Source of the DNA: Mycoplasma mycoides subsp. capri
Lineage (GTDB): Bacteria > Bacillota_I > Bacilli_A > Mycoplasmatales > Mycoplasmataceae
Reading direction: 5' to 3'
DNA: 32,000 bases
Assembly: GCF_018389705.1 (NCBI RefSeq)
Contig: NZ_CP065581.1
Coordinates: forward strand, 450,001 to 482,000
Under the pieces are notes generated by a model. That model did no database searches, was not told the origin of the DNA, and saw only the letters and a program-made list of their open reading frames with translations. Shown piece by piece: positions 1 through 32,000 of this stretch (positions are counted from its first letter, which is position 1; every line of letters begins with the position of its first letter). The position numbers and the translations under genes are program-made.

Positions 1-813
1 TGTATTAGTGTTAATAATCAAATTATTACTAATAATAATTTTGTAGTTAAACCAAATTCTGAAATCACAATTACTATAAAAGATCCTATTTTAGATCCAA
101 ATTTAGTTAAAAATGATGAGATTGATTTAGATATTATTTATCAAGATGATGATTTATTAGTGATTAATAAACAAAATAATATTACAGTTCATCCAAGTTT
201 AAATAATACAAATAATACAATTGTTAATGCTTTATTAGCAAGTGATGTTGAACTTTCATCAATTAATGGTGAACTACGCCCTGGAATTGTGCATAGAATT
301 GATAAACAAACAACAGGTTTATTAATTGTTGCAAAAAATGATAAAACTCATAAATTATTAAGTGAAATGTTTAAAAATCATCAAATTTATAAAGAATATT
401 TAGCAATTGTCACTGGAGTAATTAAACCAAATAAAGGTTTAATTGATGCTCCAATTGGTAGAAGTCAAATTGATCGTAAAAAAATGAGTGTAACAGCTAA
501 AAATTCAAAACAAGCGATTACAACTTTTGAAGTAGTTGAACGATTTTTAAAAAATACTTTAGTTAAATGTCAGATTCAAACTGGAAGAACTCATCAAATT
601 AGAGTACATTTTAACTATATTAATCACCCCGTTTTAAATGATCCAGTTTATGGTAAAAAACACCAAGAATTTACTGATTTTGGTCAATATCTTCATGCTT
701 ATAAATTAAAGTTTACTCATCCAATTACAAAAAAAGAAATTGAATTAATATCACCTCTTCCTAAAGAATTTGATGATAAAATTAAAGAATTAAGGGGTGA
801 AAATAATGACTAA
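1..813 (+). CDS. rluD: RluA-family 23S rRNA pseudouridine synthase (RluD-like), 5' end outside window
   Basis: Frame 1 is open from nt 1. Catalytic motif HRIDKQTTGLLIVAKN and downstream GRTHQIRVH are present. Stop TAA at 811-813. Confidence 0.9.
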   Translation, partial: CISVNNQIITNNNFVVKPNSEITITIKDPILDPNLVKNDEIDLDIIYQDDDLLVINKQNNITVHPSLNNTNNTIVNALLASDVELSSINGELRPGIVHRIDKQTTGLLIVAKNDKTHKLLSEMFKNHQIYKEYLAIVTGVIKPNKGLIDAPIGRSQIDRKKMSVTAKNSKQAITTFEVVERFLKNTLVKCQIQTGRTHQIRVHFNYINHPVLNDPVYGKKHQEFTDFGQYLHAYKLKFTHPITKKEIELISPLPKEFDDKIKELRGENND

Positions 814-2107
814 TTCTTCTACTAGTGATAAAAAGACTTTAGAAAACTTTTTTATTAAGAACTTTAAGTATAAGTTATTAAAATCTAAAGTTAATTCTAG
901 TGTAAGTTATTTATATAGTTCTAATGAAAAACACCAAGTGATTATTTTAAATTTTGATAATAGTATTTCATTTGAAAAAGAAAAAGAATATATTATTAAA
1001 AAAGTTGAAAAACAAATAAAAAAACCTGTGAGTGTTTTTCATATTGTAATTGATAATGATAATCAACTAACTACAAAATCTAATTTAATTGTTTTACACT
1101 CTTCAATACAAACTCTAGCTACTGATTTAGAGCCATATTTTAAAAATACTAATTTATTAGTTTTTAATCACACAATTGATAATGAACTAAAAGATGATAA
1201 ACAACCTAGTGAAGAAACTAATAATAAATTATTTACAAGCTTTTTAGAAAACGTTAAAAATAATAAAATTACATTTTCTTGAGCAGTATTATTAATTCTA
1301 ATTTTAATTCCTAGTATGTTACAAATTGTTGGGTATTTTATTTTAGAAACTAATCCAAACAGTAAAAATGTTTTAATTTTAGCTTTTGGTGGAACTAATT
1401 GAAATTTAACAATTGTTGGAAAACAGTGATGAAGAATCTTTACTTATGGAATTGCTCCAATTAAACAAAATGGATTAATTGTTGATATTTTAAGTTTATT
1501 AATTTTAGGAACTAGTTTTTTTAGCATTTCAAAAATTACTGAAATCCAATTAGCAAATACTAAAAAACTAATTTTAGTTACAATATTAAGTTATTTAATT
1601 TTAGGATTATTTTCAAGTAGTGTCTTACCAACAATTTATACTGGTGGACTAATTAGTACAATGGGAATATTTATTGGTGTTTTACTAATTGATGTTTCTG
1701 GTTCAACTACTCCTATGGCTAAATTTAGTCAAGCTAAAACTGTAGTTTATATTTTAATTTTAATTGGATTTTCATTCTTTTTAGGTGATGGTTGAACTGG
1801 GTTATTAATTACTGGAACAGCTGTTATATTAGGAAGTGCTTTTTGAGGAATATTAAAAGTTAATATAAAAGAATGAGCTTGAATTCAATATGTTCATATT
1901 TTTTTAATCTTAGCAATTTTAGCTATTAGTTTAACTTTTATTTTCTTACCTCATCTAACTCCTGCTTTAGATCAACATATCTTAATAACTCTTTCAACTT
2001 ATTATAAAAAAGGTTGATTTAGTATTAATAGTTTAAATAAAATAGTGAATAATATCGGTTGAGATGGTCAATTTAATCAATTTGGAAAGTTTATTACTAA
2101 TTTTTAG
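806..2107 (+). CDS. Polytopic membrane protein, rhomboid-like (WWR motif), with ~150-aa soluble N-terminal domain
   Basis: SD AAGGGGTG followed by ATG at 806, giving an ATGACTAA overlap with the rluD stop. I checked the frame codon by codon to TAG 2105-2107; it contains 9 in-frame TGA. At least 6 hydrophobic segments; motif QWWRIFTYGIAP at 1424-1459. Confidence 0.75.
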
Positions 2108-2109
2108 AT

Positions 2110-2592
2110 ATGAGTAAAAGATTAGATTATTTATCTTGACAACACTATTTTATGTTAATAGCAAAAGCTAGTGCTATGAGAAGTAAAGATCCAAATACTC
2201 AAGTTGGAGCTATTGTTGTTAATGAATTACAACAAATTGTAGCAACTGGATATAATGGTTTTCCACGTGGAGTGAGTGATGATGAGTTTCCATGATCAAA
2301 AAATAATGAAGATTGATTAGAAAACAAATATGCTTATGTTGCTCATGCTGAATTAAATGCAATTGTAAGTAGTAGATCTGATTTAAGTAATTGTGATTTA
2401 TATGTTACTTTATTTCCATGTAATGAATGTGCTAAGATCATTATTCAAGCTGGAATTAAAAGAATATATTATGCAAATGATCCATATCATGATAAAAAAG
2501 AATTTATAGCGTCAAAAAAAATGTTAGATGCTGTTAATATTAAATATATAAAATTACCAGATATTGAAATTAGTCTTAAAGTAAAAGATTAA
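2110..2592 (+). CDS. comEB: dCMP deaminase (cytidine/deoxycytidylate deaminase zinc-binding family)
   Basis: HAELNA ... PCNECAK zinc motifs. Three in-frame TGA read as Trp. ATG lies 2 nt after the upstream stop. Confidence 0.88.
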
Positions 2593-2632
2593 TTTTTATA
2601 TCTTTTTTATTGAAAAGAAAGCATTGTTATTT

Positions 2633-3712
2633 ATGAAAAAACTATTATTTTTACTATCAAATAGTGTGCTATTTTGCTTAGGTGCATTATTAATTTATAA
2701 TTTAAATTTTCAAAATAATAGTAATAATATTGTTTTAAAACAAGAAAATAAACAAGAAACTGACTTAAGTAAAATATTTAATGATCAAACATATATATCA
2801 ATTAAAAACAAAGATCAAAATATTGATTCACAAGTTTTAGAAGCTTTAAAATTAAAGTATGAAGGTATTGATTATTCTTTATTAACTATTAATGTTGAAG
2901 TTAGTGATAATGATAGAATAGATGTTTTAATAACACCTAAACATGGTGAAAGCAAATATACTAATAAATCAAAAATCCCTTGTTATATAAAAAAAGATTT
3001 AAGTGTTATTTTAAAAGATAATAATGATTTAGGTGAAATTCCAATTAATAATGTTGATGAAATAAAAAAACATATCAAAAATAAAGACTTATTAAAAACT
3101 AGTTTTAATGATATTGATTTTTATATAACTAATATTAGAGAAGATAGTGTAAAAATTTCAGCAACTAGAATTGGAGATTTTGTTGGAGAAGCTTTTCTTA
3201 AATTTAATGCTAAACAAAAAATTTTAAGTTCAGCTATTTATAAACCTGTTTTAGAATTAAAAAATCTAGAAAAAGATTTTATAGTGAATATATTAAAAGA
3301 TACCTATTCATCTTTAAGAAATGAAAATCTAGATATAACTATTGATCAAGAAAAAAGAAAAATAATAGTTAAAACTATTGATAGTTCTCAGTTTGTAGGA
3401 ACTGTTACTTTAAAATTTAATATAACTAAATCAATAACAAATAAACCAGTTGAACCCAAAACAACAATTATTGACTCTAATTCAACTAATTTAAAAACAG
3501 AATCTAAAAAATCAGAAGATAAAAGTGACAATAATTTTATAAAAAATAACAATACTTTAATTTCTATTCCAAATAAAGACTCAATTAAAAATAATAAGAA
3601 TTTAAATTCATCAAATAAAGTTACTGGTGTTATAATAGGTTCAGCTTTAGGGGTTGTTGTGTTAATTGGTATTAGTGTTGGATCTTGATTTTATTTTAAA
3701 AAGCGAAAATAA
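2633..3712 (+). CDS. Surface protein with N-terminal signal/anchor and C-terminal TM plus basic tail; internal repeated ...FVG..(F/T)LKFN... modules
   Basis: Continuous ORF (the track starts it at TTG 2624; ATG at 2633). One TGA at 3686, then FYFKKRK and a stop. The C-terminal hydrophobic stretch is VTGVIIGSALGVVVLIGISVG. No convincing lipobox. Confidence 0.7.
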
Positions 3713-3731
3713 ATAAATAATAGGTAATATT

Positions 3732-4064
3732 ATGATTAATAATGTTGGTATAGATATAGTTGAAAATAAAAGAATTAAACTAAAAAAAGAATTTATTATT
3801 AAAGTGTTATCAACAAATGAAATTCAAACATTTAATACTAAAACTAAAAAACAAAAAAAAGAATTTTTAGCTGGACGTTGAGCTGTTAAAGAAGCGATTA
3901 TTAAAACTTTAGATCAAGCGATTAGTATGAATAAAATAGATATTGAATATGTTAATCAAAAACCTGTAATTCAAAATAAGGAATTACAAAATATCTTAAT
4001 TTCTATTTCTCATGAAAAAAAGTATGCTATTGGAATTGCACTAAAACAATCTGATAACAAATAA
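3732..4064 (+). CDS. acpS: Holo-[acyl-carrier-protein] synthase
   Basis: GIDIVE N-terminus, LAGRWAVKEA (TGA=Trp) and SISHE motifs. 110 aa. Confidence 0.85.
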
Positions 4065-4112
4065 GATATAAATTAAAACATTTTCTAATAAGCAAATAAA
4101 TATGTATATAAG

Positions 4113-4170
4113 AGAATATTCTAGTAAAATAATTGATGATAAAATTATTTATAGAGTATTCTTTTATTTT
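4113..4170 (+). terminator. Putative intrinsic terminator after acpS (long imperfect hairpin plus T-rich tail)
   Basis: AGAATATTCTAGTAAAATAATT pairs with AATTATTTATAGAGTATTCT and is followed by TTTTATTTT. Confidence 0.45.
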
Positions 4171-4220
4171 ATAAATCTGAGTAAATAAAGATTAAGATAA
4201 AATAGCATTTAATAGAAAGA

Positions 4221-5027
4221 ATGAATAAAATGAATCAAGTTAATAGTATGCAAGAACCAATATCACAAAACAACAAAGAACAAGAAAAAAAAATTAAAGA
4301 TCATATTCATGTTAATCATTGAAAAATGTTATTTATGTGATTGCCTTTATTACATATTAAATTTAAAGCAGCAAAAATTGTAAGAAAAAATAAAAAACAA
4401 CCAGATAGATATACTGAAGAATATAGATATAATTGAGTTAAAAAAGCTGTTAGCAAGTTATTATATGTTTTAGATGTCAATATAAAAGTAGAAGGTATTG
4501 AAAATTGAATTGATAAAGGAGTAATTTTAGCTGCTAATCATCAATCAAATATTGATCCAGCTATTTTATTTGCTATTAATGATTTTTCAAAACAACAACC
4601 TTTAGCTTTTATTGCAAAAGAAGAGCTTTGAACAAGTAAAAAATTTAAAAATTTTGTTAGATTAATTGACTGTATACCTTTAAATAGAAAAAGTCCTAGA
4701 AGCGCTTTAGAAGCATTTAAAGAAGCAAAAGATTTAATTGTTGATTACAAACGTTCTTTAGTAATTTTTCCAGAAGGTACTAGAAGTCATTCTCAACAAA
4801 TGAATAGTTTTCAAGCAGCTTCATTAAAAGTTGCACAAATGTCTCATGCTCCTATTATTCCTGTTTCAATTATTAATTCATATCAAGTATTTGCTGAAAA
4901 AAGACCTAAAAAAGTTGAAGTTAAAGTGGTTTTTGGTAAACCTATTTCACCAAATAAACATATTTCTTTAAAAACTGAAGATCTAACTAGATTTGTTGAA
5001 AAAATTGTTGATACAAATCTAAAATAA
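4221..5027 (+). CDS. plsC: 1-acyl-sn-glycerol-3-phosphate acyltransferase
   Basis: NHQSNID (HX4D) and FPEGTR acyltransferase motifs. Frame checked from ATG 4221 (a TAG lies upstream in frame) through 6 TGA codons to TAA 5025-5027. Confidence 0.9.
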
Positions 5028-5153
5028 TGAGAAAACAAAGAAATGAAATATGAGTTAAGAAAATTAACTAAAAAAGATATTAAACAACTTAAAGAAGAAG
5101 AAAAAAAACAAAATTCTAAAAAACAAGAAAAAAAATCAATTAAAGATCTATTT

Positions 5154-5187
5154 AAAATTGTTGATTAATCAACAATTTTGTTATTTT
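5154..5187 (+). terminator. Putative intrinsic terminator
   Basis: Perfect 13-bp arms AAAATTGTTGATT/AATCAACAATTTT followed by GTTATTTT. Confidence 0.5.
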
Positions 5188-5217
5188 ATAATTTAATATT
5201 AGAAAAGAAGTGATTTT

Positions 5218-5841
5218 ATGAAACTAAATGATAAGTTAAAGAATTTTTTTAATAATATTAAATCTTATTTTACAACTAAAGAAAAAATTATTGTTAAAAA
5301 CAAACCTAAACCAATAGAAACTAAAACTGAAAATAATAACAATAATTTAGATAATAATTCTCAATTCCATCATGATATTTCTAATAATAAAGAATATATT
5401 GATAAAAGAGCTACATTAGATTCTCAAAATGAATTTATATTAAAAGTAATCTCAAATAAAGCTGAATTTTTAGAACAATTAGTAGATATTAAAAATACTT
5501 TTAAGCATTGTGAAGATTGTTTGGATATTTATAAAAAAAATCTTGATGATATGAAATTAAAGATTTTAAGATTAAAAAAACATATTGATAATAATTATGG
5601 TTTTTTAGGTGATGAAAAAGAATATCAAAACTATGTTTTTATAGATGATGTTCAAACTTATTCGCAAACTGATGAATCAGCTGGATTAAAATTAGTACAT
5701 AAATTAGAAGATCATTTTAATAAATATTCTAATTATGATATTGATTATTTTATTCCTTGTAATAAGCATAAAGACTTAATTGATAAATACAAAATACTAT
5801 CAATTAAAATCAAAGATTTAGACAAAATCATTTCAAATTAA
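5218..5841 (+). CDS. Hypothetical protein (207 aa, no signal peptide, N/K/D-rich)
   Basis: Uninterrupted ORF with a purine-rich SD-like stretch (AGAAAAGAAGTG) upstream. No motif recognised. Confidence 0.65.
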   Translation: MKLNDKLKNFFNNIKSYFTTKEKIIVKNKPKPIETKTENNNNNLDNNSQFHHDISNNKEYIDKRATLDSQNEFILKVISNKAEFLEQLVDIKNTFKHCEDCLDIYKKNLDDMKLKILRLKKHIDNNYGFLGDEKEYQNYVFIDDVQTYSQTDESAGLKLVHKLEDHFNKYSNYDIDYFIPCNKHKDLIDKYKILSIKIKDLDKIISN

Positions 5842-5902
5842 TTACTGATCTTTTCTTAAATTCGCACTTCTATTAAAAAAAATTCATTTTTTATGTAAAC
5901 TA

Positions 5903-5930
5903 TTGAAATATGTTATAAATGATATAAAAT
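5903..5930 (+). promoter_or_regulatory. Putative promoter of the tRNA cluster
   Basis: TTGAAA (5903-5908), 16-nt spacer, TAAAAT (5925-5930), about 38 nt upstream of the first tRNA. Confidence 0.45.
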
Positions 5931-5967
5931 TATTTGTGTCTTGTGTTAGAGGAAGCGAATTTATCTT

Positions 5968-6043
5968 GCTGACTTAGCTCAGTTGGTAGAGCAATTGACT
6001 AGTAATCAATAGGTCGAAGGTTCAAATCCTTTAGTCAGCACCA
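5968..6043 (+). tRNA. tRNA-Thr, anticodon AGT (A at wobble position 34)
   Basis: Cloverleaf folded by hand: acceptor GCTGACT/AGTCAGC, anticodon stem ATTGA/TCAAT, loop CTAGTAA, T-loop TTCAAAT, encoded CCA. Confidence 0.9.
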
Positions 6044-6049
6044 GTTATT

Positions 6050-6133
6050 GGAGGGGTAGCGAAGTGGCTAAACGCGGGTGGCTGTAACCCACTTCCTTAC
6101 GGTTCGGGGGTTCGAATCCCTCCCCCTCCACCA
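6050..6133 (+). tRNA. tRNA-Tyr (GTA), long variable arm
   Basis: Acceptor GGAGGGG/CCCCTCC, anticodon loop CTGTAAC, T-loop TTCGAAT, encoded CCA. Confidence 0.9.
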
Positions 6134-6138
6134 TTTAT

Positions 6139-6213
6139 TGGGCTATAGCCAAGCGGTAAGGCAAGGGACTTTGACTCCCTCATGCGCCGGTTCGAATCCT
6201 GCTAGCCCAACCA
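6139..6213 (+). tRNA. tRNA-Gln (TTG)
   Basis: Acceptor TGGGCTA/TAGCCCA, anticodon stem AGGGA/TCCCT, loop CTTTGAC, encoded CCA. Confidence 0.9.
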
Positions 6214-6217
6214 TCTT

Positions 6218-6293
<76 letters not shown>

Positions 6294-6303
6294 TTTCTAT
6301 TTT

Positions 6304-6392
6304 CCCCAAGTGGCGGAATAGGTAGACGCATTGGACTTAAAATCCAACGGGCTTAATATCCTGTGCCGGTTCAAGTCCGGCCTTGGGGACCA
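6304..6392 (+). tRNA. tRNA-Leu (TAA), long variable arm
   Basis: Acceptor CCCCAAG/CTTGGGG, anticodon loop CTTAAAA, T-loop TTCAAGT, encoded CCA. Confidence 0.9.
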
Positions 6393-6403
6393 TATTTGAA
6401 ATT

Positions 6404-6433
6404 AAACATGTCTTAAAAAGACATGTTTTTTTG
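6404..6433 (+). terminator. Intrinsic terminator of the tRNA cluster
   Basis: 10-bp perfect stem AAACATGTCT/AGACATGTTT with a 5-nt loop, running into a T7 tract. Confidence 0.75.
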
Positions 6434-6454
6434 TATTTGACAACTATTTTTAGA

Positions 6455-6480
6455 TAAAAAAAATGAACTTAAAAGTTCAT
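6455..6480 (-). terminator. Intrinsic terminator of the minus-strand lipoprotein gene
   Basis: ATGAACTT/AAGTTCAT stem. On the minus strand it is followed by a T8 run and lies just 3' of the TAA TAA stops. Confidence 0.6.
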
Positions 6481-6483
6481 TTA

Positions 6484-7548
6484 TTATTTTGCAGGAGCTG
6501 GAGCGGGAGCGGCTGGAGCAGGAGTAGGAGTTGGCGTAGGTTGTGGTGCTGGTGCTGGACTTGGAGTAGGTTTTTCTTCTTTTGCCTTTTCTTTTTCGTC
6601 TTTATTATTCTTTTTATCGTCTTTTTTATTTTCTACTTTATCTGTTCCTTGGTATTTTCATTCAGTTTTAGGAGTAATCATTGGATCTGAATCTTGTAAA
6701 AGTTTAACTACATCATACATTTCAATAGCTTGTTTTAAATAGCTTATTCATTGATCATAAGTATTTTTTCTAATATCTGAACCATTAGGATAATTATCTA
6801 TTGTTTTAGTAGCGTTTTTTTGATCTTGTTTACTAAAAGTTTCAAAACCACTTACAATTCCATAAAACATCTTATCTCTTAAAACTAAAAATATTGGTCC
6901 TTTTAGATTTTTAACTTTATCTTGTAATTTTTCTACTTTTTCAGTTACTGTATTATCATTTTTATTAAAACTTGAACTAGTTTCACCATAAAATGCTTTA
7001 GCTCAGTTTTTAACAAGATATTCATTTAGTATTTTAGAAGTTAAACCTTTAGTTCATATTTCATCATCTGAATCATATTTAAAGTTTTTAATCACAACAT
7101 CATTTGTCATGTTTTTAAAGATTTGTTTAGAATTTGATGAAGTCTTTTGATCAATTATTCATCTTTCTTTTTTAGTTTTACTGTTTTTGTCTTTTTTAAC
7201 CTCAACATCATTTAAAACTTTTGTGTGATTATTTGTACTATTTCAGCTTAAATTACTTTTAAATTTATAAATAAAACTTGTAGCATCATTTGTACTAGTT
7301 TCATTAATATTTTTAATAGCTTGTTCTAATGAATTAGTTTTAGTTAATTCTTCTAATCCTTGTTCAAATGATTTTGCTGATTTATTATCACTAGCTCCTA
7401 AATAAAGGATCATAGTTTTATTTTCAGATTGATTAATTAGGTTTTCAAATTCTTGAAATTGTTTATCTGTTGTTTTACAACTTATAGCAAAACTAGCACT
7501 TGTTGTAATAACAAAACTGCAAGCTAATAACGATAGAAGTTTTTTCAT
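6484..7548 (-). CDS. Lipoprotein (354 aa) with Pro/Thr/Ala-rich C-terminal tail
   Basis: MKKLLSLLACSFVITTSASFAISC signal peptide with lipobox; SD AAGGAG. I verified the frame line by line through 7 TGA codons to a double TAA. The C-terminus is KPTPSPAPAPQPTPTPTPAPAAPAPAPAK. Confidence 0.85.
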
Positions 7549-7643
7549 TGTAATACTCCTTTGTCTACAAAAATAATTTTACTATAATTCATTTAATTTT
7601 TAGTTTTAAATTAGGATATAAAATTAATAAACTCTTAAAAAAC

Positions 7644-7672
7644 TTGAAAACCTGTTTTGAAATTGGTAATAT
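7644..7672 (+). promoter_or_regulatory. Promoter of rpmG
   Basis: TTGAAA (7644-7649), 17-nt spacer, TAATAT (7667-7672) preceded by TGG (extended -10 like). Confidence 0.6.
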
Positions 7673-7720
7673 TTTATAAGTGTTATAAAAGTTTGATATG
7701 TGTGAAAGGTGGTAGTTAAG

Positions 7721-7864
7721 ATGCGTGAAAAATACATTTTACGTTGTACAGTTTGTAAAAATGAAAACTACATCGGTAAGAATGATAAAAAGAAACCTAA
7801 AATAGAAGTTTCTAAATACTGCAGTAATTGTAATAAACATGAAACCCACAAGCAAAAAAAATAG
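7721..7864 (+). CDS. rpmG: 50S ribosomal protein L33 (zinc-ribbon form)
   Basis: 47 aa, CTVC ... CSNC ... HKQKK. SD GAAAGGTGG upstream. Confidence 0.85.
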
Positions 7865-7884
7865 TCTTATGACTATTTTTTTAT
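7861..7884 (+). terminator. Intrinsic terminator after rpmG
   Basis: ATAGTC-TTAT-GACTAT stem-loop followed by T7. The stop codon lies inside the stem. Confidence 0.6.
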
Positions 7885-7923
7885 TTATTCAATTTAAAAT
7901 AAAAATAAGGATTTTAAAATTTT

Positions 7924-8811
7924 ATGATTATTCAAAAAACTTATAAAAATAACAAACCAACAGTTTATTTAATTACAACTCCAATAGGAAATTTAGAAGA
8001 TATTAGTTTAAGAGCAATTCAAACTTTAAAACAAGTTGATGTTATTTGTTGTGAAGATACAAGAACTAGTAAAGTTTTACTAGATAAATATCAGATTACT
8101 AATAATTTATTATCACTACATAAATTTAATGAAAATTTAAGAATTGAACAAATTATTAATTTATTAAATCAAAATAAAAATATTGCAATTATAAGTGATG
8201 CCGGTGTTCCTATTATTAGTGATCCTGCAAGTTATATTATTAATCAATTAAAAGAATTAGAAATTAATTGTAATATTACAGCAATTGGAGCTGGATCTGC
8301 TTATATTCATGCTTTAATTTCTAGTGGCTTTTTAATTGATAGTCATTATTTTTATGGGTTTTTAAAAAATAAAAATAAAATTAGTAAACAAAATGAATTA
8401 AATCAATTAATTAATCAGTATGGTGATTCAATTATTTGTTTGTATGAATCAGTACATCGTTTAAAAGATACTATTACTTGTTTAAATCAGTTATTAGATA
8501 AAAATCATAAAATAGTTATAGCTAAAGAATTAACTAAAATTAATGAAGAAATAATTTATGGATCTATTGATCAAATTAATCAATATATTAATAGTGAAGA
8601 ATTTGTTTTAAAAGGTGAATTTGTAATAGTAATTAATAAAAAAATAAATAACAAAACTACTACTTATTCAGATATACAATTAATAGATTTAATTGATCAA
8701 GAAATTAAAAATGGTTATAAATTAAAACAAGCTTGTGAAATTATTAATTTAAAAACTAAAATTTCAAAAAATGTTTTATATAAACTGTATACTTTTAAAA
8801 AAAAATTCTAA
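7924..8811 (+). CDS. rsmI: 16S rRNA (cytidine1402-2'-O)-methyltransferase
   Basis: N-terminus LYLITTPIGNLEDISLRAIQTLKQVDVICCEDTRTSKVLL is typical of RsmI. 295 aa uninterrupted ORF. Confidence 0.9.
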   Translation: MIIQKTYKNNKPTVYLITTPIGNLEDISLRAIQTLKQVDVICCEDTRTSKVLLDKYQITNNLLSLHKFNENLRIEQIINLLNQNKNIAIISDAGVPIISDPASYIINQLKELEINCNITAIGAGSAYIHALISSGFLIDSHYFYGFLKNKNKISKQNELNQLINQYGDSIICLYESVHRLKDTITCLNQLLDKNHKIVIAKELTKINEEIIYGSIDQINQYINSEEFVLKGEFVIVINKKINNKTTTYSDIQLIDLIDQEIKNGYKLKQACEIINLKTKISKNVLYKLYTFKKKF

Positions 8812-8833
8812 TACCTTAATAGGAGGTATTATT

Positions 8834-9235
8834 ATGAAAGAAATTAATTTAGAAAATACAAAAGAAATTATTGGTGGAGCTGGAGTTAGTGGAGCATTAA
8901 TTAATGGAATTGCTAAAGTTGTTGAATCAGGATTTGAAGGAGTAAGTAATCTTATAACTGATATTGCAAGCGTTGGTTTTGCTTTTTATCAAGCTAGTAA
9001 AAATCCAATAAAAGCTGAATATAAAATCGGAAATAATAGTTTTAAAATTGATAATACAAAACTAGTTGATTTAAAAATTCAACAAGCTAAAGCTCAAGAA
9101 ATTAAAATTCCAGTTTTAGAAATCGGAAATAATAAAAACAATATTAAAATTAATTATAATGATGCTTATAATAATGATGAACAGATAAGTAATATTTATA
9201 ATGATTTTGATCAAAACATTAGTATTTTTAATTAA
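8834..9235 (+). CDS. Small protein with double-glycine-type leader (MKEINLENTKEIIGG) and Gly/Ala-rich hydrophobic segment; bacteriocin-like precursor candidate
   Basis: Strong SD TAGGAGGT lies 6 nt before ATG 8834; the track's 8771 start overlaps rsmI and lacks an SD. The GG codons are at 8873-8878. Confidence 0.6.
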   Translation: MKEINLENTKEIIGGAGVSGALINGIAKVVESGFEGVSNLITDIASVGFAFYQASKNPIKAEYKIGNNSFKIDNTKLVDLKIQQAKAQEIKIPVLEIGNNKNNIKINYNDAYNNDEQISNIYNDFDQNISIFN

Positions 9236-9258
9236 TTAAAAGCTTTTTAGTAGTTATC

Positions 9259-9287
9259 TTGTTTTATTAAGTTTGTTATAGTAATAT
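9259..9287 (+). promoter_or_regulatory. Promoter of the rplU-prp-rpmA operon
   Basis: TTGTTT (9259-9264), 17-nt spacer, TAATAT (9282-9287). Confidence 0.5.
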
Positions 9288-9293
9288 ATAAAT

Positions 9294-9379
9294 GTTGAAA
9301 AAAAGTTTCAACCGCTCTTTTGTATGTTCTAAAGCAGTATATCTCACGTACATAGGCGAGTCTAGACTGGAGGAAAATA
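9294..9379 (+). promoter_or_regulatory. Structured 5' leader of rplU (possible L21-leader-type autoregulatory RNA)
   Basis: Hairpin GTTGAAA-AAAAG-TTTCAAC (9294-9312). The 10-bp palindrome AGTCTAGACT (9359-9368) directly abuts SD GGAGG (9369-9373). Confidence 0.35.
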
Positions 9380-9682
9380 ATGTTTGCAATCATCAAGACT
9401 GGTGGAAAACAAGTTAAAGTTGAACCAGGTCAAGAAATTTTTATTGAAAAAATCAAAGGTGAAGTTAATGACAAAGTTACATTTGATGAAATTTTAATGA
9501 TTGATGGTCAAATTGGAACACCAACTGTAGTTGGAGCTAAAGTTTTAGGAACTATCATCAAACAAGGTAAAGCAAAAAAAATCCGTGTTATAAGATATCA
9601 TCCAAAGAAAAATGTAAATAAAATTTATGGTCATAGACAACCTTATACAAAAGTAAAAATTGATGAAATTAGTGCTAAGTAA
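9380..9682 (+). CDS. rplU: 50S ribosomal protein L21
   Basis: MFAIIKTGGKQVKVEPGQ N-terminus, 100 aa. Confidence 0.95.
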   Translation: MFAIIKTGGKQVKVEPGQEIFIEKIKGEVNDKVTFDEILMIDGQIGTPTVVGAKVLGTIIKQGKAKKIRVIRYHPKKNVNKIYGHRQPYTKVKIDEISAK

Positions 9683-9684
9683 TT

Positions 9685-9999
9685 ATGGTAGATATCATAA
9701 TTAATTATAAAAATAATAAGATAATTCAATTTCAAATGAAAGGTCACGCTAATAGTGATGAATATGGTAAAGATTTAGTTTGTGCTGGTCTTACTGCTAT
9801 TGTTAGTGGCGCTTTAAATGCAATTGATTCTTATTATAAAAATGATGTAGATATTGAAGTTTTAAAAAATAAAATAACAATAATTGTAAAACAAGAAAAT
9901 AATAATAACTTACAACTAATGTTAGATATGTTAAAAATACAAATACAAACTATAACTATTCAATATCCTAAAAATGCAAGAATAAAGGAGGTGTCTTAG
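9685..9999 (+). CDS. prp: Ribosomal-processing cysteine protease Prp (YsxB family)
   Basis: Located between rplU and rpmA. Contains GHAN ... [11 protein letters not shown] (His/Cys dyad context). Confidence 0.85.
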
Positions 10000-10000
10000 A

Positions 10001-10282
10001 ATGCGTTTCTTATTAGGTTTACAATATTTTGCTTCTAAAAAAGGAGTTGGATCAACAAAAAATGGTCGTGATTCAGAATCAAAACGTTTAGGAGCTAAAA
10101 AATCTGATGGTCAATTCACTAATGCAGGTTCAATTATTTATAGACAAAGAGGAACTAAAATTCATCCTGGTTTAAATGTTGGACGTGGTGGAGATGATAC
10201 TTTATTTGCTTTAATTGCTGGTACAGTTAAATATGAAAAATTTGGAAAAAACCGTACTAGAGTAAGTGTTATTCCTAACTAA
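10001..10282 (+). CDS. rpmA: 50S ribosomal protein L27 with cleavable N-terminal extension
   Basis: [31 protein letters not shown]. The extension ending in F/A is the Prp substrate type. Confidence 0.95.
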
Positions 10283-10285
10283 TTT

Positions 10286-10313
10286 AAAGAACTCATATGA
10301 GTTCTTTTTTTTA
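10286..10313 (+). terminator. Intrinsic terminator after rpmA
   Basis: AAAGAACTCAT/ATGAGTTCTTT stem followed by a T-run. Confidence 0.75.
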
Positions 10314-10449
10314 TTAAATAAATCAAGTCAAGAGTAAAATAAGAAAAGATACTAGATTAGATATAATAATAGTATAAGGGCAGTAATAAATAGTTTTACA
10401 TCTCTTATTTTAAATTTTTATTAATAATAAAGAAAGGCAGTAGATATAT

Positions 10450-11337
10450 ATGAAAAACCTAAAAGGTGTGTTTGCTGCTTTATTGATACCATATAAAAGT
10501 GATGGTTCAATAGATGAGCAGGCATTAGAAAAGTTCATCGATTATAATATTGAAGTTTCAAATGTTGATGGACTTTATGTTAATGGATCAACAGGTGAAG
10601 CATTTCTACTTTCAAATTCTGAAAGAAAACGTATTTTAGAAATTGTTGCAAAACACGTTAATAAAAGAGTACCTCTAATTGCTCAAGTTGGTTCTTTAAA
10701 TATTTATGAATCAATTGAACAAGCAAAATTAGCTGAACAATTAGGTTATGATGCAATTAGTGCAGTTACTCCATTTTATTACAAATTTAATTTAGATCAA
10801 ATTCTAAATTATTATAAAGAAATTAAAAAATCAACTAGTTTACCTTTAATTGCATATTATATTCCAATATTATCTGGTGTTAATTTTTCACTTGAAGCAT
10901 TTGAAAAATTATTTGCTATTAATGGAATAATTGGTGTAAAATTCACAGCAACTGATTTATACACTCTAGAAAGAATTAAAGCAAAATTTCCTGATAAATT
11001 AGTATTTTATGGATTTGATGAACAACAATTATCTGCTTCAATTTATAATATTGATGGTGTAATTGGCTCAACTTTTAATGTTAATGCTAAAAAAGCTAAA
11101 AAGTTATTTGAATTAATTAAAAATGGACAAAACCAACAAGCTTTAGAATTACAAAAAGAAATTAATGATTTTATTGAAATAGTTTTAGCTAATGGGTTAT
11201 ATGCTATTTTAAAAGAAATTATTAGACAACATTATGATTTAAATGAAGTATTTTGTAGATTACCAATGACTCAAGTAATTTCTCAATATGCACTAAAAGC
11301 AAAAGAAATTAAAGATAAATATTTAACTGATATTTAG
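10450..11337 (+). CDS. nanA: N-acetylneuraminate lyase
   Basis: DHDPS/NAL family: YVNGSTGEAFLLS and GVKFTATD (Schiff-base Lys context). 295 aa. Confidence 0.88.
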   Translation: MKNLKGVFAALLIPYKSDGSIDEQALEKFIDYNIEVSNVDGLYVNGSTGEAFLLSNSERKRILEIVAKHVNKRVPLIAQVGSLNIYESIEQAKLAEQLGYDAISAVTPFYYKFNLDQILNYYKEIKKSTSLPLIAYYIPILSGVNFSLEAFEKLFAINGIIGVKFTATDLYTLERIKAKFPDKLVFYGFDEQQLSASIYNIDGVIGSTFNVNAKKAKKLFELIKNGQNQQALELQKEINDFIEIVLANGLYAILKEIIRQHYDLNEVFCRLPMTQVISQYALKAKEIKDKYLTDI

Positions 11338-11338
11338 T

Positions 11339-13042
11339 ATGAATAATTTAATATTTTTACAAAGTACATCTCAATCTACATCTAAATCATTTCACTGAGC
11401 TGATTATTTAGTATTAGTAATTTATTTATTATTTACACTAGGAATTGGTTTATACTTTCAATTTAAATCAAAATTACAAAAAGCTGAAAATACAGATGAA
11501 TATTTTAAAGCTGGAGGAAAAACTCCTGGTTGAGTAGCTGGTTTTTCAATTTATGCAACAACACTGTCAGCTATTACTTATATGGCTACACCAGCTAAAG
11601 CCTTTTCAACAGACTGATTATTTGCATTTGGAAACTTAACAATTTTTATAGCAACTCCTTTATTAATTAGATTTATCATTCCATTTTTTAAAAAATTAAA
11701 TGATGTTTCTGGGTATGGTTTTTTAGAAAAACGTTTTAGTTATTTTTTAAGAGTAGCTGCTAGTTTAATGTTTATTTTATTTCATGTTATTAGAGTTGGT
11801 TTAATTATTTATTTACCAACTATTGCTTTAACTGCAGTTACAAATATTAATCCTTATTTAATAGCTGTTATAATCGGAATATTTTGTGTAATTTCAACTG
11901 TTTTAGGTGGATTAAATGGAGTTATCTGATCTGATTTTATTCAAGCTGTTGTTTTAATAGGTGGGATTTTATTAGCAATTATTTTTGCTTTAATAAAAAT
12001 GCCAAATTTAAACGAAGTTAATAGTATTGTTATAAATAATCATAAACTATTAGCAAAAGAATCAATTATTCCTCAATCTTGAGCTAAACCTTGAATATTA
12101 ATTTTATTTTTTGGTCAATTGATTAATACATTTTATCAATACATAGGATCTCAAGATGTAGTTCAAAGATATCAGTCAAACCAAAGCTTTAAACAAGTTA
12201 AAAAAGGGTTATGAACTAATGCAATTCTATCTTTAATTACTATTTTATTATTTTATGGAATGGGTACATTATTATATGCATTTTATGTTCAAAAAACAGG
12301 TTTAACTAGTATAGATGAAATAATGAAAAATATTGGAATTAATGCAAATAACCAAATTTTACCTTATTTTATAGTAACAGTTTTACCAGTTGGTATTAGT
12401 GGATTAATTATTGCTGGAATTTATTCAGCATCAATGAGTACTATTTCTTCATCACTACACTCAGCTGCAACTTGTATTGTTGAAGATATTTTAATAAGAA
12501 TAAAACCAAATTTAAAAGATAAACAAAAAATGTATTGAGCAAAAGGTTTAATATTAGGAATTGGATTATTAGGAATAATTGCTGCTTTAGTTTTAATTGT
12601 TACTAAAGCTGATAACTTATTAGATCTATTTGCTGCAATTATTGGATTGTTTGGAACTTCAGTAACTGTAATTTATTTATTAGGTATTTTTACAAAAAGA
12701 ACTTCAAATACTGGAGCTATTTTAGGAGCAATTAGTTCATTTATTATAGTTTTTGTTATTTTTATAATAAATAAAACTACTAAAATAGCGATTTCAGATT
12801 TTTATGGAATTATTTTAGCTTTTATTATTGGATTATTAGTTGGATATTTATCAAGTTTTATTTTTAAAAACAAAAAATTAAATCAACTTGAAGGTTTAAC
12901 TGTACATACTTTTTCAAAACAAGACTTTAATAAAATGGTTGAAGATGGTGAAAAAGAATGACAAGAAATTAAAGCTAGTGAATCTCAATTTAAAAAAGAT
13001 TTAATTAATAAAATTAAAAATAAAAAGGTAGCTAAAAATTAG
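11339..13042 (+). CDS. Sodium:solute symporter family transporter (probable sialic acid transporter)
   Basis: ATG lies 1 nt after the nanA stop. I verified the frame through 9 TGA codons to TAG 13040-13042. 567 aa, at least 12 hydrophobic segments, SSS-like GG.TPGWVAGFS.YAT region. Confidence 0.8.
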
Positions 13043-13050
13043 GAGAAATT

Positions 13051-13500
13051 ATGATTTATGATAAGATTTCTAATTTAAATAGATATTTAAACCTTCATAA
13101 AAACATTGATTTTGCTATTAATTTTATTTTAAATAATAATTTAAAAGAACTTAAAGATGGAATTAATGTTATTAGTGATACTTTGTTTTATAACAAGTTT
13201 ATAACAAATACAATAGATATAAATAATGCAGTTTTTGAATCACATAAAAAATATTTAGATTTACATATTTTAATTAGTGGAGATGAATTTATTGGTCATG
13301 AATTTGTAGATGACTTAAATGAACAAGTTGAGTATAATTTAAAAGATGATGTATATTTATATAAAACAAAAACTAAAAAAACTATCTATCAAAATAACCA
13401 ATCATTTGCATTATTTTTTCCAACAGATGCCCATTCACCAAAAATCAAAGCTAACTCAGATCAAATTAATAAAGTAGTTTTTAAGATTTTATATGACTAA
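13051..13500 (+). CDS. YhcH/YjgK/YiaL (DUF386) family protein, sialic-acid-cluster associated
   Basis: FESHKKYLDLHILISGDE and FFPTDAHSP motifs. Its position matches yhcH in nan operons. Confidence 0.7.
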   Translation: MIYDKISNLNRYLNLHKNIDFAINFILNNNLKELKDGINVISDTLFYNKFITNTIDINNAVFESHKKYLDLHILISGDEFIGHEFVDDLNEQVEYNLKDDVYLYKTKTKKTIYQNNQSFALFFPTDAHSPKIKANSDQINKVVFKILYD

Positions 13501-14368
13501 TATAAAAAAATATTTATCTATTGATATTGGTGGAACTTCTATAAAATATGGGATCTTTAATGAAAATTTAAATCCTTTATTTACTAATAGTATTACAACT
13601 ATTCCAATAAAAGATGAGTTATTAAAACAAATAATAGATATTATTATTTCTAGTTTACCACTTGATGGAATAAGTATAGCAACTGCTGGAGTTGTTGATA
13701 AAAATGGAGTAATTAAATTTGCAAATCAAAATATAAAAGATTATTCTAATTTTGATTTAAAAACTTATATAAAAGATTTTTTAATTACTTATAAAAATTC
13801 AGTACCAATTGAAATTATTAATGATGCTAATAGTGCTAGTTATATTGAATATGTCAATAATAAAACTATTAAAAATAGTGTCACACTAACTTTAGGAACT
13901 GGAGTTGGAATGGGAATTATTTTAAATGGTGAATTATTTTTAGCAAATAATGGTATAGCTGGAGAAATTGGAGCTATTAAAAACTTTGATCAATATATTG
14001 ATACTGATTTATCTTGATCAAAGTTTATAAAAAAACTTAATCAAAATAAATATCATTATAATTCAAATGATATTTGAACTTTATATAATAAAAATGATTT
14101 TTATAAAACTGAAATTGAAAACTATTTAGATAAATTAGTTAATTTGTTATGTACAATATCATATATTTTATCTCCACAAATTATTTATTTAGGTGGTGGG
14201 TTTAGTTATTGTAGTGAGCAAATTTTAGAACTAATTAATAATAAATTTAAAAAAGAGTTTGTATTTTATGATATTAATCCAATTAATATAAAATACACTT
14301 CAAATAAAAATGATTCTGGACTTTTAGGAGTTTTACATTTATTAGTTGATAAACATTTTAAAAATTAG
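13493..14368 (+). CDS. nanK: ROK-family sugar kinase (probable N-acetylmannosamine kinase)
   Basis: LSIDIGGTSIKYGIF ATP-binding N-terminus and LGTGVGMGIILNG. 8-nt ATGACTAA overlap with the upstream gene. The two track ORFs are joined across 2 TGA codons. Confidence 0.8.
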
Positions 14369-14371
14369 ATT

Positions 14372-14401
14372 AAAACAACCTTTAATAGGTTGTTTTATAA
14401 T
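14372..14401 (+). promoter_or_regulatory. Stem-loop overlapping a TATAAT box between nanK and nanE (attenuator/internal promoter candidate)
   Basis: 9-bp perfect stem AAAACAACC/GGTTGTTTT with a 7-nt loop. TATAAT at 14396-14401. Confidence 0.35.
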
Positions 14402-14426
14402 GTTAGAACTAATTTAGAAAGGTATT

Positions 14427-15107
14427 ATGAATTTAATAGATCAAATAAAAAATACATTAATTATTTCTTGTCAAGCAGTTGATGATGAACCATTAAATGA
14501 TAGTTATGTATTAAGTAAAATGTGTTATGCATTAGTTTTAGGTGGTGCTAAAGTACTTAGATTAAGTCAAGTTGAACATATTAAAAAAATTAAAGAAGTT
14601 GTAAATGTTCCAATTATTGGATTGATTAAAAAACATTATGATAATAGTGAAGTGTTTATTACTCCAACAATTAAAGAAGTAGATCAACTAGTTGATTTAA
14701 AAGTAGATATTATTGCACTTGATGCTACTTTAAGAAAAAGACCAGATCAAGATTTAACAAATTTAATTAAAACAATTAAAACAAAATATCCTAATCAATT
14801 ATTAATGGCTGATTGTTCTAATATAAATGATGCTATTAATGCTCAAAATTTAGGATTTGATTTAATAAGTACAACTTTAAGAGGTTATACTAAAGATACT
14901 TTGAATCATAATAATATAGAAAATGATTATCAATTTTTAAAAGATTTAAAAAAAGTAATTACAAAACCAATTATTGCTGAAGGTGGAATATGAACTCCAC
15001 AACAAGCAAAAGAGATTTTAAATCTAGGAATTCATTCTGTTGTTGTTGGTTCTGCTATAACTAGATTACATTTAATAGTTAAATATTGAAATGATAATTT
15101 AAAATAA
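14427..15107 (+). CDS. nanE: N-acetylmannosamine-6-phosphate 2-epimerase
   Basis: IISCQA, IIALDAT, LMADCS, AEGGIW(TGA)TP and VVVGSAITR motifs. Extended past TGA 14991 and 15087 to TAA 15105-15107. Confidence 0.88.
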
Positions 15108-15262
15108 AGATTGTATAAACAAATATTTTTTAATGCTTATTTTTAATAGAACTATAGTGGATAATGATTTTTAAAATCAGTAGTTTTTAGTGATTTTATG
15201 TCTAAGTTGATAAATAATTATTAAAGTTGATTTGTTATATTATTATATTGGGAGTGTTTATT

Positions 15263-16612
15263 ATGAAAATTGATGAAAAAGAATTAATATCTAAATATTT
15301 CGATCAAGCTTTAAATGAAACAAAAAAAGTTGTCTCAATTCCTTCTTTTTTAACTGAACCAACAGCTGATGCTCCTTATGGAAAAGCTTGTAAAGAAGTA
15401 TTAGACTATGTAATTGATCTTGCTAATAATTTAGGTTTTCAAACTTATAAAGATAAAAATAATAAATATGGGTTTGTTGATTATGGAACTGGTGAAAAAT
15501 TATTTGTCATTTTAGCTCATTTAGATGTAGTTCCTCCAGGAAATATTGAACAATGAGTTACTGATCCTTTTACTCCAATCATTAAAGATAATAAATTAAT
15601 CGGAAGAGGAACTTTTGATGATAAAGGTCCAGCTATGATGAACTTATTTGCTTTAAAATATTTAAAAGACCATAATTATGTATCTTCAAAATATAAAATT
15701 AGATTAATTTTTGGATTAACTGAAGAAACTACTTGAGATTCAATTAAAACTTATGTTAATGATCATGGAGTTGCTGATTTAGGTTATACTCCAGATGGTG
15801 AATTTCCTGTAGTTTATGCTGAAAAATGAATTACAAATTTAGATATTATTTCAGATGAACCAACTGATATTCAAATTAGTGGTGGAGCTGCTTATAATGT
15901 AATTTGTGATACAGTTTCATATAAAGGACCAAAAATAAAAGAAATCCAAGACTATCTAATAAAAAACAACATAACTACTAAAATTGAAGATGATAAATTA
16001 ATTGTTCAAGGAAAAGCAGGACACGGAAGTTTACCTTGATATGGAGTTAATGCAGCAACTTGATTAGCTAAAAGTATGTATGAAAATAATGTTCATCATA
16101 AAATTACAGATTATTTAGCAACTAATGTGCATTTAGACTTTAATTTAAAAAATGTCTTTGGTGATATTTCAGATGAAACTGGTGAATTAACTCAAAACGT
16201 AGGACTTATTGAAATTAAAAATAAAAATTCTAGAATTGGATTAAACTTTAGAATTCCTGTATTTACTAACCCAACTCAAATATTTATCCCAACATTAACT
16301 AAATATTTAGAAAAAATTAACTTATCATTAGAAGTTAAAAAAATCGATAATAGTTTATATGTTCATCAAGAATCAGATTTAATTAAAAAAATTATGAGAG
16401 TTTATCAAGAAGTAACTCAAGACTATAAAGCAAAACCAATTGCTATTGGTGGAGGAACTTATGCTAAAGCTATGCCTAATGTTGTAGCTTTCGGTGCAGA
16501 ATTTGATATTGAGAACTCAACAATGCATGCTTATAATGAGTATGTTAAAATTGATGATCTAAAAAAGATGCTAGAAATTTATACTAAAGCCATTGTTTTA
16601 TTAACTGAATAA
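15263..16612 (+). CDS. pepV: M20-family dipeptidase (PepV-like)
   Basis: SD GGGAGTG before ATG 15263. ILAHLDVVPPG, GRGTFDDKGP and GGGTYA motifs. Frame verified across 6 TGA codons joining the two track ORFs. Confidence 0.88.
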
Positions 16613-16684
16613 TTTTTTGTCTAATATTTTTATATGTTTTATGTTATAAAAAAGTTAGTAACATAGATATAAAAAGGAAGAGAT

Positions 16685-17125
16685 ATGATGAAAAAATATT
16701 TATTTAACTTATTAACTATAATTTATATGTTTATGATCGTTATAATTGCAAATGAATCATTTGGTTATGGTCATAATGCTCAATTACACTTACTAGGTAG
16801 AATTAATCCTGCTTATGGTTTAGCTGTAAGTGGAATTGTTTTAAGTTCATTATTATTAGTTATTCCTTTTTTACTAACTTTTGTTAAACAAACTAGAAAA
16901 GTAGAAAAAATTTTATTTATAACTAATTTTGTAATTTTTGTTATTACTATAGTTTTATTATTTTTAGCAAGCATATTTTTTATGGTTAATAAAATAGGCA
17001 CTATTGGATCACATATTGGAATTATTGTTTTATATTTAACTGTAGTTGGTATAGTTTGTCAAAATTATTCTAATATTTTTAAAATTAAACTAAATAAAAA
17101 GAATAAACTAAATACAGATAAATAA
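16685..17125 (+). CDS. Small integral membrane protein (4 predicted TM helices)
   Basis: SD AAGGAAG. 146-aa uninterrupted ORF with four long hydrophobic stretches. Confidence 0.65.
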   Translation: MMKKYLFNLLTIIYMFMIVIIANESFGYGHNAQLHLLGRINPAYGLAVSGIVLSSLLLVIPFLLTFVKQTRKVEKILFITNFVIFVITIVLLFLASIFFMVNKIGTIGSHIGIIVLYLTVVGIVCQNYSNIFKIKLNKKNKLNTDK

Positions 17126-17148
17126 AATAATGATTATTAAGGAGAAAT

Positions 17149-17772
17149 ATGAGTAAAAAAGTTAGCATTATTTTAATAGCTGGTGGTAGTGCTAGTGGAA
17201 AAACAACTATTGCTAGTAAAATAGCTAATGAGATTTTAAAAGATAAATCTGTAGAACATATTTCAATGGATAATTACTATAAAGATTTTACTAACTTATC
17301 TTTAGAGCAAAGAAACCATATTAATTTTGATCACCCAAATTCAATTGATATTGATCTTTTAATTAAAGATTTAAAACAACTTTTAAAAAGACATGATATT
17401 TTTGTTCCAACTTATGATTATAAAAAACATATTAGAACAAATAAAGAAAAACTAATTAAAGCTAGTGATGTTATTATAGTTGATGGTATCTTTTCATTAC
17501 ATTTTGAAAAATTACGCGAACTTGGAGATATTAAAATATTTGTAAAAACTCCTGATGATTTAAGATTTATTAGAAGATTAGTCAGAGATATAAAAGAACG
17601 TAATAGAACTATTGAAAGTGTTATTGATCAATACTTAACTGATGTTAAACCTATGCATGATCTTTTTATAGAACAAACTATTGATTATGCAGATATTGTA
17701 ATACCATTTAAAAAAGGAAATGATGTAGCTATTGATATAGTTGCTTCAAAAATTAAAGACTTATTAAATTAA
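17149..17772 (+). CDS. udk: Uridine kinase
   Basis: P-loop IAGGSASGKTT, plus DNYY and FDHPNS motifs. 207 aa. Confidence 0.9.
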   Translation: MSKKVSIILIAGGSASGKTTIASKIANEILKDKSVEHISMDNYYKDFTNLSLEQRNHINFDHPNSIDIDLLIKDLKQLLKRHDIFVPTYDYKKHIRTNKEKLIKASDVIIVDGIFSLHFEKLRELGDIKIFVKTPDDLRFIRRLVRDIKERNRTIESVIDQYLTDVKPMHDLFIEQTIDYADIVIPFKKGNDVAIDIVASKIKDLLN

Positions 17773-17806
17773 AATTACTTAATAAAAAACAAAATAAGTA
17801 TTATTT

Positions 17807-17839
17807 AAAAAGCGTTACTAAAAAAAGTAACGCTTTTTT
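17807..17839. terminator. Bidirectional intrinsic terminator between convergent udk and the protease gene
   Basis: AGCGTTAC/GTAACGCT stem flanked by A4 upstream and T5 downstream. Confidence 0.7.
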
Positions 17840-17851
17840 ATATCTAAGTAT

Positions 17852-20590
17852 TTATTTGATATGTTTTTTATTTTTGTTTTTAATTATAATTATGATTATT
17901 GCAATTATAGTTATTAAACTAATAGGTAAAATTATTGATAAAACTATAATTGAAATATTTTTGTTTTTATTGTTTTGTAAGTTATATTTTTCAAGATTAA
18001 CCTTTATTGTTGATGAAGAATCATGATTAAGATCATCTTTATATTTAAAATAAACTATTTTATTAAAAGGAATTTCTAACTTATCAAGTGAATGATATTC
18101 TTTAAACACTTTATTATCATATGAATATAAAACTTTATTATCAAATATTAATTTATCTTTATTTATAATTGATGATTTTGAAATCTGTTTTGGTTTTATT
18201 GATCATTTAAATTCTAATTTGTTTTTATTGTTATTAAATACATAATTATTATCAATAATCTCTAATGTTGTTATATAGTTTCCTGAATTAATATGTTCAT
18301 TATTAGTTATTTTTATAATGTTTTTATCAATTGGTGTATCAAATTCTAGTTTATGATAGTTTGTATCATATATAAATGTATTTTCTAGTTTAGGTTTGAT
18401 ATTTATTATTCTTTTTACAGGATTGATATTAAAATCAAGATTATATGTTTTGTTATTATATTTAAATTCTAAAATAATTTTATTGTCATTATATTTTATT
18501 GTATCAATGTATTGATTATTAATATTTTTAATTTTTACATTTGGTTTTATATGTTTTATTTGGTTATTATCTATTATTTTAATATCAAATTCATCATTAA
18601 TTTTTTGATTTATTAAATAGTATTTTTTAATATTATTTATTATTAAAGTGGGTTCTTTTTCTTCAAATACAGGTTTAATAATAATTGGTGTATTATATGT
18701 TTGATTATTAGTTTTATGTTTATTACCTATATAATTTAAATCTAATACATTAGTTTTTAAACTATTTATAATTTCATATGATATATAGTACTTATTTTTA
18801 GATTGATCAAATAATAAATCTTCTTCTTCTCCGTTTTTATTTATATATACATATTTTAAAAACTTCAAATTATTATTTGTAGGTGTTTCTAAATACTTTT
18901 TATCAAAATAACTATTTTTAAAAAAAGGAATTTCATTAGTTAAGTTTTTAATTTTAGTATTATTTGTTAAATAAATTTTTACAAAATAATAATTAATATT
19001 ATTATCTAGTCTATAAAATTGATACTTATTTGAAGCTATTTTTTTATTATCTACATATTTATCTATATCTAATTGAAATTCATTTTGATCCTTATTTAAG
19101 ATAGTTTCAGGTTTTAAGATATCTTTTTGATTTATTTTATAGTTTATTTTATCTTTTTTATCACTATAAAGATAAAGAGGTTTGTATTCAAAATTAAGAT
19201 TATTGTTTTTATCTATAAGAATTACAGGTAAATTGTCATTTGCAACAAAACTATTATAGTTATGAAAAACTAAATGTTGTTTATTATTATAATCTCAATA
19301 TGAGTTAGCTGAAATTGTATTTGTTTGATCTAAAAGATAAATTTGTCTATGTTCATGTTTAACTTTTATTGTATTTGTTTTATCTTTTAATAAACTATAT
19401 TGATAGATTAGTTTAACTGTATAACTACCAGATTTTAATTTATCTTTACTTTTTATTATTATTTTATTTTGATCAGCATTTATTTTAAATAAATCAGAAA
19501 CATCAAGATCATTTAAATAAATATAAGCATTAATATTATAGAGTTTAGCAAGATTATTATTAATGTGATATTCTATTTTTACATCTTGAGTTGTATTAAA
19601 AATATTTGTGTTTTTTGCTTTTGAACTATAGTTTTTTTGACCATAATTTTTTGTATTGTAATAATTAGAAAATTCGTTATTAAAATTATTATTACTTTTT
19701 GAAATTAATAATTTATCAGCAATATATTCATACCCATTTAAATCATTAATAATTGCTTTTGAGTTATAAGGTAAAAAATTTATTCCATCATTATTACTAT
19801 AATAACCATCACTATTTAAAACAATAAAAGCACCTTTAGAATTATCACTAGCTAAATATTGATCATCTCATCCAATAATACTTACAGCATGTGCATTTAT
19901 TTTACTAGTATAAATTAGTTCATGAACTTTAGTTTTATTATTAGTTTTTATACTAATATGTTTGTAGTTTTGATTTTCTTTAGTAGCATAGTTTTTAATT
20001 GGAACAAATAATGAACCATTATTTACTATATGTTTTTTTATATTTAAAAGATCGTATCTATTAAAACTAACATCTTTTACTTGATCTCTAAATGATTTAA
20101 TGTTTTTAGAATTGTATATTTTTTGTAATCAAGTTTTATATTGACCTTTATTTGGTACATAATATAAATCACCAAGCTTAAAATCAGATTCAAAACTGAT
20201 TCCATTTTCTTTAATTAGTTGATCATAATCAAAAAATCAAGCACCACCAGCAATTAGATCTTTTTGATTGATTGAAATGCTTGCTTCTGATAAATCATAC
20301 ATTTCATTATTATTAATCATTAATGAGGTTTCTAATGATTTTGTAGCACTAAAATCTCAACACAACCCAGTATTATATTGATATTGATTAAATAAAATAT
20401 AATCATCTCTTAAAGAATAATATGATCTATTTTCTTTTGATAAATTAGTATTATTTGAAGTATTAGTAATCATTTTATTAACATAAGTTATGTTAATATT
20501 TTGATTTGTTTTTAAAAATATAAAAAAAATAACAACAAATATTATTATTGATTGTAATAATAAAATAATTTTTTTATTAGTTTTTTTCAT
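17852..20590 (-). pseudogene. Membrane-anchored papain-like (clan CA, C1-type) cysteine peptidase, ~912 codons, reading frame locally disrupted at 19798-19862
   Basis: All three track ORFs share one frame. I translated 20590 to 17852 by hand under table 4. Motifs are QYNTGLCWDFS, NAHAVSIIGWDD and FIVLNSDG, with N- and C-terminal TM helices. The 20 codons 19860-19801 are readable only in another frame, and the main frame has 4 stops there. Confidence 0.6.
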
Positions 20591-20737
20591 AATCTTATTA
20601 GTAATTAAAATTAAAACTGTAAATTAATTTTATAATTACAGTTTTTTTATTTAAATAATAGTTTTAATATTTATTATATTTTAAAATTTATAATTTATAT
20701 ATCTACTTCAATATTAATTATAAAACATAGGAGAAAG

Positions 20738-21961
20738 ATGTTTAACAAAACTATTATTCATATAGATATGGATGCTTTTTTTGCAAGTTGTATGCAATTA
20801 AAACACCCTGAATTAAAAAATAAACCTATAGTAATTTCTAATAGTTTTGATAAATCTATTATTTCAACAGCTAGTTATGAAGCTAGAAAATATAATATAA
20901 AAGCAGCTATGCCTTTATTTAAAGCAAAAAAACTTTATCCTCAAATTATAAGTGTTAAACCAGATATGATTTTTATTAATAATATTTCACATCAAATTTG
21001 AGAATTTATAAAAAATAATTATACTAATAAAATTGAAGTTGCTTCAATTGATGAAGCTTATTTAGATGTAAGTGATTTGGTTAAAAATACAAATGTACTT
21101 ATACTAGCTAAAAATATTCAAAAAGATATTTATGATCAATTTAATCTAACTTGTTCAATTGGAATTGGGTTTAATAGATTTAGTGCTAAAATGTCAACTA
21201 GTTTACATAAACCAAACGGAATTACTTTAACAACAACTAGTAATTTTAAAGATAACATTTGACCTATTTCAATTAATAAAATGTATGGTTTTGGTCAATC
21301 AGCAGCTAAACTTTTAAATAATACAAAAATTAAAACTATTAAAGATTTAGCTTTATTAAGTGATGTTGAAGTTTATCAATTATTAAATAAAAAAGGTCTA
21401 GCTTTAAAAAGTGAAGCTTTAGGTTTAGGAAGTGATTATATTAATTATTTATCAAATGATTATAAAAGTATTTCAAAAGAAACAACTTTAAATACACCAA
21501 TTTATCAATATGATGAAATAGAAACTATTATTTTGAATTTATCTAAATTTATTTCATATAAATTACACAAAAATCAATTATTATGTAAAACTATTGAAAT
21601 TAAAATTAGATATAAAATTGATGAAAAACTTTTTGATAAACAAAAAAACTTAACAAGTAGACACAAACAAATTACTTTAAAAAACCACACTAATGATTTT
21701 GAAAAAATCTATAATAGTGCATTAGACTGTTTTTATAGTTTATATGATCAAAATAAAGGAATTTTATTAATTGGAGTAGGTGTTAGCAAACTAATTCATA
21801 AAAATCAAAATTGAGTACAACTTGATATTGAAAATCAAACCAAAGTTGATAAAAATCAAATAGATAATGCTTTAAAAATAGAAAATATGATTTTTGATAT
21901 TAATAAAAAATTTAAAAAACCAGTTATTTTAAAAGCTAAAGATTTAAAAAAATCTAGCTAA
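20738..21961 (+). CDS. dinB: DNA polymerase IV (Y-family)
   Basis: IIHIDMDAFFASC, SIDEAYLD and the GIG...AK region. Three track ORFs joined across 4 TGA codons to TAA 21959-21961. Confidence 0.9.
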
Positions 21962-21969
21962 TAACTGGT

Positions 21970-23073
21970 TTAAATTAAAGGTTCGTTTAAGCTAACTAGT
22001 ACAGTTTTTTGATCTGATGGAATATTAATTCTAATAATCATTTCAGTTTCAACTTTAAAATTAATTCACCCTAATCCAGATATTGAAATATCATATCAAT
22101 TGTTTAAATGTTCTTTTGTAAATTTAAATTCATAAACTTGAATTTTTTCACTATTGTTTATATATGGAATTAAGTTTTTTCTATTATTATTTCAATACCT
22201 TATAACATTTTTAGTATTAGTTCTATGTAAGTTAATTTCTTTATTTGTATAAATATGAAAATTAGTTTTTTGATTAGATGAACTTAAATAATCAAATCAA
22301 CAAACTCCTGAAAAAAATATTGAATTATTAGGTGTTAATTGATAAGTAAATTGCTGAATTTCTTTTTTAAAATAACAATAACTTTGAAATCTTTTATTCA
22401 TTAAATTAGCAATACTGTTTTTTCTACTAACTCCAGCACTATCAAAAATAGTTGTATTTGTATCTAATTGAATTTCAATAAAATCTAAAGTAGTATTAAA
22501 ATATTTTGAAACAACTATACTTGGAATTAATTGATTTATTTCTAGCATTTTATTAATCAAACTAGATTTACCAACATTACTTGCTCCAATAAAGTATTGT
22601 TGGTTTTTATTATTTTTAATTACTTTGTTTAATAAAGGTTCAACTAAGTTAATCTTATTAGCACTAGTTAAAAAGATTTCTAAATTTTTTAAACAACTAG
22701 TTTTAAAGACATTATTAATATAATTTCTAATTTTTTCAAGTTTAATAGATTTTGGTAGTAAATCTATTTTATTAACTACTAAAATAACTTTAAAATCTTT
22801 AATTAAGTTTTCTATTTCTAATATTCTTGATCCAAATAAATCGAAAACATCTAAAACATAATAAAAAACTAAATCATTATTTTTATTTTCATTAACTAAT
22901 GTTGAAATTTTATTAATAAATTGTTGATCATTAATTTCACTATCTACTAATTGATTGTAGTTTTTAATTTTAAAACATCTTAAACAATAAGCGTGTTCAG
23001 TATCATTTACATAACCTTGTTCAAATTTATTTATTGTTTGTAATAAACTCCCACAACCTAAACATGATTTCAT
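21970..23073 (-). CDS. yqeH: Ribosome biogenesis GTPase YqeH (circularly permuted GTPase with N-terminal zinc finger)
   Basis: CLGCG ... CLRCF zinc finger. NKID (G4) precedes GASNVGKSS (G1). Extended through 5 TGA codons to TAA (complement of 21970-21972). SD AGGAG. Confidence 0.88.
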
Positions 23074-23081
23074 AAAAACTC

Positions 23082-24002
23082 CTAATCTTTTTTAATATAT
23101 TTATTATTAGTGTTCTTAAATTTAGAAAAAGCATAAATAAAATCTATTAAATATAAAATCTTTAAAACATCATTAAAACAATGAGTTTTTGCTAATTTCA
23201 CACTTTTATTTAAAACTTTAAATTCATCTATACTTATTTTATCTAGTGAAAATAATTTTAAAGCATTACAACAACTTAAATAAATATCTTCAGTATCATT
23301 TAAATTATTATCATTAAAAATATCTTTAGCATAATCAATGAATTTTCTTAAACTAGGAATTGTAATTGTATTTTCTCCTATTCAGCCTTTTTGAATGTTT
23401 TTAGGATTATAAAATTGTTGATTTTGATTATCTAAATTAACAAATGACAAATGATTTAACACTTGATAAATATCTAAACTATTAATTCTATATTCATTAG
23501 TAGTTTTATCTAATATAAATAAATCGGATTTTTTATTTTTTAATAAATTCTTATTTTCATTTACTCAAGATTCAATAATCTTTTTATCATTACTTTGTCC
23601 AGCAAAAATAATGGTTTTAATTTTTTTATTAATACACATATTAATAAAGCTCTTTTTTAACAAATTATATTGTTTAAAAAAGTCATAAGTTTTATCATTA
23701 TAATTTCTTTTTATAGCTAATGATTTAATTGCTTTGCGATTAATTCTGTTATAAATTTCTTCTAAGTTTTTTGCAAATGAGTATTGTAAAATATAAACTA
23801 AATCTTTTTGAGTATCATTATATAAAGTTGGTTGAATTTCTTCTTTATTATGACTTTTGTTAAAAAACTCAGTATCAACAATTATTGCTGGTCAATTAAT
23901 TTGGTTTAGTATTTTAGTAATTTCTTTTTTGTTAATATAAAAGTATTGATATTTGTTTAAATAGTATTTTTCATTTTCAACGATAATTTTATTAAAATTC
24001 AT
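23082..24002 (-). CDS. Hypothetical protein (306 aa) with DEDDh-exonuclease-like motif pattern
   Basis: Frame verified line by line, with 3 TGA and no TAA/TAG. IIVDTEFF, GQSNDKKII and HCFND are spaced like Exo I/II/III. Its TAG stop overlaps the yqeH SD. Confidence 0.6.
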
Positions 24003-24077
24003 CTTTATCATCTTTTCTATTTATAATAATATCAAAATATGATATTTAATATATTGTTAAAATAAGAAAAGGTAAAT

Positions 24078-24887
24078 ATGTCAAAAGAACTTACAGTTAG
24101 TCAATTTTTTTTAGTGACAGTTCAACAACATTTAATTAATAACTTATTAGAAGAAAATAAAAAGAAATCATCTAAAAATAAAACAACAAAATCAAAAATC
24201 AAAGTTTATACTAAAACAAATATAACTTCTTTAATTGATAAATACCCACTTAGATTTCAAGAAATGATCTATGATCTTTTTGATATAAATAATTGAAGTG
24301 AATTAAAAGAATTTTTAAATTTTAGAAATGAAGAAATTAAAAATGAAATGACACCACCATCTTTAATAACTTCACAAAATAATCCTGAAAATTTAGAAAT
24401 TGTTGAACAATTAAAAGAACTAGTAAATTTAATGACAAGCATTAATCTTTTATCACTTACTTATGAATCTTTAGATGACATTGAATATTTATTTCCTAAA
24501 TTAGGTGAAAATGAATTAATAAAAAACGTTAATACTGAAGATATTTCTTATTTATTTGATAATCTTTTAAATAAATTAATTGAAAGTGTAAAAGAAGAAT
24601 ATTTAAAATATTTTGATGAAGACCAACAAGATATTTTATTGTTATTTGATAGTATAAAATCAACTAACATATCACTTGTTAAAAAAACACTATTAGATAA
24701 ACTTTTTAAATATTTTGAAAATAAAAAAATAGAATTTTCTGATAGTTTTATGTCTGATTTTTTATACGGAAATCCTGAAAAATTAATTGCTGGATATAGA
24801 ATTGTAAGAAATCTAATTAGAATTGATTTTTTAATTAGTTTATCTGATTTTATTCTTCTTTATATGGCTGAAATTATTAAAAAATAA
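24078..24887 (+). CDS. Hypothetical acidic protein (269 aa)
   Basis: Two track ORFs lie in one frame and are joined across a single TGA at 24294. SD AAAAGG. No motif recognised. Confidence 0.6.
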
Positions 24888-24902
24888 AATTTTTAAATTA
24901 AT

Positions 24903-26261
24903 TTAGTTTGTTTTTATTCCTTTAACTCTTGAAGCATAATATAAAGCTCCTCCAATAGTTGGATGAGTATAAACAGTTTTTTGTAGTGTAGAAAAACTTA
25001 ATTTTTGTTGCATAAATAATCCAATTTGGTTAATTAAAATATTAGCATTTTCTATCATCATAAAACATCCTAAAATTTTTTCAGTTTGTTTTGAGACTAG
25101 AAATTTAATAAACGAATATTCATTAACAATTCCATCAGCATGAGCTCTAGGAAGAGCTTTTGAATTAATCATAATTGATTCAAATTCAATATTTTGTTCT
25201 TTTAGTTGTTGTTCAGTTAAACCAATTCCAGCAATTTCAGGATTTAAATAAATTGCTCAAGTTACTAAATTTTTATCAAATTTTTCATGATTAGTTTTTA
25301 AAATATTTCTAGCTACAATATCTCCTGTTTTATAAGCAACAGATGATAATAAAGTTAAGCCAGTAATATCACCAATTGCATAAATATTATCAAAATTAGT
25401 TTTCATAAATTCATCAACTATTACAAAACCATTTTTATCTTTTTTAATATCAAGATTAATAAATGATTCGTTATTTGGAACTCTACCTACAGCTAATAGA
25501 ATTTTTTCACTTTCAATAAAACTATCATTATAAAATACTTTATTATTATCAATTTTTTTAATATTTGCATTTTCAATAACTTTAATTTGTTTTTCATTAA
25601 AGTATTGTTTTACACCTTTTTGAATATCAATATCAAATCTTAATAAAAAATTGGTATTAGTTAAAATAGTAACTTTTGATCCTAAAGTATTATATAAATA
25701 TGCAAATTCTAACGAAATAGGTCCATCTCCAATAATTGTTAGTGAGCTTGGGACATTTTCTAAAAATAAGGCTTGATCTGAATCTAATAAATATCCATTT
25801 TTTTGTGATTGTTCTAGTCCTTCTAAATTAATAATTTTTGCTCTAGTTCCTGTTGCTAGTACTAATTTATCAAAACTAATAATTTGATCATTTATTTTAA
25901 TAGAATTTTTATCTAGAACTTCGCCAACACCTTTAAAAAAACTAATCTGATTTAACTCAATTTGGTTTTTTATAGAATTGTTAAAAAACTTTTTATTATC
26001 AAGTCTTCTTTGTTGCATTTTTTTAAAATCAAATGAAATATTATCTGCATTAATTCCAAATTTTTCACTATTTTTAACTAGTTCAAAAACTTTAGCTGAT
26101 TTAATTAAAGTTTTAGTAGGAACACATCCTTTATTTATACAAGTTCCACCTAAATCTTCTTTTTCAATCAAAGCAACTTTTTTATTATTTAAACTTAAAA
26201 TATTTGCTAAACTATAACCACCAGGTCCTGCACCTAAAACTACTACATCAAATTTTTGCAT
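24903..26261 (-). CDS. Class I pyridine nucleotide-disulfide oxidoreductase (dihydrolipoyl dehydrogenase family)
   Basis: VVLGAGPGGY FAD fold, redox disulfide GGTCINKGCVPTK, C-terminal HPT motif (YTHPTIGGAL). Two track ORFs joined across TGA at 25257 and 25173. SD AGGAG. Confidence 0.85.
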
Positions 26262-26337
26262 AACTACTCCTTTAATGTTTATCTTATTTAATATCTTAAT
26301 TTAAATATAAAAATATTAGGATTTTTAAATGTTTAAA

Positions 26338-27261
26338 TTAAAAGTTTTGTATATATTTTAAACCTTTATAAGTAATTTCTCTTCCTTTAATTGTTCTAAT
26401 AATTAAACTTTCTCTTATTAAAAAAGGTTCTATATTATTTGCAATAATTAAAGGAGTTGTATTTAATAAATGTGCTATGTTATCTAATCCAATTCTTTTA
26501 TTTTTAGCAATCATTTTTAAATAATTAATTTCAGTTATTGTTAAACCTAGTTCATAAATTTCTAGTTTCTCTAATACTTTTTTAATGTAATTAATATCAA
26601 TTATTTTAGGATTATCACAAATGATGTGATCTTTAATTCTTTTAATTAAATTAATAGCAATTCTTGGAGTTTTTCTACAAAAACTAGCTAAATATAAATA
26701 AATATCTTGATCAAGTTTAATTTGAAATTTATTACAATATAATTCAACAATTTTACTCATATCTTCTAAATTATATTCTTGCATTGTGAAATTAATTGGA
26801 AATCTATTTAACAAAGGTAAAGGAATTTTATTAATCTCAGTAGTAGCACAAATAATTGTAAATTTAGGTAAATCAATATTTACAACTTTAGAATTATAGT
26901 CTTTACCAATAATAATATTTAGTTTATTTTCTTCTAATACTGGATAAATAATTTCTAAAACTTCTTTATTAACTGCATGAATTTCATCAATAAATAAAAC
27001 ATCTTTTTCTTTAATACTAGTTAGAATTGAAATAATATCACTAGCTTTTTGTAAATTAGGACCATTTAAAATTCTAATGTTTGTTTTTAATTGTTTTGCT
27101 AATAAATAAGCTAAACTAGTTTTTCCATACCCACTTGGTCCATAAATAAAAATATGATCAACAACTTTATTTTGTTTTTTTGCAGATTTAATAAAGACTT
27201 TTAAATTATCTAAAATATTAGTCTGACCAATATATTCTTCTCATTTTTCAGGTCTAAACAT
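26338..27261 (-). CDS. ruvB: Holliday junction branch migration helicase RuvB
   Basis: MFRPEKW(TGA)EEYIGQ, Walker A GPSGYGKTS, FIDEIH. Frame verified from ATG (complement of 27259-27261). Confidence 0.9.
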
Positions 27262-27277
27262 AAAAAACTTCTTTCTA

Positions 27278-27838
27278 TTAGTTATATAAATAACTTAATT
27301 GTTCTAATACATATTTAGTTAAATCTTCAATACTCATATTTTCATCTATACTAATAATGATTTTATAAATGTCTTTAGTTTTATAACCTAGTTTTTCTAA
27401 ACTTGTAATCACTTTGTTTTTCTTATCACTAATTTTGTTATTAAATAATTCCTTTTGTACACTATTAATTATTAGTCTTGCTGTATAACTTCCAATTCCT
27501 TTTAGTTGTAGTATTTTATCAGTTCTTCCATTTTTAAAAATATCAATTAGTTCATTATAGTTATAATTTTCTAAAATCAAAAAAGCAGTTTTTTCTCCAA
27601 TTGTATTAATATTTATTAAAAGTTCAAAAAGATCTCTTATTAATTGATTTTTAAACCCATAATATTTAAAAACATTATCAATTACATTAATTGCAACATA
27701 TACTTGATTATTTTGATTTAGTTTAAGATCTTTAAGATCACTTTTTAAATATAAAAATCTATACCCAGAATTATTTGATTCAATATATAAATACTTATCA
27801 TCAATTTTATGTAATAAACCATTGATATAATCGTTCAT
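27278..27838 (-). CDS. ruvA: Holliday junction DNA-binding protein RuvA
   Basis: Lies directly upstream of ruvB. 186 aa with a helix-hairpin-helix region LQLKGIGSYTARLII. Confidence 0.85.
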   Translation of the reverse strand: MNDYINGLLHKIDDKYLYIESNNSGYRFLYLKSDLKDLKLNQNNQVYVAINVIDNVFKYYGFKNQLIRDLFELLININTIGEKTAFLILENYNYNELIDIFKNGRTDKILQLKGIGSYTARLIINSVQKELFNNKISDKKNKVITSLEKLGYKTKDIYKIIISIDENMSIEDLTKYVLEQLSYLYN

Positions 27839-27900
27839 AATCTCACCTCATATAAGTATTAGAAAAAAATATTTAAAAGTAACTAAATATTTAAAAAAGT

Positions 27901-27927
27901 ATAAAAAAAGAGTCATTAAAGACTCTT
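27901..27927 (-). terminator. Intrinsic terminator after rpsU
   Basis: AAGAGTC/GACTCTT stem. On the minus strand it is followed by a T7 run. Confidence 0.65.
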
Positions 27928-27946
27928 AATTATAAATTATTAACCA

Positions 27947-28111
27947 CTATTTGTATTTACGGTTTTGTTTTTGTTTGTAAATACGTTTTTCTTTTTTGCT
28001 TAAGTGGTATTCACGTTTTCTAGCTTCTGCTTTATTTGATGAAGCAACTTTTTGAAAGCGTTTTAATGCTTTTTCAATTGTTTCTCCATCATGAACAATA
28101 ACACTTGCCAT
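27947..28111 (-). CDS. rpsU: 30S ribosomal protein S21
   Basis: MASVIVHDGETIEKALKRFQK ... basic tail. I prefer ATG at 28111 over the track's upstream TTG at 28129. Confidence 0.85.
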   Translation of the reverse strand: MASVIVHDGETIEKALKRFQKVASSNKAEARKREYHLSKKEKRIYKQKQNRKYK

Positions 28112-28195
28112 TAACTTTTTCAACTCCAATTCAATACAAAAATAATTATATCTTAAGTTGTTAAAAAAATAAAGACTTTTAATGTTTTTGTGTTG

Positions 28196-28514
28196 GAATT
28201 TTTAATAATTTTTCAAATTACTTTTTTAAATAAAAATAGATTTTATTAGTAAATAAGTAGTATATTTACTATTTTTCTACTTTATAAACGGTCACTATTA
28301 TACCATATTTTCATTAACATATTGCATTATATATATATATATATAATGAATGTATGTTATATATGTTTGGATTTGTATATAACAAGTATTTTTAAAGTTT
28401 TTATAAGGAGATATTAAATTGAAAAAATTATTAACTATTTTAAGTTCATTTGGTTTAATTGCTACAACTGGTGCTAGTGTAGTAGCTTGTAAAAATGATC
28501 AATCAAATTCTTTA
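28196..28514 (+). repeat. Direct repeat copy 1: promoter + 5'UTR + signal-peptide cassette of the lipoprotein family
   Basis: Near-identical to 28923-29247 apart from TA-tract length, a few 1-2 nt indels and a few substitutions. Confidence 0.85.
28322..28345 (+). promoter_or_regulatory. Candidate phase-variable promoter: TTGCAT, (TA)8, TATAAT
   Basis: (TA)8 spans 28328-28343. TATAAT (28340-28345) overlaps the end of the tract. The spacer is 12 nt. Confidence 0.6.
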
Positions 28515-28850
28515 TCATCTAGTGAAGAAGAAAATAAAAATTTAGGTTCTGCTCCAATAGAAGAGAAGAAAGAAGAAAATACTGATATAAACAAAGAAAA
28601 AGAAAAATTCAAAAATCAAATAGCAGTATTAACTGAAAAAGAAAAACAAGCAGAAAATTTATTAGAAACTATTAAAAAAGGTGTTGAAAAAGTAAATAAT
28701 TTATCTAATGAAGATAAAGAAAAGCAAAAACATAATTTAGAAACATTAAATACACAAAAACGTGAAGTTGAGAAACAATTAGAAACAATAAAGGTAACTA
28801 AAAAAGATTTAGAATTGAAATTAAACAAGTTAGAGAGTAATAATTCATAA
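28419..28850 (+). CDS. Coiled-coil surface lipoprotein, paralog 1 (143 aa, TTG start)
   Basis: SD AAGGAG 7 nt before the TTG start. MKKLLTILSSFGLIATTGASVVAC lipobox. E/K-rich heptad-like C-terminal region. Confidence 0.8.
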   Translation: MKKLLTILSSFGLIATTGASVVACKNDQSNSLSSSEEENKNLGSAPIEEKKEENTDINKEKEKFKNQIAVLTEKEKQAENLLETIKKGVEKVNNLSNEDKEKQKHNLETLNTQKREVEKQLETIKVTKKDLELKLNKLESNNS

Positions 28851-28922
28851 TCTAATTTATTTAATAAAAAACTTTATAAAAATATAGATCTATTTATTTT
28901 TTGTATGTAAATAGCTTTTTTT

Positions 28923-29247
28923 AATTTTTAATAATTTTTCAAATTACTTTTTTAAATAAAAATAGATTTTATTAGTAAATAAGTAGTATATTTACTATTT
29001 TTTCTACTTTATAAACGGTTGCTATTATACCATATTTTCATTTACATATTGCATTATATATATATATATATATATATAATGAATGTATGTTATATATGTT
29101 TGGATTTGTATATAACAAGTATTTTTAAAGTTTTTATAAGGAGATATTAAATTGAAAAAACTATTAACTATTTTAAGTTCATTTGGTTTAATTGCTACAA
29201 CTGGTGCTAGTGTAGTAGCTTGTAAAAATGATCAACCGAATTCTTTA
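28923..29247 (+). repeat. Direct repeat copy 2 of the promoter/5'UTR/signal-peptide cassette
   Basis: See copy 1. Carries (TA)12. Confidence 0.85.
29049..29080 (+). promoter_or_regulatory. Candidate phase-variable promoter: TTGCAT, (TA)12, TATAAT
   Basis: (TA)12 spans 29055-29078. TATAAT is at 29075-29080. The spacer is 20 nt. Confidence 0.6.
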
Positions 29248-29586
29248 CAACCTAAAGAAGAAGAAAACGAAGGTTTAACTTCTAGTGGAGAAGAAAATAC
29301 TAATTCAAACAAAGAAAAAGAAAAAGAAGCTGAAAAAGCTAAACTTAAATCTCAAATAACAGTTTTAGAGGGTGAAGTTAAGAGAGCTGAAAAATTATTG
29401 AAAGATATTGAACAAGGCATTCAAACAGTAGAAAAACAAAAAGAACCAGAAAAATTTAAGGAAAACTTAGAAAAGCTAAAGGCACTAAAACCTGAAATTG
29501 AAAAACAATTAGAAACAGCTAAGGTAACTAAAAACGAATTAGAAACAAGATTAAGAGCTTTAGAAAGCGATGTTTCAACTAGTTAA
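29152..29586 (+). CDS. Coiled-coil surface lipoprotein, paralog 2 (144 aa, TTG start)
   Basis: Signal peptide and lipobox identical to paralog 1. Conserved C-terminal EKQLET.KVTK..LE..L..LES. Confidence 0.8.
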   Translation: MKKLLTILSSFGLIATTGASVVACKNDQPNSLQPKEEENEGLTSSGEENTNSNKEKEKEAEKAKLKSQITVLEGEVKRAEKLLKDIEQGIQTVEKQKEPEKFKENLEKLKALKPEIEKQLETAKVTKNELETRLRALESDVSTS

Positions 29587-29771
29587 TTAAATTTAATTAA
29601 ATAGAAGTTTAATAGGTTTTGTTTTTTACAAATATAATGGGTATTGGTTTTAATATCACAAACATTTATATATTTACATACCATCTTATTAAAAATAAAA
29701 ATCTTAAAAACAGTAATATTTATATAAAATTCGTATGAAATTTTATATAAATAATAAATTAATAATGAAAC

Positions 29772-29800
29772 AAAGGCTTGGATAATTTCCGAGCTTTTTA
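29772..29800 (+). terminator. Degenerate copy of the lipoprotein-locus terminator
   Basis: AAAGGCTTGG-ATAATTT-CCGAGCTTTTT. It resembles the perfect hairpin at 30470-30500 but has a substitution and a 1-nt deletion in the 3' arm. Confidence 0.45.
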
Positions 29801-29907
29801 TTATGATTTCTTACTAATTAATAAGTAATAAAACAAGCTATTTTTATAAATATTTCTTTCAAAATATGAAAGAAAAACGCTAATCTTATCATATTTAAAT
29901 TTGTATA

Positions 29908-29935
29908 TTGACATTACAAACATTCTATATATAAT
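29908..29935 (+). promoter_or_regulatory. Fixed consensus promoter of lipoprotein paralog 3
   Basis: TTGACA (29908-29913), 16-nt non-repetitive spacer, TATAAT (29930-29935). Confidence 0.65.
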
Positions 29936-30003
29936 GCACTCTGTTATATATGTTTTGAATCGTATGTAACAAGTATTTTATTTTTTAATAAGGGGTGTGT
30001 AAA

Positions 30004-30441
30004 ATGAAAAAGTTAATTACAATTTTAAGTTCATTTGGATTAGTTATTACAACTGGTACAACTGCAGTTGCTTGTAAGAATAATCAACCAAGTAGTTTGA
30101 AACCTACAACAGAAGATCAAAATACAAGTTTAACTTCTACTCCAGAAAATAACGGATTAGAAAATACAGATTCAATTCAAAATAAAGAAGAAGAATTAAC
30201 AAAAGTTAGAGCTCAACTAGCGCAATTAGAAGATGCTGAACAAAAAGCTAAAAAAATATTAGGACAAATTGATGAAGGTAATAAGAAAGCAAATGAAACA
30301 TCTGAAAAAGAAAAAATTAAAAACGATGTAGAAAAATTAAATGCACAAAAATTAGAAGTTGAAAATGCACTTAAAAAAATAAAAGAAATTAAACAACAAC
30401 TAGAATCTAAATTAAAAACCTTAGAAGGAAAAAACAACTAA
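30004..30441 (+). CDS. Coiled-coil surface lipoprotein, paralog 3 (145 aa, ATG start)
   Basis: SD AAGGGG before ATG 30004 (the track's GTG at 29995 is less likely). MKKLITILSSFGLVITTGTTAVAC lipobox. Same domain layout as paralogs 1 and 2. Confidence 0.8.
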   Translation: MKKLITILSSFGLVITTGTTAVACKNNQPSSLKPTTEDQNTSLTSTPENNGLENTDSIQNKEEELTKVRAQLAQLEDAEQKAKKILGQIDEGNKKANETSEKEKIKNDVEKLNAQKLEVENALKKIKEIKQQLESKLKTLEGKNN

Positions 30442-30469
30442 ACTTAATCTATTTTTTCTAATTAAAAAC

Positions 30470-30500
30470 AAAGGCTTGGATAATTTCCAAGCCTTTTATT
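30470..30500. terminator. Bidirectional intrinsic terminator between convergent genes
   Basis: Perfect AAAGGCTTGG/CCAAGCCTTT stem with a 7-nt loop and T-rich flanks on both strands. Confidence 0.75.
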
Positions 30501-30514
30501 ATATTAATTTTTTT

Positions 30515-32000
30515 CTAGTATTTTTTAATGAACTTAACTTCTGTAATTTCATAAGGTTTGTCTTGAGATTCTAATCTTAAAACAGGTATTTCATGACCAA
30601 ATACATCTTTTTTAATTTTGATTCCAACTACATAGTAAGTTTTATCATTTCATTTAACTTGTTGATATAGTTTAACTGGTTTATTTAATTCTATAACTTT
30701 TGGAGTTTCATTATTTTTATTAGGATTTAAAGCTACTTGTTGATTTGTAATAACTTCATTATTTGAAGTTTGATCAGCTTGAGATGAAGTTATATCTAAA
30801 TTATTAGTTTCTTGATCAACTGAATCATTTGTTTTAATAGTTTTATTTCTAATTTCTTGATCTGTTTTTGAATCTAAAAAGTCTTTATCATTACTATATT
30901 CTTTTAAATCAGTTTCAGGACTAATAGTTCAAATTTTATTATTTATAGTTTGATTAGTTTTAATTAATGGTTCTTGATTATTAGTTTGTTTTAGATCAGT
31001 TTCTGGTTGATTAATTCATAATTTATTTATTTCAGTTTGATTTGAAATATTATTATCTAATTGTTCAGTTAATTCTTCTTGGTTTTGATCACAAGAACTT
31101 TGACAATCACAATTAGTTATACTACATTCACAACCATCTTTTTTATTACATTCTTCTTGACAGTTTGAATTATCTACACAACATTTATTTTCTGTACAAC
31201 ACTTATCAGTTTTGCATTCTTTAATAGAACAAGAATTATTTTCATCACATTTTTTATTTTCACAAGAATTGTTGTTATTAGATTCTTCACAGCATTTGTC
31301 TTGAACACAGTTTTTATTTTCACAAGAATTATTTTCACTACATTTATTTTCTTCACAACATAAATTATCAGAACATTTATCTTGTTTTTCACATTCACAA
31401 TCTTGTTCATCTTGACAAGTATTTTCAACTTCACAACAAGCTTTTTGATCACAAGAATCATCAGAGCATTCTTCTACTTTTTCTTCACAAGTTTTATCAC
31501 ATTCACATTTATCTTCTTGTTTTTCTTCAACTCAATGTTCTGTGCTTAGTTCATGTTCTTTATTAAAATCTTCTTCATTTATATGCGCGTTTTCTTCAAC
31601 TCAGTGTTCTTTACTTAATTCTTCAACTTGATTATTATCAACTAGTTCTTCTGGATTTTGAACTATTGGTTCGCTAATTAATTTTTGATCTAAACTAGTA
31701 TTAGTTTGTTGATCATTTTCAATTCAACTATCTTTTGTTATATCTATTTTTTTGATTAAATCACTAGTTAAATCTTTTTCTTCAATTCATGAATCTTTAG
31801 TTAAATCTTGTTCATCTAAAGTTGGTTCAATTTCTTGTTTTATTTCTTGGTTGTTTTTACTACCATTTTGAATTTCTCATTTATCAATATTAACAGTAGC
31901 TGTACCAAATTCTTCTGGATCTAGTTCAATTTCTTCTAGTTCTTCTAGTTTTTGATTAGCTAATAATATATCATCAAGATCATCTTTTAAACTTTCATCA
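30515..32000 (-). CDS. Large acidic repeat protein with metallothionein-like Cys-rich block; N-terminus outside window
   Basis: I verified the frame with codon starts at positions 2 mod 3 line by line from the TAG stop (complement of 30515-30517) to nt 32000, with 10 in-frame TGA and no TAA/TAG. It carries 33 Cys codons between 31091 and 31507. The track ORF at 31174-31461 is a different, spurious frame. Confidence 0.75.

What the first reader, a model, noticed from the sequence alone, without database searches (positions are those of the whole stretch)
28196..30500. Tandem three-gene family of coiled-coil lipoproteins forming a contingency-type surface locus
Three same-strand paralogs (143-145 aa) share a nearly identical signal peptide and lipobox. 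Each also has a short acidic, low-complexity region and a conserved E/K-rich heptad-like C-terminal domain (consensus around EKQLET.KVTK..LE.(K/R)L..LES). Genes 1 and 2 sit in a ~320-bp near-identical cassette that covers the promoter, a ~70-nt 5'UTR and the signal peptide, whereas their mature regions have diverged. This pattern is expected for antigenic diversification combined with concerted evolution, or recombination, of the expression cassette. The architecture matches the Vmm/Vmc class of phase-variable lipoproteins described in the mycoides cluster, but these particular coiled-coil proteins are larger than the Vmm I remember and may be an undescribed member set.
Basis: partly seen in the sequence, partly recalled or inferred. 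Interest (0 to 1): 0.7.

Follow-up and report, generated by a model that had tools for sequence, protein, structure and literature searches.

The report
TA-repeat switched lipoprotein genes, Mycoplasma mycoides
Three neighbouring genes of the goat pathogen Mycoplasma mycoides subsp. capri encode small lipid-anchored helical-hairpin surface proteins; two probably switch on and off through a slippery TA repeat inside their promoters and the third has a fixed strong promoter, which is a real but already familiar kind of surface-variation system.

Summary
Three same-strand paralogs (143, 144 and 145 aa) carry a Vmc-like lipoprotein signal peptide, a disordered acidic linker and a heptad-periodic two-helix hairpin. 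Genes 1 and 2 share a ~320-bp cassette (promoter, 5'UTR, signal peptide) that is 98-100% identical, while their mature regions are ~68% identical.

Genes 1 and 2 have (TA)9 and (TA)12 tracts lying exactly between a -35 (TTGCAT) and a -10 (TATAAT). In syntenic loci of other strains this tract has 7 to 13 units. Two 8.3-kb loci with no base substitutions differ by one TA unit and one further single-base indel.

Gene 3 is different. It always has (TA)4 within a perfect TTGACA-16-TATAAT promoter, so it looks constitutive rather than contingency-type.

The organism is M. mycoides subsp. capri. The gene 2 product is 99% identical to the GenBank entry 'VscD'. A (TA)13-controlled lipoprotein, very probably at this locus (JCVISYN3A_0481), has been published as a recurrent mutational target in evolving minimal cells.

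Verdict: a genuine Vmm/Vmc-type promoter-spacer switch locus. It belongs to a known kind and is not undescribed. The mature domain family is confined to M. mycoides and M. feriruminatoris.

The parts
28197..28520 (+). Expression cassette, copy 1: upstream region, promoter, 5'UTR and signal-peptide codons of gene 1.
   Evidence: It is 98-100% identical to 28923-29253 apart from tract length.
28322..28327 (+). Gene 1 putative -35 hexamer, TTGCAT.
   Evidence: It directly abuts the TA tract. It aligns with the TTGACA of gene 3 and of the M. feriruminatoris and M. capricolum relatives.
28328..28345 (+). (TA)9 tract forming the promoter spacer of gene 1. The -10 TATAAT lies at 28342-28347.
   Evidence: TRF gives period 2, 9 copies. 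The -35 to -10 spacer is 14 nt, outside the 16-18 nt range, so the promoter scan does not call it.
28355..28384 (+). 11-bp AU-rich hairpin at the predicted 5' end of the gene 1 mRNA.
   Evidence: Seen in the RNA fold. The same hairpin is present in genes 2 and 3 and in relatives.
28419..28850 (+). Gene 1: 143-aa lipoprotein. TTG start, AGGAG ribosome-binding site at 28406-28410, lipobox Cys24.
   Evidence: The ortholog in L007 is 95% identical in its mature part.
28923..29253 (+). Expression cassette, copy 2 (gene 2).
29049..29054 (+). Gene 2 putative -35 hexamer, TTGCAT.
29055..29078 (+). (TA)12 tract forming the promoter spacer of gene 2. The -10 TATAAT lies at 29075-29080.
   Evidence: TRF gives 12 copies. 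The spacer is 20 nt and the promoter scan does not call it.
29088..29117 (+). 5'UTR hairpin of gene 2.
   Evidence: Identical sequence to the gene 1 hairpin (family D7).
29152..29586 (+). Gene 2: 144-aa lipoprotein. Exact match to WP_017697768.1 / QVK04783.1 and 99% identical to 'VscD' ACF32329.1.
29772..29798 (+). Intrinsic terminator downstream of gene 2.
   Evidence: 11-bp stem followed by a T run. MFE -16 kcal/mol, z -4.6.
29908..29935 (+). Gene 3 fixed promoter, TTGACA-16 nt-TATAAT. It contains only (TA)4 (29926-29933).
   Evidence: 12/12 consensus match. The (TA)4 is invariant in all nine mycoides-type loci that retain this gene.
29942..29971 (+). 5'UTR hairpin of gene 3.
   Evidence: MFE -11.7 kcal/mol, z -2.8.
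30004..30441 (+). Gene 3: 145-aa lipoprotein paralog with the fixed promoter.
   Evidence: Orthologs P0009-P0011 are found in other strains.
30470..30496 (.). Bidirectional terminator hairpin after gene 3. It is shared with the convergent gene on the minus strand.
   Evidence: Called on both strands. MFE -17 kcal/mol, z -5.2.

Best explanation
This is a surface-lipoprotein locus of Mycoplasma mycoides subsp. capri with two stochastic switches and one constant gene. Genes 1 and 2 are each transcribed from a promoter whose -35 to -10 spacer is a (TA)n microsatellite. Slipped-strand mispairing during replication adds or removes TA units, which changes the spacer by 2 bp per event. This moves each promoter independently into or out of the productive 16-18 bp window, giving transcriptional ON/OFF phase variation with combinatorial output.

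In the sequenced state the spacers are 14 bp (gene 1) and 20 bp (gene 2), so both genes are predicted to be OFF or weak. Gene 3 has a non-repetitive, perfect-consensus promoter and is predicted to be constitutively ON.

All three products are exported and lipid-anchored at Cys24. Each displays a ~25-residue disordered acidic tether and a ~90-residue antiparallel two-helix coiled-coil hairpin, whose sequence is highly polymorphic between strains. The shared 5' cassette is kept uniform by gene conversion or recombination, while the mature parts diverge.

Shown here: the anatomy, the inter-strain tract polymorphism, the divergence pattern and the predicted fold. Inferred from homologous systems: that tract length sets expression, and that the proteins are surface antigens.
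For: 1. The (TA)9 and (TA)12 tracts lie exactly between TTGCAT and TATAAT. Such tracts never arise in shuffles.

2. At the same position in syntenic loci of other M. mycoides genomes n is 7, 10, 11 (five times) or 12, and at least 12 or 13 in contigs that begin inside the tract. L008 and L009 have no substitutions over 8279 bp and differ only by one TA unit and one homopolymer indel.

3. Gene 3 has (TA)4 in every one of the nine mycoides-type loci that retain it. Its promoter is the only 12/12 consensus match in the region.

4. M. feriruminatoris orthologs have an interrupted tract, (TA)4-CTAG-(TA)4, giving TTGACA-17-TATAAT, identical in two strains. M. capricolum relatives have TTGACAT(TA)9.

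5. The signal peptide scores above cut-off on NF045726 'Vmc-like lipoprotein signal peptide'.

6. Literature. Vmm expression is switched by dinucleotide indels in the promoter spacer (PMC2628566 and PMC10502178, both citing Persson 2002). The vmc genes vary by slipped-strand mispairing (PMC3498834, citing Wise 2006). In JCVI-syn3A, which derives from this subspecies, a (TA)13 tract between -35 and -10 of lipoprotein gene 0481 was shortened in evolved lines, and the authors read this as OFF to ON (PMC10448532). In syntenic loci the gene three to four positions downstream of the lipoprotein genes carries Pfam family 'MMSYN1_0478', which places 0481 at this locus.

7. Cassette versus mature divergence. 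Upstream identity is 96-100% and signal-peptide identity 99-100%, against 68-100% (mean 80%) for mature parts. Synonymous divergence is 0-0.05 against 0.3-0.7 in most comparisons, while flanking ruvA-rpsU is 98-99% identical between strains.

8. The hairpin fold and heptad periodicity are supported.
Against: No expression data exist for this strain. The ON repeat number for a TTGCAT -35 (one base shorter than TTGACAT) is not known, and spacers can only take even values, so n=10 or n=11 could be ON and the state of n=12 is uncertain.

Differences in tract length between assemblies could partly be sequencing or assembly error in a 100% AT repeat.

The link to JCVISYN3A_0481 rests on locus-tag proximity, not on a sequence comparison. 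By simple counting in two-gene loci, 0481 would fall on the fixed-type gene, which conflicts with its reported (TA)13.

dN/dS of 0.4-1.0 does not prove positive selection. Surface exposure and antigenicity were not tested.
Confidence: 0.8

Rival explanations
1. The TA tracts are neutral microsatellites in an AT-rich genome. All three genes are expressed constitutively, or from another promoter, and the tract length has no regulatory meaning.
For: The genome is 22% G+C. The -35 element TTGCAT matches the consensus at only 3 of 6 positions. The generic promoter scan finds fewer promoter-like sites in the region than in shuffles, 13 against 19.3, so hexamer matches alone are weak evidence.
Against: The only two long TA arrays in 32 kb both sit at the same cassette position, between a -35-like and a -10 hexamer. 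The paralog and orthologs without a long tract have a canonical TTGACA with a 16-17 nt spacer at the homologous place. Published experiments on Vmm, on Vmc and on syn3A 0481 tie tract length to expression (PMC2628566, PMC3498834, PMC10448532).
Confidence: 0.07
2. Variation at this locus works mainly by recombination rather than by ON/OFF switching. Mature-region segments would be swapped between paralogs or strains behind a constant expression cassette, giving antigenic variation by gene conversion or allelic replacement.
For: There is a sharp step in synonymous divergence at the end of the signal peptide. Copy number varies between strains, with one or two variable-type genes. A variable/fixed chimeric gene exists in the PG1-size M. 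mycoides genome L011. Alleles are deeply diverged although the flanks are 98-99% identical.
Against: No recombinase gene, silent cassettes or site-specific inversion sequences were seen near the locus. This process is visible only on evolutionary time scales here and does not exclude the TA switch. It most likely operates in addition to the switch.
Confidence: 0.1
3. Genes 1 and 2 form one transcription unit. Because there is no strong terminator after gene 1, switching gene 1 ON also expresses gene 2 by read-through, so the two switches are hierarchical rather than independent.
For: The 72-nt gap after gene 1 folds weakly (MFE -6.5 kcal/mol, z -0.4) and the scan calls no terminator there. Strong hairpins follow genes 2 and 3, at -16 and -17 kcal/mol.
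Against: AT-rich hairpins followed by T runs (28878-28905) may still terminate transcription in mycoplasmas. No transcript data are available.
Confidence: 0.3

Closest known systems
Vmc lipoproteins (vmcA-F) of Mycoplasma capricolum subsp. capricolum (Wise et al. 2006, J Bacteriol 188:4926; cited in PMC3498834 and PMC10448532; the paper itself is not held and its details come from memory)
   Same: Each gene has a (TA)n tract in the promoter region that changes by single-unit indels. The genes share a modular 5' region and signal peptide joined to divergent mature parts. Several genes lie together and are expressed combinatorially. The NCBIfam 'Vmc-like signal peptide' model matches above its cut-off. 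An M. capricolum relative, P0015, has TTGACAT(TA)9 and a similar architecture of linker plus helical hairpin.
   Different: The -35 is TTGCAT, one base shorter than TTGACAT. The 5'UTR sequence differs, although it forms an analogous hairpin. The mature proteins have no tandem repeats (the same remark is made for related Mmc lipoproteins in PMC3053259). One paralog of the locus has a fixed promoter.
[quoted passage not shown] 2002; summarised in PMC2628566 and PMC10502178)
   Same: It is a lipoprotein whose ON/OFF switching is transcriptional and caused by dinucleotide indels in a repetitive promoter spacer. It comes from the same species.
   Different: Vmm is much smaller (a 59-aa precursor, from memory of the abstract; '16 kDa' on gels per PMC2628566) and is encoded at another locus. 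At the present locus the PG1-size M. mycoides genome L011 has lost the tract and the -10 box and carries a frameshifted chimeric gene. No direct sequence comparison with Vmm was possible.
JCVISYN3A_0481 lipoprotein of the minimal cell JCVI-syn3A (PMC10448532)
   Same: It has a (TA)13 tract between -35 and -10 of an uncharacterised lipoprotein gene in a genome derived from M. mycoides subsp. capri. Tract shortening recurred in evolved lines. The locus-tag neighbourhood (MMSYN1_0478 lies three to four genes downstream) matches this locus.
   Different: Identity with gene 1 or gene 2 was not verified by sequence. The repeat number differs (13 against 9 and 12). The minimal genome may retain only one gene of the locus.
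GenBank 'VscD' (ACF32329.1, M. mycoides subsp. capri) and the annotation 'lipoprotein (VlcE)' in M. feriruminatoris
   Same: VscD is 99% identical to the gene 2 product, differing only at the C-terminal end. The protein annotated VlcE (P0013) is the syntenic M. feriruminatoris ortholog.
   Different: These are database names only. No paper describing Vsc proteins was found in the searchable library.
Vlp lipoproteins of Mycoplasma hyorhinis (Citti and Wise 1995; summarised in PMC10502178)
   Same: The logic is the same: a hypermutable tract in the promoter of each lipoprotein gene gives independent ON/OFF switching.
   Different: The tract is a homopolymeric poly(A) run rather than a TA dinucleotide repeat. 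The proteins are unrelated and vary in size through coding repeats.

Membership tests
Vmm/Vmc-type TA-tract phase-variable lipoprotein genes (M. mycoides cluster) | Lipoprotein signal peptide with lipobox, of the Vmc-like type | tested here: met
   NF038029 scores 38-45 bits against a cut-off of 24. NF045726 'Vmc-like lipoprotein signal peptide' scores 30-32 bits against 19.3. This holds for all three genes.
Vmm/Vmc-type TA-tract phase-variable lipoprotein genes (M. mycoides cluster) | Long (TA)n tract forming the spacer between the -35 and -10 promoter elements | tested here: met
   Met for genes 1 and 2: TTGCAT-(TA)9/(TA)12 with TATAAT formed at the tract end. Not met for gene 3, which has only (TA)4 in a fixed TTGACA-16-TATAAT promoter.
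Vmm/Vmc-type TA-tract phase-variable lipoprotein genes (M. mycoides cluster) | Tract length changes by whole TA units between closely related cells or strains | tested here: met
   Between strains n ranges from 7 to 13. L008 and L009 are free of substitutions over 8.3 kb and differ by one TA unit and one further single-base indel. Heterogeneity within a clone could not be tested.
Vmm/Vmc-type TA-tract phase-variable lipoprotein genes (M. mycoides cluster) | Expression ON/OFF correlates with tract length; reversible high-frequency switching | not testable with these tools
   Only literature on homologous systems is available (PMC2628566, PMC10448532). The prediction from spacer lengths of 14 and 20 nt is that both genes are OFF.
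Vmm/Vmc-type TA-tract phase-variable lipoprotein genes (M. mycoides cluster) | Shared modular 5' region (promoter, UTR, signal peptide) joined to divergent mature polypeptides | tested here: met
   The cassette is 96-100% identical while mature parts are 68-100% identical (mean 80%). There is a step in synonymous divergence at the boundary.
Vmc A-D subtype | Mature protein built largely of in-frame tandem repeats (from memory of Wise 2006; also PMC3053259) | tested here: not met
   TRF finds no coding tandem array apart from short AAAGAA runs. The protein is a single helical hairpin.
Vmm proper | Orthology to the vmm gene (59-aa precursor, SC-specific epitope) | tested here: not met
   The proteins are 143-145 aa. 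The locus lies between rpsU and a ~670-aa gene, and its counterpart in the PG1-size M. mycoides genome is a decayed chimeric gene, not vmm. A direct alignment to Vmm was not possible because the sequence was not retrievable.
Hairpin-lipoprotein family (Vsc/'VlcE' names in databases) | Mature domain homologous to VscD and the M. feriruminatoris orthologs | tested here: met
   Profile searches return only M. mycoides and M. feriruminatoris proteins plus one weak M. capricolum hit: 14 hits in 5.8 billion sequences and 4 hits among 1.84 billion cluster representatives for the mature domain alone.

The most novel reading that the evidence does not exclude
The helical-hairpin lipoprotein may not be a mere antigenic decoy. 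It could be a physiologically needed membrane-surface component, with a role for example in lipid or nutrient acquisition, membrane organisation or adhesion. In that case the locus is built so that one isoform (gene 3) is always made, while antigenically distinct substitutes (genes 1 and 2) are switched stochastically. This would explain why a gene of this locus was retained in the minimal genome JCVI-syn3 and why its activation was repeatedly selected in axenic culture, where there is no immune pressure.
Probability: 0.2. Interest if true: 0.55.

Novelty: new member of a known kind. Interest (0 to 1): 0.3.

Why it matters
The switch mechanism is textbook for the M. mycoides cluster, so the find is not a discovery of principle. 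Its value is descriptive. It defines an orphan, lineage-restricted family of lipid-anchored coiled-coil hairpins. It shows that the locus pairs two hypermutable promoters with one fixed consensus promoter. It documents 5' cassette homogenisation against deeply diverged alleles. It also probably ties the locus to an uncharacterised gene kept in the JCVI minimal cell. For vaccine and serodiagnostic work on M. mycoides subsp. capri, these proteins would be unreliable antigens, because they vary both in phase and in allele.

Tried and rejected
No M. mycoides reference genome was obtained that way. Related loci were fetched through the look-up of encoding contigs instead.

2. A search with the 46-aa signal peptide plus linker, meant to retrieve Vmm, Vmc and Vsc relatives, returned one protein only. 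A direct comparison with Vmm and VmcA-F therefore could not be made.

3. The primary papers on Vmm (PMC135138) and Vmc (PMC1483001) are not held. Their content is cited through secondary papers or marked as memory.

4. Literature searches for 'Vsc'/'VscD' found nothing relevant.

5. Pfam has no family above its cut-off, only weak coiled-coil noise.

6. Foldseek against the PDB gave no match at E <= 0.001, only generic antiparallel hairpins such as the Rad50 hook, ESCRT-III and FadA. No functional inference was drawn from these.

7. An attempt to calibrate MMSYN1 locus-tag numbering from Pfam names of neighbouring window genes gave no MMSYN1-named hits. No supplement is held for the syn3A paper.

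8. Rfam finds nothing in the locus.

9. The idea that the Logan contigs L013 and L014 come from syn3-type engineered genomes could not be tested. The 10-nt foreign tail CACCCCGCTA matches nothing held.
Full report
**What is there**

The window has 22% G+C and reads TGA as a sense codon. Between rpsU-ruvA-ruvB on the minus strand and a convergent ~670-aa gene lie three + strand genes:
- g1, 28419-28850: TTG start, 143 aa.
- g2, 29152-29586: TTG start, 144 aa.
- g3, 30004-30441: ATG start, 145 aa.

In the three-way protein alignment the other two paralogs are 63% and 51% identical to the first sequence. Residues 1-26 are almost invariant, ending in the lipobox (MKKLLTILSSFGLIATTGASVVAC-KN). NCBIfam models for mollicute lipoprotein signal peptides score above their curated cut-offs for all three genes. 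These include NF045726, 'Vmc-like lipoprotein signal peptide'. Pfam has nothing above its cut-off.

**The cassette**

Region 28197-~28520 matches 28923-~29253 at 37-40 of 40 bases per block wherever there is no tract-length gap. Identity then drops to 20-29 of 40 in the mature-coding region, with a local peak at the EKQLET.KVTK motif.

**The decisive feature**

TRF finds only two period-2 arrays in the whole window: (TA)9 at 28328-28345 and (TA)12 at 29055-29078. No dinucleotide-preserving shuffle contains a (TA)9. Both arrays sit at the same cassette position. Each is directly preceded by TTGCAT, and the last two TA units together with the next AT form TATAAT. The tract is therefore the -35 to -10 spacer, 14 nt in g1 and 20 nt in g2.

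A generic sigma-70 scan that requires a 16-18 nt spacer does not call either promoter. It does call g3 as the only 12/12 match in the region: TTGACA-16-TATAAT at 29908-29935. The g3 promoter contains only (TA)4.

All three genes then have an 11-bp AU-rich hairpin starting about 8 nt after the -10 box, followed by a ribosome-binding site. Strong terminator hairpins follow g2 and g3 but not g1.

**Organism and relatives**

The g2 product is an exact match to WP_017697768.1 / QVK04783.1 (M. mycoides subsp. capri). It is 99% identical to GenBank ACF32329.1, which is named 'VscD'.

Profile searches of 5.8 billion proteins gave 14 hits. All were M. mycoides or M. feriruminatoris, plus one weak M. 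capricolum protein. An exhaustive HMMER search with the mature domain alone against 1.84 billion cluster representatives gave 4 hits. The mature domain is thus a lineage-restricted orphan family.

**Comparative evidence for a switch**

Twelve syntenic loci were fetched.
- Mycoides-type genomes carry one or two variable-type genes followed by one fixed-type gene.
- The variable-type tract has n = 7 (L002), 10 (L007, second gene), 11 (L003, L005, L006, L007 first gene, L009) and 12 (L008, L010), against 9 and 12 in the window.
- Two further short Logan contigs that carry a variable-type gene start inside the tract, so they show only n of at least 12 and at least 13.
- L008 and L009 have no substitutions over 8279 bp. 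They differ only by one TA unit in this tract and one homopolymer indel elsewhere.
- The fixed-type gene has (TA)4 in all nine mycoides-type loci that retain it.
- In two M. feriruminatoris strains the single ortholog has an interrupted tract, TTGACAT-(TA)4-CTAG-(TA)4-AT. This gives a stable 17-nt spacer.
- Two adjacent M. capricolum lipoprotein genes have TTGACAT(TA)9.
- In a PG1-size M. mycoides genome, a deletion has fused TTGCAT to the 5'UTR. This removes the tract and the -10 box. The coding region there is an out-of-frame chimera of variable and fixed types, which indicates locus decay.

**Divergence pattern**

Between all variable-type genes, whether paralogs or alleles:
- the 225 nt upstream are 96-100% identical;
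- the signal-peptide codons are 99-100% identical;
- the mature parts are 68-100% identical (mean 80%).

By comparison, the flanking ruvA-rpsU region is 98-99% identical between strains. The proportion of synonymous differences is 0-0.05 in the signal-peptide codons, against dS of 0.3-0.7 in most mature-region comparisons. dN/dS lies mostly between 0.4 and 1.0.

A step in synonymous divergence cannot be explained by protein-level constraint. It points to gene conversion or recombination that homogenises the cassette, or to replacement of mature segments. g1 has a 95%-identical ortholog in L007, while g1 and g2 are only 68% identical. The paralogs therefore predate strain divergence, yet they keep a 98.6%-identical upstream cassette. 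The fixed-type gene shows the same allelic hypervariability.

**The protein**

AlphaFold2 with a 12-sequence family alignment gives:
- a signal peptide;
- a disordered acidic stretch (residues 12-48, pLDDT below 50);
- two long helices, 50-94 and 99-143, at pLDDT around 90-95, joined at a conserved Gly.

Both helices show significant heptad periodicity. Foldseek finds only generic antiparallel hairpins, with nothing at E <= 0.001. 'Coiled-coil lipoprotein' is therefore supported, specifically as a lipid-tethered helical hairpin. The oligomeric state is unknown.

**Mechanism**

The anatomy matches the promoter-spacer dinucleotide switch described for Vmm (PMC2628566 and PMC10502178, both citing Persson 2002). 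It also matches the vmc genes, which vary by slipped-strand mispairing (PMC3498834, citing Wise 2006).

For this subspecies, PMC3053259 lists poly-TA tracts of 10-16 units before six lipoprotein genes of strain 95010. One is MLC_5200. Its locus-tag position would be compatible with this locus, but that is my estimate and was not verified.

PMC10448532 reports that in JCVI-syn3A a (TA)13 tract between -35 and -10 of lipoprotein gene 0481 was shortened in three independent ways during laboratory evolution. The authors interpret this as OFF to ON. In the syntenic loci, the gene three to four positions beyond the lipoprotein genes hits Pfam family 'MMSYN1_0478'. Gene 0481 is therefore very probably a gene of this locus. 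This is an inference from tag proximity, not a sequence comparison.

From spacer lengths I predict that g1 (14 nt) and g2 (20 nt) are OFF or weak in the sequenced state and that g3 is ON. Which n is ON (10, 11 or both) is not established for the TTGCAT variant.

**Comparison and verdict**

The locus works like a Vmm/Vmc contingency locus and meets the testable membership features for g1 and g2. g3 fails the tract criterion, so the locus is two switches plus one constant gene.

The proteins are not Vmm. They are not of the tandem-repeat VmcA-D type either. They form their own small family, which is already named in databases (VscD, 'VlcE') but for which I found no descriptive paper.

I rate the find a new member of a known kind, with modest interest. 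The most novel reading that is not excluded is that these hairpins serve a needed cell-surface function, with constant and switchable isoforms. That reading is suggested by the retention of a gene of this locus in the minimal cell and by selection for its activation in culture.

Noticed in passing
window 28355-28384, 29088-29117, 29942-29971; L012 1785-1813 and 2609-2636; L004 ~4936-4965: An 11-bp AU-rich stem-loop begins about 8 nt after the -10 box, at the predicted mRNA 5' end, in all three genes. It occurs at the same position, with a different stem sequence, in M. capricolum TA-tract genes. It may stabilise the mRNA 5' end or act as a regulatory element. Individual z-scores are modest, from -0.8 to -2.8.
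   Followed up: partly
window 30500-32000, minus strand (cut by the window end); L002 6477-8498: The convergent downstream gene encodes a ~613-690-aa acidic protein with no signal peptide and no Pfam hit. It contains a ~130-aa stretch that is extremely rich in cysteine (CECDKTCEEKVEECSD...CCDENKCSENNSCEDKNC...). Its length varies between strains. This is unusual for a mollicute and may indicate metal binding.
   Followed up: no
L011 3930-4545 (M. mycoides, 1.21-Mb PG1-size genome, CP068548.1): At the syntenic locus the TA tract and the -10 box are deleted, so that TTGCAT is fused to TATATATG of the 5'UTR. The ORF is an out-of-frame chimera of a variable-type N-terminus and a fixed-type C-terminus. 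The locus appears to have decayed in this lineage.
   Followed up: partly
L004 4902-4930 and L015 ~2902-2930 (M. feriruminatoris): The ortholog's tract is interrupted as (TA)4-CTAG-(TA)4. This gives a fixed TTGACA-17-TATAAT promoter that is identical in two strains, yet the mature proteins still differ strongly between strains.
   Followed up: partly
window 28851-28922: There is no convincing terminator between gene 1 and the gene 2 cassette (MFE -6.5 kcal/mol, z -0.4). Strong hairpins follow genes 2 and 3. Read-through from gene 1 into gene 2 is therefore possible.
   Followed up: partly
L013 1-1011 and L014 1-997 (Logan SRR13638375, SRR13638057); L010 1-27: Short-read contigs carrying a variable-type gene start inside or at the edge of the TA tract (n at least 13, at least 12, and 12). 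L013 and L014 end inside the fixed gene's 5'UTR hairpin. L013 ends with 10 foreign bases, CACCCCGCTA, that match nothing held. The cause could be tract heterogeneity, an IS insertion or an engineered junction; it remains unexplained.
   Followed up: partly
L008 versus L009, position ~7268: Apart from the TA unit, the only other difference in 8.3 kb is a single A in a homopolymer. In L008 it splits the 548-aa gene into 204-aa and 363-aa ORFs. This could be a sequencing error or a second slippage-prone site.
   Followed up: no
window 6484-7548, minus strand: Another lipoprotein gene (354 aa; MKKLLSLLACSFVITTSASFAISC...) has a Pro/Ala/Thr-rich C-terminal low-complexity tail, which TRF reports as GCAGGA-type repeats at 6491-6558. 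No TA tract lies upstream of it.
   Followed up: no
window 5968-6392 and 9300-9373: A cluster of five tRNA genes (Thr, Tyr, Gln, Lys, Leu) and an L21 leader upstream of rplU. These are ordinary features.
   Followed up: no
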